The translations under genes and the position numbers were made by a program. 64,000 nucleotides of DNA, taken from contig CBDCOZ010000003.1 in NCBI GenBank assembly GCA_965220085.1, forward strand, positions 1,600,001 to 1,664,000, in the 5' to 3' direction. Each line of letters begins with the position of its first letter. Within the stretch, counting starts at the first letter, position 1. Positions 1-64,000 of the stretch are shown here, in pieces. The notes under the pieces were generated by a model. That model made no database searches and was not told where the DNA came from. It was given only the letters and a program-made list of their open reading frames with translations. Source of the DNA: Candidatus Oxydemutatoraceae bacterium (lineage in GTDB: Bacteria > Pseudomonadota > Gammaproteobacteria > Poriferisulfidales > Oxydemutatoraceae).

Positions 1-788
1 TGCATCGGCTGCCCCTGTTCGAGCATGACGTAGTTCAAAATATCCACGACCGGATGGACGCTGCGAATACCGCAACGGCGCATCCTCTCGCGGATCGGAA
101 ACGGTATCGGCGTCTTGCAATCCAATCCGGTCACGACACGCGAGACATAGAGCGGACAAGCCGCCGCTTCGACCACCGCGACATCGGCGCTTTGCTTGTG
201 CCGCGCCTCCACCGCGGCGATATCCGATGCCCGCAGATCGCATTGATACAAGGCCGCCGCCTCGCGCGCGATACCGGCAATGCTGAAACAGTCCGATCGA
301 TTGGGCGTCAAATCGAGTTTATAAATCATATCATCAAGCGATAGGTACTCTGCCAGCGCCATTCCCGCTCGCACCTCGCCGAGATCAAGCAGACCGGCCG
401 AGTCTTCCGACAGTCCCAGTTCTTTTCCCGAACACAGCATGCCCTTGGACTCAACCCCTCTGATCTTTGCGCAACCGATCTTCTTATCGCCGAGTGTCGC
501 GCCTTCCGGCGCAAACGGCGCGCACATTCCCACATAGATATTCGGCGCGCCGCATACGACCCTATGCATGCCTGCGCTGCCGGCATCGACCGTACACAGC
601 CGCAAGCGGTCCGCATTCGGGTGCCGATCAATCTCTTCTATGCGAGCGGTAACCGCTTTTGATAGCGGCGGCGCGACAGCGTTTGCCGCATCCACTTCCA
701 AGCCCGCCATCGTCAAACGCGCGCTCAAATCATGCGGATCGGGCTTTTGCCCCAACCATTCCGACAGCCATTCCAAGTTGAAATACAT
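1..788 (-). CDS. pheT: Phenylalanine--tRNA ligase beta subunit, N-terminal part (runs off the window)
   Basis: Manual translation from ATG at 788 gives MYFNLEWLSEWLGQKPDPHDLSARLTMAGLEVD, a typical PheT N-terminus; lies directly downstream of pheS; not in the ORF track because truncated. Confidence 0.93.
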   Translation of the reverse strand, partial: MYFNLEWLSEWLGQKPDPHDLSARLTMAGLEVDAANAVAPPLSKAVTARIEEIDRHPNADRLRLCTVDAGSAGMHRVVCGAPNIYVGMCAPFAPEGATLGDKKIGCAKIRGVESKGMLCSGKELGLSEDSAGLLDLGEVRAGMALAEYLSLDDMIYKLDLTPNRSDCFSIAGIAREAAALYQCDLRASDIAAVEARHKQSADVAVVEAAACPLYVSRVVTGLDCKTPIPFPIRERMRRCGIRSVHPVVDILNYVMLEQGQPM

Positions 789-794
789 CGCCTT

Positions 795-1796
795 CTAACT
801 CCGAAATTGCGAAAGAAACGCCAGGTGGTTATCAAAAAGCAATCGCATGTCGTCAATGCCATATTTCAACATTGCGAGACGCTCGACCCCCATGCCGAAG
901 GCATAGCCCGCATACCGCTCCGCATCCGTGTCGACCGCTTTGAACACATTCGGATGTACCATGCCGCAACCCATGACTTCAAGCCACCCGGCTTGCCCGC
1001 CTTCGCGACGAATGTCAATTTCAGCCGACGGCTCGGTAAAGGGAAAGTAAGACGGACGAAAACGTATCCGTATCTCCTCGCCCTCAAAAAACTCGCGCAA
1101 GAAGGCGTTCACGACGCCCTTGAGTCGGGCAAACGATACTTCCCGCGCCTCGTCCACCGCCAGCCCTTCAATCTGGTGAAACATCGGGCTATGCGTCGGA
1201 TCCAAATCACGACGGTATACGCGCCCGGGCACGATAATCCGAATCGGGGGTTGCGCGCTCCGCATCACCCTGATTTGAACCGGCGATGTGTGCGTCCGCA
1301 GCAACAGGTCGTTAGCCAAGTAGAATGTGTCGTGCATCGCCCGAGCCGGATGGTGCGGCGGTATATTGAGCGCTTCAAAATTATGGAAGCTGTCCTCCGC
1401 TTCGGGCCCTTCTTTGACTTCAAAGCCGATACGCGAGAATAATTCTTCGACCTCTTCTATCACCTGCGTAACAGGATGCGCGCAACCGACATCCTGCTCT
1501 TCTCCGGGCGCCGTCACATCGACCCGCTCGCTATCCAAGCGGTCGCGCAACTCAATCTCGCGAAGCGCTTGCCGCCGGCGCCGGATTGCATCGGCAATGG
1601 TGTCTTTCAGTCGGTTTGCGGCTTGACCGATCGCCGCTCTCTGATCTGCGGGCAATTGGCTTAAGGATTTCAGGCGTTCGGTAACGATACCTTTCTTGCC
1701 GAGATATTCAACCCGCAGGTTTTCCAAGTCTTGCGCATCGGCACACCGCTCTATCCGCGCGCATGCTTCCGACACAAGCCGTTCAAACTCAGTCAT
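795..1796 (-). CDS. pheS: Phenylalanine--tRNA ligase alpha subunit
   Basis: Motifs HPARAMHDTFY, LRTHTSPVQIR, FRPSYFPFTEPS, GMGVERLAML. Confidence 0.98.
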   Translation of the reverse strand: MTEFERLVSEACARIERCADAQDLENLRVEYLGKKGIVTERLKSLSQLPADQRAAIGQAANRLKDTIADAIRRRRQALREIELRDRLDSERVDVTAPGEEQDVGCAHPVTQVIEEVEELFSRIGFEVKEGPEAEDSFHNFEALNIPPHHPARAMHDTFYLANDLLLRTHTSPVQIRVMRSAQPPIRIIVPGRVYRRDLDPTHSPMFHQIEGLAVDEAREVSFARLKGVVNAFLREFFEGEEIRIRFRPSYFPFTEPSAEIDIRREGGQAGWLEVMGCGMVHPNVFKAVDTDAERYAGYAFGMGVERLAMLKYGIDDMRLLFDNHLAFLSQFRS

Positions 1797-1814
1797 GGCA
1801 TGTCACATGCGCGT

Positions 1815-2174
1815 CTAGCGCGCAAGCGCTTGCTTTGCTTTCTCGGCAATCTTGCCGAAAGTCTCCGAATCGGTAACCGCCAAGTCAGAAAGCATTTTTC
1901 GGTCTATCTCAATCCCGGCCTTGGCAATACCGTTCATCATGCGGCTATAAGATAATCCGTTCAAGCGAGCGGCCGCATTAATCCTGATAATCCATAAACT
2001 GCGGAAATTACGTTTGCGCTGACGGCGATCGCGGTATGCATACTGTCCGGCACGGATAACCGCCTGCTTGGCAACGCGAAAGGTGCGGCTGCGAGCGCCA
2101 TAATAGCCGCGGGCTTTTTTCAACACCCCTTTGTGCCGGGCGCGGGTAGTAACTCCTCTTTTAACTCGGGACAT
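1815..2174 (-). CDS. rplT: 50S ribosomal protein L20
   Basis: MSRVKRGV...[24 protein letters not shown]. Confidence 0.98.
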
Positions 2175-2186
2175 CGGCGAACCCTC

Positions 2187-2384
2187 CTATGCGTACGGCA
2201 ACATGCGGCGCACAGCGCGCGCATCATGAGAATGAACAGTCGTCGGCGAACGCAAATTGCGCTTGCGCTTGGAATTCTTTTTGGTCAGGATATGACGCAT
2301 ATGCGATTGCTTCCTGCGAAACGCGCCGCCGGCTGTTTTGCGAAAGCGCTTGGCCGCGCCGCGATTTGTTTTCATCTTAGGCAT
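2187..2384 (-). CDS. rpmI: 50S ribosomal protein L35
   Basis: [14 protein letters not shown]...HILTKK; operon position. Confidence 0.98.
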
Positions 2385-2908
2385 TATCCTGTCGCTCTCC
2401 TCGGCGCCAAAACCATGACCATCTGCCGCCCTTCGGCGCGCGGCGGCTGCTCCACGACGGCTTTTTCGGACAAGTCATTGCGTACCCGCTCGAGAACGCC
2501 CAGCCCGATATCGCGGTGCGCCATCTCCCGCCCGCGGAAACGTAACACGACTTTGGTCTTGTCCCCATCGGCCAGAAACCGGGTCAAGCTGCGTAATTTG
2601 GTTTGATAATCCATCTCTTCTGTCACGGGTCTAAATTTAATTTCTTTTACTTGGGTGCGCTTCTGCCTCTTCTTCGCTTGCTGCACTTTCTTGCGCAGTT
2701 CAAACCGGAATTTGCCATAGTTCATTAAACGACAAACGGGCGGCTCCGTATTGGGCGCCAATTCAACCAAGTCGAGATCCTGCTTGGCAGCGGAAGCGCG
2801 CGCGGCCTCAATATTAACAATCCCCAAGTTATTGCCCGAAGCATCTATCAGACGCACTTTGGGGCAATCGATTTCGCCGTTCAGACGATTCTTCTTTATT
2901 GCTGTAAT
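2384..2908 (-). CDS. infC: Translation initiation factor IF-3, probable non-canonical ATT start
   Basis: [29 protein letters not shown] motifs; the frame extends upstream of the track's GTG to ATT at 2908, preceded by a GAGG RBS. Confidence 0.95.
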
Positions 2909-2912
2909 CTGA

Positions 2913-4817
2913 CTAACCTCTTGTCATTATGACTTTCTGCATTCTCTTAATAAGCTCCTCGCCGGGCATAACCCCCAAATCTTTTCCATCGAGTAATCTC
3001 ACCGCAACGGTTCCGGAGGCGACTTCCGCATCGCCCGCAACTAACATATACGGAACACGCTGCAAAGTGTGGCTACGGATTTTATATCCTATTTTCTCAT
3101 TTCTCAAGTCATAATTTGCCCGGATTCCTTCTCGCCGCAAGTTTTCCGTCAGTTGGGCGGCATATTGCGCCTGCTTGTCGGTAATATTCATCACGACCGC
3201 CTGTATCGGCGCCAGCCACAAAGGCAGTTTCCCGCCATAGTGTTCAATCAATATGCCGATAAACCGCTCCAATGAGCCGAGAATAGCGCGGTGTATCATC
3301 ACCGGCGGTTTCTTGCCGCCGTCCTCATCGACATATTCCGCGCCGAGCCGCTCGGGCATGGAGAAGTCCAGTTGAATGGTGCCGCACTGCCATTTGCGCT
3401 TTAAGCTGTCTTCCAATGTGAATTCAATCTTCGGGCCATAAAAAGCCCCCTCTCCGGGTTGCGTTATGAATTCCAACCGATGATCTTTTAACACGCTCTC
3501 CAAAATATTTTCGGCGGCATTCCACAGCCGGTCGGAACCGACATGTTCTTGCGGCTTGGTCGAGAAGGCGACTATCACGTCATGAAAACCGAAATCGCGG
3601 TAGGCGTTAAAAGTCATATCGATCAACTTGCTCAACTCATCGCGCAGTTGGGCTTCGGCACAGAAAATATGCGCATCATCCTGGGTGAAACGACGCGCTC
3701 TCATCAGACCGTGTAACGTGCCCGACGGTTCGTTGCGGTGCACGATGCCAAACTCGGAAATTCTATACGGCAAATCGCGGTAACTCTTTAGGCTCTGCTT
3801 GAAAATCTCAACATGCCCGGGGCAATTCATCGGTTTGATCGCATAGTCGCGCTTTTCGGACTCGGTTACAAATATCATCTCGCCGAACTTCTGCCAGTGC
3901 CCCGAACGCTCCCATAACGAACGGTCCAGCATCTGCGGCGTATGCACCTCGTAATAATCTCCCGCTAGCAACTGACGAATATAGTCTTCCACCGTGCGAT
4001 ACAGTGTCCAACCTTTCTCGTGCCAAAAAACCATCCCCGGCGCTTCCTGCTGGAAGTGAAATAACTCCAACTGTCTGCCGAGCTTTCTGTGGTCGCGCTT
4101 CTCCGCTTCGGCCAACAACTCAAGATACTCGTTCAGATTCTTCTGCGAATCCCAGGCGGCGCCGTAAATACGTTGCAACATCTCGCGGTTGTGGTCGCCG
4201 CGCCAATAGGCGCCGGCCAGACCGGTCAATGCAAACGCCCGCAGATGGCGCGTATTCGGCACATGGGGGCCGCGGCACATATCGATATATTCTTGATGAT
4301 GGTACAAGGCAACCGCTTCATCGTCGCCTATGCCTTGGGCGATCTCCACTTTATACGGCTCGTTGCGCCGCCGAAACACCTCTATCGCTTGCTCGCGCGA
4401 TACCGCCTCGCGCACCACCTCATAGTCTTTTGCCGCAAGCTCGCGCATACGCTCTTCGATAGCGCGCATGTCGTCTTCGCCAAAGTGTTTCTCACAGGCA
4501 ATGTCGTAGTAAAAGCCGTTCTCTGTCACCGGGCCTATCGACATTTGCGCATCCGGGTAGAGCTGCTTCACCGCGTGTCCCATCAAGTGGGCGAAGGAAT
4601 GGCGGATGATCTCAAGACCTTCGCGATCACGCGGGGTAATAATCCGCACCGCGGCATCGTGATTCACTTCGACGCACGCATCCACGAGTTTGCCGTCAAC
4701 ATCGCCGGCAAGCGCAACCTCGGCCAGACCGGGGCCAATCGACTCGGCGATTTGCATGACTGTCAACGGGCGGTCAAAGGCTTTGACCGAGCCGTCGGGA
4801 AGTTTGATTTGGGGCAT
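2913..4817 (-). CDS. thrS: Threonine--tRNA ligase
   Basis: TGS N-terminus, DMCRGPHVP, RDHRKLG, KPMNCPGH, IHRAILGSLERF. Confidence 0.98.
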   Translation of the reverse strand: MPQIKLPDGSVKAFDRPLTVMQIAESIGPGLAEVALAGDVDGKLVDACVEVNHDAAVRIITPRDREGLEIIRHSFAHLMGHAVKQLYPDAQMSIGPVTENGFYYDIACEKHFGEDDMRAIEERMRELAAKDYEVVREAVSREQAIEVFRRRNEPYKVEIAQGIGDDEAVALYHHQEYIDMCRGPHVPNTRHLRAFALTGLAGAYWRGDHNREMLQRIYGAAWDSQKNLNEYLELLAEAEKRDHRKLGRQLELFHFQQEAPGMVFWHEKGWTLYRTVEDYIRQLLAGDYYEVHTPQMLDRSLWERSGHWQKFGEMIFVTESEKRDYAIKPMNCPGHVEIFKQSLKSYRDLPYRISEFGIVHRNEPSGTLHGLMRARRFTQDDAHIFCAEAQLRDELSKLIDMTFNAYRDFGFHDVIVAFSTKPQEHVGSDRLWNAAENILESVLKDHRLEFITQPGEGAFYGPKIEFTLEDSLKRKWQCGTIQLDFSMPERLGAEYVDEDGGKKPPVMIHRAILGSLERFIGILIEHYGGKLPLWLAPIQAVVMNITDKQAQYAAQLTENLRREGIRANYDLRNEKIGYKIRSHTLQRVPYMLVAGDAEVASGTVAVRLLDGKDLGVMPGEELIKRMQKVIMTRG

Positions 4818-4841
4818 CGGAACTTTATCTCATATAAATAA

Positions 4842-4906
4842 ATGCACACGAACAACTCAGTTGTTCGCGAATAGTTTAATGCACACGAACAACACTCGGT
4901 TGTTTG
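4842..4906. repeat. Two tandem palindromic units (ATGCACACGAACAAC...GTTGTT) between tRNA-Val and thrS
   Basis: Direct repeat ATGCACACGAACAAC twice, each followed by GTTGTT and able to form a hairpin; 19 bp (4888-4906) are identical to 20450-20468. Confidence 0.75.
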
Positions 4907-4918
4907 CGGGTTGCTTAA

Positions 4919-4995
4919 TGGTAGGCGCGATTGGATTCGAACCAACGACCCCCACCATGTCAAGGTGGTGCTCTAACCAACTGAGCTACGCGCCT
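4919..4995 (-). tRNA. tRNA-Val (GAC)
   Basis: Reverse complement AGGCGCGTAGCTCAGTTGGTTAGAGCACCACCTT-GAC-ATGGTGGGGGTCGTTGGTTCGAATCCAATCGCGCCTACCA: cloverleaf, T-loop and CCA end. Confidence 0.97.
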
Positions 4996-5077
4996 GTCAA
5001 ATAATCGGATTAATCAGCCGCTATTATAAGGCAAATATACCGGTCTTTGCGCAAAGAGTGCGGACACAATCGGCGCA

Positions 5078-7096
5078 TCACTTGAAAGCCCGTTCTTTGA
5101 TTGCTTTAATCTGATCGCGCAAGCGCGCCGCTTCTTCAAATTCAAGGTTTCGCGCATGACGGAACATGACATCTTCCATTTGTTTGATTTCTTCCGTCGC
5201 TTGCTGCGGTGTTAAATCGCAATAATCGGCGAGTTTCGCCTCGGCCACACGCCGGCGCTTTTTGCTTTTGGTCGCTTGCTTTGAATAAGCCCCCTCCATG
5301 ATATCGGCTACTTTCTTTTGCACCCCCTGCGGGCGGATGCCATGTTCGGCATTGAACAGGACCTGCTTGTCGCGGCGCCGGTTTGTCTCCTTCACCGCGG
5401 CGGCGATCGAACCCGTCTCTTTATCGGCGTACAACACCGCCTTGCCGTTGATATGACGCGCCGCTCTTCCGATGGTTTGAACCAATGACGTCTCGGAACG
5501 CAAAAAGCCTTCTTTGTCGGCATCCAATACCGCAACCAAAGACACTTCCGGAATATCCAGCCCTTCGCGCAATAAATTAATCCCGACCAGCACATCAAAC
5601 ACTCCCATCCTCAAGTCGCGGATGATCTCGACGCGTTCGACGGTATCTATATCGGAATGGAGATAACGCACCCTCACACCGTGCTCAAACAGATATTCGG
5701 TCAAGTCTTCCGCCATCCGCTTGGTCAAAGTCGTCACCAACACCCTTTCGTCGCAATCGGCGCGCCGATTGATCTCCTCCAGCACATCATCCACTTGCGT
5801 CGTCGCCGGTCTGATTTCAACTTCCGGGTCAATCAGCCCGGTCGGCCGCACCACCTGTTCGGCCACCTTGGCGCTGTGCTTGCGTTCGTAAGGCCCCGGG
5901 GTTGCCGAAATAAATACAATCTGCGGGGACAGGGCGATAAACTCCTCAAATTGAAGCGGACGATTATCCAGCGCCGACGGGAGACGGAAACCGTATTCCA
6001 CCAGTGTTCTCTTGCGCGCATGGTCGCCGCGGTACATGCCCATAAACTGCGGCACCGACACGTGACTTTCATCCATCACCATCATCGCATCCGGCGGCAG
6101 ATAATCGATCAGACACGGCGGCGGTTCGCCGGCCTCGCGCCCGGACAAATAACGCGAGTAGTTCTCAATCCCGCTGCAATAACCCAACTCGCTCATCATC
6201 TCCAAATCAAAGTTAGTCCGCTGCTCCAGACGCTGTGCTTCGACCAGTTTGTTCGCGCGAGTCAATGCGCCAAGGCGCTCGCTCAATTCTTTCTTCGCCT
6301 CTTCAATCGTATGCAGAATCGTTTCCCGCGGCGTCACATAATGTGTCTTCGGGTAGATTGTCAGCCGCGGCGCTTCGCGCAATGTCTCGCCGGTCAGCGG
6401 GTCAAAGTAGCCGAGTTTTTCTATCTCGTCATCAAACAGCTCAACGCGCACCGCTTCGCGATCCGACTCCGCGGGGTGCACATCGATGACATCGCCGCGG
6501 ACGCGAAAGCATCCGCGACGCAACTCCGTATCGTTGCGGGCATATTGCAGTTCGGCCAAGCGGCGCAGAATCTGCCGCTGGGTCGTGTGATCTCCGCGGT
6601 CAAGGTGCAAAACCATGCTCAGATATTTGCGCGGATCGCCCAGACCATAGATGGCCGATACGGTGCCGACAATAATCGCATCGCGCCGCTCAAACAGCGC
6701 TTTGGTCGCCGACAAACGCATCTGCTCAATGTGATCATTGACCGATGCATCTTTCTCTATATAGGTATCGCTGCTCGGCACATAGGCCTCGGGCTGGTAA
6801 TAATCGTAGTAGGATACGAAATATTCCACCGCGGCCGCGGGAAAAAAGCTTTTCATTTCGCCATATAATTGCGCCGCCAATGTCTTGTTGGGAGCGAGTA
6901 CGATCGTCGGTCGTTGGACCCTCTCAATGACATTGGCGACGGTAAAGGTCTTGCCGGAACCGGTCACGCCAAGCAGGGTCTGGTAGGCACAGCCTTGTTC
7001 AAGCCCTTCGACGAGCGCCGTTATTGCCTCCGGCTGGTCGCCCGCGGGCCGATAATTGCTCTCTAACAGGAAATGGGAACTATCCGCCGAACGCAT
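5078..7096 (-). CDS. uvrB: Excinuclease ABC subunit B (start may extend to 7141)
   Basis: [47 protein letters not shown]-terminal UVR motif. Confidence 0.98.
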
Positions 7097-7212
7097 CGGC
7101 GGCGGCTTATTATTTTTTTCTTTGCTTTCAATCATCAGCATAGTATGATACCGCCAGTTCGGATATTTTCCGCCCGATATAACATTCTATTTGCATATAT
7201 TTTTGACTGCCA

Positions 7213-8394
7213 GTGCCAATTTCTCTCTCTTCGCGTAGCCAAGAAGTCAGCCCGTCGCAGACGCTTAGCATCTCCGCGCTTTGTAACCGGCTTATCGCAC
7301 AAAAAAAAGATGTCATCAATTTGTCGGTCGGGCAATCGGATTTCCCGATGCCCGATCACGCCAAGCAAGCCGCAATTGAGGCGGTGCGCAAAAACATGAC
7401 ACGCTATACCGCGGTAGACGGCACCGCCGAACTCAAGCGCGCCATCGCAAATAAATTCAAACGCGAAAACAATCTGCGCTACGCCGATGCGCAAATTATC
7501 GCTTCAAACGGCGCCAAACACAGCTTGTCCCTGTTATGCCAAGCGTTGCTGAACGCAGGCGACGAAGTCATCATTCCGGCGCCGTTCTGGACGACCTATC
7601 CGGAAATCGTGAAGTTGGCGGATGGCAATCCGGTCGCCATCACAGCCGGCCTCGCACAAAATTTTAAGATCACCGCCGAACAACTGGAGGCGCATATCAA
7701 TGAGCGCACCAAAATGTTGCTGCTCAATAGCCCGAATAATCCCGCGGGGACTTGTTACACGGCGGACGAATTCGCCGCCATCGGCGCGGTGCTGGAGAAG
7801 CACCCCCGGGTCCTGATATGCAGCGATGATATCTACGAACACTTTGTTTTTGACAATCAGCCTTTCGTCAATATCTTAAATGTTTGCCCCGACCTTTGCC
7901 CGAGAACCATCGTCGTCAACGGGGTTTCCAAAGCGTATTCGATGACCGGCTTGCGTATCGGGTATGCCGCCGGCCCCGCGGAAATTATCGCCGCTATGAA
8001 AAAAATACAATCGCAGAGCGCCTCCAATCCCTGCTCCATATCCCAAGCAGCCGCGCGCGCCGCGCTGGAAGGAGACAACGACTTCCTGGCGGAAATACGA
8101 CAAGAATTCATCAAACGGCGGGACTTCTTGGTTGCGCAACTCAGGCAATTTAAGGGTGTTGATCTGGTCGTCCCCGCGGGAAGTTTTTATATTTTCCCGG
8201 ATTTTTCGTCTGCGCTGGATACTTTTGACCAAGCCTCCGACGATTTGACGCTGGCCGAATACCTGCTCAAAGAACTCTATGTTGCGACAGTCCCCGGCAT
8301 CGCATTCGGCATGCCGAATCACCTGCGCATATCGTTCTCGGTCGCATTTGATGCGCTGGAACGCGGCTGCGAACGACTCGCCAAAGTGTTCTGA
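7213..8394 (+). CDS. PLP-dependent class I aminotransferase (aspartate aminotransferase-like)
   Basis: LNSPNNPAG, SDDIYEH, NGVSKAYSMTGLRIGY motifs. Confidence 0.92.
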   Translation: MPISLSSRSQEVSPSQTLSISALCNRLIAQKKDVINLSVGQSDFPMPDHAKQAAIEAVRKNMTRYTAVDGTAELKRAIANKFKRENNLRYADAQIIASNGAKHSLSLLCQALLNAGDEVIIPAPFWTTYPEIVKLADGNPVAITAGLAQNFKITAEQLEAHINERTKMLLLNSPNNPAGTCYTADEFAAIGAVLEKHPRVLICSDDIYEHFVFDNQPFVNILNVCPDLCPRTIVVNGVSKAYSMTGLRIGYAAGPAEIIAAMKKIQSQSASNPCSISQAAARAALEGDNDFLAEIRQEFIKRRDFLVAQLRQFKGVDLVVPAGSFYIFPDFSSALDTFDQASDDLTLAEYLLKELYVATVPGIAFGMPNHLRISFSVAFDALERGCERLAKVF

Positions 8395-9525
8395 TTATTT
8401 GCTCCGTAATTTGAATTTGGAGCGGTACCCTTCCATCAGATACGCCACACGCTGTTCGCGCTCGGGGCTGTCCGATGATCGCTTGGCCCGCCCTTCCGGG
8501 GCGGCGCCGACCTTTATCGTCTCAATAGCCTGATGCGCGCCGCCCCGCACTTCGCATTCAATCATAAATAATTTGTAGTTATCCGGCGGCGACACATCGG
8601 TGCAAGCGCGCAAATGCGGAAAATCAAAGTATTGATACACACGATAGTGTTCCCGTAACAGATCAAAATAGCGCGGCTCCCTCTCGTCGGTCATGATATA
8701 GAGCGTCGCGCCTTGTGGCAAAAAAGTTTGAAGGCGATCGAGGATTGCTTGCGGCGATGTGGCCTTGTCTATGGCGGGAATGCCTTCGGCGAACTCGCCT
8801 CGCCGAATGTGCAGGGCGTAGTATTTTTCCCCCAGAACGGCAATCACATCCTGTGCGGCTGTCTTTATATCTTGCGCCACCGGCAAATGAACGATGCAAA
8901 CCGGCCAATAGCGATAATGCAGCGATCTCGGCAGCGACATCAGCAGGCGCCTGACCCACGGACGGTTCAGGTTTATATTCCTATGTCTCGGGTAACGCAC
9001 TTTATTCCACCAATAATCGGGCCACCTGCACCGCCAGTTAGTCCACTCTGCGTTGAACGCATCGGCGCGGGCGATCAATTTATAGCGGCGGTTTTTCCTC
9101 AGGCTTATTCTGCGGTGCGCGGCGATTTGCGCGAACTCGCCTCGCGCAAAATTCAATCGTTGCGATTCATCGTATTCGATATATTTGAAGTCCCCGCCGG
9201 AGATGACCCGGTTCTTGAAAAAGCGCGCCGCCAACCCATCGTATCGCACGTGTATGCTGATCTTATCCAGATCGTAATAACACTTCCACGAAGACTCAAT
9301 CCTGTAATCGAGATTATGCGACGGTCGTAATATCGGCGGCAACAGAATCGGAATGCGGTCCAACATGACCGCCTCCTCTATGAACGCCTCCAGATTACGC
9401 GTGCAATGCGTCAAACCGCGCCCGATATCATCGTCTATGCGCGCATCTTTTTGCAGCACAAATGCGCCGTCATCGCCCGCTCCCGCCGAGTACGGCGTTG
9501 CCAAATATAAAAGGTATCTATCCAT
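8395..9525 (-). CDS. Hypothetical protein, putative GT-B fucosyltransferase-like (O-FucT/NodZ-like); paralog of 26883-28019
   Basis: YYALHIRRGE and LYIMTDERE resemble the HxRRGD/xTD motifs of GDP-fucose transferases; aligns end to end with the paralog. Confidence 0.6.
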   Translation of the reverse strand: MDRYLLYLATPYSAGAGDDGAFVLQKDARIDDDIGRGLTHCTRNLEAFIEEAVMLDRIPILLPPILRPSHNLDYRIESSWKCYYDLDKISIHVRYDGLAARFFKNRVISGGDFKYIEYDESQRLNFARGEFAQIAAHRRISLRKNRRYKLIARADAFNAEWTNWRCRWPDYWWNKVRYPRHRNINLNRPWVRRLLMSLPRSLHYRYWPVCIVHLPVAQDIKTAAQDVIAVLGEKYYALHIRRGEFAEGIPAIDKATSPQAILDRLQTFLPQGATLYIMTDEREPRYFDLLREHYRVYQYFDFPHLRACTDVSPPDNYKLFMIECEVRGGAHQAIETIKVGAAPEGRAKRSSDSPEREQRVAYLMEGYRSKFKLRSK

Positions 9526-9661
9526 GCCCGAAGGCTTTAACCGTAACTGTCATACAAACATCCGTATTCGCATACCGAATACGGCGCCAAAAGATAATAG
9601 TAGAAATGCTATGGCCGCTCAGTATAATGGGGTTTGGTTTCGATGAGAAGCCCTCTCCTGT

Positions 9662-9737
9662 TCCCCGGTAGCTCAGTTGGCAGAGCGGGTGGCTGTTAAC
9701 CACTAGGTCGGCGGTTCGAGCCCGTCCCGGGGAGCCA
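9662..9737 (+). tRNA. tRNA-Asn (GTT)
   Basis: TCCCCGGTAGCTCAGTTGGCAGAGCGGGTGGCT-GTT-AACCACTAGGTCGGCGGTTCGAGCCCGTCCCGGGGAGCCA. Confidence 0.97.
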
Positions 9738-9749
9738 CACAGAAAGCCA

Positions 9750-10877
9750 TCACAGATGCGAAGCGATGAGGTCATTAATCGGACCGAGCTCGGCGGCGAC
9801 CGGCTCGATACCGTCGGCTGTCTGTGAGATTGCGGTATCCGGATCTTTAAGACCGTGCCCGGTCAACGTGCAGACAACAATGCTGCCGGGCGGCAACTCG
9901 CCGCGCCCCGCATCTTCCAGCAGGCCGGCAAGCGATGCGGCCGATGCCGGTTCGCAAAATATGCCTTCGCACTCGGCGAGCATCCGCTGCGCGCTGAGAA
10001 TCTTATCGTCCGAACAAGCCGCAATCTTGCCCTGTGACTCGCGCTGCGCTGCGCGCGCCATCTCCCAACTCTGCGGATTGCCGATGCGGATAGCGGTTGC
10101 GACCGTCTCCGGGCGCGCGACTTTATGGCCGAGCACGATCGGCGCGGCGCCTTCGGCCTGATAACCCATCATCCTCGGCCGCCGGGTCGCGGTGATGCGA
10201 TTGCCGACTTTATACGCGTCGCCAAGCGCGGCACGGGCTTGGTCTATGCAGAAACTGTCCGCGCCGGACGCTTCGGAATAACCCATCCAATAAGCCGATA
10301 TATTGCCGGCATTGCCGACCGGCAAGTAGTGATAATCGGGCGCATCTCCCAAGCGCTCGATAATCTCAAAGGCGGCGGTTTTCTGCCCTTGCAAGCGATA
10401 CGGATTGACCGAATTAACCAGCACGATGTCCGAACCGGCGGAAATTTCTTTCACCAGCTCCATACCCTGATCAAAATTGCCCTCGATGCGGACGACGACA
10501 GCGCCTTCTATCATCGCCTGAGCGAGCTTGCCGAGCGCGATCTTGCCGTCCGGTATCAGCACGAAGGCCTTGATACCCGCTCGGGCGGCATACGCCGCCG
10601 CCGATGCCGATGTGTTGCCGGTAGACGCACAAACAATGGCTTTGTTACCGCGTTCTATCGCATCCGTGACAGCGACTGTCATCCCGCGGTCTTTGAAAGA
10701 ACCGGTCGGATTTAACCCTTCGTATTTGACATATGCCTCAATATCGGCGTCCGCCAAACGCGGCATATTGCGCAACCGAATCAACGGCGTGTTGCCTTCA
10801 AACAAAGATACCGCATGTGCGATATCTCGCACCGGCAAATAGTCGTGGTATGCGGCAATCAGCCCTTGATAACCCAT
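9750..10877 (-). CDS. thrC: Threonine synthase
   Basis: EGLNPTGSFKDRGM, CASTGNTSAS, LPVGNAGN, LTGHGLKDP; downstream of hom. Confidence 0.96.
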   Translation of the reverse strand: MGYQGLIAAYHDYLPVRDIAHAVSLFEGNTPLIRLRNMPRLADADIEAYVKYEGLNPTGSFKDRGMTVAVTDAIERGNKAIVCASTGNTSASAAAYAARAGIKAFVLIPDGKIALGKLAQAMIEGAVVVRIEGNFDQGMELVKEISAGSDIVLVNSVNPYRLQGQKTAAFEIIERLGDAPDYHYLPVGNAGNISAYWMGYSEASGADSFCIDQARAALGDAYKVGNRITATRRPRMMGYQAEGAAPIVLGHKVARPETVATAIRIGNPQSWEMARAAQRESQGKIAACSDDKILSAQRMLAECEGIFCEPASAASLAGLLEDAGRGELPPGSIVVCTLTGHGLKDPDTAISQTADGIEPVAAELGPINDLIASHL

Positions 10878-12193
10878 CACAAGGACTCCAAGTGATAGCG
10901 CGCGACCTTCCCGACTACCGTATCAAATTGTTCTGCCCGCTCGATCGCGGCACAGATGTCCTTGGCCTTTGCCGGGTGAGTGATCAATATCAGCGGTACC
11001 GGCGTCTTGTCGTTTGTCGTTTCCTTCTGCAACACCGCCTCTATGCTAATGTTCAGACCGCCAAAGACTTCGGTAATAGCGGCCAATACGCCGGGGCAGT
11101 CTCGCACTTGCAAACGCAAATAATACGCGCTGCTTACCTCGGCGCTGTCCGACACCGGCACATCGGCCAATGCGCCCGGGCGGAAACCGAGATCGGGCAC
11201 CCGGTTTTGTGCCGGCGCCGACATCTCGCGCACCACATCGATCAAATCGGCGACCACTGCGGAAGCGGTTTCTTTTGAGCCGGCTCCGGCGCCGTAGTAC
11301 AGCGTCGGCCCGACCGCATTAGCGTCAACCAGCACCGCGTTCATCACGCCGCCGACATCCGCTAACAAAGAGCCCAGCGGAATCAAAGTCGGATGGACGC
11401 GCAACTCGATACGGCCGCCGACACGCTTGGCAATGGCGAGGTGTTTGATGCAATAACCGAGCTCCTTGGCATAAGCGACATCTTGTATGTCCGCGCCGGT
11501 CGCGCTTTCCACATATACCGAATCATATTGCAGCGGGATACCGAACGCAATCGAGGCCATGATCGTCAATTTGTGCGCCGCATCGATTCCATCCACATCA
11601 AATGTCGGGTCCGCTTCCGCATAACCGAGTCGTTGCGCTTCGGCCAGCGCCTCGCCGAAACCGCGTCCCTTTTCGCTGACCTCGGTCAGAATAAAATTGG
11701 TCGTGCCATTGACGATGCCGACCACGCGGTCGATGCGGTTGCCCGCCAGACCTTCGCGCAGAACTTTGACAATCGGGATACCGCCTGCGACCGCGCCTTC
11801 GTAAGCGAGCATGACCCGATTTTCTGCGGCGGCGGCAAAGAGCCGATTGCCCGATAGGGCGATCAACGCCTTGTTTGCGGTAACGATGTGTTTGCCGTTT
11901 TGCATCGCCCGCATAATCAGATCCAGCGCCGGCAGATGGCCGCCGATTAACTCAACTACGATATCAATCGACGGGTCGTCGACAACATCCGTCGGATCGG
12001 TCGAAAACCGCGCATCGCCGAGCGCTACGTCCCTGTGCTTGTTCGCATCGCGCGCACAGACATGGGTCACGCGGATGGCGCGCCCGGTGCGGCGCTCTAT
12101 CTCATCGGCATTGTCCGCTAGCACATTGAACACACCGCTGCCGACCGTCCCCAATCCCAGCAGACCAATTGCAACAGATTTATCTTGATTCAT
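10877..12193 (-). CDS. hom: Homoserine dehydrogenase with C-terminal ACT domain
   Basis: GLGTVGSG, VTANKAL, GIVNGTTNFIL, GYAEADPTFDVDGIDAAHKL. Confidence 0.96.
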   Translation of the reverse strand: MNQDKSVAIGLLGLGTVGSGVFNVLADNADEIERRTGRAIRVTHVCARDANKHRDVALGDARFSTDPTDVVDDPSIDIVVELIGGHLPALDLIMRAMQNGKHIVTANKALIALSGNRLFAAAAENRVMLAYEGAVAGGIPIVKVLREGLAGNRIDRVVGIVNGTTNFILTEVSEKGRGFGEALAEAQRLGYAEADPTFDVDGIDAAHKLTIMASIAFGIPLQYDSVYVESATGADIQDVAYAKELGYCIKHLAIAKRVGGRIELRVHPTLIPLGSLLADVGGVMNAVLVDANAVGPTLYYGAGAGSKETASAVVADLIDVVREMSAPAQNRVPDLGFRPGALADVPVSDSAEVSSAYYLRLQVRDCPGVLAAITEVFGGLNISIEAVLQKETTNDKTPVPLILITHPAKAKDICAAIERAEQFDTVVGKVARYHLESL

Positions 12194-13350
12194 AATATTT
12201 TTTTAATATTGCGCGCCGCCTGACGTATTCTCTGTTCGTTTTCAATCAGGCTGAAACGAACATGCCCGTCGCCATAATCGCCAAAAGCAATCCCCGGCGA
12301 CACCGCCACATTTGCATTCTTTAGCAAATGCTTGGAAAACTCCAACGAACCCGAACGCCGATCCGGCAGCGGCGCCCAGACAAACATTGTCGCGTTCGGC
12401 TTCTCAAAATGCCAACCGATCTTATTGAGATTGTCGCACAAAACATCGCGCCGGCGCATATATAACTTGCGGTTGTTCTCAACACAATCTTGCGGCCCTT
12501 CCAAGGCGGCAATGGCGGCTATCTGTATCGGCGTAAACACGCCATAATCCATATACGACTTCATTCGCGACAATGCAAACACCAAATCGGAATTGCCGCA
12601 CATGAAGCCGACTCGCCAGCCCGGCATATTATATGTCTTGGATAGCGAATAAAACTCCGCCGCCACTTTTCTGGCATCGGGCGCTTCCAAAATAGACGGC
12701 GCGCGGCCGCCGTCAAACACGATTTCCCCGTACGCCAGATCGTTGATGACCCAGATATCGTGCTCCAGAGCCAGCGCGATGACCTGTTCAAAAAATTTGA
12801 GATCAACGCAGACGCCGGTCGGATTATTGGGGAAGTTCAGAATCAACAACTTGGGTTTCGGCCAACTGTCGCGGATAGCCCGCAGCAAGGCTTCAAAAAA
12901 ATCTTCGCCTTGGGTCAAGCGCAAATACCGGATATCGGCGCCGGCGATGACGCACCCGTACGGATGAATCGGATACGCCGGATTCGGCACCAATACCCGA
13001 TCGCCGGGGTTGAGCATAGACAATGCCAGATGCGCCAGTCCCTCTTTTGACCCGATCGTGACAATCGCCTCGCTCTCATAATCCAAAGACACATTGAATT
13101 TGCGCCGGTACCAATCACAGATCGCGGCGCGTAACCGCGGAATACCGCGCGACGTGGAATACCGATGGGTATCCTTGCGCTGAGCGGCCTCGACCAACTT
13201 GCTGATCACATGGCCGGGGGCCGGCTGGTCCGGATTGCCCATGCCAAAATCCACCACATCCCCGCCTCGTTCTCTGGTTTTTTGTTTTAATTCGTTGACG
13301 ATGTTGAACACATAGGGCGGCAAACGTTCAATTCTTTCAAATTCTTTCAT
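12190..13350 (-). CDS. alaC: Alanine transaminase AlaC-like PLP aminotransferase
   Basis: FERIERLPPYVF, DFGMGNPD, TIGSKEGLAHL, SKTYNMPGWRVGF; common alaC-hom-thrC order. Confidence 0.88.
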   Translation of the reverse strand: MKEFERIERLPPYVFNIVNELKQKTRERGGDVVDFGMGNPDQPAPGHVISKLVEAAQRKDTHRYSTSRGIPRLRAAICDWYRRKFNVSLDYESEAIVTIGSKEGLAHLALSMLNPGDRVLVPNPAYPIHPYGCVIAGADIRYLRLTQGEDFFEALLRAIRDSWPKPKLLILNFPNNPTGVCVDLKFFEQVIALALEHDIWVINDLAYGEIVFDGGRAPSILEAPDARKVAAEFYSLSKTYNMPGWRVGFMCGNSDLVFALSRMKSYMDYGVFTPIQIAAIAALEGPQDCVENNRKLYMRRRDVLCDNLNKIGWHFEKPNATMFVWAPLPDRRSGSLEFSKHLLKNANVAVSPGIAFGDYGDGHVRFSLIENEQRIRQAARNIKKIL

Positions 13351-13353
13351 TTT

Positions 13354-14037
13354 CTAGTTCCGCGCGGGGAGGTATTTTAACGGATCGAGGCGGCGACCGC
13401 GATGACGGATATCAAAATAAAGTCTCGCTTCGTTTTGCGGCGACAGATAGGCGATCGGCTGCTTGCGTTTCACTTTATCGGATACCGTAACCGTGATTCT
13501 GTTGACAAACCCGTAAGCGCTGAAGAAGTCGCCCGAGTGTCTGACGATGACTAACCCGCCGTAGCGCTTGAGTCCGAAACCGCTGTAAACAACCGTGCCG
13601 TCCTCTGCCGCCAACACCGCTTGATTAGGCCGCCCGTCTATGCCGATACCGCGCAGATGGGCGGCAAAACCGGACAGCTGCGCAAGCGGCCACGACCAGC
13701 GCAACTGTGGTCGCGGCAGCGTATCTCGCTTTGTCGGGCGAGTCGCCGCGACCGTTTTCGCTTGCGGCGCGCGCCGCGCCTGCGGCGGCGGAGTCAAGCG
13801 CAAACTCTGGCCCGGGTAAATCACATACGGCTCCGCAATATCATTCCACTTTGCGATGGCAAGATAATCCAGATTATGTAACCACGCAATGGCATACAGC
13901 GTATCGTTCTTGCGCACGGTATATTCCGTATCCGATAATCGAACCGATTCAAAGTCGCTATCCGCCCAACGCTCAAAACTTACCGAGCAGGCGCTCGCGA
14001 AAACCGCCGATAGCAAGACAATATATGTTCGGCGCAT
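13354..14037 (-). CDS. nlpD: LysM plus M23 lipoprotein (NlpD-like)
   Basis: Lipobox-like ASAC, LysM (YTVRKNDTLYAIAW), degenerate M23 (GIGIDG...LYFDIR...DPLKYLP); follows surE-pcm-yqaA. Confidence 0.85.
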   Translation of the reverse strand: MRRTYIVLLSAVFASACSVSFERWADSDFESVRLSDTEYTVRKNDTLYAIAWLHNLDYLAIAKWNDIAEPYVIYPGQSLRLTPPPQARRAPQAKTVAATRPTKRDTLPRPQLRWSWPLAQLSGFAAHLRGIGIDGRPNQAVLAAEDGTVVYSGFGLKRYGGLVIVRHSGDFFSAYGFVNRITVTVSDKVKRKQPIAYLSPQNEARLYFDIRHRGRRLDPLKYLPARN

Positions 14038-14040
14038 AAA

Positions 14041-14628
14041 CTACTCCCCGCTAAAAAAAGAAACCGCCAGCGCAAGCGCCAGAATCGCGACAGTCGCCCA
14101 ACCAATTTCATTCGCCCAACGTTTGACATGCGGCAAGGCTTGCGGACCTATCCGGCGCAGCAGCAAAGCGACCAGCATAAACCGCGTGCCGCGTCCGAGC
14201 AACGAAGCGAAGACAAAAACCGACAAGTTTTGTGATAGCGCGCCCGCGCTCAAAGTAAACAGCTTATATGGAATCGGGCTAAACGCCGAAACAAATACGC
14301 TCCATCCGCCCCAGCGCTCAAACCACGCGACCGCCTGTTGATAGTCGGCCCAATGCCCGGTTGCCGCCAACCACGGGCGTATCCAGTCGAAGAGGAAGAA
14401 ACCGGCCAGATAGCCGATGACTCCGCCGCCGACCGAGAACACCGTCGTCCATAACGCAAAACGCAGCGCCCTGTGCGGTTGCACCGCACACATCGGCGCC
14501 AGCATCACATCCGGCGGTATCGGAAAGAAAGTCGATTCGCAGACGCTCAAAGCGTAGAGGTAACGCTCGGCCCGCGGCCCGGCGGAACCGCGTACGGTCA
14601 TATCGTATAGCCCGGCAAAGATGCCCAT
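14041..14628 (-). CDS. YqaA/DedA family membrane protein
   Basis: ESTFFPIPPDVML, FSPIPYKLF motifs. Confidence 0.9.
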   Translation of the reverse strand: MGIFAGLYDMTVRGSAGPRAERYLYALSVCESTFFPIPPDVMLAPMCAVQPHRALRFALWTTVFSVGGGVIGYLAGFFLFDWIRPWLAATGHWADYQQAVAWFERWGGWSVFVSAFSPIPYKLFTLSAGALSQNLSVFVFASLLGRGTRFMLVALLLRRIGPQALPHVKRWANEIGWATVAILALALAVSFFSGE

Positions 14629-14631
14629 CGC

Positions 14632-15330
14632 TCAGCCTCCGACCAAAGGAACAAACCGCACCATACCGAGCGACCGCTCGATGTAATCATCCCCGCGGCG
14701 GGTAATCAAGATCAACTTCTGGTCGGCGCCATCGGCTCCGACAGGAATCACCAAGCGACCGCCGTCGGCGAGTTGTCGCAACAATAGCGGCGGCACTTGG
14801 GGCGCGGCAGCGGTCACGATGATGCTGTCATAAGGCGCGAACTGCGGCCACCCTTTGCGGCCATCGGCACAACGAAAATGGATATTGTCGCAAGCCAACT
14901 CCTTCAGTATCCGCTTTGCTTTGCGTTGCAAAGAGGCGATGCGCTCTACCGTGAAGACCCGCGCCACGAGTTGCGACAATATCGCCGCCTGATAACCGGA
15001 ACCGGTGCCGATCTCAAGAACATTATCCAAGGCTTTGTTATGCAACAGCATCTCGGTCATGTACGCAACGACATAGGGCTGCGAGATGGTCTGTTCGCAA
15101 CCGATCGGAAGCGCTTGATCCTTGTAAGCCAGATGGACAAACTCTTCTTCGGTAAAGCGGTCGCGCGGAATTTTCAGCAGCGCATCGAGCACCCGCTGAT
15201 TTTTAATGCCCTTGGCCCTCAGGTTGCGAATCAAGTTTTTCTTGACCGGCAAAAGCGCCTCTCGGCGAGAGCCGCTGTTTGCCTTCGTTGCCGCGCCTTC
15301 AGTCTTCAAAGCAACCGGCGACCTTCGCAA
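14632..15330 (-). CDS. pcm: Protein-L-isoaspartate O-methyltransferase (start uncertain)
   Basis: QTISQPYVVA, VLEIGTGSGYQAA, APYDSIIVTAA. Confidence 0.95.
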   Translation of the reverse strand: MRRSPVALKTEGAATKANSGSRREALLPVKKNLIRNLRAKGIKNQRVLDALLKIPRDRFTEEEFVHLAYKDQALPIGCEQTISQPYVVAYMTEMLLHNKALDNVLEIGTGSGYQAAILSQLVARVFTVERIASLQRKAKRILKELACDNIHFRCADGRKGWPQFAPYDSIIVTAAAPQVPPLLLRQLADGGRLVIPVGADGADQKLILITRRGDDYIERSLGMVRFVPLVGG

Positions 15331-16048
15331 TGGAATCGTGATGCGTCAAATCCACATGCAAAGGCGTGATGGAAACAACATGATCATTGACCGCGTGGAA
15401 ATCGGTGCCCGGCCCCGCATCCTGCTCGGGCCCGGCCGCGCCGACCCAGTAAATGGGCTTGCCTTGCGGATCCTGATCCTTGATCACCGGTTCGGAACGG
15501 TGGCGGCTGCCCAAGCGCGTGGCTTGCATTCCTCGTATGGCCCGCATCGGCACATCGGGGATATTCACATTGAGGATGATCTCCGAGGACAGCGGCTGTG
15601 TGATGGACTTTTCTATAATGGATTTGGCAATACTGCCGGCGCAATCCCATTCCTTCGCTTCGCCCGCGGTCACCAGAGAAAAAGCAATTGCCGGAAATCC
15701 CAGAAACCGTCCTTCGGTCGCCGCCGCAACGGTGCCGGAATAAATGACATCATCGCCGAGATTCTGGCCGAGATTGATTCCGGAAACCACCATGTCGGGA
15801 GGGTCGGAATCCAGCAAGCCTGTGATTGCAAGGTGCACGCAATCGGTCGGGGTGCCATCGACCGCATAAATATTTTGCGCCATTTTCTGCGCGCGCAAAG
15901 GACGATCAAGCGTGAGCGAATTGCTTGCGGCGGAGCGATTCACCGTCGGCGCGACTACCGTAATTCTGGCAACGGATGCCAGTTGGCCGCACAGCACCGC
16001 GATGCCCGGACTGTCGTAGCCATCGTCATTGCTGATCAAAATATGCAT
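15299..16048 (-). CDS. surE: 5'/3'-nucleotidase SurE
   Basis: ILISNDDG, GTPTDCV, SGINLGQNLGDDVIYSGTV. Confidence 0.97.
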   Translation of the reverse strand: MHILISNDDGYDSPGIAVLCGQLASVARITVVAPTVNRSAASNSLTLDRPLRAQKMAQNIYAVDGTPTDCVHLAITGLLDSDPPDMVVSGINLGQNLGDDVIYSGTVAAATEGRFLGFPAIAFSLVTAGEAKEWDCAGSIAKSIIEKSITQPLSSEIILNVNIPDVPMRAIRGMQATRLGSRHRSEPVIKDQDPQGKPIYWVGAAGPEQDAGPGTDFHAVNDHVVSITPLHVDLTHHDSIAKVAGCFED

Positions 16049-16076
16049 AATATTCGGATACTGTTATTAGGATAGA

Positions 16077-16574
16077 ATGCGTCTGTTGAATAAGTCAAAA
16101 CAAGAAGAAAGCTTCTCTGAGCTATTTGAGCGGCATAAGCCCCCTGCGCCCGCCGTTAAAAAAGCCCGGCCCGTTGCGCCATCGTCAGTAAGAGATTATA
16201 ACGATAAGACGGCAAAATCGCACACCCATTCCGCTCCCCAAGAGACCCGGTTTCGCAGCGGAATACAAAAAAGTATCCGCCTGCGACTCAGAAAGGGCAA
16301 AATAAGATACGAAGATACTCTGGATTTGCATGGCTTCAAACGCGCCGAAGCGCTCATACTGATGGCGAATTTTTTGCAGGCCGCGCATGCCGACGGCAAG
16401 CGTTGCGTGCGAATCATCTTCGGCAGCGGTCGCCGTTCGCCGACCGGAGCGGTGCTGAAACCCGCCGTTCAATCATACCTGTGCGATTGCGAATACATCA
16501 ACGGATATGCGCCGACCACCCTCCGTGACGGAGGCGACGGCGCTGCTTACGTCTTGCTCAAAAGCCCGCGTTAA
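16077..16574 (+). CDS. Smr/MutS2 C-terminal domain protein
   Basis: LDLHG, RIIFGSG, DGGDGAAYVLL. Confidence 0.88.
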   Translation: MRLLNKSKQEESFSELFERHKPPAPAVKKARPVAPSSVRDYNDKTAKSHTHSAPQETRFRSGIQKSIRLRLRKGKIRYEDTLDLHGFKRAEALILMANFLQAAHADGKRCVRIIFGSGRRSPTGAVLKPAVQSYLCDCEYINGYAPTTLRDGGDGAAYVLLKSPR

Positions 16575-17848
16575 TGGACAAAGACCCGACACCAAAGCAT
16601 CAACCGAATTGCGCCGACGGTTCGGATATCCTGTCGCTATCGCCGGACCTTGCGCGCGCAAAGATTCTCGATGCGGTAACACCGATCACCGAATCGGCAC
16701 GGCTGGACATACGGCAAGCGCTCGGGAGGACGCTTGCCCATCCGGTGCGCTCGCAGATCAACGTTCCCGCACACCCCAATTCGGCAATGGATGGTTACGC
16801 GGTGCGCTTTGATGATTTGGATAAGCGGGCAACCGTCACCCTCACGCTTGCCGGCCATGCCTTTGCGGGTCGCCCGTTTGCGGGAACGCTGCTGCCGGGA
16901 CAGTGCGCGCGCATAATGACCGGCGGCGTCATGCCAAACGGCAGCGACACCGTTGTCATACAAGAGCAGGTCGAACGCGAAGGCGATGAGGTTCGCATCG
17001 AGGGCGCGCGCCACCGATACGGGCAGAATGTGCGGCAAGCCGGCGAAGACATTGCGGCGGGTACGATTGCGATTGCCGGCGGAACTCGGCTCATGCCCGC
17101 GCACATCGGACTGCTGGCATCGCTTGGCATAGCCCAAGCGGAAGTATTGCGACAGATCAAAGCGTGTATCTTTTCGACCGGAGACGAATTGCGACCGATC
17201 GGCGCGCCGCTTGACACAGGCGAAATTTATGACAGCAACCGCTATACGCTGGTTGCGATGTTACAACGGCTCGGCGCGCAGACAACCGACTTGGGAGTCA
17301 TCAAAGACGATGAGGAATCCCTCGGCGCGGCCTTTGCAAAAGCGTCCGCCGATTACGATGTGGTTATCACATCGGGAGGCATGTCGGTCGGCGAAACCGA
17401 CTTTACCAAAAAAGTCTTTGCCCGCGCCGGCAACATCGACTTTTGGAAACTCGCGCTCAAGCCGGGGCGACCGGTCGCTTTTGGCAAACTGTCAAACGCG
17501 CTCTACTTCGGCTTGCCCGGTAACCCGGTCTCCGTCGTCGTCACGTTCTATGCGCTGGTGCAACCCGCCCTCAATAAAATGCTGGGGCTGTCGGATATCC
17601 GCCCGCTCAAACTGCGCGCGCGTTGCGCTTCGCCGTTACGCAAGCGACGCGGCAGAGTTGAGTTGCAGCGCGGGATACTGGCAGCCGATGCCGGCGGGGA
17701 ACTCCGTGTCACGTCAACCGGCACACAGGGCTCCGGAATACTCAGTTCGGTAACCAGAGCAAACTGCTTCATTGAATTGCCCGCCGAATGCGAAGGGATT
17801 GAAGCCGGCGACGACGTAGCGGTTATTCCGTTTGCGGGGCTGGCATAG
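16574..17848 (+). CDS. moeA: Molybdopterin molybdotransferase MoeA
   Basis: NSAMDGYA, RIMTGG, STGDEL, YDSNRY, SGGMSVGETD, GLPGNPVS. Confidence 0.97.
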   Translation: MDKDPTPKHQPNCADGSDILSLSPDLARAKILDAVTPITESARLDIRQALGRTLAHPVRSQINVPAHPNSAMDGYAVRFDDLDKRATVTLTLAGHAFAGRPFAGTLLPGQCARIMTGGVMPNGSDTVVIQEQVEREGDEVRIEGARHRYGQNVRQAGEDIAAGTIAIAGGTRLMPAHIGLLASLGIAQAEVLRQIKACIFSTGDELRPIGAPLDTGEIYDSNRYTLVAMLQRLGAQTTDLGVIKDDEESLGAAFAKASADYDVVITSGGMSVGETDFTKKVFARAGNIDFWKLALKPGRPVAFGKLSNALYFGLPGNPVSVVVTFYALVQPALNKMLGLSDIRPLKLRARCASPLRKRRGRVELQRGILAADAGGELRVTSTGTQGSGILSSVTRANCFIELPAECEGIEAGDDVAVIPFAGLA

Positions 17849-17899
17849 AAACCCCGAGCGGACATCGTTTGTTTCTGCGGTCTGTATTCCGGCATGCGT

Positions 17900-18349
17900 T
17901 CATGCGACCTCGCCCTCGGCCTTGACCCACCGCTTGGAATCCGGCAATGATTCCTTTTTCCAAAATGGCGCCTTTGATTTCAACTCCTCAACCAAAGCGC
18001 GATTGACCGCGTACGCATCGCGACGGTGCGCCGCCCACACCGCGACCATAACGATCGGATCCCCGGGACGCACCCTGCCGATGCGATGTATGACAAGCGT
18101 ACCCTCAAGGTCCCGGCGGTCGGCTGCCGTTGCGACCGCATCGGCGATGTATTTCTCGGTCATGCCTTCATAGTGCTCAATGCGCATAGAAGCGACCGCA
18201 TCGCCCCGATTAAAATCCCGCATCGTACCGACAAACAAGGACAATGCGCCATAGCGACCCTCCTTGAGGTTTTTTTTCTGATACTCTTGCGCCTCGCGCC
18301 AAGGATCAAATTGCTTATCCAAAATTTGTATGCATGTGTTCATAGACAT
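17900..18349 (-). CDS. moaE: Molybdopterin synthase catalytic subunit MoaE
   Basis: FVGTMRD, EHYEGMTEK, HRIG, AAHR, LKSKAPFWKKE. Confidence 0.94.
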   Translation of the reverse strand: MSMNTCIQILDKQFDPWREAQEYQKKNLKEGRYGALSLFVGTMRDFNRGDAVASMRIEHYEGMTEKYIADAVATAADRRDLEGTLVIHRIGRVRPGDPIVMVAVWAAHRRDAYAVNRALVEELKSKAPFWKKESLPDSKRWVKAEGEVA

Positions 18350-18427
18350 GACTTTCTCTCCATCGCAGCCAGTGTATCACACACAGTCATCATGCATCTC
18401 GGCTTGCGAATCGGGAACCCTCCGCTT

Positions 18428-18503
18428 GACTCCGCCCGGCCGACAACGGAAGCGGTTGCAAAGGCCATGTTCCGGCGCTATTTCACACAGGGGCATAGCG
18501 GCG
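18428..18503 (+). repeat. Left arm of ~77-bp imperfect inverted repeat (pairs with 23501-23577)
   Basis: GACTCCGCC-N4-CGACAACGGAAGCGGTTGCAAAGGCCATGTTC...CGCTATTTCACA...AGCGGCG matches the reverse complement of 23501-23577. Confidence 0.8.
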
Positions 18504-18711
18504 GGCAGATGCCGTTGTCTTTATGCTGCGAAGGAGACATCGCCAATGTCTCGTTCAGCCCGCAAGCGCACCCATAACGCCGACAGCGCCGATCGCCGAA
18601 GCTGTGACAGACCGTCATAGCCGCGCCGACACCGCACAAATTCAATGCGGTGTGCCGTAGCGCTTCCGAATTAGCAATGTGCGCACTCAATTCCGCGCAC
18701 GGGTACTTGCG

Positions 18712-20354
18712 CTACCGCAACGGCCCTTCCAGGAAGACGCGCAACCGCAAGCGCAAGCGCTCCGCCAGATGTATGGTCATCATATGGGTTGCGCTGGATA
18801 AGGCGCCATCGCTCACGGTGAAGGTGAAACTGGCGTAATTGGGCTGTGCGAGCTGGTCCGATGCCGGATAGTAGGTGATGGCGCCGATGTTGTCAGCCAT
18901 CACAATGTGATCCACGGAAGCGGGGGAACCGCCCACTCGCAAAGTGCCGACGGATGGCAGAGTCTTTATGGTGATGGCGGTCAGGCTGTCGCCTTCCTCG
19001 TCCATGTACGGGAAGTCGGAGACCTTGAAAGCGTAGGGCGCGTTTTCGGTTGCCCTGATAGATACCGTCACCGAATCGTCGCTACTGACGGGGGCATCGT
19101 TGATGCTGGATATGCGGGCGGCGTCGGAGCAGAGGGCAGGGGATGCTACGGTGCCGCCTTCGGATGCCGGGGCGGCGTGTTTGTCCATGAAGAATGCGCA
19201 GGCTCTTATGTGCATTCCCCCCTGGGCCTGCAATGGGGTGAAAGTGGCCCCGGTGGCCCCGGCTATGGGACCGTAGTCGGCATCCGCCGGGGCGCCGCTG
19301 GCAGGGGCCGGGGCCTGGTACCATTGCCATTGCAGGGTGTCAGTGTCTATGCCGTTGGGTTCGGTTATGCCTCTGACGCTGGCGGTAAGCATCACATCCT
19401 CGTTGCTAACAGCGCCGATGGGGGTTAATGCGGCGAGGAGCGGAATGGGTCTGTATACCGTGGGTTTGCCGGCGGCGGCCTGCCCCCGGCTGTTTATTAT
19501 GTCTATGGTGAGGGTGGCGGCTTCGGCGGCTTCATCGGCACGGGTGGCGCGACCGCCATTATCCCGCACTCTGTATGTGAATGTGGCATAGCCCGCGCCA
19601 ACGGCGGGGTTGGCATCCGGATAGTATGCCAGATAATCCACTTCGGTGACATCCAGAAAATTGTTGGCACGGATACATCTGGGGTTGGCAGTGCAATGAG
19701 TGCTAAGAGATGAGCCATCCAAAAACGCATCCGCCAGAATACCCCGCGTGGGCACGGACACTATGTAGATGCCATCGAGGGTGTTGCCATCCTCATCGGA
19801 AAAGGGGAAGTCCGCCCGCGCAAAGAGGTACGGGGCGGCGGAACTGGCGTTGTCCGGCACCATTATGGCGCTGTCGCCGCCAACAGGCCGGTCGGCCACA
19901 TTGGCCACTGCGGCGACCGAGGTCCAGCATCGGGTCTCGTTGTTGCCGCCGTCATCGGCAAAGGCGGCGCAGACGCGGATGAACTTGCCGACATGCTCCT
20001 GCAACGGGGTGAATGTGGCGGCGGTCGCCGTGGTGATGTTGGCGTAGGCGCCGCCGCCAGTGTCGGCCACGCTCCATTGCCAAGTCGGCGTGAAGGTGGT
20101 GATGCCATCGGCATCGCCTATCATGCCTTGGACTGCGGTCAGTGCGCTGTCCTCATTGGGCCCCGTCGTGGTCAGGTTGGTGTTGTCCGCCGCCGTCACC
20201 GTCGGGGTACCGGTGGCGTTCTGCGCTTGCGCTTGGGTGCAGACGGCAAACAGAGCCGGCAGAATAAGCGTCCAGAGGCTAAGCCGAGCTAGTGTCGCCC
20301 ACCGATGCGGGGGGGGGGGGGGGGGGTATAGGTATTATTAATTTTTAAGCTCAT
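18712..20354 (-). CDS. Secreted modular Ig/cadherin-like protein with RLRLRVFLEGPLR tail; ATG at 20354 out of frame at a C18 tract (phase OFF as sequenced)
   Basis: Track ORF 18712-20199 extends upstream in frame through HRWATLARLSLWTLILPALFAVCTQAQAQ to the homopolymer; ATG AGC TTA AAA lies 5' of the tract; repeats NDAP..PY.F..SDFP..DE.G and WQW..GAT.ATFTP.Q..IR.C. Confidence 0.8.
20309..20326 (+). repeat. G18 homopolymer (C18 on the coding strand), putative slipped-strand phase-variation tract
   Basis: 18 G counted; lies 28 nt after the ATG; 16 or 19 would restore the frame. Confidence 0.85.
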
Positions 20355-20610
20355 GCTATTTTTTAGGATCATGGTCTTTCTCCTGACAGATGTAGCCGTA
20401 CGGTAGTATGTACACAAACGCTTAATGAGGCACAGTAATAAGAGGCACAAACAACACTCGGTTGTTTGTGTGTGTTTAATCTAATTGTCTGTGGTTTCTT
20501 CAAATTATTTGTATTCCATAAACTGTTTGCGGATTGCTTAATGTCGCACCATACCATAAATTCAGTTATTTACAAGTTCAACTGTTGCTTTCCCCTGATG
20601 GATTCCGTGC

Positions 20611-20638
20611 ACTATACCACAAAGTGAGTCCTTTGCAA
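20611..20638 (-). promoter_or_regulatory. Putative sigma70 promoter TTGCAA-16bp-TATAGT (extended -10) with upstream A-tract
   Basis: Minus strand GCTTGCAAAGGACTCACTTTGTGGTATAGT; identical at 23163-23190; similar TTTGTGGTAGAGT at ~58293-58305. Confidence 0.5.
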
Positions 20639-20913
20639 GCGCTTTTTTTTCAAATCGCAATGACTGCCTCTGGCGACCGCTTGCGTCGGCGTTGCCGAGG
20701 CGTTGCTATTGCCTGTCAGCCTTTGCCGAAGCCAGCAATCCGGCATGTTTCAGTCATTTGCAAGCGTATCCGCCCCCTTGTGCGCCCATAATACTCCCCT
20801 TCCCGCCGCTTAAACATGCTTTAAGCAGTGTTCACATATCGCTTGCGCACCCAACACTCCCGCCGGTGCGCCTGCGGGGATGGTGCGATAGCAACGTGTC
20901 GGAGCACTCGCGC

Positions 20914-22888
20914 TTACCGCAACGGGCCTTCAAGGAAAACGCGCAAGCGCAAGCGCAAGGCGGTTGCCACCACACGAGCGTCGGCGGAGCACAGCGGCCC
21001 CTCGGCGGTGCCTATGCTATCGGTGAAGCTGGCGCAGGCGCGGATGTATCGACCGGCATGTGCTTGCCGGGGAGTAAAAATAACATCGGTAGCGCCGGTG
21101 ATGGCGGCGTAGGCGTTGTCCATCGGGGCGCCACTGTCCGGGGCCGGGGCAGATTGCCATTGCCAGCGGATGCTACCCCGGTTGATGCCGTTGGGTTCGA
21201 TGATGCCATCTGCGGATGCAGCCAGCGGTATGTCCTGCAGGTAAGCGGTGTCGGTGGCAAGGGCGGCAGTCACCGTGGGTGCGCCGGTGGCATCCGTCGG
21301 GTCGGAGGTAATCAAGTTTATCGTGAGGGTGGCGATGCGGACGCTGGCGTTGTTGGTGCCCGCCGGGTCATCGCCGTTGTCGGTCACATTGAATCTGAAG
21401 GTAGCGTAGCTACTCTGGGCACTCTGCCCGCTGGCAGGGTAGTACGTAAGGTCCGCGATGTCGGCAACGGCTATGGTGTCGTCCGCCATGGCGGCGGCGG
21501 AGCCGTTGCGCAGGGCGCCGGATGCCGGCAACGATTCCAGAGTGACGCTGGCCAAGTCATCGCCATCCTCGTCGGCGAACGGGAAGTCGCTCGCCTTGAA
21601 AGCGTAGGGGCTGGCCATCGTCGCACCCATAGGCACATTGATGAAGCCGTCTTGCGCCACCGGCGCATCGTTGACATTGGTTGTCCGGACTGCGGCGGAA
21701 CAGAGCGGGCCCTCCTCTGCCGGGGTGGCGTGGCGATCCATAAAGGTTGCGCAGACTCTTATGTATTGGTCTGTACGGGCCTGCGTAATGACGAATGCTT
21801 CGGCGGTGGCGCCGGCTATGGCGGTGTATGCGCCGACGGCCGGGGTGCCGCTGGCCGGGGTCGGGGCAGATTGCCATTCCCACCTCAGAGTTCTCCAGTC
21901 TATGCTGTTGAGATCGGCAATGCCAAAGTAGTTGGCGGTCACCCGGGCGCCCTCGGCGGCGCTGGCGGACGGTGATGTTGTGGGCGCGCCGGTGGCCGCC
22001 ATCTGGTCCGGCGATGTCAGATCTATGAGCATGAAATTAACTCCGGTGTGATTGATGCCATCATCGTTGTCGGCCACCGGCCGGTAGACAAAGGTGGCAT
22101 AGAATCCGGTGGGTTGCTGACCGGGTATCGGGTACCAGGCCAGAGCGCCGGCGGTCAATTGGGCCACGGTTACGGTTACGGGGTTTCCGGTGCCAGTAGA
22201 GACGGGGTTGCCATTCAGGGTCAGGGTGCCCCCCGGTATCAGGCTATCAAAGGTGATGGCGGCCAGCATATCGCCATCGGGGTCTATGAACAGAAAGTCT
22301 GACGCCTTAAACCGGTATGGATTGTCGGCGGTGGCGGATGCCGGCACCGCACCGCTGTGGCGCAGGGAGGTTTGGGGCAGGTCGTTGACATCGGTCACTC
22401 TGACGGGGGCAGAGCAGATGCTGGCGGTGCGTATGCGGCTGTCCTCGGTGGCGGGGTCGCCGCCCTCGGCGGTACCCCGGCCATCGGTGTAAAAGACGCA
22501 CAGGCGCAGGTTCTTGTTCACATGGTCTTGCGAGAGCGGGGCGTATGTGTTGACGTCCCAAGCCGCCTCTTCCCATCCCAGGCCGACGGTAGTACTGAGT
22601 TGCCAACTGAAGTCAAATTGTCCTGCCGCGGGCAGGCCATCCTCATCGCTCAGGCCGGTCACGCTGGCATTGACTGTCTGCATTTGGGCCACGGTGGTGA
22701 TGAGGTCGGCGCTCCCGTCCAACACCATGCCGATGGCGCCCTGCGGCGCAGTGTTGGTCTGCGCTTGCGCTTGGGTGCAGACGGCAAACAGGGCCGACAG
22801 AATAAGCGCCCAGAGACTAAGCCGAGTTAGTGTCGCCCACCGATGCGGGGGGGGGGGGGGTATGAGTATTATTAATTTGTAAGTTCAT
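20914..22888 (-). CDS. Secreted modular Ig/cadherin-like protein with RLRLRVFLEGPLR tail; ATG at 22888 out of frame at a C14 tract (phase OFF as sequenced)
   Basis: Track ORF 20914-22728 extends upstream in frame via HRWATLTRLSLWALILSALFAVCTQAQAQ to the tract; ATG AAC TTA CAA upstream; five alternating modules. Confidence 0.8.
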
Positions 22889-23418
22889 GCTATTTTTTAG
22901 GTTCATTGTTCTACTCCTGATGAATGCAGTTGTACGGTGTATGTACACAAACAACATTTAATGAGACACAGTAATGAGAGGCACAAACAACTTTGTTGTT
23001 TGTGTGTGTTTAATCTAATTGTCTGTGGTTTCTTCAAATTGTTTGTATTCCATAAACTGTTTGCGGATTGTTTAATGTCGCACTGTATCATAAATTCGGT
23101 CATTATTATAAATTCAGTTATTTACAAGTTCAACTGTTGCTTTCCCCTGATGGATTCCGTGCACTATACCACAAAGTGAGTCCTTTGCAAGCGCTTTTTT
23201 TTCAAATATCAGCGACCGCCTCCGGCGGGCGGTTGCGTCGGCGTTGCCGAGGCGTTGCCATTGCCTGTCGGCCTTTGTCAAAGCCGGCAATCCGGCATGT
23301 TTCCGGCATGTTTCAGTCATTTACGAGTGTATCCGCCACCCCCTTGTGCGCACTCCATAATACCACCTTCCCCGCCGCTTAAACGTACTTTAAGCAGTGT
23401 TCACATATCGCTTGCGCG
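22759..23418. repeat. Duplicated signal-peptide/leader/promoter block, copy 2
   Basis: Collinear with 20221-20848, with small indels and short internal duplications. Confidence 0.92.
22847..22860 (+). repeat. G14 homopolymer (C14 on the coding strand), putative phase-variation tract
   Basis: 14 G counted; same position relative to the ATG as in the paralog; 13 or 16 would restore the frame. Confidence 0.85.
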
Positions 23419-23500
23419 CCTCATAACTCCCTTCTCCGCCGCCGATTACTCGCGCTATTATGCGGGTCAGGGGTATGGTGGCACGGCGGTATTGCTACCG

Positions 23501-23577
23501 CGCCGCTGTTGCCAGATGTGAAAATAGCGATTGAACATCGCCTTTGCAACGGCTTCCGTTGTCGCAAAGGCGGAGTC
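23501..23577 (-). repeat. Right arm of ~77-bp imperfect inverted repeat (pairs with 18428-18503)
   Basis: CGCCGCT...TGTGAAAATAGCG...GAACATCGCCTTTGCAACGGCTTCCGTTGTCG-N4-GGCGGAGTC. Confidence 0.8.
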
Positions 23578-23603
23578 GGGTATATAATCCCTTACGGATT
23601 GAT

Positions 23604-24116
23604 ATGCAAGAACGAACTTTTATAGCCCTGAACATCGCGGTACTGACCGTATCCGATTCGCGCACCGAGGATACCGACAAATCGGGCGCGCTCTTGGCCG
23701 ACCTGATTACGGCCGACAAACACCGTTGCCACGAAAAGGTTATCGTGGCGGATGACATCTATCAAATTCGCGCGCAAGTCTCGCGCTGGATTGCCGACCC
23801 CGAAGTCCGGGCGATTATCACAACCGGCGGCACGGGCGTGACCGGTCGCGATGGCACGCCGGAAGCGGTCGCGCCGCTGTTTGACAAAACGCTCGACGGT
23901 TTTGGCGAAACATTCCGCATGCTGTCCTACCAAACCATCGGCGCGTCAACCCTGCAATCACGCGCGGTCGCCGGCGTTGCGAACGGCGCCTACATCTTTT
24001 GCCTGCCCGGTTCGCCGAACGCATGCAGGGACGGCTGGGAGAAAATCATCAGCGCGCAACTGGATCACAGAACGCGCCCGTGTAATTTGGTTGAGCTGAT
24101 GCCGCGCTTGAAGTAG
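23604..24116 (+). CDS. moaB: Molybdenum cofactor biosynthesis protein B
   Basis: [47 protein letters not shown]. Confidence 0.96.
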
Positions 24117-24165
24117 CCGGATAGAGCGATGAACGACGGGCCGGCGGATGGCCGCGGCGAAATAT

Positions 24166-24957
24166 TTAATGACGCAGACGGCGGTCGGCATCGGACAGCG
24201 CCGCCGAGCGCTTGAACAGCTTTCTCAGATATATCGCGGGGCCCGACAATAAGTAGATAAGCGAAAAGAGAAACAGGAACTTTGCCATATCCGCCGTCGC
24301 CACGATTAAAACGCCGATTAACAACGGCAATACGACAAAAGAGATGCGCCCCTTCCATCGAATGCCTTTGGGACTGAAGTAGCTTAGGTTGCTAAGCATC
24401 GCAGCGCTCGCAAGAACCATCAGCATCGCCGCCAACCACACGAGGCGCTCGCCGGCATAACCCAAATCCTCGCACAGCCAGACTAGGCTCATCATCAATG
24501 CCGCCGCCGCGGGACACGGCAAGCCGCGGAAAAAACTCTTGCCGGACGATGTGGTTTGGACATTGAAACGGGCAAGGCGCAATACCACCGCGGCCGCATA
24601 GGCAAAGGCGATTAACCAGCCAATCTTATCCCACGCGCCGCCGGATTCCGCCAGCGCATACAAAGACCACTGGTATATGATGAGCGCCGGGATACAGCCG
24701 AATACGATGGCATCGGTGAGGCTGTCCAACTCGGCGCCAAAGCGGCTGGCGGTATTGGTCCAGCGGGCGATATTGCCGTCCAAGCCATCGAGTATCATGC
24801 ACACGATAACCGCGATGGCGGCGGCTTCAAAATGCCCGCTCAGGGCGCCGGCCATCGCATAGAATCCGCACAGCAGCGAGGAGATCGTGATGAGGTTCGG
24901 CAACATATAAATACCGCGGCGAAACTTGCCGGAGCCGTTTGTCTTATCGCGCATCAA
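24166..24957 (-). CDS. pssA: CDP-diacylglycerol--serine O-phosphatidyltransferase
   Basis: [42 protein letters not shown]; usual position after ilvC. Confidence 0.93.
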
Positions 24958-25970
24958 TTCTTTTCTTTATCAACCAGTTGGTTTTCGGCAATCCAGGACA
25001 TCATCCCGCGCAGTCTCTCGCCGACTTGCTCGATCGGATGTTTGTCGAGGCGGCGACGCATCATCTCCATGACCGGCGCTCCGGTTTTGTTCTCGGTCAC
25101 AAACTCGCGCGCGAACTCGCCGTTTTGAATTTGCTCGAGCAGTTTCTTCATCGCTTCCTTGCTCCTCTCATCAACGATCCGTTGCCCGCGTGTCAGAGCG
25201 CCATACTCGGCGGTATTTGAAATGGAATAATGCATGTTTGCGATACCGCCCTCGTAGATCAAATCGACGATCAGCTTCATCTCGTGCAGGCATTCAAAAT
25301 AGGCCATCTCGGGAGCATAGCCCGCTTCGGTCAGCACTTCAAAGCCGTTGCGTATCAGCGCCACGACGCCGCCGCATAACACGGCCTGCTCGCCGAATAA
25401 GTCGGTTTCGGTTTCCTCTTCAAAAGTCGTCTCGATGACGCCCGCCCGACCGCCGCCGTTGGCCGATGCATACGACAGCGCGATATCGCGCGCCTTGCCG
25501 GAAGCATCCTGATACACCGCGATCAAAGTCGGCACGCCTTGTCCGTTGCAATACGTGGAGCGCACCAAGTGCCCGGGGCCTTTGGGGGCGACCATGAACA
25601 CATCCAAGTCCGCCCGCGGCCTGATTTGTCCGAAGTGGATATTAAAGCCGTGCGCAAACCCCAGCGCGGCGCCCCGCTTCAGCGCGGGCCCCACGCTGTT
25701 CGCATACAACTGTGCCTGATGTTCGTCCGGAGCCAGCATCATCACGACATCGCCTTGGGCCGCCGCCTCCTCAATCGGGGCATGCGCAATCCCGGCCGCT
25801 TCGGCCTTGCTCGCCGAAGCCGAACCTTTGCGCAAGCCGACTATGACATCCGCCCCGGAATCTTTGAGGTTATTGGCATGGGCGTGCCCCTGCGAACCAT
25901 AACCGATGATCGCCACCTTCTTCTTTTGAATCAAACTCTGATCCGCATCTTTATCATAAAAAATCTTCAT
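24954..25970 (-). CDS. ilvC: Ketol-acid reductoisomerase
   Basis: [42 protein letters not shown]. Confidence 0.98.
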
Positions 25971-25999
25971 TGTTTTCTCCGTTTGTTGCAGGCGGGCAA

Positions 26000-26509
26000 T
26001 CAAATCGCCAAAATCAAATTGCCCTTGCCAAGACTGATAATGCCCGATCGGACAATTTCTTTAATTTCCCACGACCTTCCCAGATTGAGAATAAACGCGT
26101 CAATTTTCTCTCCCGCCGCCGTCATCTCAATCACGCATTGGGAGCCGTGGGATTCGACCGCGCGGGCATCGTATTGTTTGACAAACGCATCCAGCTCTTC
26201 GCGGCGCTCATCGGCGCATGCCACTTTCATTAAAACCACTTCCGTTTCAATATGCTGATCCTTGCCCATATCAACTACGTCAACCACATCGATCAACTTG
26301 CGCAGTTGCTTGACGATTTGCTCCGCCTGCTCGTCTTCCCCTCTGGTCACAATGGTAATCCGTGACAGCGACGAGTCGGCGGTCGGCGCGACCGTCAATG
26401 ATGCGATATTATACCCGCGCGCGGAAAATAATCCCGCGACCCGCGATAAAACCCCCGCTTCGTTTGCAAGCAATATTGAAATAATATGCTTTTGAGTGTC
26501 CGCCGTCAT
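26000..26509 (-). CDS. ilvN: Acetolactate synthase small (regulatory) subunit
   Basis: [41 protein letters not shown]. Confidence 0.94.
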
Positions 26510-26563
26510 TGTGTTGCCACTTTCCTGACCGAAAATTTTGAAAAGCGATAGTACGGGCGGCGC

Positions 26564-26794
26564 TCAAGATTTTTTCAAATGGAAATGAAATTTGCCGTCC
26601 CGCTCGGTTGACTCAAGCAACTCATTTCCGGTCTGCTTTGAAAATGCCTCAAAGTCTTTCACCGATCCGGAATCGGTGGATATGATATGCAGCACCTCGC
26701 CGCTCTCCATGCCCGCCAGCGCTTTTTTGGCGCGCAGAATAGGCAACGGGCAATTCAGACCGCTGGTGTCAATCTCTTGATCAAATTGCGACAT
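26564..26794 (-). CDS. TusA/SirA family sulfur carrier protein
   Basis: DTSGLNCPLPILRAKKAL, TDSGSVKDF. Confidence 0.93.
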   Translation of the reverse strand: MSQFDQEIDTSGLNCPLPILRAKKALAGMESGEVLHIISTDSGSVKDFEAFSKQTGNELLESTERDGKFHFHLKKS

Positions 26795-26882
26795 AACTCC
26801 TCCTCTTGTTTAAATCATGTTTATACATCGTCGCCGCCGAATCACAAGCGTGCCGCGCGGCTCCGGCAATCATATTATCACG

Positions 26883-28019
26883 TCACGCGCCTCTTCTCGG
26901 CAGCAAATCACGCGTGTCATCCATCAAATATGCCACCTTGCGCCGATACGCAAGCTCTTTTGCGGCGGCGGCGGTTTTCTTGAGGCGCGGCGGCGGCAGG
27001 TTATTGCGCACCGTTTCGACTATCTTATGCGCCCCGTCTCTGATCTCCGATTCAATCATAAACAGCTTGTGGTTATCCGGCGGTATCGCATTGATATAAG
27101 CGGCTAATTCGGGGAAATCAGAGTATTGCCACACCTTGTAATGCGCCTTCAGCGGGTCAAAATAATGCGGCTGCCTCTCATCCGTCATGATGTAGATCGT
27201 GACACCGTCCGGCAACAAGCGCTTGAGTCTTGCAATAATTGCTTCCGGAGTCGTCGCTTTGTCCATGTCGGGAAATTTGATGGCGCAATCCCCGCGCCTG
27301 ATATGCAGCGCATAATATTCGTCTCCCAATACGGCGCGCACACGCCGCGCCGTCTCCCTTATATCCGGCGCTCGCGGTAACGAAACAGCCGCCGTCGGCC
27401 AGTAACGATAGTGAAAGAGTTTGGCCAGCGACACCGTAAAATATTTGATCCATTGCTTGTTAAGAGCGTAGCCAAAATATTTTTTGCGCCGCACCTTGAC
27501 CCAGCGGTAGCGAGGCCATTTGACATTCCACGAGTGCCATTCGCGATGAGCGGTGTCGTGACGAATAATCAGGCGGCAATCGCGATTCTTTTTCAGGCTG
27601 ATCCTGCGCTGTGACGGAACCGTCGCCGACTCATCCGGCGACAAAGACAATCGATTGAAATCGTCACGCTCCAGGTACTCAAAATCCGCTCCGCTGATCA
27701 CCCGGTTCTTGAAAAAATACGATGCCAGGCCCGTATACTCAATCTCTATCCGGATGTTATCCAAGTCAATATAATCGCGCCACGACGGTTCGATGCGGCA
27801 GCCCAGATTGTGGGTCTCGGTCAATATCGGCGGCAGCAGAAGCGGGATGCGCCCCAGCATCGCCGCTTCGCCAATCAATGCGCTCAGGTTTCCGACAGTA
27901 TGGGTGATGCCGTGCCCGAGACCCTCTCTGATATGCGCATCCTCGCGCACAGACAAGCGGCCTTGCGCATCGGCGCATATTGAGTATGGCGTTGCCAAAT
28001 ATGCGAGGTATTTCTTCAT
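26883..28019 (-). CDS. Hypothetical protein, putative GT-B fucosyltransferase-like; paralog of 8395-9525
   Basis: YYALHIRRGD, IYIMTDERQ; shared blocks YLATPYS, FFKNRVISG, HYRYWP, PPDN.KLFMIE. Confidence 0.6.
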   Translation of the reverse strand: MKKYLAYLATPYSICADAQGRLSVREDAHIREGLGHGITHTVGNLSALIGEAAMLGRIPLLLPPILTETHNLGCRIEPSWRDYIDLDNIRIEIEYTGLASYFFKNRVISGADFEYLERDDFNRLSLSPDESATVPSQRRISLKKNRDCRLIIRHDTAHREWHSWNVKWPRYRWVKVRRKKYFGYALNKQWIKYFTVSLAKLFHYRYWPTAAVSLPRAPDIRETARRVRAVLGDEYYALHIRRGDCAIKFPDMDKATTPEAIIARLKRLLPDGVTIYIMTDERQPHYFDPLKAHYKVWQYSDFPELAAYINAIPPDNHKLFMIESEIRDGAHKIVETVRNNLPPPRLKKTAAAAKELAYRRKVAYLMDDTRDLLPRRGA

Positions 28020-28121
28020 ATATGCTTATATGGTTGCAGACAAAGGCTTTGCGCTCAAAGCGGTTGCAAAGCGGGCAAACAATGACCGAACTTCCGCCGA
28101 TAGCATATTATACTCGGTATT

Positions 28122-29546
28122 ATGAACGCAGACCGGTCACCCAAAACGCGATGTCGCATACCAATCGTACTGCTATTGATGGCGGCGGCGCACCCTGTCC
28201 ATGCCAATCATCATCTGTCGCTCCCGCAAATAGGCGACCCGTCTTACTCGGCGATGAGCCATGCCGAAGAAAAAAAGCTCGGGCGGGTGATACTCGCGCA
28301 ACTGCGCTCGAGCTTAACCCAAATAGAAGACATAGAACTACAGAGTTACCTGCAGTCGCTGTCGCAAAGACTGCTGGCACAAACCGGCACCCAAGGTCTG
28401 AACTTCCACTTCCTGATAGCCAAGGATGACTCCGTCAATGCCTTTGCGACGCCGGGCGGCGTGATCGCGGTGAATTCCGGAATGATCCTGTTTGCCGATA
28501 ACGAGGACGAACTCGCCAGTGTCATCGCGCACGAATTAGCGCATGTGACGCATCGTCATATCGCGCGGCTCTACGATCTGTCAAGCCAAACCCAGTGGAC
28601 CGGCGCGCTGCAATTGATTGCCGGTCTGATTGCCGGAACTTATAACTCCGAGTTCGCCCAGCTGGGCGTTGCATCCGCCATATCCGGCGTAGTCGAGCGA
28701 CAGCTTTTCTACTCCAGGGCCTTTGAGCGCGAAGCCGACTATTCCGGCATGCGTTTGCTCAGCGAGGCCGGCTTTGACCCCGCCGGAATGGTAAACTTCT
28801 TTGCCAAGTTACAAGCCAAAGGGAGCAGCAGCCGCGCGATACCGGAATTTCTTCGCACGCACCCGCTGAGTAAAAACCGCTTGAAGGATATGCAAGAACG
28901 CGCGCGACAGTACCCCGCGGTCACGCCCCGGGACGATACGGCATTTCAGTATGCCAAAGCGCGGTTACATGCCATAAACGGCGCCGAGGATGGCACACAC
29001 AAATGGCCGCAACACATAGGCTTATATCGCAAGGGAATCGATTTGATGCGGAAGAATTTCCCCTATGAAGCGGTTCGGGCGTTGCGGCAAATGCCCCCCG
29101 CGCATCAAGATGATATCGCGGCAAGGCTGGCATTAGCGCAAGCTTTTGCTCTGCAAAACGATCATAAAAAGGCGCGGGAAATACTAAAGACCCTGACCTA
29201 TCTGTACCCGAACAACCCCGCCGCCAATTATTATCTGGCCAAACTGTACTTGAGCGCCAAACAGCCGCAACAGGCATTGGCGCAATTACAAAGCGTTGCC
29301 TCGTTGCGTAGCTACTATCCGATTCTGATTAAAATGGCCGCACAAGCCTCGGCGATGCTTAAAAAACAAGGCGCCAGTCATGAGTATCTGGCCGAGTATT
29401 ACGCGCTTATCGGAAACTTTGGCCTGGCGCTCAAGCATCTGGAGTTGGCCGATAGATCGCCGAACTTAGACAAGGTGAGCAAAGCCAGAATCACGCAAAA
29501 GCGCAAATCCATATTGCGCTTGCAAACAGAAATGAAAGGGGGATAA
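28122..29546 (+). CDS. bepA: M48 metalloprotease with TPRs (BepA/YfgC-like)
   Basis: Signal peptide, LPQIGD, NAFATPGG, HELAH, EREAD, FLRTHPL, TPR-like C-terminus. Confidence 0.88.
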   Translation: MNADRSPKTRCRIPIVLLLMAAAHPVHANHHLSLPQIGDPSYSAMSHAEEKKLGRVILAQLRSSLTQIEDIELQSYLQSLSQRLLAQTGTQGLNFHFLIAKDDSVNAFATPGGVIAVNSGMILFADNEDELASVIAHELAHVTHRHIARLYDLSSQTQWTGALQLIAGLIAGTYNSEFAQLGVASAISGVVERQLFYSRAFEREADYSGMRLLSEAGFDPAGMVNFFAKLQAKGSSSRAIPEFLRTHPLSKNRLKDMQERARQYPAVTPRDDTAFQYAKARLHAINGAEDGTHKWPQHIGLYRKGIDLMRKNFPYEAVRALRQMPPAHQDDIAARLALAQAFALQNDHKKAREILKTLTYLYPNNPAANYYLAKLYLSAKQPQQALAQLQSVASLRSYYPILIKMAAQASAMLKKQGASHEYLAEYYALIGNFGLALKHLELADRSPNLDKVSKARITQKRKSILRLQTEMKGG

Positions 29547-29556
29547 TTTGCCGCGC

Positions 29557-30171
29557 CTAGGTTAATTTGCCGCAGCAGTTCTTGTATTTCTTGCCGCTGC
29601 CGCACGGGCACAACTGGTTGCGCCGCACCATCGTGGTCGCGCCGATCTTCTCCCGCCGGTTGGCGGCAAGTCTCTCGGCGTAATCCACGCCGCCCATCGG
29701 CGGCGCGCGAAAAGAAAAAAGGGTCTTGCTGTCCTTGTGAGAAATGCTGATATCGCCCTGCCGTATGACATCCATGCCGACCACACAATCGGCCCGGCCA
29801 TTGACCAGAGAAGTATCCATCACACCGGCATCTCGCACCGTAACACGCATCTTATTGGGGAAATACATATCCACCGAATACAATTCCTCGCCGTTGCCCG
29901 ATGCGGGTTTCGGTTCCAAGCCCAACTCGTCTATCACTCTGCCGGAAATCTGCGAACGATTCGCCGCGGTACTCCACACCGATTGGTAACGCCGGACAAG
30001 CTCTCTCGCCAACTTACGGCCCGGCAACTGTGCCGGCGCGACGCCAATTTCAAATATGATGACCGGCATCGGAGCGCTTGCATGTATCGTGAATGCGCTT
30101 GAAAAAGGGCTCTCTTCCGGTTTGTCTTGCCGCTTTTTATTGGCTTTGCTTTTGCTGTCCGATTTTTTCAT
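29557..30171 (-). CDS. Retropepsin-like domain plus C-terminal SEC-C motif protein (start uncertain)
   Basis: RNQLCPCGSGKKYKNCCG; VWSTAA...LGL...VVGMDVI pattern of the clan AA fold. Confidence 0.7.
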   Translation of the reverse strand: MKKSDSKSKANKKRQDKPEESPFSSAFTIHASAPMPVIIFEIGVAPAQLPGRKLARELVRRYQSVWSTAANRSQISGRVIDELGLEPKPASGNGEELYSVDMYFPNKMRVTVRDAGVMDTSLVNGRADCVVGMDVIRQGDISISHKDSKTLFSFRAPPMGGVDYAERLAANRREKIGATTMVRRNQLCPCGSGKKYKNCCGKLT

Positions 30172-30814
30172 AGTCGCTGAGAAATTTCTCAAGGCCGGCA
30201 TCGGTCAGCGGATGTTTAAACATGGCATCCAGCACCGCCGGCGGACAACTCGCCACATCGGCCCCGGCGAGCGCACACTCGGTGACATGTTGCGCGCTGC
30301 GAATCGATGCCGCCAGAACTTGCGCCCGCAGATCATAATTGGCAAATGCCAAAGTGATATCATCGACCAAACCCACCCCGGATTCTTCGTTGTCATCCAA
30401 GCGTCCGACAAAAGGCGACACATATGTCGCGCCCGCTTTCGCCGCCAGCAAAGCTTGGGACACAGAAAAAATCAAAGTGCAGTTGGTCCTGATGCCTTCT
30501 TTTGTCAACGCGCAGATCGCGCGCACTCCTTGCGGCAACATCGGTATCTTGACCACAATCCGGGGATGGATGGCGGCCAATTCGCGCCCCTCATCGAGCA
30601 TCGCCCGATACTCGGTGCCGATCACTTCGGCGGATACGTCTCCGCCGTCAAGCTCTTCGCATATCGCCAGATAGCGGCCCCGAATATCCCGCTGCGTGCG
30701 CAATGCGCTCTCTTTTGCCAGAAGGCTCGGATTCGTTGTCACACCGTCGAGTATTCCGGTCCGATTGATACGCGCGATCTCCGCAAGGCTGGCGCTGTCG
30801 ATAAATAATTTCAT
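30137..30814 (-). CDS. Transaldolase/fructose-6-phosphate aldolase family (short type)
   Basis: LFIDSA, GVTTNPSL, VVKIP, NCTLIFS, YVSPFVGRLDD, LAASIR, HPLTDAGL. Confidence 0.94.
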   Translation of the reverse strand: MKLFIDSASLAEIARINRTGILDGVTTNPSLLAKESALRTQRDIRGRYLAICEELDGGDVSAEVIGTEYRAMLDEGRELAAIHPRIVVKIPMLPQGVRAICALTKEGIRTNCTLIFSVSQALLAAKAGATYVSPFVGRLDDNEESGVGLVDDITLAFANYDLRAQVLAASIRSAQHVTECALAGADVASCPPAVLDAMFKHPLTDAGLEKFLSDYEKIGQQKQSQ

Positions 30815-32046
30815 CGGCTCTTGTTCTCGATGGCGGTCAATTTAACCGGGCACGACGACAGGCCGCTCTGGCGGCGCAGGATCGAGCGCCCCAGTTGGGG
30901 ATTGCTGAAATGGGAAGGCAGTATCGCATAGCCATTGTCCTGCCATTCCTCGAGTGTCGGACCGTTAAATGTGCAATGCGAATTCTCGGTCTCGTAGATA
31001 TTAATTTCCGTCAACGACGGGATGTAGTCAAGCAAGCGTTGCCACGCATAGACACTCAGCAATTCGGTACTCGAGCGCCAACTCAACGACGGGTCTGCCA
31101 GATTCAAGTGCGCGTGATCAAGCGAATTGACAACCCGCTTTTTAAGCGTCGCTTTGAGATAGGCATAGTCGGTTACAAACCCGGTATAAGGATCAATACG
31201 ATCGGTTACCGTAACGATCAGGTTGTAACGCCCGCCGTGCATATTGGAACAAGCTCCCGGGTGATCGGTTATGAAATGCGCCGAGTCAAAACTCACCTCT
31301 TTGGTAACCGATGCCATCGGCGTATCTTCATAGAGGTGTTCGTGAGCGTGCGGAATCTCATTGACATACGAGCGTATGAAACTCAGGAAACAGTTTGCAT
31401 CATCGATCGTCTCGGTGCGGAAAAATGCCTGATTATCAATAGCTTCCAGCTCCACAAAGGACACCTTGAATTCCTTTTCTGCGGCCATTTTCCATTGTTG
31501 TCCTTGCTCGCGATTCGCAAAAGGCACAAAGATATAACCAGCGCTTAAAAAAGAGCCGACAGCCGCTATGACCGATGTGAAATGCAGCAAATCGACCGAA
31601 GAAAAACGTGTCGGATCGGCCGGGCCATGGTCGATGTTAGCGGCGCGCGCCCTTAAACAGTTCCGCGCGACCACACGGTGGCTGGCAGCGGTAAACAGAT
31701 ACTCTTGACGGAAGACAAAACCATGCGCTTTGACCTGCCGCAACAGCCACAGCAACTGATCAAGCCGCCTCACCTCGCCGGGAATTTCAACAAAGTCGCC
31801 CTTGACTCGCAACATGCCGGCCGCGTCTATCGCGCTCAAAACCAAACGCGCGCGGGGCGACGGAGCAAGCGCAATCTCCGGGTAGTCGGCAATATCCGCG
31901 ACCGGGTTCAACAAGCGCTCGGGAATAATAATATCGAGCGGCAAGCGATGCCGCAACGCGTACTCCTGCAACGTCAGTCCGCAACAATCGATCAAGTGTT
32001 CGCTCGTCAGCTCATTCAAAGAGCTTCCGCATTCAAGGCATTTCAC
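30811..32046 (-). CDS. Fusion protein: N-terminal Zn-finger-like region, unknown (LAGLIDADG-like?) middle region and C-terminal QueD/PTPS domain
   Basis: C-terminal FDSAH..GACSNMHG..DPYTGFVTDY..LDHAHLN..STE..YET is collinear with QueD; N-terminal CLECG..HL..GLTLQEY..LP. Confidence 0.75.
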   Translation of the reverse strand: MKCLECGSSLNELTSEHLIDCCGLTLQEYALRHRLPLDIIIPERLLNPVADIADYPEIALAPSPRARLVLSAIDAAGMLRVKGDFVEIPGEVRRLDQLLWLLRQVKAHGFVFRQEYLFTAASHRVVARNCLRARAANIDHGPADPTRFSSVDLLHFTSVIAAVGSFLSAGYIFVPFANREQGQQWKMAAEKEFKVSFVELEAIDNQAFFRTETIDDANCFLSFIRSYVNEIPHAHEHLYEDTPMASVTKEVSFDSAHFITDHPGACSNMHGGRYNLIVTVTDRIDPYTGFVTDYAYLKATLKKRVVNSLDHAHLNLADPSLSWRSSTELLSVYAWQRLLDYIPSLTEINIYETENSHCTFNGPTLEEWQDNGYAILPSHFSNPQLGRSILRRQSGLSSCPVKLTAIENKSR

Positions 32047-32133
32047 CGCTCTTGTCCCCCATTTCTATGGCTATACATGCCGCCTATTTTGTAACAAGCG
32101 CCGCAATCATACAAGCAAAACACTATGCGACGC

Positions 32134-33423
32134 CTACGCAGTCAATACCGGCCCATATCCGGTATTCTCATAAGCCCGCTTCTGAAAACGGCGCAGCAGA
32201 ATATCGTCCGCTAACTCAAAACGCATAAACCACCCTTTGCCGGGCTCATAATGCTCTTCAAAAACAGTGCCATTGCGGTATAAAAACGAGCGCAAATCGG
32301 CCGTAGCCTCGGGCACACATAATTGGCATATCCGGCGCGCGGATGATATCCGTTCCGCAATCGCCCGCTTCAGCAAATCCAAACCGTCGCCGGCGATAGC
32401 GGATACATATGCCGCCGTTATCTTGTTATCCGCTCCGCGTTCGATGCGCGCGGGAAGGCCGACGCGGTCTATCTTATTGAATACCGTGATAACGGGAATC
32501 TCATCGGCGCCGACTATGGATAACACGCGGTTTACTTCCCGGCGTTGCTCAAACCTCTGTTCCGCCGAGGCGTCTTCTACGCGCAAGATCAAATCCGATT
32601 CGCAAATCTCAAGCAGCGTCGCATTAAAAGCATCTATCAGCTGATGCGGAAGATCACGGATAAAACCGACGGTATCGCTCAGCAACAAACTCAAGTTCTG
32701 TGCGCCGAATTTGCGCACCGTCGGATCGAGTGTCGCAAACAGGCGTCCGCTGCTAACGACATCCGCGTCGGTTATCGCATTGAATAGGGTCGACTTGCCG
32801 GCGTTGGTGTAACCGACCAGCGAAACAGACGGCAACAAGTGCCGGCCTCGCTTGCGACGCCGCTGGTTACGTTGATGTTTGATCTTCTCCAGTTGCGCGG
32901 CGAGCGCTTTGACCCGGCGACGTAACAAACGGCGGTCGGTTTCCAACTGCTTTTCGCCGGGACCGCGCAAACCGATGCCGCCTTTCTGTCGCTCCAAGTG
33001 GGTCCAAGTGCGTACCAGACGGGTCGATAAATACTCGAGTTGCGCGAACTCAACCTGCAATTTCCCCTCGTGTGATTGCGCGCGTTGCGCAAAGATATCA
33101 AGGATCAACGCCGTGCGATCGAGTATGCGCGCTTTGATGCGCCCCTCAAGGTTGCGAATTTGCCGCGGATTGAGCTCGCAATCAATCACCGCCAAAGACA
33201 CGCCTGTCTCTTCGACCATCGCGCGCAGCTCTTCGGATTTTCCGCGCCCGATAAAATACGTCGGGTTCGCGGCAGGATTGCCGCAATATAAGACACCCCG
33301 CTCCTCGATCCCGGCGGATACGGCCAACTCAATAAACTCTCTCTCATACGGCGGATAATTGTGCGAGCCGATTCGGGTCAAGACCAAGACAGCGGCGGTC
33401 GTATCACTCGTCGCATTAGTCAT
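32134..33423 (-). CDS. hflX: GTPase HflX
   Basis: LDRTALILDIFAQRA, GPGEKQLETDRR, VGYTNAGKSTLFN, LFATLDPT, DTVGFI. Confidence 0.97.
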   Translation of the reverse strand: MTNATSDTTAAVLVLTRIGSHNYPPYEREFIELAVSAGIEERGVLYCGNPAANPTYFIGRGKSEELRAMVEETGVSLAVIDCELNPRQIRNLEGRIKARILDRTALILDIFAQRAQSHEGKLQVEFAQLEYLSTRLVRTWTHLERQKGGIGLRGPGEKQLETDRRLLRRRVKALAAQLEKIKHQRNQRRRKRGRHLLPSVSLVGYTNAGKSTLFNAITDADVVSSGRLFATLDPTVRKFGAQNLSLLLSDTVGFIRDLPHQLIDAFNATLLEICESDLILRVEDASAEQRFEQRREVNRVLSIVGADEIPVITVFNKIDRVGLPARIERGADNKITAAYVSAIAGDGLDLLKRAIAERISSARRICQLCVPEATADLRSFLYRNGTVFEEHYEPGKGWFMRFELADDILLRRFQKRAYENTGYGPVLTA

Positions 33424-34063
33424 CGCGCTTCGCTCCTTCCGCGCATTCCCACAGCGCGCGGATGGCGGCAATGCCTTGCGCTCCGTATTGCCGGCTACAT
33501 TGCGCGGCATCTTTATCCATACCGCCGATCGCATAAACGGGCAACTTTATGCGGGCGACTATCCGCGCAAAATGATGCCACCCTATTGGCGCTGTTTGCG
33601 GGTGACTGGCGCTGCGTCGCACCGGCCCCAAAGTGACAAAATCAGCCCCTAGCCGCTCGGCCTGACGCAATTCGTCCGGGTTATGACACGAAGCGGCAAA
33701 CCACAGCGAATTCGCTACCGGGCGCTTCTGACAACGCATCAATTCAAACGCGCTCAAATGGATGCCCGCAGCCCGTGACACAGGCAGGAGATGCAGGCGA
33801 TTGTGCGCCAAGACCTCGGCATTCTTTTTTGCGGCTTCCGTTATCAGGTTCCGCAGCACATCCAGATAGTCATCATCGCTGAGCCGATAGTCACGAAAGA
33901 CCGCCAGACTGACATCATCGCGCAGACTGTTTGCAAAATGCGACACAAAGCCGCGCTTCGCATCTCTGTCCGCCAAGCAAGGGGTCACAAGGTAATAGGG
34001 CGGCAGTGGCAAGATATTTTGGTCGCGCGGCGCGGAAGCGGTATTAACTGCGGTATTCGGCAT
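33416..34063 (-). CDS. Thiamine-phosphate synthase (TMP-TENI)-like domain protein
   Basis: GIHL, AASCHNPDEL, GADFVTLGPV..SASHP, PVYAIGGM, GAQGIAAIRALW. Confidence 0.85.
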   Translation of the reverse strand: MPNTAVNTASAPRDQNILPLPPYYLVTPCLADRDAKRGFVSHFANSLRDDVSLAVFRDYRLSDDDYLDVLRNLITEAAKKNAEVLAHNRLHLLPVSRAAGIHLSAFELMRCQKRPVANSLWFAASCHNPDELRQAERLGADFVTLGPVRRSASHPQTAPIGWHHFARIVARIKLPVYAIGGMDKDAAQCSRQYGAQGIAAIRALWECAEGAKRDD

Positions 34064-35255
34064 TGATCTTGATATATTCCTCGGTCAGGTCGCAGGTCCA
34101 GACGACGCTATCGCTATCGCCGCGCGCCAGCGTTATCCGAATCACAATTTCATCTCCGGACATGGCTTGTTTGGCGACGGACTCATCATAACCCGCCGCA
34201 ACCATACCGCGCTCAAACACACAATGATCGCCGATCGAACAACACACCTTGGACATGTCGAGCGCGATCGGACAACGCCCGAGCGCGGCAATGATGCGTC
34301 CCCAGTTGGGATCGCCCGCAAAACACGCTGTCTTAACCAGCGGCGATGCGGCGATAGTGCGCGCAACCGTGCGCGCCTCTTCGCCGGAAGCGGCTTGGCT
34401 CACCCGTATCTCGATCAAACGGCTGGCCCCTTCGCCGTCGCGGGCGATCGATTGCGCCAAGCGACACATCAGGTCGTCCAACGCCGCGCCCGCCCGCTGT
34501 TTCTCCGCAGCGCCCAAATCATCGTAGGCGATGCCCGATTGCCCTGTCGCAATCAGCACACAAGCATCATTGCTCGAGGTGTCGCCATCCACCGTGACGG
34601 AGTGGAAAGAGCGGTCGCAAGCGGCGCGCAGCAGTTGCGTCAGAACCTGTCGCTCTATGGCGATATCCGTAGCGACGAAAGCCAGCATGGTCGCCATATC
34701 CGGATGAATCATTCCGCTGCCTTTTGCAATCCCGGAAATCGTCACTTCGCCTTGCGGCAGTTTGACACGACAGCTTTCATACTTCGCAAATGTATCCGTT
34801 GTCATGATCGCATCAGCCGCCGCGCGCCAATTATCGGCATCCAGACCGCGGCATAGCCGCGGCAAAGTCTTTATGATTTTCTCTGCCGGCAGCGCTTCGC
34901 CGATGACACCGGTTGAAAACGGCAACACTTGCCGCTGTGACACCGCGGCCTGCTCAGCCAACTCGGCACAACATTGTCGCGCCGCATCTATCCCGGCTTC
35001 GCCGAGCCCGGCATTGGCGCAGCCGGAATTGATCAAAAGATATCGCGGCGCCGCGGCGCGCAGGTGTTGTTGCGCAACCGCGATCGGGGCGGCCTTAAAA
35101 TGGTTTTGCGTAAATACCGCCGCCAGCGCAGCCCCTTTGCAGAGTTCTATCAAAGCGAGATCATTGCGCCCGCGGTAACGGATGCCGGAGGCCGCGGCGG
35201 CAAGGCGCGTCCCTTTGACCGCAAGCACATCCCGCCGATCGCCTGTGCCGGCCAT
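34044..35255 (-). CDS. argJ: Bifunctional ornithine acetyltransferase ArgJ
   Basis: NSGCANA, STGVIG, IMTTDT, AKGSGMIHPDMATML, DGDTSSND, DGEGA, DPNWGR, INAEYRS. Confidence 0.97.
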   Translation of the reverse strand: MAGTGDRRDVLAVKGTRLAAAASGIRYRGRNDLALIELCKGAALAAVFTQNHFKAAPIAVAQQHLRAAAPRYLLINSGCANAGLGEAGIDAARQCCAELAEQAAVSQRQVLPFSTGVIGEALPAEKIIKTLPRLCRGLDADNWRAAADAIMTTDTFAKYESCRVKLPQGEVTISGIAKGSGMIHPDMATMLAFVATDIAIERQVLTQLLRAACDRSFHSVTVDGDTSSNDACVLIATGQSGIAYDDLGAAEKQRAGAALDDLMCRLAQSIARDGEGASRLIEIRVSQAASGEEARTVARTIAASPLVKTACFAGDPNWGRIIAALGRCPIALDMSKVCCSIGDHCVFERGMVAAGYDESVAKQAMSGDEIVIRITLARGDSDSVVWTCDLTEEYIKINAEYRS

Positions 35256-37984
35256 TACGATGCTTTCCTCATGCAACAACGCTTATATTTCTTGCCCGAA
35301 CCGCAGAAGCACGGATCATTGCGTCCTAACTTCGGGTGTTTTCTCCGAACCGTCTCGGGCTTGGCGGGCCGCGCGGCTTTCTGCGCGCCGCTCGGTTGCA
35401 ACGGCATGTCGGAAGCGGCGGACGGCGGGCGCAGCACATCCGCCGGCGGCGCGTGTTGATAGCCGAGGTCCTTCGTATCCAATGATGGCGCGGCGCTCTC
35501 CTTCTCCGGCAAGGCATCGATCCTCAAATGCGCCAGTTGCACGATCAGTTCATGACGGATGCGATCCAGCATGGCTTCAAACATCCCGAATGCTTCGCGC
35601 TTGTATTCCTGTTTGGGGTTCTTTTGCGCAAAACTGCGGAAGCCGATGCCGCGCCGCAAGTAATCGATCTGCATCAAATGTTCCTTCCAATTGCGATCCA
35701 ATGTTTGTAACATACACACGCTCTCAACCATCCGCATCTGTGATTTGTCTGCCTCCGCGCGCCGGTCGGCATATGCCGCATATACCTCTTGCAACACTTT
35801 TTCCTTCAGCGCGCCGCTGGTGATCTCAGGGTTGTCATCAAACCAGGAGGCAATCGGAACCTCCGTATTAAAATCACGCTTGAGCCGCTCGCTGAGGCCG
35901 TCAATATCCCACTCTTCGGCCTCCGATTGCGGAATATACCCGTTGACCAATGTCTCGACGACTTCCGACATGATCGTCTCGGTGCTGTCGCTGATGTCCT
36001 CCGATTGCATCAACTGAAGACGTTGATCATAGATGATGCGCCGTTGCTCGTTGATCACATCGTCATAGTCCAACAAATTCTTGCGAATGTCATAGTTGTA
36101 GGCTTCCACCTTGCGCTGCGCATTCTCAATCGCTTTGCTCACCCACGGGTGCTCGATCGCTTCGCCCTCTTCCATGCCGATGCGATCCATAATTGATTTG
36201 ACCTTGTCGCTGGCAAAGATACGCATCAGATTATCTTCCAGCGACAAATAGAACTGACTGGAGCCCGGATCTCCCTGACGCCCGGCGCGACCGCGCAGCT
36301 GATTGTCTATGCGCCGCGATTCGTGGCGCTCGGTGCCGATGATATGCAAGCCGCCCGCCTCCATCACTTGGCGGTGACGCGCCTGCCACCGCTTTCTTGC
36401 TTCCTCCTTATCCGCTTCCTCTTCCGCCTCGGCCAATTCCGCATCCAGCGAACCGCCGAGAATAATATCGGTGCCGCGCCCCGCCATATTGGTCGCGATG
36501 GTAACCACCGCCGGACGCCCGGCCTGAGCGATAATCCGCGACTCGGCCTCGTGGTGTTTGGCATTGAGCACCTGATGGCGGATACCTGCCTTTTTGAGCA
36601 AGGCGGACAGCAGTTCCGATGTTTCGATAGAGGCGGTTCCGACCAGCGCCGGCTGGCCTTTGCCGACACATCTTTTAATGTCCTCGACAATCGCTTGAAA
36701 CTTTTCGCCCTGAGTCAAATACACCAGATCCGACAAGTCATCGCGAATCATCTTCTTGTGAGTCGGCAACACCACCACTTCCAAATTGTAAATATCGTTC
36801 AATTCGTAGGCTTCGGTATCCGCCGTGCCGGTCATACCGGCAAGCTTTTCGTAAAGACGGAAGTAGTTTTGAAATGTGATCGATGCGAAAGTCTGATTCT
36901 CCGCCTCCACCCGCACGCCCTCTTTTGCCTCAATCGCCTGATGCAATCCGTCCGACCACCGCCGCCCCTCCATGACCCGGCCGGTAAACTCATCGACGAT
37001 CACCACTTTGCCGCCTCGGACTATGTAATCCACATTTTTCTTATACATAGCATTCGCGCGTAACGCCGAATTCACATGATGAAACAAGCCGATACGGCCC
37101 ATATCATAAAGACTTTCGCCCGGCTCCAACAATTGATTCTTTGCCAACAAATCCTCTATGTGCTGGTGGCCGCTTTCGGTGATCATGACCTGCCGCGATT
37201 TTTCGTCAACCGTATAATCTCCGCCATCGCCTTCTTCGCGCTCAAGCTTCAGAGGGCGCACCAGTTTATCGATCTGCGAATAAATAGCGGTGCCGCTTGC
37301 GCCCGGTCCCGATATGATCAGCGGCGTGCGCGCCTCGTCTATCAACACCGAGTCCACTTCGTCGATAATCGCATAATAGTGATTGCGCTGCGCCACCTCA
37401 TCCGGCGTCAATGCCATGTTGTCACGCAAGTAGTCAAATCCAAATTCATTATTGGTGCCGTAAACGATGTCGCTCTGATAGGCGGCATGTCGTTCGGCGG
37501 GTTTCAACCCCGAAACAATCACCCCGACCGACATGCCCAGATGCCGGTACACTTGCCCCATCCACTCGGCATCGCGGAGCGCCAGATAATCGTTCACCGT
37601 GACGACATGCACGCTTTTGCCGGTCAGCGCATTCAGATATGCCGGCATCGTCGCCACCAAAGTCTTGCCCTCGCCGGTGCTCATCTCGGCGACACATCCG
37701 CGATGCAAGACCATCCCCCCCATCAGTTGCACATCAAAAGGACGCATATCCAAAACGCGCCGCGCCGCCTCCCTGACAACGGCAAACGCTTCGGGCAGTA
37801 TGCGGTCGATAGCCTCGCCGTTTTGCAGCCGCGATTTGAACTCGCTTTGCTTGGCTTGCAGCGCGGAATCATCGAGCTGTTTGCACGCATCCTCAAGCGC
37901 ATTGATGCGGTTCACAGTTCCGCGGTATGTCTTTAGCAAGCGCTCATTACGCGATGGTAATAGCTTGCCAAGTAGTGTGCGCAT
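35255..37984 (-). CDS. secA: Preprotein translocase subunit SecA
   Basis: EMSTGEGKT, VTVNDYLA, DEVDSVLIDEARTPLIISG, ATNMAGRG, RHESRRIDNQLRGR, C-terminal SEC-C. Confidence 0.99.
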   Translation of the reverse strand: MRTLLGKLLPSRNERLLKTYRGTVNRINALEDACKQLDDSALQAKQSEFKSRLQNGEAIDRILPEAFAVVREAARRVLDMRPFDVQLMGGMVLHRGCVAEMSTGEGKTLVATMPAYLNALTGKSVHVVTVNDYLALRDAEWMGQVYRHLGMSVGVIVSGLKPAERHAAYQSDIVYGTNNEFGFDYLRDNMALTPDEVAQRNHYYAIIDEVDSVLIDEARTPLIISGPGASGTAIYSQIDKLVRPLKLEREEGDGGDYTVDEKSRQVMITESGHQHIEDLLAKNQLLEPGESLYDMGRIGLFHHVNSALRANAMYKKNVDYIVRGGKVVIVDEFTGRVMEGRRWSDGLHQAIEAKEGVRVEAENQTFASITFQNYFRLYEKLAGMTGTADTEAYELNDIYNLEVVVLPTHKKMIRDDLSDLVYLTQGEKFQAIVEDIKRCVGKGQPALVGTASIETSELLSALLKKAGIRHQVLNAKHHEAESRIIAQAGRPAVVTIATNMAGRGTDIILGGSLDAELAEAEEEADKEEARKRWQARHRQVMEAGGLHIIGTERHESRRIDNQLRGRAGRQGDPGSSQFYLSLEDNLMRIFASDKVKSIMDRIGMEEGEAIEHPWVSKAIENAQRKVEAYNYDIRKNLLDYDDVINEQRRIIYDQRLQLMQSEDISDSTETIMSEVVETLVNGYIPQSEAEEWDIDGLSERLKRDFNTEVPIASWFDDNPEITSGALKEKVLQEVYAAYADRRAEADKSQMRMVESVCMLQTLDRNWKEHLMQIDYLRRGIGFRSFAQKNPKQEYKREAFGMFEAMLDRIRHELIVQLAHLRIDALPEKESAAPSLDTKDLGYQHAPPADVLRPPSAASDMPLQPSGAQKAARPAKPETVRRKHPKLGRNDPCFCGSGKKYKRCCMRKAS

Positions 37985-38009
37985 CAGAGGTACTGCCAAA
38001 AAACGCGGC

Positions 38010-39086
38010 CTATTTCTTGGAACCGAGCAAGAAAGGTTCGGGATTGATACGGCGTCCGTTCTTGATCACTTCAAAGTGAACATGGGGGCCGGTCGAACGC
38101 CCGGTGCTGCCGAGCAACGCAATCGGCTGGCCTTTTTTGATCATATCCCCTTTGTTAACGAGAACGCTTTGATTGTGCGCATACAAAGTGTGGTAGCCGT
38201 CAGCGTGCTTTATTTCGACAAAGTTGCCATAGTATTTGTGGCCTTCGACACGCTGTTCCACAATCCCGCTGGCGACCGCGCGCACCGGACTGCCTTGGCT
38301 GCCGGCAATATCAATGCCGCGATGAAACTCCCGGCGACCGGTAAAAGGACTGATCCGATGCGCATAACGCGACGAAATAATCCCCCGCGAAACAGGCCAG
38401 CCAAACGGCACCCGCTCGGCGCGCAGGTCGTGGCGCTTGAGCAGTTGCGACATCACCTCGAGCTTAAGCCGCGTGCTGTCTATGCGCGATTTGATCTTGC
38501 CGCTGACATCGCCGAGGCGGGTATATTCGCCGCCATCCGCTTCGTTCTCAAATACGCCGCCGACGCCGGGGTGATTGGAAAAATTTAACTCGGCGCTGCT
38601 GAGACCGTATTGTTCCAACAGATAATCGCCGAGCGCTTCCATCCGCGTGACTTGCGCTTGCATCAACGCGACCTTGCGCAGCAGTAATTCTTCTTCCGCT
38701 GCGCGCATCTGCCGGATATCGTCCAGAGTATCGGCATATTGGTAGACCCGCTCCCGCAGTTCGGCAATCTGCCGGGGATCCGATGTCATCGGCGCCACAT
38801 AATAGCCGCCGGCAAACGCTAACAGCGACATGCCGAGCGCCGCGCCGGTTATCCAATAATGATTCTTAATCCGCCGCAGCGGAATCGCGGCGCGCGAAAA
38901 AAGACGCTCGCCGCGTCGCGCATTGCGCCACAGTTTCAGCAAATCACGGCGCAGGAAAGCGGTTCCCAAAACAATCACTTCCCGCACATAGCCTTGGAGG
39001 TGTCCGCGCAATAAGCCATAATAGCGGCGCAGGTTGCCTAATAGCGGCAATACTCTCTGATGACATGTTAAAAAGAATTCGCGCAT
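38010..39086 (-). CDS. M23 family metallopeptidase (start uncertain, probably shorter)
   Basis: HRGID, YAH, TGRSTGPHVHFEV; usual lpxC-DUF721-M23-secA position. Confidence 0.9.
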   Translation of the reverse strand: MREFFLTCHQRVLPLLGNLRRYYGLLRGHLQGYVREVIVLGTAFLRRDLLKLWRNARRGERLFSRAAIPLRRIKNHYWITGAALGMSLLAFAGGYYVAPMTSDPRQIAELRERVYQYADTLDDIRQMRAAEEELLLRKVALMQAQVTRMEALGDYLLEQYGLSSAELNFSNHPGVGGVFENEADGGEYTRLGDVSGKIKSRIDSTRLKLEVMSQLLKRHDLRAERVPFGWPVSRGIISSRYAHRISPFTGRREFHRGIDIAGSQGSPVRAVASGIVEQRVEGHKYYGNFVEIKHADGYHTLYAHNQSVLVNKGDMIKKGQPIALLGSTGRSTGPHVHFEVIKNGRRINPEPFLLGSKK

Positions 39087-39388
39087 CTTCGTCCTATTTG
39101 TCCCCCAAACTCTTGGGCCGGATTAAACTGCTGGAAGCGATGACTGCCAGCGCGCGCAGTCGTCTGCCGCCGGATGTCGCGCGACACTGCTGGGTCGGAG
39201 GATTTGAGGAGAATGCCGTCACCCTCATAACCGATGACTCCGCATACGGCATTCACCTGCGCTGGCACCAGAAAGAAATACTGAAGCAACTGCGCGAAGA
39301 GTTCTCCCACAAGACCGGCAAGCGCTGGCGCAAAATACGCGTGCATGTGTCCCGCGAACCGATAGCAACAGATAGTAAAACGGTATGA
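39065..39388 (+). CDS. DUF721/DciA family protein
   Basis: Short ORF opposite in strand to its neighbours between lpxC and M23; LPPDVARHC..LITDDSAYGIHLR..EIL pattern. Confidence 0.7.
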   Translation: MLKRIRASSSYLSPKLLGRIKLLEAMTASARSRLPPDVARHCWVGGFEENAVTLITDDSAYGIHLRWHQKEILKQLREEFSHKTGKRWRKIRVHVSREPIATDSKTV

Positions 39389-39425
39389 TATTGAAACAGC
39401 GAGGGCTCGCCATATCTGTCAATTC

Positions 39426-40337
39426 TTAGCTGCCGAGGGCCGGCAAGAAAGAGACCGGGGAAGCATCGCTGTCTTGATTGAAAACGATTATCTCCCACGC
39501 TTGGGCATCCCGCAATAATTCGGAACGCAGGTGGTTATTCAGCGTGTGTCCGGACTTGCAACCTTCAAAACAACCGATCAAATTATGTCCCAGCAAAAAG
39601 AGGTCGCCGATCACATCCAGTATTTTGTGTTTGACAAACTCATCCTCGGAACGCAAACCGTCTTCGTTCAGAACGCGGTGATTATCTATCACTACGGCGT
39701 TCTCCTTGCTGCCGCCGCGAATGAGGCCCATCTCGCGTAATTTCTCATAATCTTTGAGGAAGCCGAATGTTCTGGAGCGGCTGACACTGCTGACAAAGGA
39801 GGTATTGGAGAAATCTACCTCAGACTTGAGAATTCGGCGTCTGAATGCGGGGTGGCTGAAGTCAATTTCAAAACAGACTTTGAAGCCTTCAAAAGGATAC
39901 ATTCGCACCCACTTGTCGCCGTCTTTCACCTCCACTTTTTTCTTCACCCGGATAAACTTTTTCAATTGCTCTTGCTCTTCGATGCCCGCCGACCCGAGCA
40001 AAAAGACAAACGGTCCGGCGCTGCCGTCCATGATGGGAATTTCCGGAGCGTTCACATCGACATGCAGGTTGTCGATACCGAGTCCGGCGACCGCGGATAG
40101 CAAATGCTCCACAGTGGAGATCCGCGCGCCTTCTTTGCCGAGGGTCGTAGAGAGCCGGGTATCTACGACATAGTCATTGTGGGCGGGAATACTCACCGGT
40201 TGATCGAGATCCACCCGATGAAACACCACGCCGGTATCGGGTTGCGCCGGGCGCAGTGTCAGCTGAATGGTTTTGCCCGTATGCAAACCCACGCCAACGG
40301 CTTGAATTGAATTTTTAAGTGTCCGTTGCTTAATCAA
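39426..40337 (-). CDS. lpxC: UDP-3-O-acyl-N-acetylglucosamine deacetylase
   Basis: [44 protein letters not shown]. Confidence 0.98.
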
Positions 40338-40566
40338 AAGATCAGCCTTTAAAGTATGCTTGGTAAATTTTTGCTTCTTATCCGCTATCGACCCTCAGGC
40401 CCAAGGGTAAATATGTTATAAGAAATACGGAAAATATACAACATACCTACCCCACAGATTGACCCGACCGGCGGCAGCCCTATTGGTTGCCGGATGAGCC
40501 GATCGGCAGAGCCCCCTGCCGCCGTCGCCGCCGGGCGGGGCTCCCAAAGCATTATTTTTTCAACTA

Positions 40567-41757
40567 TTAATCGACCTGCTGCCGCAAGAAGGCCGGAATA
40601 TCCAAGTAATCCTCATACTCCTTATTCTCGCTATTCTCGCCCGCAGGGCTGTCTAATTCCGCCTTATTGCTATGCATCACAGGCAGCTCTGTCCCGACCT
40701 CGCCGGACTCCTTGGCATGCAATGGCAAAGGCGATTGGTCGGTCTCCGCTTTGATTTCCGCCGCCGACGAACCCGCTTCCTCGGTCGACAAAGCTTCGCT
40801 GAAGCCCGTTGCGACCATCGTCACGCGCAGGTCCTCGCCCATCTCTTCGTCGATGACGGTGCCGATCACCACTTCGGCATTCTCGGCCGCAATGTCGGTG
40901 ATACAAGCGCCGATCTCCTTGTACTCGCTCATCTTCAACGAGGACGAAGCGGTGACATTGATCAAAAGGCCGTGCACATCCTGCAAATCCATATCTTCCA
41001 ACAAAGGGTTGTTGATCGCATTTTGGGTCGCTTCGTGCGCGCGATCCGCGCCTTCGGCGACGCCGGATCCGATCATGGCCATGCCCATCTCGGACATGAC
41101 TTTTTTGACATCCGCAAAATCAAGATTGATAAGACCGTCGCAAGTGATTAGCTCGGCGATGCCTTGAACCGAACCGCAGAGAACATCGTTGGCTTTTTCA
41201 AACGCCCCTACCAAAGTGACATCTTCGCCCAGCACGGTCATCAGTTTGTCATTCGGGATCGTGATCAGAGAATCGACATATTTTGACAACTCATCGAGCC
41301 CCTCATCGGCGATAGCCATCCGCCGCGCGCGCTCAAAGCCGAACGGCTTCGTCACGACGGCGATCGTCAAAATCCCCATATTTCTGGCTATTTCCGCAAT
41401 CACCGGGGCGGCCCCGGTGCCGGTGCCGCCGCCAAGACACGCGGTGATAAACACCATATCGGAGCCTTGGACAGCGTCCTGCAGTTGCTCGCTCGCCTCG
41501 TGCGCGGCCTCGCGACCGACTTCGGGGTCGGTGCCGGCGCCGAGGCCGCCGGTAATGCGGGCGCCCAATTGAATGACCGTGTCGGCATTGCTATTGCCGA
41601 GCGCCTGCATATCGGTATTGGCGCAGACAAAGTCAACCCCCGATATGTTTTTTGCCACCATGTGATTGAGGGCGTTGCCGCCGCCGCCGCCGACACCGAC
41701 TGCCTTTATAACCGCGCCTTTCGGGCGGACATTTTCTTCAACAATATGAAATACCAT
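40567..41757 (-). CDS. ftsZ: Cell division protein FtsZ
   Basis: GVGGGGGNA, GGGTGTGAAP, INLDFADV, C-terminal DIPAFLR. Confidence 0.99.
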   Translation of the reverse strand: MVFHIVEENVRPKGAVIKAVGVGGGGGNALNHMVAKNISGVDFVCANTDMQALGNSNADTVIQLGARITGGLGAGTDPEVGREAAHEASEQLQDAVQGSDMVFITACLGGGTGTGAAPVIAEIARNMGILTIAVVTKPFGFERARRMAIADEGLDELSKYVDSLITIPNDKLMTVLGEDVTLVGAFEKANDVLCGSVQGIAELITCDGLINLDFADVKKVMSEMGMAMIGSGVAEGADRAHEATQNAINNPLLEDMDLQDVHGLLINVTASSSLKMSEYKEIGACITDIAAENAEVVIGTVIDEEMGEDLRVTMVATGFSEALSTEEAGSSAAEIKAETDQSPLPLHAKESGEVGTELPVMHSNKAELDSPAGENSENKEYEDYLDIPAFLRQQVD

Positions 41758-41784
41758 AATGCTATCCTCCTGTTTTAGTTAAGT

Positions 41785-42999
41785 TTAAAAATGTTCTTTC
41801 AACCAAGTGCGAAAACTGCTCCAGGTGTGTTTCACACCGCCGCGGTATTGCCTTTTGGCAACACCGGCAGTATTCAATTCTGTCGCGTAATACAGCAAGC
41901 CGATACCCGTCGCATACACCGGGTCATGAAACAAATTGGCAAAACTTCCCGTGACCGCCGGGTGTCCGACCCGTACCGGCATATTGAAGATGCTCTCGGC
42001 CAGTTCGGCACAGCCTTCCAACTTTGAGCTGCCGCCGGTCAGCACCACTCCGGATACGACGACCTCGTCAAAATGATGCTTGGCCAATTCGCGTTGGACC
42101 AGCGAAAAAATCTCTTCGTAGCGCGGTTCTATAATCTCCGCCAAGTTATGCCGCTTCAACTTGGTCGCTTGGCGTTGCTTTGACGGATCCGGCGCTTCGA
42201 TCTGCTCATCGGGAGCCGCCAACTTGCGCATCGCGCAGCCGTATTTGAGTTTTATTTCTTCGGCATATTGGGTCGGGGTGCGAAGCGATATCGCAATATC
42301 GTTCGTCACATGATCGCCCGCAACCGGTATCACCACCGTATGCACGATAGCGCCTTTGACAAAAACGGCCACATCGGTCGTGCCGCCGCCTATATCGACC
42401 AGACAGATGCCGAGTTCCCGCTCATCGGGTGTCAGCACCGACAGACTGGAGGCGATGGATTCCATGACGATTCCGTCGATCTCCAAGCCGCAACGCTTGA
42501 CACATTTGGTGATGTTTTGAATCGGGTGGACGCCGCCTGTCACCAAATGCACCGCCGCTTCAAGCCGATACCCCGACATACCGTTGGGGTCTTTGATACC
42601 GCGTTCCTCATCGACTGTGAAATCACGCGGCAACACATGGAGCACCCTCTGGTCATTGGCAATCTGTATGGCTTGCGCCGTCTCAACCGCGCGCTCAATG
42701 TCTCCGGCGGTCACCTCTCCGTCACGAATCGGCGCCACCCCGTGGCAGTTGACACTTTTGATGTGCTGCCCCGCCACGCCGATATATACCGATGAAATTT
42801 TGCAATTGCCCATCAGTTCGGCCTCTTCGATAGCCTGCTTGATAGAACCGGCCATCTCGTCGATATTGACCACTATCCCCCGCTTCATTCCCTGCGACGG
42901 ACAACTGCCCATCGAGATGACTTCAAACCCGCCGTCTTCCTTCAAATCGCAAACGATCGCCGCGATCTTATTCGTCCCGATGTCCAAGGCTGTCAGCAC
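41785..42999 (-). CDS. ftsA: Cell division protein FtsA
   Basis: ALDIGT, DIGGGTTD, AGDHVTNDI, AEEIK, LTGGSS; GTG at 42999 preceded by AAGGAG. Confidence 0.97.
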   Translation of the reverse strand: MLTALDIGTNKIAAIVCDLKEDGGFEVISMGSCPSQGMKRGIVVNIDEMAGSIKQAIEEAELMGNCKISSVYIGVAGQHIKSVNCHGVAPIRDGEVTAGDIERAVETAQAIQIANDQRVLHVLPRDFTVDEERGIKDPNGMSGYRLEAAVHLVTGGVHPIQNITKCVKRCGLEIDGIVMESIASSLSVLTPDERELGICLVDIGGGTTDVAVFVKGAIVHTVVIPVAGDHVTNDIAISLRTPTQYAEEIKLKYGCAMRKLAAPDEQIEAPDPSKQRQATKLKRHNLAEIIEPRYEEIFSLVQRELAKHHFDEVVVSGVVLTGGSSKLEGCAELAESIFNMPVRVGHPAVTGSFANLFHDPVYATGIGLLYYATELNTAGVAKRQYRGGVKHTWSSFRTWLKEHF

Positions 43000-43751
43000 G
43001 ATACCCTCTCCTTTTCTTTCCAGCGCACCGCAAAGCCGTCGGCATAACGCAAATCCACACACGCGATATGTGTCGCTATGTCGCCCAGCCCGTTGGCATA
43101 AGCGCGCGCAAATCTTTTCACCCGCGCCTCGGTATCGCGGCGACCGATCACCAGTGTCATGCCCCGCTTGAGCACGGCAGTCCGCGAGCGATTCGCATCC
43201 TCAATCAAATATCCGATCTCGCTTGCGGGCATCTGTAACCAGTCAACCAAACGATGATAAAAGTCCAGCGCGATCCGATTGCGGTCGGCGGCGGTCAGAA
43301 ATACCGACAGTTCGGGGTAATCAACATGGTCGGGAAAAAACACCGCGCCGGTATCGTCTATCAGGCCCTGTTTGCCCCAGCGAGCGACCGCTTGCCTTTC
43401 CTTGATCTCAACGACTAGCGTATCCGGCCAGATTCTCCTCATGACAACCCCTTGCACCCACGGCAGTTTTGCAAACCGCGCTTCAAGCCGCGCCAAATCA
43501 ATATCAAACAAATTCTTGCCAAGATGCGGCGCCGTAACCGATTCCAACTCCAAGCGGTCGAGATGCTTATACGCTCCTTCAAAACGGATGTGTTGCAACT
43601 GTCCGAAAATAAGGTGTCCCCAATCGGGACGCATAACTATTACGGCCGTCGCGACTATGGCGACCGACACCAGGGTCAGTACGGCTTCCGCAAGCCATAC
43701 GGAACCGCGCCGGGAACCGCTCTGTGCCAAAGGCGTGTGTTGCCCGCTCAT
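42993..43751 (-). CDS. ftsQ: Cell division protein FtsQ
   Basis: TM helix, POTRA (LPWV..RRIWPD), DLRYADGFAV. Confidence 0.93.
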   Translation of the reverse strand: MSGQHTPLAQSGSRRGSVWLAEAVLTLVSVAIVATAVIVMRPDWGHLIFGQLQHIRFEGAYKHLDRLELESVTAPHLGKNLFDIDLARLEARFAKLPWVQGVVMRRIWPDTLVVEIKERQAVARWGKQGLIDDTGAVFFPDHVDYPELSVFLTAADRNRIALDFYHRLVDWLQMPASEIGYLIEDANRSRTAVLKRGMTLVIGRRDTEARVKRFARAYANGLGDIATHIACVDLRYADGFAVRWKEKERVSC

Positions 43752-44665
43752 CGTTTTTTCACCCCGGCGGCGGACAAAATCTCCGACACCAACTGTTCAA
43801 ACTCCATGCCATGCGCCCGCGCGGCCATCGGTATCAAACTGTGCTCTGTCATCCCCGGTATGGTATTGACTTCCAGCAAGCAAAAACAATTGTCATCGCT
43901 GCGCACAACATCGGCGCGCGCGCAACCTTCCGCGCCGAGCGCCGCGCAAGCATCCGAGCACAAGGCTTGCAGTTCCGCGAGTTCGTCATCGCCAAGGCCG
44001 CAGGGGCAGTGATAGCGCGTCGCACCGTCTTCGTATTTTGCAATGTAATCATAGAAAGGCCGTCGCGGCTCAAGGCGGATCGGCGGCAAGGGTTCCCCGT
44101 TTAAGAAACCGACCGCATATTCGCTGCCGCTTATCCACTGCTCTATCAAGACGGCTTCTCCCGATTGCGATACTTCCTGCCACGCCTGTTCCAGCAAATC
44201 GGCATCATCCGCTCGGCTCACCCCGATACTGGAGCCTCCGGAGACCGGCTTGACCGCCACCGGCATGCCCAACTCCGCTTTCACGCAGTCAAAATCCGGC
44301 AGTTCTTGCGCCACGATAAAGTCGGGGGTCGCAATGCCGCAATCGCGCCAGATGCGCTTAGCGGCGACCTTGTTCATACACAAAGCCGACGCCAACACAC
44401 CGCTGCCGGTGAACGGAATGCCCAATATCTCCAACATGCCTTGCACCGTGCCATCCTCGCCGCCGCACCCGTGCAGCGCGATAAACGCGCAATCGGCCGT
44501 GTCCCGACTCAATTCCGCAAGCGACCGTTGTTTCGTATCAAAAAGAAACGCATCGATACCGCGCTGTTTGAGAGCGCGCTCGACCGCCGCCCCGCTTTGC
44601 AGCGAGATCTCCCGCTCGGGCGACCGCCCGCCCGCCAATACCGCTACCCGGCCAAAGCCGCTCAT
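43748..44665 (-). CDS. ddl: D-alanine--D-alanine ligase
   Basis: GGRSPEREISLQSG, LHG.GGEDG, FYDYIAKY, LEVNTIPGMT. Confidence 0.97.
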   Translation of the reverse strand: MSGFGRVAVLAGGRSPEREISLQSGAAVERALKQRGIDAFLFDTKQRSLAELSRDTADCAFIALHGCGGEDGTVQGMLEILGIPFTGSGVLASALCMNKVAAKRIWRDCGIATPDFIVAQELPDFDCVKAELGMPVAVKPVSGGSSIGVSRADDADLLEQAWQEVSQSGEAVLIEQWISGSEYAVGFLNGEPLPPIRLEPRRPFYDYIAKYEDGATRYHCPCGLGDDELAELQALCSDACAALGAEGCARADVVRSDDNCFCLLEVNTIPGMTEHSLIPMAARAHGMEFEQLVSEILSAAGVKKR

Positions 44666-45558
44666 TGCTCTTCCCCCACGATGATGACTTCCGGCTCCAA
44701 ACACACTCCGGTCTCGCGCGCGACCGTGTCTTTGACAAGACCGATCAATGATTCAATATCGCTTGCCGATGCATGGCCGCGGTTCACGATAAAATTCGCG
44801 TGCTTTTCCGAAACGACGGCGTCGCCTATCGCATGACCGCACAGGCCGCATTGCTCGATCAGCTTTGCCGCATAGTGTTTCTCGGGGTTTTTAAATACCG
44901 AACCGCAGTTGAGTTCGCCGACCGGTTGGGTCTGTTGGCGCTTGCGCAGCTGCTCGTCAATCTGGGCGCGCGCATCTTTGTCGCTTGAAAACAACTCAAA
45001 CTCGGCCGCCGTGAACCACTGCCCCGGCGGCACTTCGACCGAGCGATAAGCGACGGCAAAATCGCTCGCCGCATACCGCCGCTGTTCGCCGCGCGAATCG
45101 ATCGTCTCTGCCGCGCGCACATATTCCCAGGCAGAACCGTCAAAGGCGCCGGCGTTCATCTTCAGCGCGCCCCCGACAGTGCCCGGTATGCAAGCCATAA
45201 ACATCAGATCGCCCAGATTGCGGTTGGCGCAATAACGCGCCAAACGGCCGCAAGACACTCCCGCTTCGGCGCGCACGACGTATTCCGACAACTGTGTGAT
45301 CTGTTTAAACCCTTTGCGCAAAGTAATGACGCAGCCGCGCACTCCGCCGTCCCGAATCAATACATTGCTGCCGAGACCGAGGCACAAAACCGGCTGCTGA
45401 TGGGCGCATTCGGCCAGAAAGAAAGCGAGGTCCTTGTCATTCTCCGGCTCAAAGAAGCAGTCCGCATTGCCGCCCACGCGCCAGGTGTTGAGACGATGCA
45501 ACGGATGATTGAACGTCAATCTGCCTTGAAGCCGGTTTGTATCGCAATTCAGCCGCAT
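44662..45558 (-). CDS. murB: UDP-N-acetylenolpyruvoylglucosamine reductase
   Basis: GLGSNVL, IPGTVGGALKMNAGA, GSVFKNP, SEKHANFIVN, LEPEV. Confidence 0.96.
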   Translation of the reverse strand: MRLNCDTNRLQGRLTFNHPLHRLNTWRVGGNADCFFEPENDKDLAFFLAECAHQQPVLCLGLGSNVLIRDGGVRGCVITLRKGFKQITQLSEYVVRAEAGVSCGRLARYCANRNLGDLMFMACIPGTVGGALKMNAGAFDGSAWEYVRAAETIDSRGEQRRYAASDFAVAYRSVEVPPGQWFTAAEFELFSSDKDARAQIDEQLRKRQQTQPVGELNCGSVFKNPEKHYAAKLIEQCGLCGHAIGDAVVSEKHANFIVNRGHASASDIESLIGLVKDTVARETGVCLEPEVIIVGEEQ

Positions 45559-45560
45559 CG

Positions 45561-46994
45561 CTAGACAACCCTCACCGGTCTTTTGCTTGCGCGAAAATGA
45601 CCGCTCAACTCGGGCGCCAACTTGCTGATGGAACCGGCCCCCATCGTAATCAACAAATCGCCGTCCTGCAGTATGTGTCGCAGAATGTCCGCCACCTCCG
45701 TCATCCGCTTCGCATAGAGGACGGTATTGGAACCGCGCTTTCTGATCGCGCGACACAAAGCCGCGCTGTCTATCCCCGGAATCGCTTCCTCGCTGGCGGC
45801 ATAAACATCCAACAGAATCAGCTCGCTCGCTTCGCTCAAGACCTCGCAAAACTCGTCAAACAGATCCTGCGTGCGGCTAAAACGATGCGGCTGAAAAACC
45901 AGCACCTGTCGCCGGCCCGGCCACGCGTCTCGGGCCGCTTCCAATACGGCGCGAATCTCTTGCGGGTGATGGCCGTAGTCGTCTATCAATGTCACCTTCC
46001 CCGACGGCGCTAACAAATCCCCGCAATGTTGAAAACGGCGACCGATGCCTTCAAATTCTCTCAGGGCTTCGCCGACTGTCTCGCGCGAAATACCCAGAGC
46101 AAAGGCGATACCGCACGCCGCCAGCGCATTGAGAATATTGTGTCGCCCCGGCAAGTTGAGCGTCGCTTCAAAAGCGCCGGCCGCCCCCGGCAACGTCACC
46201 TTGAAGCGGCTCTGCATCGCATCAAAACGAATATCGGAAGCCGTGATCGCGCTGTCTTCGCGAAACCCGTACGTGATCAGCCGCCTCGCTATTTGCGGAT
46301 ACAAAGAGCGCACCGCCGGGTCTTCGTTACAAACAACCGCAGCGCCGTAAAACGGAAGGTTATGAATAAAATCGACGACGCTTTGTTTCAGATCGTCAAA
46401 AGAGTCGTTATACGCGCTGAGGTGGTCCCTGCCAATGTTCGTCACCGCCGACAGCATGGGTTGCAAATGCAGAAAAGAAGAATCGCTTTCGTCGGCCTCC
46501 GCCACCAGATAAGGCGTTTCTCCCAAGCGCGCGTTCGCGCCCCAACTGTTCACTTTGCCGCCGATAATGCAAGTCGGATCCAACCCGGCTTTTGACAATA
46601 TCGCCGCTGCCAAACTCGTCGTTGTCGTCTTGCCGTGTGTGCCGGCAACCGCGATACCGTAACGAAAGCGCATCAATTCGGCCAGCATTTCGGCGCGTTT
46701 TATCACCGGAATCTGCAAGGCTTTGGCGCGCCGTACCTCCGGGTTTTCCGGCGCGATTACCGACGACACCACGACGACATCGCACGACTCCACATGCTCC
46801 GCGCGGTGACCGACAAAAATCCGCGCGCCGAAGGAACGCAAACGCTCCGTAGCGCTGTTGTTGCGAATATCCGAACCCTGCACGCTGCAACCGAGACTGA
46901 TCAACACCTCGGCGATGCCGCTCATGCCGACTCCGCCGATGCCGATGAAATGGACGACGCCGATATTTTCCTGTTCTAACCCGTAGTCTTTCAC
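45561..46994 (-). CDS. murC: UDP-N-acetylmuramate--L-alanine ligase
   Basis: HFIGIGGVGMSG, AGTHGKTTT, EADESD, DDYGHHP, FQPHRFSRT. Confidence 0.98.
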   Translation of the reverse strand: MKDYGLEQENIGVVHFIGIGGVGMSGIAEVLISLGCSVQGSDIRNNSATERLRSFGARIFVGHRAEHVESCDVVVVSSVIAPENPEVRRAKALQIPVIKRAEMLAELMRFRYGIAVAGTHGKTTTTSLAAAILSKAGLDPTCIIGGKVNSWGANARLGETPYLVAEADESDSSFLHLQPMLSAVTNIGRDHLSAYNDSFDDLKQSVVDFIHNLPFYGAAVVCNEDPAVRSLYPQIARRLITYGFREDSAITASDIRFDAMQSRFKVTLPGAAGAFEATLNLPGRHNILNALAACGIAFALGISRETVGEALREFEGIGRRFQHCGDLLAPSGKVTLIDDYGHHPQEIRAVLEAARDAWPGRRQVLVFQPHRFSRTQDLFDEFCEVLSEASELILLDVYAASEEAIPGIDSAALCRAIRKRGSNTVLYAKRMTEVADILRHILQDGDLLITMGAGSISKLAPELSGHFRASKRPVRVV

Positions 46995-48079
46995 AAGCCC
47001 GCCTCCTCGCGACATATTTGCGCAATCCGCTCATCGCTGCCATGCGACGCGCGGGCAAACGCGTGTCGGGCAATCTGTTGTAACTTCGGGCGATCGTGCG
47101 CGCACTGCGTCAGAGTCTCGGCAAGCGACGCGGCGCTGAATTGCGCTTCGGGCAACAATATCGCGGCGCCGGAATCGCTCAGAAACTTGGCATTCGCGGT
47201 TTGATGGTCATCCGTCGCATACGGGAAGGGCACCATGATTGCCGCCACACCCGCCGCCGCCACCTCGGCAACGGTCATCGCTCCCGCGCGACACAAAACG
47301 ATGTCGGCCCAGCGATACAATTCGTCCATCCGTTCCTCAAACTCAAAATATTCCGCCTCGATGCCGGCCGTTGCGATGCGATCGCGCATCTCATCCGCCC
47401 GGCCGCGACCGCACTGCTGTTTGACGCGGGGACGGGAGCGCGCATCCATCCGCGCCAAAGCGCGAGGCACTACGCGATTAAAAACAGCGGCCCCCCGACT
47501 GCCGCCGACTACCAGCAGACGCAACCGCCCGCCGTCGTCGGGATAGGTATGCGGCGACATCGAAGCAAAGTCATGGCGCACGGGGTTGCCGACATACGAT
47601 GTGCGCTGTGACACCAGCACATTCGGGAAGCCGGTCAGCACCCGTTTGCTCAACGGCTTTAGCAGGCGGTTGGTCAGCCCCGGAATCGCATTTTGTTCGT
47701 GAATCAGAAGCGGGATATTGGCGACAAAAGCGGCGACTCCGCCGGCGCCGGATACAAAGCCGCCCATGCCGAGCACCGCGAGCGGTCGTTGCTTCAAAAA
47801 GATTCGCAACGCGCGCCAAAACGAAAGACTCAGCCATAGCGGCGCCGACAACCACGCCTTAAGACCCTTGCCGCGCAGGCCCTGCGCATGGACCAACTCA
47901 AACACAAACCCTTGCGCCGGCGCCAATTCGTATTCCAATCCGTCGCGTGATCCCAGCCACAAAATCTCAATATTGCGCTTGCGCAGGCATCTGGCAACCG
48001 CAATACCGGGCAGCACATGACCGCCGGTACCTCCGGCCATCACCGCGATCAACGGTTTCCTTTTATCGGCCACTGACAC
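46991..48079 (-). CDS. murG: MurG glycosyltransferase
   Basis: AGGTGGHV, HEQNAIPG, GNPVR, GGSRGA, RAGAMT, DDHQTANA. Confidence 0.98.
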   Translation of the reverse strand: MSVADKRKPLIAVMAGGTGGHVLPGIAVARCLRKRNIEILWLGSRDGLEYELAPAQGFVFELVHAQGLRGKGLKAWLSAPLWLSLSFWRALRIFLKQRPLAVLGMGGFVSGAGGVAAFVANIPLLIHEQNAIPGLTNRLLKPLSKRVLTGFPNVLVSQRTSYVGNPVRHDFASMSPHTYPDDGGRLRLLVVGGSRGAAVFNRVVPRALARMDARSRPRVKQQCGRGRADEMRDRIATAGIEAEYFEFEERMDELYRWADIVLCRAGAMTVAEVAAAGVAAIMVPFPYATDDHQTANAKFLSDSGAAILLPEAQFSAASLAETLTQCAHDRPKLQQIARHAFARASHGSDERIAQICREEAGL

Positions 48080-49250
48080 TGACTCCTTGCCAATCGGGCG
48101 CTGCCCGGTCTTGCGTATTCTGGGTTTCGTGATGAATCCGCATCACCAATCCGATGGCAAGCAACGATACGATCAAACTGCTGCCGCCATAACTGACCAG
48201 CGGCAGCGTAATCCCTTTTGTCGGCACCAGACCTATGGCGACGGCCATGTTGGTCAGGGCTTGCGCGCCAAACCAAACCCCGATACCGTAGGCAAAGTGC
48301 GCTTCGGCGATCATGCCCTTCCTGTCGGCGCAGCGCCCTATCGCAAAGCACCTTTGTATCAGCAACCAGAACAAAACGACTATCACGAAAACCCCGGCGA
48401 ATCCCGACTCTTCGGCAATGATTGAAAAGATGAAATCGGTGTGCGCTTCCGGCAGATAAAACAGCTTTTGAATACTGTCGCCAAGACCCAAGCCAAACCA
48501 TCCGCCGCTGCCGACGGCAATCAGCGACTGTGTCAGTTGATAGCCATGCCCGAACGGGTCTTGCCAAGGGTCCGAAAATGCGATCAGCCGCGCCCAACGA
48601 TACGGCGACGCCACCAGCGCCAATACCATCAAGCCGCCCATCATCGATGAGAACAAAAAGAAATAACGGAACTTGATCCGCACCAGAAACAGCATGGCGA
48701 GAATCACCATCATGATGACGAATGCGGCCCCGTAATCGGGTTCCAGTAACAACAGCGAGATCAGCACTACGGCGACCAGCAACGGCATCAAAAACTCTTT
48801 GACACTGCGGACGATGGTGTTGCGGCGGCGGGCGATGTAATCGGCCAAATAGATGACAACGAAGAGTTTGACCAATTCCGATACTTGCAAGGTAAATATC
48901 CCGAAATCTATCCAGCGCCGGCTGCCGTTGACCGTCTTGCCTATCTGCGGCAGCAACACGACCAACAGCAATGCGATCGCCAGCGCCATCAGCCACCCGG
49001 CATGGGCTTGTATCCGTTGCGGCGGAATCAGGCAAGCGGATGCCGCCGCTATCAAACCGATCGCAATATGTGCAAAGTGGCGCTTGAGAAAATACATCGC
49101 ATCGCCCAATTCTTTTTCCGCAAAAGCCAACGAAGCGGAACTGACGACGACCGCGCCTATGCACAGCAGCAACAAACTGACCGCAAACAGCTTTTGGTCA
49201 AACCACATGTTCATGTATGCCGGCTTTTCAAAAAACATCTTTGCGCTCAT
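48063..49250 (-). CDS. ftsW: Peptidoglycan glycosyltransferase FtsW
   Basis: NGSRRWI, EPDYG, YQLTQS, YLPEAHTDF, PTKGITLPLVSYGGSS. Confidence 0.97.
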   Translation of the reverse strand: MSAKMFFEKPAYMNMWFDQKLFAVSLLLLCIGAVVVSSASLAFAEKELGDAMYFLKRHFAHIAIGLIAAASACLIPPQRIQAHAGWLMALAIALLLVVLLPQIGKTVNGSRRWIDFGIFTLQVSELVKLFVVIYLADYIARRRNTIVRSVKEFLMPLLVAVVLISLLLLEPDYGAAFVIMMVILAMLFLVRIKFRYFFLFSSMMGGLMVLALVASPYRWARLIAFSDPWQDPFGHGYQLTQSLIAVGSGGWFGLGLGDSIQKLFYLPEAHTDFIFSIIAEESGFAGVFVIVVLFWLLIQRCFAIGRCADRKGMIAEAHFAYGIGVWFGAQALTNMAVAIGLVPTKGITLPLVSYGGSSLIVSLLAIGLVMRIHHETQNTQDRAAPDWQGVSVSGR

Positions 49251-50599
49251 CGGCACAGCTCCCAAAACAGGCGGGCGAAGTCATCCCCCCGCTCCGCGTA
49301 GTCGCGATACATATCAAAACTGGCGCAGGCCGGCGACAGCAGGACACAATCGCCGCGGTCGGCTATGCGATGCGCCGTAGCGACCGCCTCGCGCATGCCG
49401 CCGACGCGATGAATCGGCGCGATGCCGTCTGCCGCCGCGGCGATACGCTCGGCATCGCGACCGAGCACGACAAATGCCTTCGCATAAGGCGAAGCCGCTG
49501 CGGCCAAGCGTGTGAAATCCGCGCCCTTGCCGAGGCCGCCGCAGATCAAAATCACTTTTTTATCCAGCGATTGCAATGCGCATATCACCGCGCCGACATT
49601 GGTCGCTTTTGAATCATTGATCCACTCGACTCCGGCCAACACACCGACCTTCTGCAAGCGGTGCGGCAAGCCTTCAAACTCGCGCGCCGCGGCACACATC
49701 GCGCTTTGCTCCAAGCCAATTTGATAGCCCAGAGCAAAGGCCGCCTGCGTATTCAGGATGCCGCCCCGGCCTTGTAATGCGAGGTCGCGACAATCGACCA
49801 GCGCCTCATCGCCGCGAGCAATAGCAGGACCTCTGTCGGAATCGACAACGCCGATGTTGTCCGCCGACGGCGCGTCCAAACCGAAGCTGACGGTCTTCGT
49901 ATGCGCCGCCTGCTCCGCCCCGATAGGCTCTTCGCGGTTGATCACCGCGCATGTGCTGTTGCGATGAATCCGCAACTTGGCTTTGCGATAGTCGTCCATA
50001 GACGGATAGCGGTCCAAGTGGTCTTCGCTGAGATTGAGAATCACCGATGCCGTCGGGCGCATAGAATAGACAGTCTCCAGTTGAAAACTGGACAGTTCCA
50101 GCACATATACATCGGCCGCTTCATCCAGCAAATCCAACGCCGGTCTGCCCAGGTTGCCGCCGGCCGCCGTCGCCGCGCCCGATCGGCGCGCCATCTCTGC
50201 CAGCAGACTCGCGACCGTACTCTTGCCGTTAGTACCCGTGATGGCGACGATTTTGCTCTGCGCGCCCGCATGCCGCGCGAACAATTCAATATCGCCGATG
50301 ATAGATTTCTTTTTCTCCGCCGCTCTGCGCAGGGCGGGCAATTCCAGAGACACCCCCGGACTCACGACGATGTCATTCGCTTCGTCAAAATAATCTTCAT
50401 TGGACAGCCCGACATACAGATCCGCCGACGGTATCTCCGCGACCAACTGCGCATAGCCGGGCGGGTCTTCGCGATCATCGACCACCATGAAATCACGGTT
50501 GCGACGGCGCAGAAACCGCGCCACCGACAAACCCGTCGCGCCGAGGCCGACAATGATCGCCTTTTGAGTTTGCGCATGTGGTTTTGATACCGCAGCCAT
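49247..50599 (-). CDS. murD: UDP-MurNAc-L-Ala--D-glutamate ligase
   Basis: ITGTNGKST, LELSSFQL, DHLDRY, NDSKATN, LSPACASFD. Confidence 0.98.
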   Translation of the reverse strand: MAAVSKPHAQTQKAIIVGLGATGLSVARFLRRRNRDFMVVDDREDPPGYAQLVAEIPSADLYVGLSNEDYFDEANDIVVSPGVSLELPALRRAAEKKKSIIGDIELFARHAGAQSKIVAITGTNGKSTVASLLAEMARRSGAATAAGGNLGRPALDLLDEAADVYVLELSSFQLETVYSMRPTASVILNLSEDHLDRYPSMDDYRKAKLRIHRNSTCAVINREEPIGAEQAAHTKTVSFGLDAPSADNIGVVDSDRGPAIARGDEALVDCRDLALQGRGGILNTQAAFALGYQIGLEQSAMCAAAREFEGLPHRLQKVGVLAGVEWINDSKATNVGAVICALQSLDKKVILICGGLGKGADFTRLAAAASPYAKAFVVLGRDAERIAAAADGIAPIHRVGGMREAVATAHRIADRGDCVLLSPACASFDMYRDYAERGDDFARLFWELCR

Positions 50600-50602
50600 G
50601 AC

Positions 50603-51685
50603 CTACCTGATTTTCAACGATGCCAGTCCGACCAACACCAGCAACAAAGTAATGATCCAAAAACGAACGATGACGTGCGGTTCCGGCCAGCCGCGCAACT
50701 CAAAGTGATGGTGCAACGGCGCCATTCTGAATATGCGCTTGCCGGTCGACTTAAACGACGTCACCTGTAACATGACCGACACCGCTTCGGCGACAAAGAT
50801 GCCGCCCATGATGACCAGAACCAATTCCTGACGCACCAAGACCGCTATCACGCCGAGCGCCGCGCCGAGCGACAAAGAACCGATATCGCCCATGAAAATT
50901 TGCGCCGGGTATGCGTTAAACCACAGAAACCCGAGCGCCGCGCCGGCGAGCGCGCCGCAAAATACCGTCAGTTCTCCCGCCGACGGCAGATACGGCAGCG
51001 CCAGATAGCCGGAAAAATTGGCATGACCGCTGACATAGGTAAAGATTCCGAGCGCCGCCGCAATCAACGCCACCTGCATGATGACCAAGCCGTCAAGACC
51101 GTCGGTTAAATTGACCCCGTTGCTCGAACCGACAATCGTCAACCACGCGACCACGATAAAACCCGGGCCGATGTCGATGAGCGCTTGCTTGACAAACGGA
51201 ACGATAAAGACGGACTCCATCGGATTCTGCGCCGTGTAATAAATACTCGCGCCGATAAAAAATCCCGCCGCCGATTGCCAAAAGAATTTGCCGCGCTTGC
51301 TGAGTCCTTGGCTGTTTTGTCGCTTCAACTTCAGGTAATCATCCGCCCCGCCTATCAATGCGAACAAAAGAGTCGTCGCCAGCGCGATGATGATATAGCG
51401 ATTGTATATGTCCGACCACAGCGCCGTAGCAATCACAACGACGGGAATAATCAAAAGCCCTCCCATCGTCGGCGTGCCGTGTTTGGAGTAATGCGACGAC
51501 GGCCCGACTTCGCGCACCGGCTGACCGATGTTCATCCGCGACAGGAAAGCGATCACTTTGGAGCCGACCGCCACGCTGATGACCAGCGCCGTAATGGCCG
51601 CCGCCACACTGCGGAAAGTAATATATTGGAAGAGGTTAAATCCGCTGTGGAAACCGCTCAAAATATCGGCGAGATAGACTAGCAT
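50603..51685 (-). CDS. mraY: Phospho-MurNAc-pentapeptide transferase
   Basis: GTPTMGG, NLTDGLDGL, FMGDIGSL, MAPLHHHFE. Confidence 0.98.
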   Translation of the reverse strand: MLVYLADILSGFHSGFNLFQYITFRSVAAAITALVISVAVGSKVIAFLSRMNIGQPVREVGPSSHYSKHGTPTMGGLLIIPVVVIATALWSDIYNRYIIIALATTLLFALIGGADDYLKLKRQNSQGLSKRGKFFWQSAAGFFIGASIYYTAQNPMESVFIVPFVKQALIDIGPGFIVVAWLTIVGSSNGVNLTDGLDGLVIMQVALIAAALGIFTYVSGHANFSGYLALPYLPSAGELTVFCGALAGAALGFLWFNAYPAQIFMGDIGSLSLGAALGVIAVLVRQELVLVIMGGIFVAEAVSVMLQVTSFKSTGKRIFRMAPLHHHFELRGWPEPHVIVRFWIITLLLVLVGLASLKIR

Positions 51686-53040
51686 GCGACCTCCTCCGCG
51701 GCTCGGTCGCCGCTTGCTTCCAGCGCGCGCACCAGCTTGTCCATACCGGCGGCGCGCGAGCCTTTGACCAACAGGCAAATATCGGGAGAGGCTTCGGATT
51801 GAACATATTGAATCATCGCATCGAGCGACTCAAAATGGATGGCCCCGCTGCCAAACGCATCGGCGCTCGCCCGCGTCTCGCGACCGACAGTCAACAAACA
51901 TTCGACCGCGGCGGACTTCGCATCCGCAGCCGCGCCGATGTGCGACGCTTCCGATTCGGCGCCGAGCTCCGCCATGTCCCCCAGCGCCAGCCACCGGCGC
52001 TTGGGCGATTGGCTCAAGACGTCAAGCGCTGCGCGCAGAGAAGACGGGTTTGCATTGTAACTGTCATCGATCAACGACAAGCCGCCCATTCCGCGCACAA
52101 AGTTCAGTCTGCCCGGCAACGGCGCGACCGCTTCAAGCCCGGCAATAATCGTATCCATATCCGCCCCCGCAGCGTGCGCCGCACAAGCCGCCGCCAGCGC
52201 ATTTTTGATGTTGTGTTCCCCGGCAAGCCGCAGTCCGCACGGCTTCTCATCTCCGGCGATCCGTAACATAATCCGCGCATCGTCAAGCGGGCGGGCGGTC
52301 ACATCCGCCGCCGCGGAAAAACCGAATTGCAAAATGCGCTCGCATCTGCAACGCTTCTTCCAGTATTCGCAATACGGGTCGTCACAATTCACTATGCCGA
52401 TGCCGTCATCCGGCAACGCTTCGTACATCTCGCCTTTGGCCGCCGCCACACCGTCCAAATTGCCGAAGCCTTCTATGTGCGCGGCGGATGCATTCAGAAC
52501 CATGCCGATATCGGGTTTGGCGATCTCACACAAGGCGCGAATCTCGCCGCCGTGATTGGCCCCCATCTCAACCACCGCGCACCGATGCGCGTCTCTAAAT
52601 CGCAGCACCGTCAACGGCACCCCGATATGGTTGTTGAGATTGCCCTCGGTGGCTGCCGTTTTGCGGCAGCGCCGCATGATTGAGAACAACATATTCTTGG
52701 TCGTCGTTTTGCCGTTGCTGCCGGTCAGCGCGATCACCGATAGTTGCAATCGCCGCCGCCACTGACGCGCTAACTGCGCGAGCGCCGACAACGTATCCGC
52801 AACTTCTATCCGCGGCAGCCCAACCGCCGATTGCCGACAACTCATCACCGCCACAGCGCCGGCGCCATGCGCCTGTTCAACGTAGTCATGTCCGTCATAG
52901 CGCTCGCCTTGCAAGGCGACGAACAACGCGCCGCGCTCGATTGCGCGGCTGTCTGTGCCAATCGACTCAATCGCCACATTGTCCCCGTATATCTTGCCGC
53001 CCGCCATAGCGGCGATAGTTTGCAAATCCAGCCAACTCAC
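51679..53040 (-). CDS. murF: UDP-MurNAc-tripeptide--D-Ala-D-Ala ligase
   Basis: TGSNGKTTTK, NNHIGVPLT, EMGANH, DDSYNANP, VKGSR. Confidence 0.98.
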   Translation of the reverse strand: MSWLDLQTIAAMAGGKIYGDNVAIESIGTDSRAIERGALFVALQGERYDGHDYVEQAHGAGAVAVMSCRQSAVGLPRIEVADTLSALAQLARQWRRRLQLSVIALTGSNGKTTTKNMLFSIMRRCRKTAATEGNLNNHIGVPLTVLRFRDAHRCAVVEMGANHGGEIRALCEIAKPDIGMVLNASAAHIEGFGNLDGVAAAKGEMYEALPDDGIGIVNCDDPYCEYWKKRCRCERILQFGFSAAADVTARPLDDARIMLRIAGDEKPCGLRLAGEHNIKNALAAACAAHAAGADMDTIIAGLEAVAPLPGRLNFVRGMGGLSLIDDSYNANPSSLRAALDVLSQSPKRRWLALGDMAELGAESEASHIGAAADAKSAAVECLLTVGRETRASADAFGSGAIHFESLDAMIQYVQSEASPDICLLVKGSRAAGMDKLVRALEASGDRAAEEVAC

Positions 53041-54509
53041 CGCGCCTTCTCCATAACCGCCCGGATCACCCGCTTGTCATCAAACGGCACCGCGCCGCTG
53101 CCGGTAATCTGCTGTGTTTCATGCCCTTTGCCGGCAACCACCACGACATCGCCGGGGCGCGACTCAACAATCCCCCGCTCGATCGCGTCGCGTCGCTCCG
53201 CTATCACGGTCGTATGCGCATGCGCGCCGATCCCTTGCCGTATGTCGCGCACGATCTGCTCGGGCGCTTCGTTGCGCGGATTGTCATTCGTGATGATCAC
53301 CTGATCGGCAAGCAGCGATGCGACGCCGCCCATCATCGGACGCTTAGCGCGATCGCGCTCGCCGCCGCAGCCGAATACGCAAATAATACGGCCGCTACAA
53401 TAGCCGCGACACGCCTGCAAAACCTTCTTCAGCGCCTCGGGCGTATGCGCATAGTCCAGCACGATCATGCCGTGCCCCGAACACGCAAAGCTCTCCATCC
53501 TCCCCGGCGCCGGGCGCGCGCGCGACAGGCGCCGCAGCGCGCGCTCAGGCGCGAAGCCTTGCGTCATCAACACCAGCAATGCGGCCATCAGGTTTTGCGC
53601 ATTGAACTCGCCGAGCAGCGCGCTTTGCAGAACCTGCTCCCGCCCTTCGACAAGCAAGCGAAGCGTGAGACCCGACGGGGTCGAAGACAAGCCTTGCAGG
53701 CACACATCGGCGGTTTTGTCATGCGTCGAATACTCCAGAATCGTTGTCTCTTTTGCGCAGCGCGCAACCGCCGCATCACGATACGCGCTATCGCGATTGA
53801 TGATCGCATAGCCCAAGCCGGCGGTCTCAAACAACTTGCACTTCGCCGCCGCATATGCTTCGCGCGACGCGTGATAATCCGAATGATCCGTGCCGATATT
53901 TGTCAACACCGCAACATCAACGGCCAAGCCGCTCAGCCTGCCCTGATCGATGCCGTGCGATGACGCCTCCAATACCAGACAGTCGGCGCGCGCGTCCGCT
54001 AACTCCCGCGCCACTTTGTGAATGACCAGACTGTCGGGGGTCGTATTGGGAGAATCCCGCAGCGCGCCGAGGAAACCCATGCCGAGCGTGCCGATAATGC
54101 CGCACCGCTTGCGCGCCGCGCTGAGCGCTTGCGCCACAAAGTGCGCGACCGATGTTTTGCCATCGGTGCCCGTCACCGCGATAACCGGCAGCGCGGCGGT
54201 CGGGTTGCCATAAAAACGGCTCGCGATGATACCCGCCCGATGGCGCAAGTCCGGCACCGCAAGATTAAATTGCGGGCAAGCGATGGCGTCGCGATCATCG
54301 TCCCACAGGACAGCCGCCGCGCCGCGCTCCAACGCCTGAGGCAAAAAGTCCAGTCCGTGCGCTGTCTCCCCCCGATACGCCAGAAACACATCGCCGCAAG
54401 AGACCCGGCGGCTATCGTTTTCTATTCCTCGCACGACCAAATTATCCGCAGTTTTATTTTCCATCAGACCTTTGAGCAATTGCGACAACAAACAAGGCGC
54501 TCTTACCAT
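53037..54509 (-). CDS. murE: UDP-MurNAc-dipeptide--meso-DAP ligase
   Basis: VTGTDGKT, TTPD, EASSHG, DYAHTP, FGCGGERD, DNPR, AGKGHE. Confidence 0.98.
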   Translation of the reverse strand: MVRAPCLLSQLLKGLMENKTADNLVVRGIENDSRRVSCGDVFLAYRGETAHGLDFLPQALERGAAAVLWDDDRDAIACPQFNLAVPDLRHRAGIIASRFYGNPTAALPVIAVTGTDGKTSVAHFVAQALSAARKRCGIIGTLGMGFLGALRDSPNTTPDSLVIHKVARELADARADCLVLEASSHGIDQGRLSGLAVDVAVLTNIGTDHSDYHASREAYAAAKCKLFETAGLGYAIINRDSAYRDAAVARCAKETTILEYSTHDKTADVCLQGLSSTPSGLTLRLLVEGREQVLQSALLGEFNAQNLMAALLVLMTQGFAPERALRRLSRARPAPGRMESFACSGHGMIVLDYAHTPEALKKVLQACRGYCSGRIICVFGCGGERDRAKRPMMGGVASLLADQVIITNDNPRNEAPEQIVRDIRQGIGAHAHTTVIAERRDAIERGIVESRPGDVVVVAGKGHETQQITGSGAVPFDDKRVIRAVMEKAR

Positions 54510-56242
54510 GCCATTCCCTTGAGGGCTTGCGCATCGGAAAACTTTCCGCGCGCTTGATCATCGTTCTGTATGTCCGATACCCGCAAAGCGTGTGTCATCG
54601 CTTCGGCAAATACCGGCGCCGCCACTTCGCCGCCATAGTATCTTTTGCCGTGCGGCGCATCGATCATCACCGCCGCCACCAAACGCGGCGCGTCAGCCGG
54701 CACAAAGCCGACAAACAAGGACAGATACTGAAAGGGATCATCCTCGTTGTCGGAGGATTTGCGCACCGTCCCGGTCTTGCCGGCAGTGGTGTAAGACTCC
54801 ACCTTGGCGCCGCGCCCGGTGCCATGAGCCCCGGTCGCTTGTTTCAGCGCCGAGCGCAGATAGCGCGCGGTCGCGGGCTTAAATATCCGCCGCTTTTCAA
54901 TCTCCTCCGGCGGCGTATCGACTTTCAGCAAACTCAGATACGGTTGCCAGCCGTCGTTGGCAAACACGGTATAGGCGTGCGCGAGTTGTATCAGGGAGGT
55001 CGCGATCCCATACCCATAAGACATCACCGCGTGATCTATTTCCCGCCACTCGGTGTAATCATGCAACAGACCGCCGGTCTCGCCCGGGAAACCGATACCC
55101 GGACTGTGCCCGAAGCCGAGTTGGTCAAAGGTCTTCCACAGATCCTCTTTTTGCATCTTCATCGCCGCTTTGCTGATGCCGACATTGCTCGACTTGACGA
55201 CGATGCCGGTCAAATCAAGCGGGCCGAAGTCGCGCGCGTCTTGTATCTTGTTGCCGCTCACTTGGTAATAGCCGGGAGAGGTATCGATCACCGTATCCGG
55301 CGCCATCACGTCGTTATCCAGCAATGCGGCGACGACAAACGGCTTGATCGTAGAGCCCGGCTCAAACATATCGACAATGGCGCGGCTGCGCCGTTGCCGC
55401 GGGCGGTATGCGCCGCGCTCGTTCGGGTTAAACGACGGCTGACTCGCGACCGCAAGCGCCTCGCCGGTCTTGGCATCCAACACGACGATGGAACCGGATT
55501 CGGCATGATACTGCCGCACCGCTTTTTTCAATGCGCGATACGCGTGATATTGAATTCTTTGGTCGATGCTCAATCGCAAGGCGCGGCCATACTGCGGCGA
55601 TTTAATCAATTCAATCTGCTCGATCGTGCGCGCATAGCGATCGCGCACGATGCGCTTCGCGCCGGGCGTTCCGCGCAAGACAGAGTCAAAGATTTTCTCG
55701 GCTCCCTCCATGCCCTTGTCGTCTATATCGGTAGTGCCCACGATGTGCGCCGCGATCTCTCCGAGCGGGTAGTAGCGGCGATATTCGGGGTCCAGATACA
55801 AACCCGGTATCCCGGACACATGCAGCGCATTCGCCTCCGCCGGCGGCAGATGCCGTTTCACATAGAGAAATTGCCGGTGACCGGCGCGTTGTATTCTCTT
55901 GCGCAACTCATCGGCATCGACAGAGACCGCCGCGGCGACTGTGTCGGCGTAGGCCGGGTTGAAAGACTGCGGATCCAGCCACACCGAATAGACCGGAGTG
56001 CTCACCGCCAGCGGGTTGCCGTAACGATCGGTAATGTGCGCTCGATGCGCCGGAATAGCCGCCGTTCTGACATGCCGGCTATCGCCCTTCTCTTGTAACC
56101 ACTCCTTCTGGCAGTACTGCAAATAAACGGTGCGCAACAAAATCACCGAGAAGCCGACAAAGAACAGAGACAGCACAAAGAAATAGCGGAACCGTCCCGG
56201 CGCATTCCTGCGCTGTTTGGGCGGAGAAAAGAAAGGCTTCAT
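54503..56242 (-). CDS. ftsI: Peptidoglycan transpeptidase FtsI (PBP3)
   Basis: EPGSTIKP (SxxK), KSSN (SxN), GKTGT. Confidence 0.97.
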   Translation of the reverse strand: MKPFFSPPKQRRNAPGRFRYFFVLSLFFVGFSVILLRTVYLQYCQKEWLQEKGDSRHVRTAAIPAHRAHITDRYGNPLAVSTPVYSVWLDPQSFNPAYADTVAAAVSVDADELRKRIQRAGHRQFLYVKRHLPPAEANALHVSGIPGLYLDPEYRRYYPLGEIAAHIVGTTDIDDKGMEGAEKIFDSVLRGTPGAKRIVRDRYARTIEQIELIKSPQYGRALRLSIDQRIQYHAYRALKKAVRQYHAESGSIVVLDAKTGEALAVASQPSFNPNERGAYRPRQRRSRAIVDMFEPGSTIKPFVVAALLDNDVMAPDTVIDTSPGYYQVSGNKIQDARDFGPLDLTGIVVKSSNVGISKAAMKMQKEDLWKTFDQLGFGHSPGIGFPGETGGLLHDYTEWREIDHAVMSYGYGIATSLIQLAHAYTVFANDGWQPYLSLLKVDTPPEEIEKRRIFKPATARYLRSALKQATGAHGTGRGAKVESYTTAGKTGTVRKSSDNEDDPFQYLSLFVGFVPADAPRLVAAVMIDAPHGKRYYGGEVAAPVFAEAMTHALRVSDIQNDDQARGKFSDAQALKGMAW

Positions 56243-56502
56243 TTTACTTCTACCGCGATAATCTCTTCGGGATAGTCCATATCAAGTTGCGCGCGCGCTA
56301 TCATTTCAATCCGCCCGTCCATTCTGAGCGCGCCATACTCGATCTGCAACCGATCCCATTCGGTGTGCAGCGCCTCATTTTCAATCTGCAGATTATTGAG
56401 TTCAATAAACGCCGCGCGATTCGCGTCTTTGACCGCGACCAGAGACAAAGCGGAAACAAACACCGCGCCGACCAGAACACCCATGACAGACCCTTGCCTC
56501 AT
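56239..56502 (-). CDS. ftsL: Cell division protein FtsL
   Basis: TM plus coiled coil (EWDRLQIE..RIEMIARAQLDM); between rsmH and ftsI. Confidence 0.9.
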   Translation of the reverse strand: MRQGSVMGVLVGAVFVSALSLVAVKDANRAAFIELNNLQIENEALHTEWDRLQIEYGALRMDGRIEMIARAQLDMDYPEEIIAVEVK

Positions 56503-56505
56503 CGC

Positions 56506-57429
56506 TTACAATTTCTCCGCCACACGCAGGCTGGCGCTGCGGGCGCGCGGGTTGCGCGCCAATTCGGCCTCGTCCGCAACGATGCGCCCTATCTTGCGCA
56601 ACGCCACATGGGAATAATCGTCCGCCGCCGGCAGATTGAGCGGCGCTTTTCGCGGTTGCGAATACTCCCGGATAAAGTTTTTGACGATGCGGTCTTCCAG
56701 CGAATGGAAACTGATGACGACGAGCCGCCCGCTGCTCCGCAGCAACCGCCTCGCGTGTTCCAGCGCCTGCGACAATTCCTCCAACTCGTTGTTAATAAAT
56801 ATGCGCAATGCCAAAAAAGCGCGAGTGGCCGGGCGCTTGCGCTCGCGCGCGCCCGACACACTCGCAATAAGTTCCGCCAACTCGCGAGCAGTGCGGAGGG
56901 GACGACTGCCCGCGATGGCGGCGGATATTCTTTTGGCATTGCGCTCCTCGCCGAACTCTGTCAATACCCTGGCGATCTCGGAAACCGGCGCGCGATTGAT
57001 CCATTCGGCGGCGGAGATACCGCGGCTGGTATCCATCCGCATATCGAGCGACGCATCGTCGTCAAAACTAAAACCGCGATTTGAAGCGAGTTGCGGCGAC
57101 GAAACACCGAGGTCAAAGAGAATTCCCGCCACCGCGCCCTCCATGTTGTCGTCGGTCAGCAAAGAACCGATCGCGGCGAACGACGCATGACAAATTGAGA
57201 AACGCTGATCGTTGCGCAATGTCGTTCTGGCGTGTTCGCACGCTTGTATGTCCTTGTCGAAAGCAAGCAGGCGTCCTTGTCTGCCTATCCTTTTGAGAAT
57301 CTCTCGGCTGTGCCCGCCGCGACCGTAAGTGGCATCTATATAAACCCGCCCCGGAGTTATCCGCAAAGCCTCTATGGCCGCATCCGGCAATACCGGCTCG
57401 TGCTTGTCTGCGGCGAATTCCTGCGCCAT
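56506..57429 (-). CDS. rsmH: 16S rRNA m4C1402 methyltransferase
   Basis: DATYGRGGHS, DLGVSSPQL, LDMRMD, ISFHSLEDR, NPRARSA. Confidence 0.98.
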   Translation of the reverse strand: MAQEFAADKHEPVLPDAAIEALRITPGRVYIDATYGRGGHSREILKRIGRQGRLLAFDKDIQACEHARTTLRNDQRFSICHASFAAIGSLLTDDNMEGAVAGILFDLGVSSPQLASNRGFSFDDDASLDMRMDTSRGISAAEWINRAPVSEIARVLTEFGEERNAKRISAAIAGSRPLRTARELAELIASVSGARERKRPATRAFLALRIFINNELEELSQALEHARRLLRSSGRLVVISFHSLEDRIVKNFIREYSQPRKAPLNLPAADDYSHVALRKIGRIVADEAELARNPRARSASLRVAEKL

Positions 57430-57457
57430 CACTCACGGCTCTTGGCCCGAATATTGC

Positions 57458-57922
57458 TTAGAAACGAACATTGCCGAGGGTGTCGTCGATTTCCCTATCG
57501 CTGCTCTTTTCCTCCATTCTGGCGGCGCATTCCTGCTCCCACCGTTTTTGATCCCACAGCTCAAAGCGATGTCCCTGCCCTATAAAGAGACCTTGCTTTT
57601 GCAGCTTGGCATGTTCGCGCAGCGGGGGTGTCAATGAAATCCGACCTTGCGAGTCAATCTCGCATTCGGTCGCGTAGCCGATCATCAGCCGTTGCAAAAA
57701 ACGCGATTGCTTTTCAAGCGTCGGCAGATCGAGCAGACTCTTCTCTACTTCGGGCCATGCGGGTTTGGGATAGAGCAACAAGCAACCGTCGACATCCGCA
57801 GTGATGACCAACTCGCCCTTGCACGAGACGCTCAAGCCCTGACGATAGCGCGCCGGTATTGCCAACCTGCCCTTGGCATCTACGGTCACGTTGCTCGCCC
57901 CTCTGAAAAATGTTGAATCCAT
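57458..57922 (-). CDS. mraZ: Transcriptional regulator MraZ
   Basis: FRG..VDAKGRLAIP, DSQGRI, FELWD. Confidence 0.96.
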   Translation of the reverse strand: MDSTFFRGASNVTVDAKGRLAIPARYRQGLSVSCKGELVITADVDGCLLLYPKPAWPEVEKSLLDLPTLEKQSRFLQRLMIGYATECEIDSQGRISLTPPLREHAKLQKQGLFIGQGHRFELWDQKRWEQECAARMEEKSSDREIDDTLGNVRF

Positions 57923-57929
57923 AGGTATA

Positions 57930-57980
57930 TCCCACTCAATGCCCCCATTATACATAAATCCCCACATAAAACCACCCTTC
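57930..57980 (-). promoter_or_regulatory. Putative dcw promoter with MraZ-type TGGG boxes and TATAAT
   Basis: Minus strand GGGTGGTTTTATGTGGGGATTTATGTATAATGGGGGCATTGAGTGGGA upstream of mraZ. Confidence 0.55.
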
Positions 57981-58025
57981 TTATCCAGCGGGCGACAACC
58001 CGCCATACTCGTCGGCGATTCCGCG

Positions 58026-58038
58026 CAAATCATTGATT
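58026..58038 (-). promoter_or_regulatory. Possible IHF site
   Basis: AATCAATGATTTG fits the WATCAANNNNTTR consensus, upstream of mraZ. Confidence 0.3.
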
Positions 58039-58461
58039 ATCTGGGGTTTGTCAGCGGATTGCGTGATGCATGACATATTGGACATGGGGCAAATGCTGTG
58101 TGGCATGGGCACGTGCGCGCTATCCACCGCAATGCGCGAGAGGCGTTGCGAGCCCCTTGCTAAGGCGGGCGCTATGCCGACGGGTCGCGCATACTCGGCG
58201 CATCTGATGGGGCGCATCGGCAAGCAGTCGCGCAACGGTGCGCAGGACAAGCCGCGCTCGGCACCACGGTTGCATTTGTAGATGACGCGCATTTTGTGGT
58301 AGAGTACGCAATACTTATTTTGCGGAACACAAATGATTTAAGAAGTCACAAACAATTAAGTATTGTTTGTGCTCTCATATCGTTTGTGCCTCATTGAAAT
58401 GAAATGTTATTTGTGTGCATTAAACATGGTTGCGCCGGACAGGCCGTCAAGAAACAATAGA

Positions 58462-59694
58462 ATGAATTGCAAAACTTTCGATACGACTCCCGCGCAACGG
58501 GGCGCAACAATGATACGGCGCAGTCTTTGGGTGCTTCTGTTGCTCGCTGTTGTCTGCGCTCAGGCACAAGCGCAGACAAATCCGGTGACAGCTTCCACTA
58601 GCGTGGATGTATACACCACGCACACCGCCAACAACCCATACAGGTTCAAGATAGCCGACTTCCCTTTTACTGATACGAACGGCCGTAGCCTGCTTAGAGT
58701 GGTGTTTCAATTTCCCGGCCCCGACAACTTCAATGGCAACCTGCGCAATCCTCTCTCTCCAACAGTCGTACTCGAACAGACATACGTCAGAACCGCAGAC
58801 GATCTCAGGGACGGTAATCTGGTCTATTACCCAGCGGCGGGTCAGACCCCGCAAACTGGCTACGACAGCTTTACGTTCCAGGTGCAGGTTCTGAGAGAGC
58901 AGACGAATACGCAAACCTTCTACGACACCAGTAACGAGGCTACCATGACCATCAACCTGGTGATTGAGCCCCCGGCTGCCCCCACCGGCACCCCCGCCGT
59001 GACCGCCACCGACAGCATGGCCACTGCCCACAATGAGGATGTGGAGCTGACCGCTAGCACAGGCACCGTAATCGATGACAACTACATTGATACCGACACC
59101 CTGATGTGGCAGTGGCAACAGTCCGCCACCATGGCCGGCACATATGAAAACATCGACGGATCCAACGCCGCCACTTTCACACCCCAGCAGGAACATGTCG
59201 ACCAATACATCCGCGTCTGCCTCCGTTTCACCGATGGCATAGGCACCGTCGAGGGGCCGCTGTGTTCCCCCGGCAATATCATCACCGCTGTCAATGATGC
59301 CCCCACCAGCGAAAATGCTTTTGTGGATGTGCCCATCACCGCAACCGCAGACGAGCCCTATGTCTTCAAGACCTCCGACTTTCCATTCATGGACGAGGAG
59401 GATGGTACCACTCTGGGCGGCGTAGACATAGCCAGCACCGTCGCATCTGGCAAGGGCGAATTGCGCATTGGAAGCGGGTCTGCCGCCCTCGGCAACCTGC
59501 CCGCGGGCTCAATCAATATACTCACCTATTATCCCCCGCCTAACATCACCGCTACCCCTAACTTTGCCACTTTCACCTTCAAAGTGACCGATGTCGGCGG
59601 CGCCAGAAGCGAAATCCATAGGATGACCATCAACCTGAAGTCCTTCGATATACGCTTGCGGTTGCGCCTCTTCCTCGAAGGCCCGCTACGATAG
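58462..59694 (+). CDS. Secreted modular Ig/cadherin-like protein with RLRLRLFLEGPLR tail; in frame, no homopolymer tract
   Basis: MNCKTFDTTPAQRGATMIRRSLWVLLLLAVVCAQAQAQ signal peptide; same two module types and tail as the paralogs; start chosen by homology to their ATGs. Confidence 0.85.
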   Translation: MNCKTFDTTPAQRGATMIRRSLWVLLLLAVVCAQAQAQTNPVTASTSVDVYTTHTANNPYRFKIADFPFTDTNGRSLLRVVFQFPGPDNFNGNLRNPLSPTVVLEQTYVRTADDLRDGNLVYYPAAGQTPQTGYDSFTFQVQVLREQTNTQTFYDTSNEATMTINLVIEPPAAPTGTPAVTATDSMATAHNEDVELTASTGTVIDDNYIDTDTLMWQWQQSATMAGTYENIDGSNAATFTPQQEHVDQYIRVCLRFTDGIGTVEGPLCSPGNIITAVNDAPTSENAFVDVPITATADEPYVFKTSDFPFMDEEDGTTLGGVDIASTVASGKGELRIGSGSAALGNLPAGSINILTYYPPPNITATPNFATFTFKVTDVGGARSEIHRMTINLKSFDIRLRLRLFLEGPLR

Positions 59695-60562
59695 CGCGAG
59701 CCATCCTCGGCGCTTGCACGACACACTCTTGAAGGCCCGCTACGATAGCGCGAGCAACCCACGGCGCTCGCACGACACACTCTCTTAAAGGCCGGTTGCG
59801 ATAGCGCAAGCAACCCACGGCGCTCGCACCGACACACTCTCTTGAAGGCCCGCTGCGATAGCGCGAGCAACCCACGGCACTCGCACGACACACTCTCTTG
59901 AAGGCCGGTTGCGATAGCGCGAGCAACCCACGGCGCTCGCACGACACACTCTCTTGAAGGCCCGCTGCGATAGCGCGAGCAACCCACGGCGCTCGCACGA
60001 CACACTCTCTTGAAGGCCGGCTGCGATAGCGCAAGCAACCCACGGCGCTCGCACAACACACTCTCTTGAAGGCCGGCTGCGATAGCGCGAGCAACCACAG
60101 CACTCGCACGACACACTCTCTTGAAGGCCGGCTGCGATAGCGCGAGCCATCCCCGGCGCTCGCACGACACACCCTTGAAGGCCGGCTGCGATAGCGCGAG
60201 CAACCCACGGCGCTCGCACGACACACTCTCTTGAAGGCCGGCTGCGATAGCGCGAGCAACCCACGGCGCTCGCACGACACACTCTCTTGAAGGCCGGCTG
60301 CGATAGCGCGAGCAACCCACGGCGCTCGCACGACACACTCTCTTGAAGGCCCGTTGCGATAGCGCGAGCAACCCACGGTGCTCGCACGACACACTCTTGA
60401 AGGCCGGCTGCGATAGCGCGAGCAACCCACGGCGCTCGCACGACACACTCTTGAAGGCCGGCTGCGATAGCGCGAGCCATCCCCGGCGCTCGCACGACAC
60501 TCTCTTGAAGGCCCGTTGCGATAGCGCGAGCAACCCACGGCGCTCGCACGACACACCCCTTG
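59677..60562 (+). repeat. Tandem array of 16 units of 54-57 bp, consensus GAAGGCCGGCTGCGATAGCGCGAGCAACCCACGGCGCTCGCACGACACACTCTCTT
   Basis: Unit starts counted at 59677, 59731, 59787, 59844, 59900, 59956, 60012, 60068, 60123, 60177, 60233, 60289, 60345, 60399, 60453, 60507; no unique spacers. Confidence 0.95.
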
Positions 60563-60784
60563 GAGCTGACGAGCGCGTAGCCCGACGACAACCGCAAACT
60601 TTCCGCTCGCAATCGTGTCCGTCGCGCCGTTTTGATGCGCGCCCCGCAGACAGCCCCGCAACGAAGAGGGAAGCATATTTGACTCCGCCCGCATATTAAA
60701 TGAGGGGAATGTGAAAGAGCGCGTCCTCAAATCGGACGCTAAAGTTGCGGGCAGACGGTTGACTGATAACAAACTTTCTGCCGA

Positions 60785-60816
60785 AAAATAAAAAAGGGTG
60801 TGTTGCCACACCCTTT
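60785..60816 (-). terminator. Rho-independent terminator
   Basis: Minus strand AAAGGGTGTG-GCAA-CACACCCTTT followed by a T-rich tail; just downstream of the 60854-61129 ORF. Confidence 0.75.
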
Positions 60817-60853
60817 ATAGAAACCACAATGATGGCTAAAATGATGGTTTGGG

Positions 60854-61129
60854 TTATAAGTTGCTTACTTGCTTTTCAATCTTGCCCAGCCTTTTGTTGA
60901 TTGCACGAAATTGGGCGCTGTTGTTTTGCCGATTCGTTTTTATGCTCTTTTCAATGGACGCTTTGGCGGCGATAATTTCTCCCAAAAGAATCTCCTGCCC
61001 CTCCTTCAAAGGGGCGACCGCTTCCTCAATGACATCTCTAAAGGCATTAGCAAGATCATCCGCGCTTCCATTTGGTTTTTTCCGTTTCATGATTCCCTCC
61101 TTTTTTACAGTTGCCTTCGGATGCGGCAA
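60854..61129 (-). CDS. Small AT-rich hypothetical protein, helical/coiled-coil-like (likely start MKRKK at 61090)
   Basis: AAGGAGGG RBS upstream of the ATG at 61090; terminator downstream; amphipathic FRAINKRLGKIEKQVSNL. Confidence 0.6.
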   Translation of the reverse strand: MPHPKATVKKEGIMKRKKPNGSADDLANAFRDVIEEAVAPLKEGQEILLGEIIAAKASIEKSIKTNRQNNSAQFRAINKRLGKIEKQVSNL

Positions 61130-61427
61130 CGGATATAGTTGGAAATATGATAGCGCAGAAATAAAAAAAGCGTATGATGCATGACATAGCGGTTAAAGCG
61201 TTCATTTCGTGTTGAAGCCGGCAATCCGAATCCTTCCGGCATGATTCGCCTTCGCATAGGGCTTATGCCCTGACAGACGGTCGACCGCGTAGGCGTACTT
61301 CGGTCGCACTTGCCCCAGAGCCGATGAGACCGCCGGCTATGTCGCCGTCACAAAAGCGCCCAAGCAGATCCTCGGCAGCCGCCTCCGCCGAGCGGCCATT
61401 CGTTCGCCGAGCAAGAGCGGCGGGTGT

Positions 61428-62636
61428 TTACGATTTTCGGTTCTGCAAGCGCAGGCGCAGGGCGTTTAACTTGATGAAGCCTTCGGCATCGCGTTGATCA
61501 AAACTGCCGCCGTCATCCTCAAAACTGGCCATCTTCCGGTCAAACAGGCTGTTCGGCGAGCGCCGTCCGAGCGCCGTCACATTGCCTTTGTATAGACGCA
61601 GACGCACATCGCCGTTCACATCGCGCTGACTTTCGTCGATCATCCTCTGCATCATCGCGCGTTCCTGACTCCACCAATACCCGTTGTAGATCAGCGAAGC
61701 ATAACGCGGCATCAATTCATCTTTCAGGTGCGCCACTTCGCGATCCAGCGTCAGCGATTCAATCGCGCGGCGCGCTTTGAGCAATACGCTGCCGCCGGGG
61801 GTTTCATAGCAGCCGCGCGATTTGATCCCGATATACCGATTCTCCACGATATCAATCCGGCCGATGCCGTGCGCGCCCGCCAATTGATTGAGGCGGGACA
61901 ACAAAGCCGCCGGCGACAACATTTCGCCATCCAGCGCCACCGGGTCGCCGTGTTGAAAACCGATCTCAATATCAGCCGGCTGCGCGGGAGCCCGCTCCGG
62001 CGCGCAACTGCGTTGCCACATCGCATCGGCGGGGGCCTGCCACGGATCCTCCAACTCCTCGCCCTCATACGAACTGTGCAGCAGGTTGGCATCCGTTGAA
62101 TACGGCGATTTGCCGCTGCGGGATTCCACTTCGATGCCGTGCGCGGCGGCATAAGCCAGCAGGTCACTGCGCGAAACAAAATCCCATTCGCGCCACGGCG
62201 AAACGATCCGGATGTCGGGGTTGAGCGCATACGCGCCCAGTTCAAAACGTATCTGGTCGTTGCCTTTGCCGGTCGCGCCGTGTGCGATGGCATCGGCGCC
62301 GACTTCCCCGGCAATCTCTGTCAGGCGCTTGGCAATCAACGGGCGGGCGATAGAGGTGCCGAGCAGGTATTCGCCTTCGTAAATCGCATTGGCGCGAAAC
62401 ATGGGAAAGACAAAATCGCGCACGAAAGTCTCGCGCAGATCTTCGATATAGAAGTCGGCCGCGCCCAACGCTCTGGCTTTCGCCTCGACTTGGCCGAGGT
62501 CTTCGCCCTGCCCGATATCGGCGGTGAAGGTATAGACTTCGTAGCCGCGCTCCTTTTGCAACCATTTTAATATGACCGACGTATCCAGTCCGCCCGAATA
62601 AGCCAGTACCACTTTGGCAGCGCCGTTCATCATCAT
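61428..62636 (-). CDS. argG: Argininosuccinate synthase
   Basis: [46 protein letters not shown]. Confidence 0.98.
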
Positions 62637-62712
62637 TCCAGTCCTGTGAAATATAGTAGAATATGGCCATTATATTCGTATATGATATATTGATAACAAG
62701 CGCCTGATCGAC

Positions 62713-63768
62713 ATGCAAATATCCGACAAACAAATCAACATGATCAAGCCCGATGACTGGCATCTCCACGTAAGGGACGGCGATATATTGAGGCTGGTCG
62801 TGCCGTGGACAGCGCGCGCGTTTTGCCGCGCCATCATCATGCCCAATCTGAGCCCTCCGATTACCGATGTCGAGGCCTGCGGCGCATATCGCGAGCGGAT
62901 CAAAGCGGCGGCGCCGGCGGGGTTTGAGCCCTTGATGACGCTCTACCTGACCGAAACGATGCCGCCTGATACGATTCGCAAAGCAAAAAACAGCGGCTTC
63001 ATCTACGCTGTTAAAATGTACCCCAAAAACACGACTACGCATTCCGGTGTCGGAGTGCAAGACATCGAGCGCGTATTTCCGATACTCGAGGAGATGCAAA
63101 ACTGCGATATGCCGCTGTTGATACACGGCGAACACCCCGACAAAAGCATCGACATATTTGATCGCGAAAAAATATTTATAGACAAGATTCTGAGTTCCAT
63201 CCGCAAGCGCTTTGACACACTGCGGATTGTGTTGGAACATATCACAACCCGCGATGCGATTGATTACGTAAGCGACAGCGACGCCAAGACCGCCGCGACG
63301 ATCACGCCGCACCACCTGCTGTACTCGCGCAACGCCCTGTTTGACGGCGGCCTGCGACCGCACCACTATTGCTTGCCGTTGCCGCAACGCGAACACCACC
63401 GCGAAGCCTTGATACAAGCCGCTACCAGCGGCAAAGCCTGCTTCTTCGCCGGCACCGACAGCGCGCCGCATTACAAGCACGAGAAAGAGAGTTCCTGCGG
63501 ATGCGCGGGCGTGTTCAACGCGCCGGCGGCGCTCGCGGCATATGCTTCTGTCTTTGAGGCCGCGGACAAACTTGAGCGCCTGGAGGCGTTCGTGTCTTTG
63601 CACGGAGCGGCGTTCTACGGACTGGAGCCCAACACACAACGCATCACGCTGGCGCAAGAAGAGGAAGTCATCGCCGAAAGCATTGAAAGCAATGACGGAA
63701 CGCTGGTGCCTTTGTTTGCCGGAAAGGCGGTGAAATGGCGCATACACGACAACGGAGAGATAGCCTGA
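62713..63768 (+). CDS. pyrC: Dihydroorotase (type II)
   Basis: [37 protein letters not shown]. Confidence 0.98.
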
Positions 63769-63797
63769 AAGGACCGAACGAAGAGCAGAAAGAATGG

Positions 63798-64000
63798 ATG
63801 CAAACGCGCTTTCGCAGCTTTATGCCGGTAGTCGTCGATGTGGAAACCGGCGGTTTCAACGCGAAAACAGATGCATTGCTTGAGATTGCGGCGGTGTTGA
63901 TCGGCGTCAGCGACGATATGCGGTTATACGCGGAGAAAGTATTGCACCATCACGTGGAGCCGTTTGAGAATGCCAACCTTGAGGAGGAATCTCTCAAGGT
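63798..64000 (+). CDS. rnt: Ribonuclease T, N-terminal part (truncated by the window; start uncertain)
   Basis: Manual translation [33 protein letters not shown]...[12 protein letters not shown]; pyrC-rnt order. Confidence 0.92.

Follow-up and report, generated by a model that had tools for sequence, protein, structure and literature searches.

A 14-residue peptide with the consensus [LIV]-R-L-R-L-R-[LIV]-F-L-E-G-P-L-R-COOH closes 185 open frames of at least 150 amino acids (aa) in the 2.49-Mb genome of this Candidatus Oxydemutatoraceae bacterium, and it appears to be a hitherto undescribed tag that addresses or anchors proteins at the cell surface. The frames that carry it account for 19.5% of the genome's bases, and the largest of them are giants of up to 15,193 aa. 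In the window (that is, the whole 64,000-nucleotide stretch of DNA that was analysed), three genes all close with [LI]RLRLR[VL]FLEGPLR and a stop codon directly thereafter, as the initial annotation had reported. The corresponding features are as follows:

18712..18756, minus strand: tail and stop codon of gene 1 (LRLRLRVFLEGPLR; codons 18715-18756, TAG at 18712-18714)
18712..20354, minus strand: gene 1, a 540-aa open frame made up of the body and a signal peptide (..LILPALFAVCTQAQAQ)
20309..20326, minus strand: poly-C tract of gene 1, 18 nt long, separating the ATG from the signal peptide
20914..20958, minus strand: tail and stop codon of gene 2 (LRLRLRVFLEGPLR; codons 20917-20958, TAA)
20914..22888, minus strand: gene 2, a 656-aa open frame including a signal peptide (..ILSALFAVCTQAQAQ)
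22847..22860, minus strand: poly-C tract of gene 2, 14 nt long, at the gene's 5' end
58462..59694, plus strand: gene 3, intact, with signal peptide MIRRSLWVLLLLAVVCAQAQAQ and a Big_9-like last domain
59650..59694, plus strand: tail and stop codon of gene 3 (IRLRLRLFLEGPLR; codons 59650-59691, TAG)
59677..60556, plus strand: tandem array, period 56, 15.9 copies, 92% matches

Gene 1 encodes Ig-like modules together with a final domain that is Big_9/cadherin-like, and the last module of gene 2 is of a 'WQWQ..IRACASF..PLCS' type rather than Big_9. The ATG codons at 20354 and 22888, previously taken as the starts of genes 1 and 2, are both out of frame with the bodies that follow, with the poly-C tract lying in between; the frame would be restored in gene 1 by a tract of 16 or 19 nt, and in gene 2 by one of 13 or 16 nt. 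The tract at 20309 is one base shorter in one public contig (contigs at a depth of ~27, plus 3 Hi-C reads), a difference too slight to demonstrate phase variation. The signal peptides that had been ascribed to all three proteins are indeed present in the frames of the bodies (ending in CTQAQAQ in genes 1 and 2), but in this assembly genes 1 and 2 display no in-frame ATG upstream of them, and only gene 3 (with candidate starts at ATG 58462 or ATG 58510) is intact. The repeat array at the 3' end of gene 3, also described earlier, is real; it begins within the last tail codons of that gene, and its unit corresponds to those codons (EGPLR), the stop codon and approximately 35 nt of downstream sequence, such that the array is a local duplication of the 3' end of gene 3.

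A family of three proteins, as originally proposed, was a considerable underestimate, and a count made without any regular expression raised the total from 185 to 194 frames. When the 14-residue consensus was compared with all 8466 stop-to-stop frames of at least 100 aa, 192 of them scored between 10 and 14 and two scored 8, with every other frame scoring 6 or less. A back-translated DNA pattern identified 152 sites across the genome (72 forward and 80 reverse), and a reversed control pattern identified none; the recurrence of the tail is far above chance. The number of RL pairs surrounding the fixed core varies from one to five, and the terminal residue is arginine in 192 of the 194 tails and glutamine in the other two. 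Carriers are frequently clustered, with 137 of the 185 found within 5 kb of another, and their bodies are either 29-64% identical or unrelated.

The pattern of variation among the tails indicates that purifying selection acts upon the peptide, and not upon the DNA that encodes it. The 185 tails comprise 174 distinct 42-nt sequences and only 33 distinct 14-residue peptides; the last 11 residues exist in four versions, and the last seven deviate in only six of the 194 frames of the expression-free count. Within the tail, codon positions 1, 2 and 3 display a mean pairwise identity of 0.85, 0.999 and 0.63, respectively, and the variation is located mainly at third positions and at the synonymous first positions of leucine codons. 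At positions -12 to -9, which lie outside the search expression, the residue is retained in 734 of 740 codons, with synonymous codons mixed. Mean identity in the 60 nt upstream of the tail is approximately 0.3, and beyond the tail it drops to 0.25 over the next 10 nt or so, such that conservation ends at the stop codon, which is itself variously TAG (113), TAA (48) or TGA (24).

Clustering by BLAST of the 120 aa preceding each tail produced 11 clusters, containing 65, 42, 36, 21, 14 and two members, together with five singletons, and a Pfam scan that covered 13 carriers returned Big_9, He_PIG, fn3, Cadherin, PPC, Peptidase_S8 and Calx-beta. By residue 476 the match to Big_9 already spans profile positions 1-88 of 89, and the tail occupies residues 482-495; elsewhere the tail follows Cys-rich and Pro-rich linkers, and the linker separating it from the last domain varies in length. 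Furthermore, three proteins harbor the tag near their N-terminus, in the order signal peptide, 22-25 aa, LRLRLRVFLEGPLR and then GGS..., with codons that differ synonymously among them. Because it occurs in 11 unrelated contexts, and in near-N-terminal copies placed between linkers, the tail is a portable tag rather than the last strand of a domain, and its independence of the domain that precedes it, as previously suggested, is borne out. One of the three N-tagged proteins displays a sub-threshold similarity to Trypsin_2 (E 0.019, with 16.1 bits where the cutoff is 27.6), and in that protein His and Ser motifs were read by eye as putatively catalytic. A subtilase-motif reading of another carrier (C1:32929-34449) was abandoned, as no Pfam match was found at E 1 or better.

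None of 40 relatives yielded the tail motif, nor did any of the species genomes that were scanned, and DNA patterns corresponding to ...PLR-stop and ...PLQ-stop were likewise found in neither species genomes nor metagenome contigs. When 1.84 billion cluster representatives were searched with a profile built from the final 30 aa, 71 proteins matched, of which 66 can be read from this genome, four are foreign and one is unrelated. The four foreign proteins bear ...FLEGPLQ (that is, a terminal glutamine in place of arginine), and their bodies reach no more than 35% identity with the frames of this genome, or resemble them in the tail alone; a public record places this second lineage in a sponge-associated family. 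As judged from these searches, the tag appears to be confined to this genome and one other diverged lineage, and comparative support for it is thin. Whether it might be limited to recent paralogs, a possibility raised in the initial annotation, is therefore answered only in part: it is known from this genome and one lineage alone, but resides on some 190 carriers whose bodies are 29-64% identical or unrelated. Word-based protein searches with the tail regions, which are insensitive to so short a motif, returned only the source of the query. Searches of the PDB by sequence revealed no relative of gene 2, of a Big_9-plus-tail profile or of an N-tagged protein, and a search with the tail profile returned no relative and one chance match (E 1.1). 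Pfam and NCBIfam models matched none of 28 tail segments beyond two chance hits, and neither the motif nor a protein family of this kind was found in the searchable literature, in agreement with the earlier statement that the tail matches no known signal.

Several well-characterized systems invite comparison. The tags associated with rhombosortase (GlyGly-CTERM) and exosortase (PEP-CTERM) are likewise short C-terminal sequences common to many unrelated secreted proteins of a single genome, and proteases, PPC-domain proteins and repeat proteins resembling adhesins are among their carriers as well. In those tags a signature motif is followed by a transmembrane helix and a basic cluster, and a membrane enzyme performs the cleavage; GlyGly-CTERM proteins are substrates of type II secretion (T2SS). 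The tail described here, in contrast, is only 14 residues in length, possesses no hydrophobic helix and matches no NCBIfam or Pfam model. Both a PEP motif and a hydrophobic run are absent from the tails, and exosortase (PF09721) has no match in the genome, which is 99% complete; the Gly-Gly motif, transmembrane helix and basic cluster are all three missing from the tail, and a search with the GlyGly_CTERM model was uninformative, since it matched nothing even in control genomes. A rhombosortase is present (93.7 bits), and its system exists beside the tail and does not operate through it. One PPC protein was seen to possess an end that is Gly-rich and hydrophobic and contains RR; regular expressions designed for C-terminal tags of the helix type performed poorly, and missed the one example spotted by eye.

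The signal of type IX secretion (T9SS) also sends many kinds of Sec-exported proteins to the cell surface from a C-terminal position, but it is a folded domain of approximately 70-100 residues found in Bacteroidota, whereas the conserved tail spans only 12-14 residues and belongs to another phylum; T9SS C-terminal-domain models matched neither the three window proteins nor the 28 tail segments. The BAM beta-signal, which closes a beta-barrel with a C-terminal aromatic residue, is a terminal amphipathic strand with alternating hydrophobic residues, as the tail is proposed to be. The tail, however, ends in arginine or, twice, in glutamine, and follows soluble Ig-like or enzyme domains; the BamA of this organism itself ends in ...DFGGSF. 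The genome encodes a single Omp85-family frame and no match to the autotransporter barrel (PF03797). Substrates of type I secretion lack an N-terminal signal peptide and display a C-terminal signal and Gly-rich nonapeptide (RTX) repeats; most carriers, in contrast, have a signal-peptide-like N-terminus, and no RTX family is found among the Pfam matches of 13 carriers. Chaperone-usher systems, with their donor-strand complementation, require an usher and a periplasmic chaperone; no usher (PF00577) was found in the genome, and neither was CsgG. Finally, the short C-terminal strand of PilC/PilY1 docks on minor pilins, and this genome possesses T2SS pseudopilins as well as an operon for a second type IV filament; PilY1, however, is a single tip protein per pilus, whereas approximately 190 proteins, including enzymes and giants, are tagged here.

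A signal-peptide-like N-terminus is found in 165 of the 185 carriers, in keeping with the signal peptides originally noted. Poly-C tracts of 9-28 C are present in 82 of the carriers, which in this assembly are read in frame in 26 cases and out of frame, with no in-frame start, in 56. Such tracts, in the 5' coding region of genes for surface proteins, can switch the reading frame, and those of the 82 carriers, as putative switches, resemble the homopolymeric tracts of contingency loci in Neisseria, Haemophilus and Campylobacter; that likeness, however, concerns the 5' ends of the genes and not the tail.

The Arg/Leu segment displays the periodicity of an amphipathic strand that had been attributed to it, with a maximal hydrophobic moment of 3.32 at 180 degrees, as compared with 1.04 at 100 degrees; the value at 180 degrees was matched by 72 of 10,000 permutations. 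At least three [RK][LIVMF] pairs precede FLEGPLR in 148 of the 185 tails, and the alternation extends over at least 8 residues. In a study of designed peptides (PMC8757834), sequences of at least 8 residues that alternate cationic and hydrophobic positions are described as beta-stranded on anionic membranes, and as self-assembling into beta-sheets, more so with phosphate. The segment L-R-L-R-L-R-L-F-L shares both the alternation and the length of those peptides; the latter, however, are free synthetic peptides investigated as disruptors of membranes, whereas the tail is fused to large proteins and continues into an invariant FLEGPLR.

The reading that we favor, with a confidence only somewhat better than even, is that the tail is a self-contained tag, functioning as a surface-retention strand for a lineage-specific set of Sec-exported proteins. 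The carriers (repeat proteins of Ig, cadherin and fn3 type that resemble adhesins, along with subtilases, PPC-domain proteins, Cys-rich proteins and giants) would leave the cytoplasm via Sec, and would then probably cross the outer membrane through the resident T2SS. The Arg/Leu stretch of 8-10 residues would form a cationic amphipathic beta-strand that holds the protein to the outer face of the cell, either by contact with anionic lipid (LPS or phospholipid) or by pairing with the beta-sheet edge of a shared envelope receptor; the invariant F-L-E-G-P-L-R would provide specificity, and the tag would thereby mark one common fate for its carriers. We know of no description of proteins of 10,000-15,000 aa passing through a T2SS. 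No partner gene specific to the tag was found; an analysis of the genes next to carriers yielded nothing beyond IS-type genes, members of the family in decay and a tail-anchored family with coiled coils.

Among the alternatives, we judge it unlikely that the tail is a targeting signal for export rather than retention, read by a PDZ-like C-terminal domain of GspC or by another periplasmic component of the T2SS. Subtilases, PPC proteins and adhesin-like proteins are often T2SS-secreted kinds, and a complete T2SS operon is present at C3:452-466 kb; the last ~90 residues of its GspC appear PDZ-like by eye, containing a loop of the GLG[YF] type (EYGLGYKIIP), and that region can be aligned in all 19 family genomes. 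Pfam, however, assigns to GspC T2SSC alone, with no PDZ at E 0.001 or better, and GspC was not among the matches of a genome-wide PDZ_2 search. The nearly uniform end of the protein exactly after arginine (192 of 194) would suit such a reader, and the three internal tags, which have no free carboxyl end, argue against a strict need for one; twelve conserved residues also exceed what a PDZ ligand usually requires. [quoted passage not shown] The T2SS itself was found in all 19 family genomes, 18 of which possess the same GspC domain and lack the tag, and so cannot alone explain the tag. (An apparent GspK insertion special to this genome was dropped as a candidate, the frames of relatives being similar, at 399-492 aa.) It appears improbable that the tags instead pair with each other, their Arg/Leu strands forming a shared beta-sheet, possibly on phosphate-rich polymers, within a mixed coat or matrix: the self-assembly of alternating peptides, more so with phosphate (PMC8757834), the placement of the tag at either end of a protein and the variable number of RL pairs around a fixed core are all compatible with that arrangement, but an invariant FLEGPLR would be superfluous for such zippering, and suggests a specific reader.

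Recognition by a dedicated protease or quality-control factor (for example, through an Arg-specific cut after ...GPLR, with C-terminal tails mimicking the product and N-terminal copies serving as removable propeptides) seems more doubtful still. The GGS linkers after the three N-terminal copies, the near-universal terminal arginine, and the Trypsin_2 similarity and His/Ser motifs of one N-tagged protein would fit such a model; that assignment, however, falls below threshold and no solved relative was found, the tail of the other lineage ends in glutamine, and the model offers no reason for a product mimic on 190 proteins. We regard it as very improbable that what is conserved is a feature of the DNA or RNA to which the peptide is incidental, be it a cassette that shuffles surface-protein genes by recombination or gene conversion, the terminus of a mobile element, or a terminator. 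The proximity of carriers to one another, the tendency of their 3' ends toward tandem duplication, a CGCTTG-like hexamer repeat within the tail codons and the presence of CGCGAG after 60 of 214 stops might suggest such an origin, but that reading is largely refuted by the codon-position pattern, with second positions 99.9% identical among 174 DNA versions, and it is further opposed by the loss of conservation just past the stop codon and by the retention of the tag in a second lineage with diverged bodies. The array unit was also considered as a stable hairpin, or as a repeat spread across the genome, but it folds no better than shuffled sequences (z -0.83) and occurs at only 7 loci, and both ideas were dropped. 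Least credible of all is that the tail forms the last beta-strand of a preceding Ig-like domain: its strand periodicity, and its position directly after the ..TMTINL.. strand of Big_9-type domains in 58-65 carriers, would allow this, but the Big_9 profile is complete before the tail, linker lengths vary, an identical tail stands behind 10 further unrelated contexts (Cys-rich and Pro-rich linkers among them) and additional copies follow signal peptides at the N-terminus.

Shared C-terminal tags have repeatedly led to new sorting machinery, including sortase, exosortase, rhombosortase and type IX secretion. The tail lacks the defining parts of the known tags, and yet is the most conserved peptide in ~190 proteins of a small genome; a dedicated reader therefore likely exists. 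Going beyond the surface-retention strand favored above, we tentatively entertain, as a possibility that falls short of an even chance, an undescribed pathway of envelope sorting or anchoring, in which a 14-residue strand tag, free of any transmembrane helix and served by its own reader, would serve a fifth of the genome's coding capacity, proteins of 10,000-15,000 aa included, would be coupled to 82 poly-C switchable genes (one of the largest such sets in any bacterium) and would be shared with a second lineage that differs by an R/Q end. The tag is compact, and its role in retention, export or assembly is open to testing with reporter fusions; it also provides a simple sequence rule by which the organism's entire repertoire of variable surface proteins, and that of its kin, may be listed. 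The 82 poly-C tracts suggest that this switchable repertoire is very large, and as such it would bear on the organism's dealings with hosts, phages or grazers.

The shared 14-residue Arg/Leu tail was found at the C-terminal ends where the initial annotation had placed it, as LRLRLRVFLEGPLR in genes 1 and 2 and as IRLRLRLFLEGPLR in gene 3:

18715-18756, minus strand, tail codons of gene 1, stop codon directly after
20917-20958, minus strand, tail codons of gene 2, stop codon directly after
59650-59691, plus strand, tail codons of gene 3, stop codon directly after

The accompanying claim of a signal peptide on all three proteins stood with one correction: gene 3 is intact and carries the signal peptide MIRRSLWVLLLLAVVCAQAQAQ, and in genes 1 and 2 the signal peptide, ending in FAVCTQAQAQ, shares the reading frame of the body, but the upstream ATG codons at 20354 and 22888 proved to be out of frame. 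Between the body and each out-of-frame ATG lies a poly-C run, of 18 nt in gene 1 (20309-20326) and 14 nt in gene 2 (22847-22860), and the former is read as one base shorter in one public contig. Throughout the genome, a tract of this type (9-28 nt) directly precedes the signal peptide in 82 of 185 carriers (open frames of at least 150 aa that end in the tail), following a short N-terminal leader and read as poly-Pro; these represent 82 of the 90 C/G runs of at least 9 nt in the genome, and in this assembly the upstream ATG is in frame in 26 of the tract-bearing carriers and out of frame in 56, a state that may reflect either switching or homopolymer error.

The carriers were identified by a six-frame search of the studied genome (2,492,841 bases in three contigs) for FLEG[PA]L[RK] followed by a stop, which located 214 places, 185 of them closing an open frame of at least 150 aa. 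When 8466 stop-to-stop frames of at least 100 aa were compared with the tail consensus, using no regular expression, 192 matched at 10-14 positions, two at 8, and the rest at 6 or fewer; a deviation within the last seven residues was present in six of the 194 frames with at least 8 matches. Single-change tails in family members include FLEDPLR and FLEGSLR endings (G000:C2:77511-79106 and G000:C3:360158-362104, where G000 is the studied genome), and two further family tails, ending IFPEGSLQ and IFLRSLLQ, are decayed; such rare non-synonymous variants may mark decaying genes. The carrier frames occupy 162,241 codons, or 19.5% of the genome, and include frames of 15,193, 14,215, 13,255, 9,777, 6,024 and 4,989 aa; 137 of the 185 lie less than 5 kb from another carrier. 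Among crude gene calls of at least 600 nt, GC content is 60.2% in carriers (n=162) versus 55.3% in others (n=1243), with corresponding GC3 values of 69.2% and 63.4%.

The 185 tails comprise 174 distinct 42-nt sequences, encoding 33 peptide versions, and their last 11 residues exist in only four versions (RLR[LIV]FLEGPLR and a single LLRIFLEGPLR). Across those 11 codons, mean pairwise identity is 0.85 at first, 0.999 at second and 0.63 at third codon positions; it is approximately 0.3 in the 60 nt upstream of the tail and has dropped to 0.25 by about 10 nt downstream. At positions -12 to -9, which lie outside the search expression, Leu or Arg is kept in 734 of 740 codons with synonymous codons intermixed (TTG/CTG and CGG/CGC/CGT), and the stop codons that follow the tail are likewise varied (113 TAG, 48 TAA and 24 TGA). 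Such a pattern marks purifying selection acting on the peptide as translated, with its end fixed at exactly that point. It speaks against the tail being a site of recombination, a terminator or a mobile-element end.

The 3' repeat array was recovered after gene 3, at 59677-60556, as 15.9 copies of a 56-nt unit that spans the final codons of the tail, its stop and some of the sequence that follows, such that the array begins within those codons of the gene. Its core is present at only seven loci in the genome, with related arrays of five copies at G000:C3:648.6 kb and two copies at 1578.0 kb of the same contig, and the unit folds no better than its shuffles; the array is a local duplication rather than a genome-wide element. 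Directly 3' of some carrier genes, the last 25-50 codons, tail and stop are themselves tandemly duplicated with a period of approximately 117-168 nt, leaving short frames of 22-51 aa that end in the tail:

G000:C3:513720-514188, 3' tandem duplication of a carrier end
G000:C3:908934-909438, 3' tandem duplication of a carrier end
G000:C3:522006-522162, 3' tandem duplication of a carrier end
G000:C3:1303709-1303949, 3' tandem duplication of a carrier end

The proposal that the tail is independent of the domain preceding it was borne out. With the tail removed, the preceding 120 residues of the carriers fall into 11 BLAST clusters (sizes 65, 42, 36, 21, 14 and 2, plus five singletons). Pfam assignments among the carriers include Big_9/cadherin-like, He_PIG and PPC domains. 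The 15,193-aa frame has fn3, Cadherin and He_PIG domains within its C-terminal 1216 aa, carriers of 2039 and 1360 aa combine Peptidase_S8 with Calx-beta, and no Pfam family exceeds threshold in two Cys-rich classes. In gene 1, the match to the Big_9 profile (positions 1-88 of 89) is complete by residue 476 and thus precedes the tail, which occupies residues 482-495; the linkers between last domain and tail vary in length and kind among carriers. The same 14 residues, specified by synonymously differing codons, also occur near the N-terminus of three proteins, in the order signal peptide, NPMTVPQDVLT[IV]AQA, LRLRLRVFLEGPLR and GGS:

C1:23865-25292, N-terminally tagged protein
C1:36355-38001, N-terminally tagged protein
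C3:1171407-1173515, N-terminally tagged protein

Downstream of this cassette, two of the proteins contain PPC repeats and the third a domain whose similarity to trypsin is sub-threshold. The varied contexts and linkers, together with the N-terminal copies, indicate that the tag is a self-contained module for which a free carboxyl end is not a strict requirement.

The tail DNA pattern occurs 152 times in the studied genome (a reversed control pattern, 0 times) and is absent from all 40 relatives searched, 18 from its family and 22 from its order; a scan of species genomes likewise gave no occurrence. At a threshold of E 1e-5, the gene 1 protein is matched 112 times within its own genome and not at all in the 18 relatives from the family. 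A profile (A3) built from the last 30 residues of 28 diverse carriers and searched against 1.84 billion cluster representatives returned, at a threshold of E 0.001, 71 proteins, of which 66 were readable from the studied genome, one was unrelated, and four were foreign proteins ending in LRLR[LV]FLEGPLQ. One of these, P0031, derives from short assembled contigs and has a sister, P0081, at 90% identity; P0061, P0069 and P0072 derive from a public MAG named Candidatus Oxydemutatoraceae bacterium by its source, a family placed within Gammaproteobacteria (NCBI taxonomy), and PMC11685487 counts one species of its type genus among the sponge symbionts. P0031 is built like the window genes, from a signal peptide, Big_9-like domains and the tail, but its identity is only 29% with gene 1 and does not exceed 35% with any frame of the studied genome, and the fn3 proteins of the MAG resemble the studied genome's frames in the tail only. 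The presence of the tail on such diverged bodies indicates that the tag predates the paralogue expansion in the studied genome; in every copy seen, the final residue sets the two lineages apart, the second being represented by a handful of proteins.

A simple rule requiring a basic residue, a hydrophobic window of 10 residues and a small-x-small site assigned a signal-peptide-like N-terminus to 165 of the 185 carriers, and most of the other 20 appear truncated. In agreement with the view that the tail corresponds to no known signal, Pfam and NCBIfam models run against the three whole window proteins included none matching it, and a search with 28 tail segments, admitting E values as high as 10, gave only two chance matches (E 0.077 and 0.21); no solved chain carries the tail, and its motif was not found in searchable literature. 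Unlike PEP-CTERM and GlyGly-CTERM tags, it has neither a helix nor a basic cluster, and it lacks the size of the T9SS domain and the aromatic end of the beta-signal. Exosortase, autotransporter domain, CsgG and usher were all absent from a search of the genome, which encodes one Omp85 frame, one TolC-type frame, a complete T2SS and a second secretin within a type IV filament operon. At G000:C3:475041-475553, approximately 9 kb from the T2SS operon, lies a rhombosortase (93.7 bits, above cutoff), and one PPC-domain protein (G000:C3:1167979-1169079) ends in a GlyGly-CTERM-like Gly-rich stretch, hydrophobic helix and RR; together these indicate that a classical sorting tag coexists with the new one.

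No tag-specific partner gene emerged from an analysis of carrier neighbours, the recurrent ones being IS-type genes and a coiled-coil family whose members have a hydrophobic anchor at the C-terminus and only weak CCDC90-like similarity, present as 10 neighbour copies that include:

G000:C3:496566-498538, coiled-coil anchored family
G000:C3:106210-107150, coiled-coil anchored family
G000:C3:858538-859278, coiled-coil anchored family
G000:C3:1300387-1300857, coiled-coil anchored family

For the segment L-R-L-R-L-R-[LIV]-F-L, the hydrophobic moment peaks at 180 degrees (3.32, versus 1.04 at 100 degrees), a value reached by only 72 of 10,000 permutations and one that implies an all-Leu face opposite an Arg-rich face; at least three RL-type pairs are present in 148 of the 185 tails. 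Designed peptides of alternating type are described in PMC8757834 as self-assembling and as forming beta-strands on anionic membranes from about 8 residues. A narrower reading, in which the tail would target carriers to the T2SS through a PDZ-like C-terminal domain of GspC, is encouraged by the Vibrio EpsC work (PMC12369372), the PDZ-like character being our own reading of the sequence; however, that domain has no Pfam assignment and is kept in 19 of 19 family genomes, and thus in tag-less relatives too, and the internal copies of the tag further weaken the proposal. The tail is best read, we infer, as a surface-retention or sorting tag, which would act following Sec export and probably T2SS passage, and which may hold either to an anionic lipid surface or, through edge-pairing, to a shared receptor, with FLEGPLR as its putative specific part.

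Follow-up and report, generated by a model that had tools for sequence, protein, structure and literature searches.

The 3′ end of a gene for a secreted cadherin-like protein (g3) runs into a tandem array of 16 units (Table 1), found in the 64,000-bp stretch of DNA analysed here (the window). On balance this array is probably a bacterial minisatellite (VNTR), seen in one genome, that would have arisen when slippage or unequal recombination multiplied the 3′ module of the gene's family. Tandem Repeats Finder reports a period of 56, 15.9 copies, 92% matches and 2% indels (score 1464) over 59677..60556, and together with unit parsing this bears out the 16 units described in the initial annotation. 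The head-to-tail copies, a unit within the range of ~10–100 bp and the high identity (mean column identity of 93% across the 16 units) are those of a minisatellite.

Each unit comprises EG(P/R)LR codons and a TAG stop, then an inverted repeat (GCGAGC-N9-10-GCTCGC), and then a CA/CT-rich spacer. Unit 1 opens with GAA GGC CCG CTA CGA TAG; these are the five final codons of g3 and its stop, which ends at 59694, and the array does begin within the coding sequence, as had been claimed. The further claim that later units restore these codons and the stop also stands: CTTGAAGGCC[C/G]G[C/T]T[G/A]CGATAG is exact in 14 of the 15 later units, unit 3 having AAA instead of GAA, and CGATAG is retained in all 16. 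The inverted repeat is exact in 11 units with one mismatch in the remaining five, and the unit alignment places the differences in unit length in the ACAC/TCTC stretch, both in line with the earlier description. The reported recurrence of a loop variant, CCATCC[C/T]CGG, in units 1, 9 and 15 is exactly as stated. One further, unrelated match to this loop pattern is present at coordinate 4031 of the window.

Of the 16 units, 14 are distinct in sequence, and their variants fall in an ordered pattern. Six are Pro-type and ten Arg-type, and this site, an otherwise invariant Pro codon, is the commonest polymorphism among the units. Units 3–6 alternate between Arg-TTG and Pro-CTG versions, which suggests a duplicated two-unit block. 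This block, the identity of units 10–12 and the recurrence of one loop haplotype in units 1, 9 and 15 are signs of slippage or unequal recombination, and we presume that the array grew and was homogenized by replication slippage and unequal recombination. The drift between Pro and Arg at a codon that is otherwise invariant implies that units 2–16 are free of protein constraint.

Table 1. Coordinates in the window of the array, its gene, the neighbouring features and the two paralogous genes.
Feature	Coordinates	Strand	Basis
g3, 394-aa secreted protein, ends RLRLRLFLEGPLR-stop	58510..59694	+	ORF, translation
13-residue tail codons and TAG; array begins inside at 59677	59653..59694	+	42-protein alignment
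Tandem array, 16 head-to-tail units of 54–57 nt	59677..60562	+	parsing, alignment
Loop variant CCATCC[C/T]CGG, units 1, 9, 15	59701..59711, 60147, 60477	+	exact pattern match
Units 3–6, alternating Arg-TTG/Pro-CTG versions	59787..60011	+	unit alignment, distance matrix
Units 10–12, identical	60177-60344	+	unit alignment, distance matrix
Antisense ORF, 348-aa predicted protein P0316	59630..60676	-	public protein set
Distal flank, unique	60563..60792	+	local alignment to unit, score 16; shuffle mean 13.4 (sd 2.3), 52/300 as high
Hairpin and T-run, terminator-like, for the convergent 91-aa ORF	60793..60816	-	first such hairpin downstream of g3
Convergent 91-aa ORF, next gene after array	60854-61129	-	ORF list
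g1, paralogue, ends LRLRLRVFLEGPLR-TAG, no array behind	18712..20199	-	ORF, tail match
g1 upstream: ATG, C18 tract, signal-peptide codons	ATG 20354-20352; C18 20326-20309	-	ATG out of frame with body
g2, paralogue, ends LRLRLRVFLEGPLR-TAA, no array behind	20914..22728	-	ORF, tail match
g2 upstream: ATG, C14 tract, signal-peptide codons	ATG 22888-22886; C14 22860-22847	-	ATG out of frame with body

Both the proximal and the distal end of the array are sharp, and the flanks are not unit-like. A decayed 17th unit in the distal flank and the Leu-Arg-coding stretch upstream of the array as part of the unit were both considered and dropped (52 and 182 of 300 shuffles, respectively, equalled the score). 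The 64-kb window holds no unit copies outside the array (best blastn-short matches of 10–19 nt, E ≥1.3), and a stop-plus-hairpin pattern matches it 15 times, always within the array (100 shuffles averaged 0.04). Searches of plasmid and phage collections gave no match to the array. A degenerate pattern run against a genome-contig collection that holds neither the source genome nor its relatives gave two single matches, in unrelated Flavobacteriales and Anaerolineales MAGs, which we take as chance; a sister pattern of that search gives 13 matches when run on the window.

The amplified module would consist of the last tail codons, the stop, the 6-bp inverted repeat and the CA/CT-rich spacer, and its first duplication probably proceeded via short imperfect homologies at the array ends, CCTCGAAG (59670-59680) and CCTTGGAG (60556-60565). 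That this microhomology is imperfect (6/8) counts against a minisatellite. The array may be tolerated because it starts past the last gene-specific codon and each unit carries a stop, and a change in copy number would be harmless to the protein while the first unit is Pro-type. Sharp ends, short imperfect junction homology, identical neighbours and higher-order blocks are shared with generic minisatellites, from which the array differs in that the same module is expanded at at least three paralogous genes, always with conserved tail codons and stop. Reversible microhomology-mediated tandem duplication is described for fission yeast (bioRxiv 10.1101/2020.03.03.972455).

The even spacing, and the palindrome that every unit contains, raise the question whether the array belongs to an established class of repeats (CRISPR, REP/BIME cluster or integron attC array), a reading that we regard as barely credible. 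A CRISPR shares the regular period and the palindrome per unit, but the array lacks unique spacers, because all DNA between the palindromes is itself repeated, and its unit 1 lies inside a coding sequence. A Pfam scan of 58 different window ORFs found no Cas, integrase, recombinase or transposase family, and the initial annotation was right to set a CRISPR aside. REP/BIME clusters, which are dispersed imperfect palindromes that often alternate in orientation and go with a RAYT transposase, are unlike the array in that all 16 of its units share a single orientation, with no other copy and no Y1 transposase in the window. Integron cassette arrays, which pair an IntI integrase with an attC site behind each cassette ORF, are unlike it in that there is no integrase in the window and no ORF, gene or gene fragment between the units.

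A close likeness is to the MIRU-VNTRs of mycobacteria, whose original descriptions are reportedly those of Supply et al. MIRUs have a unit some tens of bases long, repeated head to tail; they occur at more than one locus of a genome and at gene boundaries, in register with flanking coding signals, all of which the array shares, and a homologous unit family is likewise present in tandem at three loci of this genome. MIRUs lie between co-oriented genes and are described as inserting at start codons, whereas the array unit derives from the 3′ coding end of its own family, carries a stop and lies between convergent genes. The taxon is also another one, SecA similarity placing the source of the array among the gammaproteobacteria. 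Coupling of an internal ORF to a downstream start between co-oriented genes, as in MIRUs, does not occur here, the next gene being convergent and the plus strand of the array having 12 stops in each of two frames and 6 in the third. Among gammaproteobacteria, the Beggiatoaceae have intergenic TAACTGA direct repeats with a 7-nt unit, found at 169 loci in copy numbers from two up to some tens (PMC4679880). These resemble the array as stop-containing intergenic repeats at many loci, but differ in that the unit does not come from a gene's coding end.

The g3 product is modelled as three beta-sandwich (cadherin/Ig-like) domains (AlphaFold2 mean pLDDT 90.1), and Foldseek matches the model to cadherin ectodomains, SiiE, GhpA and S-layer proteins. 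Against Pfam g3 finds no family, and ESM Atlas searches return cadherin/Big_9-type clusters only, at 0.84–0.89. The label of adhesin given previously holds at the level of the fold only, which is one of tandem cadherin/Ig-like beta-sandwiches. An alternative earlier start for g3 is possible at an in-frame ATG at 58462. Its paralogues share a conserved N-terminal leader and carry PF17803 or PF17963 (g1 matches Big_9 at 2.1e-10 in Pfam), and the family falls in the Cadherin_4/Big_9 class of surface proteins, where g3 itself is placed through its structure model rather than Pfam. A profile of the family collects 19,940 proteins at E ≤0.001.

The gene ends with a tail, RLRLRLFLEGPLR, with which at least 50 cadherin-like proteins terminate; a single genome of 2.05 Mb encodes at least 36 of these. 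In an alignment of 42 proteins, nine columns of the tail show no variation, and conservation in another four is 90% or higher. The domain that precedes the tail is of at least three kinds, in a family with conserved ends and variable middles. Eight of the 13 tail codons vary synonymously among five genes; the tail is conserved as protein, because the codons differ synonymously between genes while the residues stay (nearly) invariant. In the AlphaFold2 model the g3 tail has no secondary structure (pLDDT of 62 and 58 per 10-residue block). Neither NCBIfam nor Pfam models match the tail, the body of the protein giving only sub-threshold NCBIfam matches (ZirU, tandem-95 and others), and a literature search with tail motif strings found no paper.

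The tail matches no described sorting signal. PEP-CTERM, GlyGly-CTERM and LPXTG are C-terminal sorting tags in which the motif precedes a transmembrane helix and a cluster of basic residues. The tail resembles these in being a short, invariant motif with which many secreted proteins of the genome end although they otherwise diverge, but it has no hydrophobic stretch past the motif, the protein ending in ...FLEGPLR, two residues beyond EGP, and no curated model matches it. The tail is also predicted to be unstructured. We know of no candidate processing enzyme for it.

Two paralogues of g3 are present in the window, g1 and g2, each with a long poly-C tract between its start codon and signal-peptide codons that leaves the ATG out of frame with the body. 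The frame would be restored by one extra base, or by one or two fewer, and these C18 and C14 frame breaks look like phase variation. Simple-sequence contingency loci of Neisseria, Haemophilus and Campylobacter likewise have homopolymeric tracts in the 5′ coding regions of surface-protein genes. This likeness concerns the 5′ ends of the paralogues and not the array (g3 has no poly-C tract), and the tracts are read from an assembly in which homopolymers may be miscounted, long poly-C runs of this type often being so in long-read assemblies. Such tracts also indicate that the family is rich in slippage-prone repeats. The tails of g1, g2 and g3 differ at many synonymous sites and have only short identical runs in common. 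Remnants of the hairpin and spacer behind the g1 and g2 stops were sought and ruled out, as 317 (g1) and 455 (g2) of 500 shuffles scored equally when the 60 nt after the stops were compared with the unit; the post-stop DNA of g1 and g2 is thus unlike the unit, and the hairpin-plus-spacer module is not family-wide.

The array is not an invention of g3 alone, as had been supposed, since two more arrays are present in the same genome. Both were found in a protein database through antisense ORFs and are known from antisense protein predictions rather than DNA, in a search that saw only predicted proteins of 110–350 aa. They have ~58-nt units, with at least eight stop anchors spaced 58 nt in one and at least seven in the other, where one spacing is 56 and the rest 58 nt, and the anchor is kept in all units (8/8 and 7/7). 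Each runs into the 3′ end of another tail gene, P0024 (24/24 antisense residues compatible) or P0021 (38/38), and the window array, used as a control, gives 20/20. The expectation that copies of the unit would adjoin FLEGPLR genes is thereby partly answered: both additional arrays do so. Units of the three arrays are homologous along their full length, and mean per-frame peptide identity is 0.47–1.00 within arrays and 0.37–0.70 between them, the higher identity within arrays being as expected of concerted evolution inside each. Copy numbers differ among the loci (16, at least 8 and at least 7). In the family tree, built from 35 of 49 tail proteins and leaving out g2 and 14 proteins with another domain type before the tail, each of the three genes with an array belongs to a different sister pair (support 100/98, 100/100 and 99/97).

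The module would thus have been amplified again behind at least two other family members of the same genome. That the same design stands behind three genes in three sister pairs also counts against a minisatellite, in that it could mean the arrays are selected rather than tolerated. Retention of the stop and CGATAG throughout all three arrays is a further weak point of that reading, although it is weak evidence because the variable sites within an array are not independent.

These additional loci bear on two other explanations. One is an assembly artefact, in which the assembler would have expanded a shorter repeat or wrongly connected unrelated copies: arrays of ~900 bp are beyond the span of short reads, and the C18 and C14 lengths in the same window are of the miscount-prone kind. 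We consider this very unlikely, as distinct units with ordered variants are unlike the collapse or inflation of identical copies, two more arrays of the same design lie on the same contig, and that contig is 2,046,636 bp long. The other is a minus-strand gene that encodes a repetitive protein, which is what the public annotation would mean (P0316, P0317 and P0318). Gene callers predict such proteins over all three arrays, and the array has 0, 2 and 0 stops per frame on the minus strand, with ORFs of 341, 393 and 275 aa. The antisense frame is open because the unit has few stops on that strand, and unit lengths of 54, 55, 56, 57 and 58 nt keep changing the frame of the motif. The antisense ORFs at 59630-60811 and 59529-60554 match nothing in Pfam or NCBIfam, the only relatives are the two other arrays (three matches altogether), and the prediction overlaps the 3′ end of g3 antisense. 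A gene of this kind is extremely improbable, and we judge P0316 not to be one.

The array lies between convergent genes and is probably co-transcribed with g3, because no terminator-like site was found on the plus strand from 59694 to 60793; most likely it lies in the 3′ UTR of the g3 mRNA. Transcription of this kind would fit a working 3′-UTR or RNA element, in which the repeated module binds a protein or sRNA that also recognizes a single module on other family mRNAs, or in which the array protects or processes the 3′ end and its sixteen copies act as a sponge or dosage device. Recurrence of the same design behind three genes also favours an element of this type, as does a segment of 6–8 nt, (A)GCGC[G/A]AG, that g1, g2 and g3 have in common immediately after the stop and that can pair with CTTGCGC, its complement in the upstream Leu-Arg codons. 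The folds argue otherwise. Against shuffles, a unit has a z-score of +0.44 in the sense and -0.26 in the antisense orientation, values for the tails of g1 and g2 run from -0.34 to -0.74, and the whole array (+3.4) folds worse than shuffled sequence. Compensatory changes are seen in none of six stem pairs (4/84 stem cells are broken; the 14 distinct rows are closely related and the power is low), and the G-to-A changes in the 5′ arm of units 3 and 7 have no compensating change. Rfam gives no match at E up to 1 in 57000-62000 and, at gathering score, only two tRNAs in the whole window. Since the DNA behind the g1 and g2 stops is also unlike the hairpin and spacer, we think an RNA element unlikely, and the structured 3′ RNA offered as one explanation for the array finds no backing here. 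A C-rich RNA for Rho loading was rejected as well, the C/G ratio of the array (1.4) being the same as that of the gene.

A recombination substrate in a surface-variation system is another possibility, the units serving as landing sites for swaps of gene bodies, or as a reservoir that replaces the last six codons (Pro- versus Arg-type). The family does look made to vary, with at least 50 members, conserved ends, variable middles and the poly-C tracts of g1 and g2; its tail follows several kinds of domain, the commonest unit polymorphism falls at the otherwise invariant Pro codon, and the Leu and Arg codons of the units also occur in the tails of other paralogues. Against this, no recombinase, integrase or transposase is present among the 58 ORFs of the 64 kb, no gene or fragment has come to lie between units, and unit 1 is Pro-type in the sole genome seen. 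The tails in the window share short identical runs only, and runs of this kind are too short for efficient homologous exchange. We therefore hold such a substrate to be rather improbable, and the proposal that the units are vacant sites at which cassettes with the tail are gained and lost has no positive evidence in its favour. A target of a diversity-generating retroelement (DGR) or an IMH-like end was also rejected, as the window lacks a reverse transcriptase and the tails differ at synonymous sites.

More speculatively, and with a small chance of being right, the arrays could have an active role in surface variation, with the tail a new C-terminal sorting or anchoring signal whose last six codons are swapped with the units, from Pro-type to Arg- or Ala-type and back; in a variant, the transcribed array would titrate a factor that recognizes the tail module. 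Swapping of this kind would amount to a reversible switch at the 3′ end alongside the 5′ poly-C frame switch of the paralogues. We see no sign of a specific action in the array sequence, and the neutral VNTR seeded at a conserved tail, one of several possibilities raised by the initial annotation, is the reading that the evidence favours. For the minisatellite we infer a route by slippage or unequal recombination, transcription as 3′ UTR, and neutrality.

As a minisatellite the array is ordinary, and its main use would be to tell strains apart in an uncultured lineage of gammaproteobacteria. Less ordinary is a set of at least 50 secreted proteins with the same tail, with frame-breaking poly-C tracts and, behind three or more members, an amplified stop-bearing module. 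Should the tail prove to be a sorting signal, it would represent a new export or anchoring route; arrays involved in switching would amount to a novel type of 3′-end contingency device.

No Neisseria-type DNA uptake sequences were found. In the Leu-Arg repeats of g1, g2 and g3, Leu is encoded by TTG in all eight cases, compared with 37% of Leu codons in 28 housekeeping genes. Constraint on TTG at the nucleotide level was considered and rejected as a general rule, as one of the two antisense-inferred tails must use CTN at one of these positions.

Behind g3, which encodes one of three secreted cadherin-like paralogues in the window, the array placed there by the initial annotation is real and in the same position, with Tandem Repeats Finder giving a period of 56, 15.9 copies and 92% matches, and cutting at a GAAGG anchor yielding 16 units of 54–57 nt each. 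Unit 1 is the end of the ORF itself (GAA GGC CCG CTA CGA TAG, reading E G P L R stop), and the tail-stop motif reported for nearly every later unit is exact in 14 of those 15; CGATAG is kept in all 16, and unit 3 has AAA in place of GAA. The 6-bp inverted repeat, also noted then, is exact in 11 of the 16 units with one mismatch in the other five, and the loop variant (three bases) is present in exactly the three units claimed, 1, 9 and 15. Stop-plus-hairpin patterns match 15 times, all within the array, against an expected 0.04. Units 10, 11 and 12 are identical to one another and units 3–6 alternate between two versions, as would be expected of a duplicated two-unit block. Arginine replaces the tail's invariant proline in 10 of 16 units, and units 2–16 are free of the protein constraint. 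The flanks have no likeness to the unit, no further copies were found elsewhere in the 64-kb window, and past their stop codons the paralogues g1 and g2 have only 6–8 nt, (A)GCGC[G/A]AG, in common with it.

The minus strand of the array is almost free of stop codons, and gene callers therefore predicted a 348-aa protein (P0316) over it. A protein-database search with this antisense ORF matched, besides the ORF itself, two proteins that the same contig encodes outside the window, P0317 (166 aa) and P0318 (198 aa); each is built from the unit in the same three frame-versions. Stop-codon anchors space their units at 58 nt seven times in one and at 58, 58, 58, 56, 58 and 58 nt in the other; as a control, the window's ORF gives back the true 54–57 nt series. 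In a codon-compatibility test each antisense ORF runs into the 3′ end of a specific tail gene, that of P0024 (24/24 residues, next best 19) or P0021 (38/38, next best 15), and the window's ORF, the control, fits g3 (20/20). Read this way, P0317 and P0318 represent antisense readings of tail-module arrays behind the P0024 and P0021 genes; the question raised earlier, whether the unit occurs elsewhere and abuts tail genes, is thus partly answered by two more arrays. Three is a minimum, since this search sees only arrays over which a protein of 110–350 aa has been predicted. All three proteins are probably spurious annotations, and we reject P0316 as a real gene: with unit lengths not divisible by three the repeated motif changes frame again and again, and neither Pfam nor NCBIfam has a match to the minus-strand ORFs over the array.

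The three arrays have units that resemble one another along their full length, with mean per-frame peptide identities of 0.37–0.70 between arrays and 0.47–1.00 within them, and those within each array evolve in concert. A last-domain tree of 35 of the 49 tail proteins (omitting 14 with another terminal domain, and g2, which the protein set lacks) places the three array genes in three separate sister pairs (support 100/98, 100/100 and 99/97) inside one 20-row clade (93/75). At least three genes of one subfamily are followed by an amplified module, in which tail codons and the stop are joined to a short inverted repeat and a CA/CT spacer.

Coordinates of features in the window
Feature	Position	Strand	Remarks
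g1	18712–20199	-	ends in LRLRLRVFLEGPLR-stop
g2	20914–22728	-	ends in LRLRLRVFLEGPLR-stop
g3	58510–59694		start possibly ATG at 58462
Tail coding DNA, g1	18712–18753	-	
Tail coding DNA, g2	20914–20955	-	
Tail coding DNA, g3	59653–59694		
Leu-Arg hexanucleotide repeats	18745–18760; 20940–20960; 59650–59667	-; -; +	
g1 ATG and C tract	20309–20354	-	ATG, nine codons, 18 C, then signal-peptide codons
g2 ATG and C tract	22847–22888	-	ATG, nine codons, 14 C, then signal-peptide codons
g3 upstream leader	58462–58509		in-frame ATG, 16 codons upstream of annotated start
tRNA-Ile (gat) call	59225–59314	-	ARAGORN, 90 nt, inside g3
Tandem repeat (array)	59677–60556		last unit ends at 60562
Terminator-like hairpin	60793–60816		of convergent 91-aa ORF
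ORFs of 91, 376 and 378 aa	60854–61129; 8395–9525; 26883–28019	-; -; -	no Pfam/NCBIfam match
39-bp tandem repeat	4841–4920		2.1 copies; adjoins tRNA-Val (4919–4995)

The tail, RLRLR[L/V]FLEGPLR, lies at the C-terminus of cadherin-like proteins (P0002–P0046 and P0100–P0192). It ends 40 of the 50 proteins listed for g3, with one residue changed in two of the 40; 34 of the 40 are encoded on the window protein's own contig (2,046,636 bp). A representative search added the tail in nine of 144 further proteins, g1 among them, giving at least 50 distinct tail proteins including g2, and at least 36 in one 2.05-Mb genome. At least three different kinds of domain precede it, and in an alignment of 42 tail proteins nine tail positions are the sole invariant columns, with four more at least 90% conserved. 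Among the tails of the window's three genes and two more deduced from antisense ORFs, 8 of 13 codons vary silently and only two positions change residue; these synonymous differences show that the tail is conserved as protein, a family mark kept by selection on the peptide and not by recent gene conversion. The AlphaFold2 model has it as an unstructured extension (pLDDT 62 and 58), neither Pfam nor NCBIfam has a model that covers it, no known sorting-signal model matches, and its motif strings occur in no paper of the library searched; as far as these searches reach the family is undescribed, and the tail is a possible new tag for sorting or anchoring. Its Leu-Arg part is encoded by a hexanucleotide repeat (CGC/CGG TTG) of two to three copies, and the number of pairs varies among paralogues (e.g. 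LNLRLRLRLF in P0005). In all three window genes the 6–8 nt past the stop are complementary to this repeat.

We favour, at somewhat better than even confidence, the array as a product of slippage and unequal recombination that is tolerated behind g3. Short, imperfect homologies at the two ends of the module would have allowed the founding duplication, slippage and unequal recombination would drive growth and turnover, and the array would be tolerated because it begins only after the gene-specific codons have ended and a stop is present in each unit. It is presumably transcribed as a long 3′ UTR, since no terminator-like site was found on the plus strand before 60793. The evidence favours the neutral VNTR of the initial annotation; the main point against pure neutrality is that the design recurs behind three tail genes. 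An RNA-level role is unlikely, and the structured 3′ RNA proposed earlier fares poorly: neither unit nor array is more stable than shuffled sequence (z of +0.44 and -0.26 for the unit, +3.4 for the whole array), none of six stem pairs is altered on both sides, G-to-A changes in units 3 and 7 have no compensating partner, and the lack of any Rfam match rejects a known RNA family. Less probable still is that the array serves recombination or tail switching; no recombinase or transposase family occurs among the 58 window ORFs scanned. CRISPR is rejected, as it was initially, by the absence of spacers and of Cas families among the same ORFs, and plasmid or phage sequence by the lack of matches in plasmid and phage collections.

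The closest known system is the MIRU-type VNTR, whose repeat units, tens of bases long, lie at several boundaries between genes (PMC12548453, PMC2734929). Unlike MIRUs, the array does not couple co-oriented genes and its unit derives from the tail family's own coding end; we file it as a minisatellite.

The g3 product carries a signal peptide and has no Pfam match. Its AlphaFold2 model (pLDDT 90.1, from an alignment of 41 relatives) has three beta-sandwich domains and matches cadherin ectodomains, SiiE, GhpA and S-layer proteins in Foldseek; the Atlas search yields Cadherin_4/Big_9 clusters, and 19,940 proteins, mostly giant and multi-domain, match the family profile at E ≤0.001. On these matches the earlier name 'adhesin' is a fold-level guess. 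The tRNA-Ile called within g3 has no match to the Rfam tRNA model at gathering score and is probably a false positive. The in-frame ATG upstream of g3 encodes MNCKTFDTTPAQRGAT; leaders of this kind (MN.Q.F.T.P...) stand ahead of the signal peptide in several paralogues, so the true g3 start may lie upstream, where other members have a poly-C tract.

The window is core chromosome, containing pheS/T, thrS, uvrB, ilvC, secA and argJ, and a complete dcw cluster (ftsZ to mraZ) precedes g3, which is followed by the array, a convergent 91-aa ORF, argG and pyrC. SecA has a single relative at 70% identity, the others being ~60% identical and from Gammaproteobacteria (e.g. Competibacter, Contendobacter, Caldichromatium), which indicates a lineage without a close named relative among the matches listed.

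In this assembly the ATGs of g1 and g2 are both out of frame with the gene body, and frame would be restored by 16 or 19 C in g1 and 13 or 16 C in g2. At least four prolines occur in the first 45 residues of 6 of 49 tail proteins, and the annotated start of many others is internal. The pattern looks like a signature of slipped-strand phase variation, homopolymer miscounts in the assembly being possible, and such tracts fit a family and genome where repeat instability is common.
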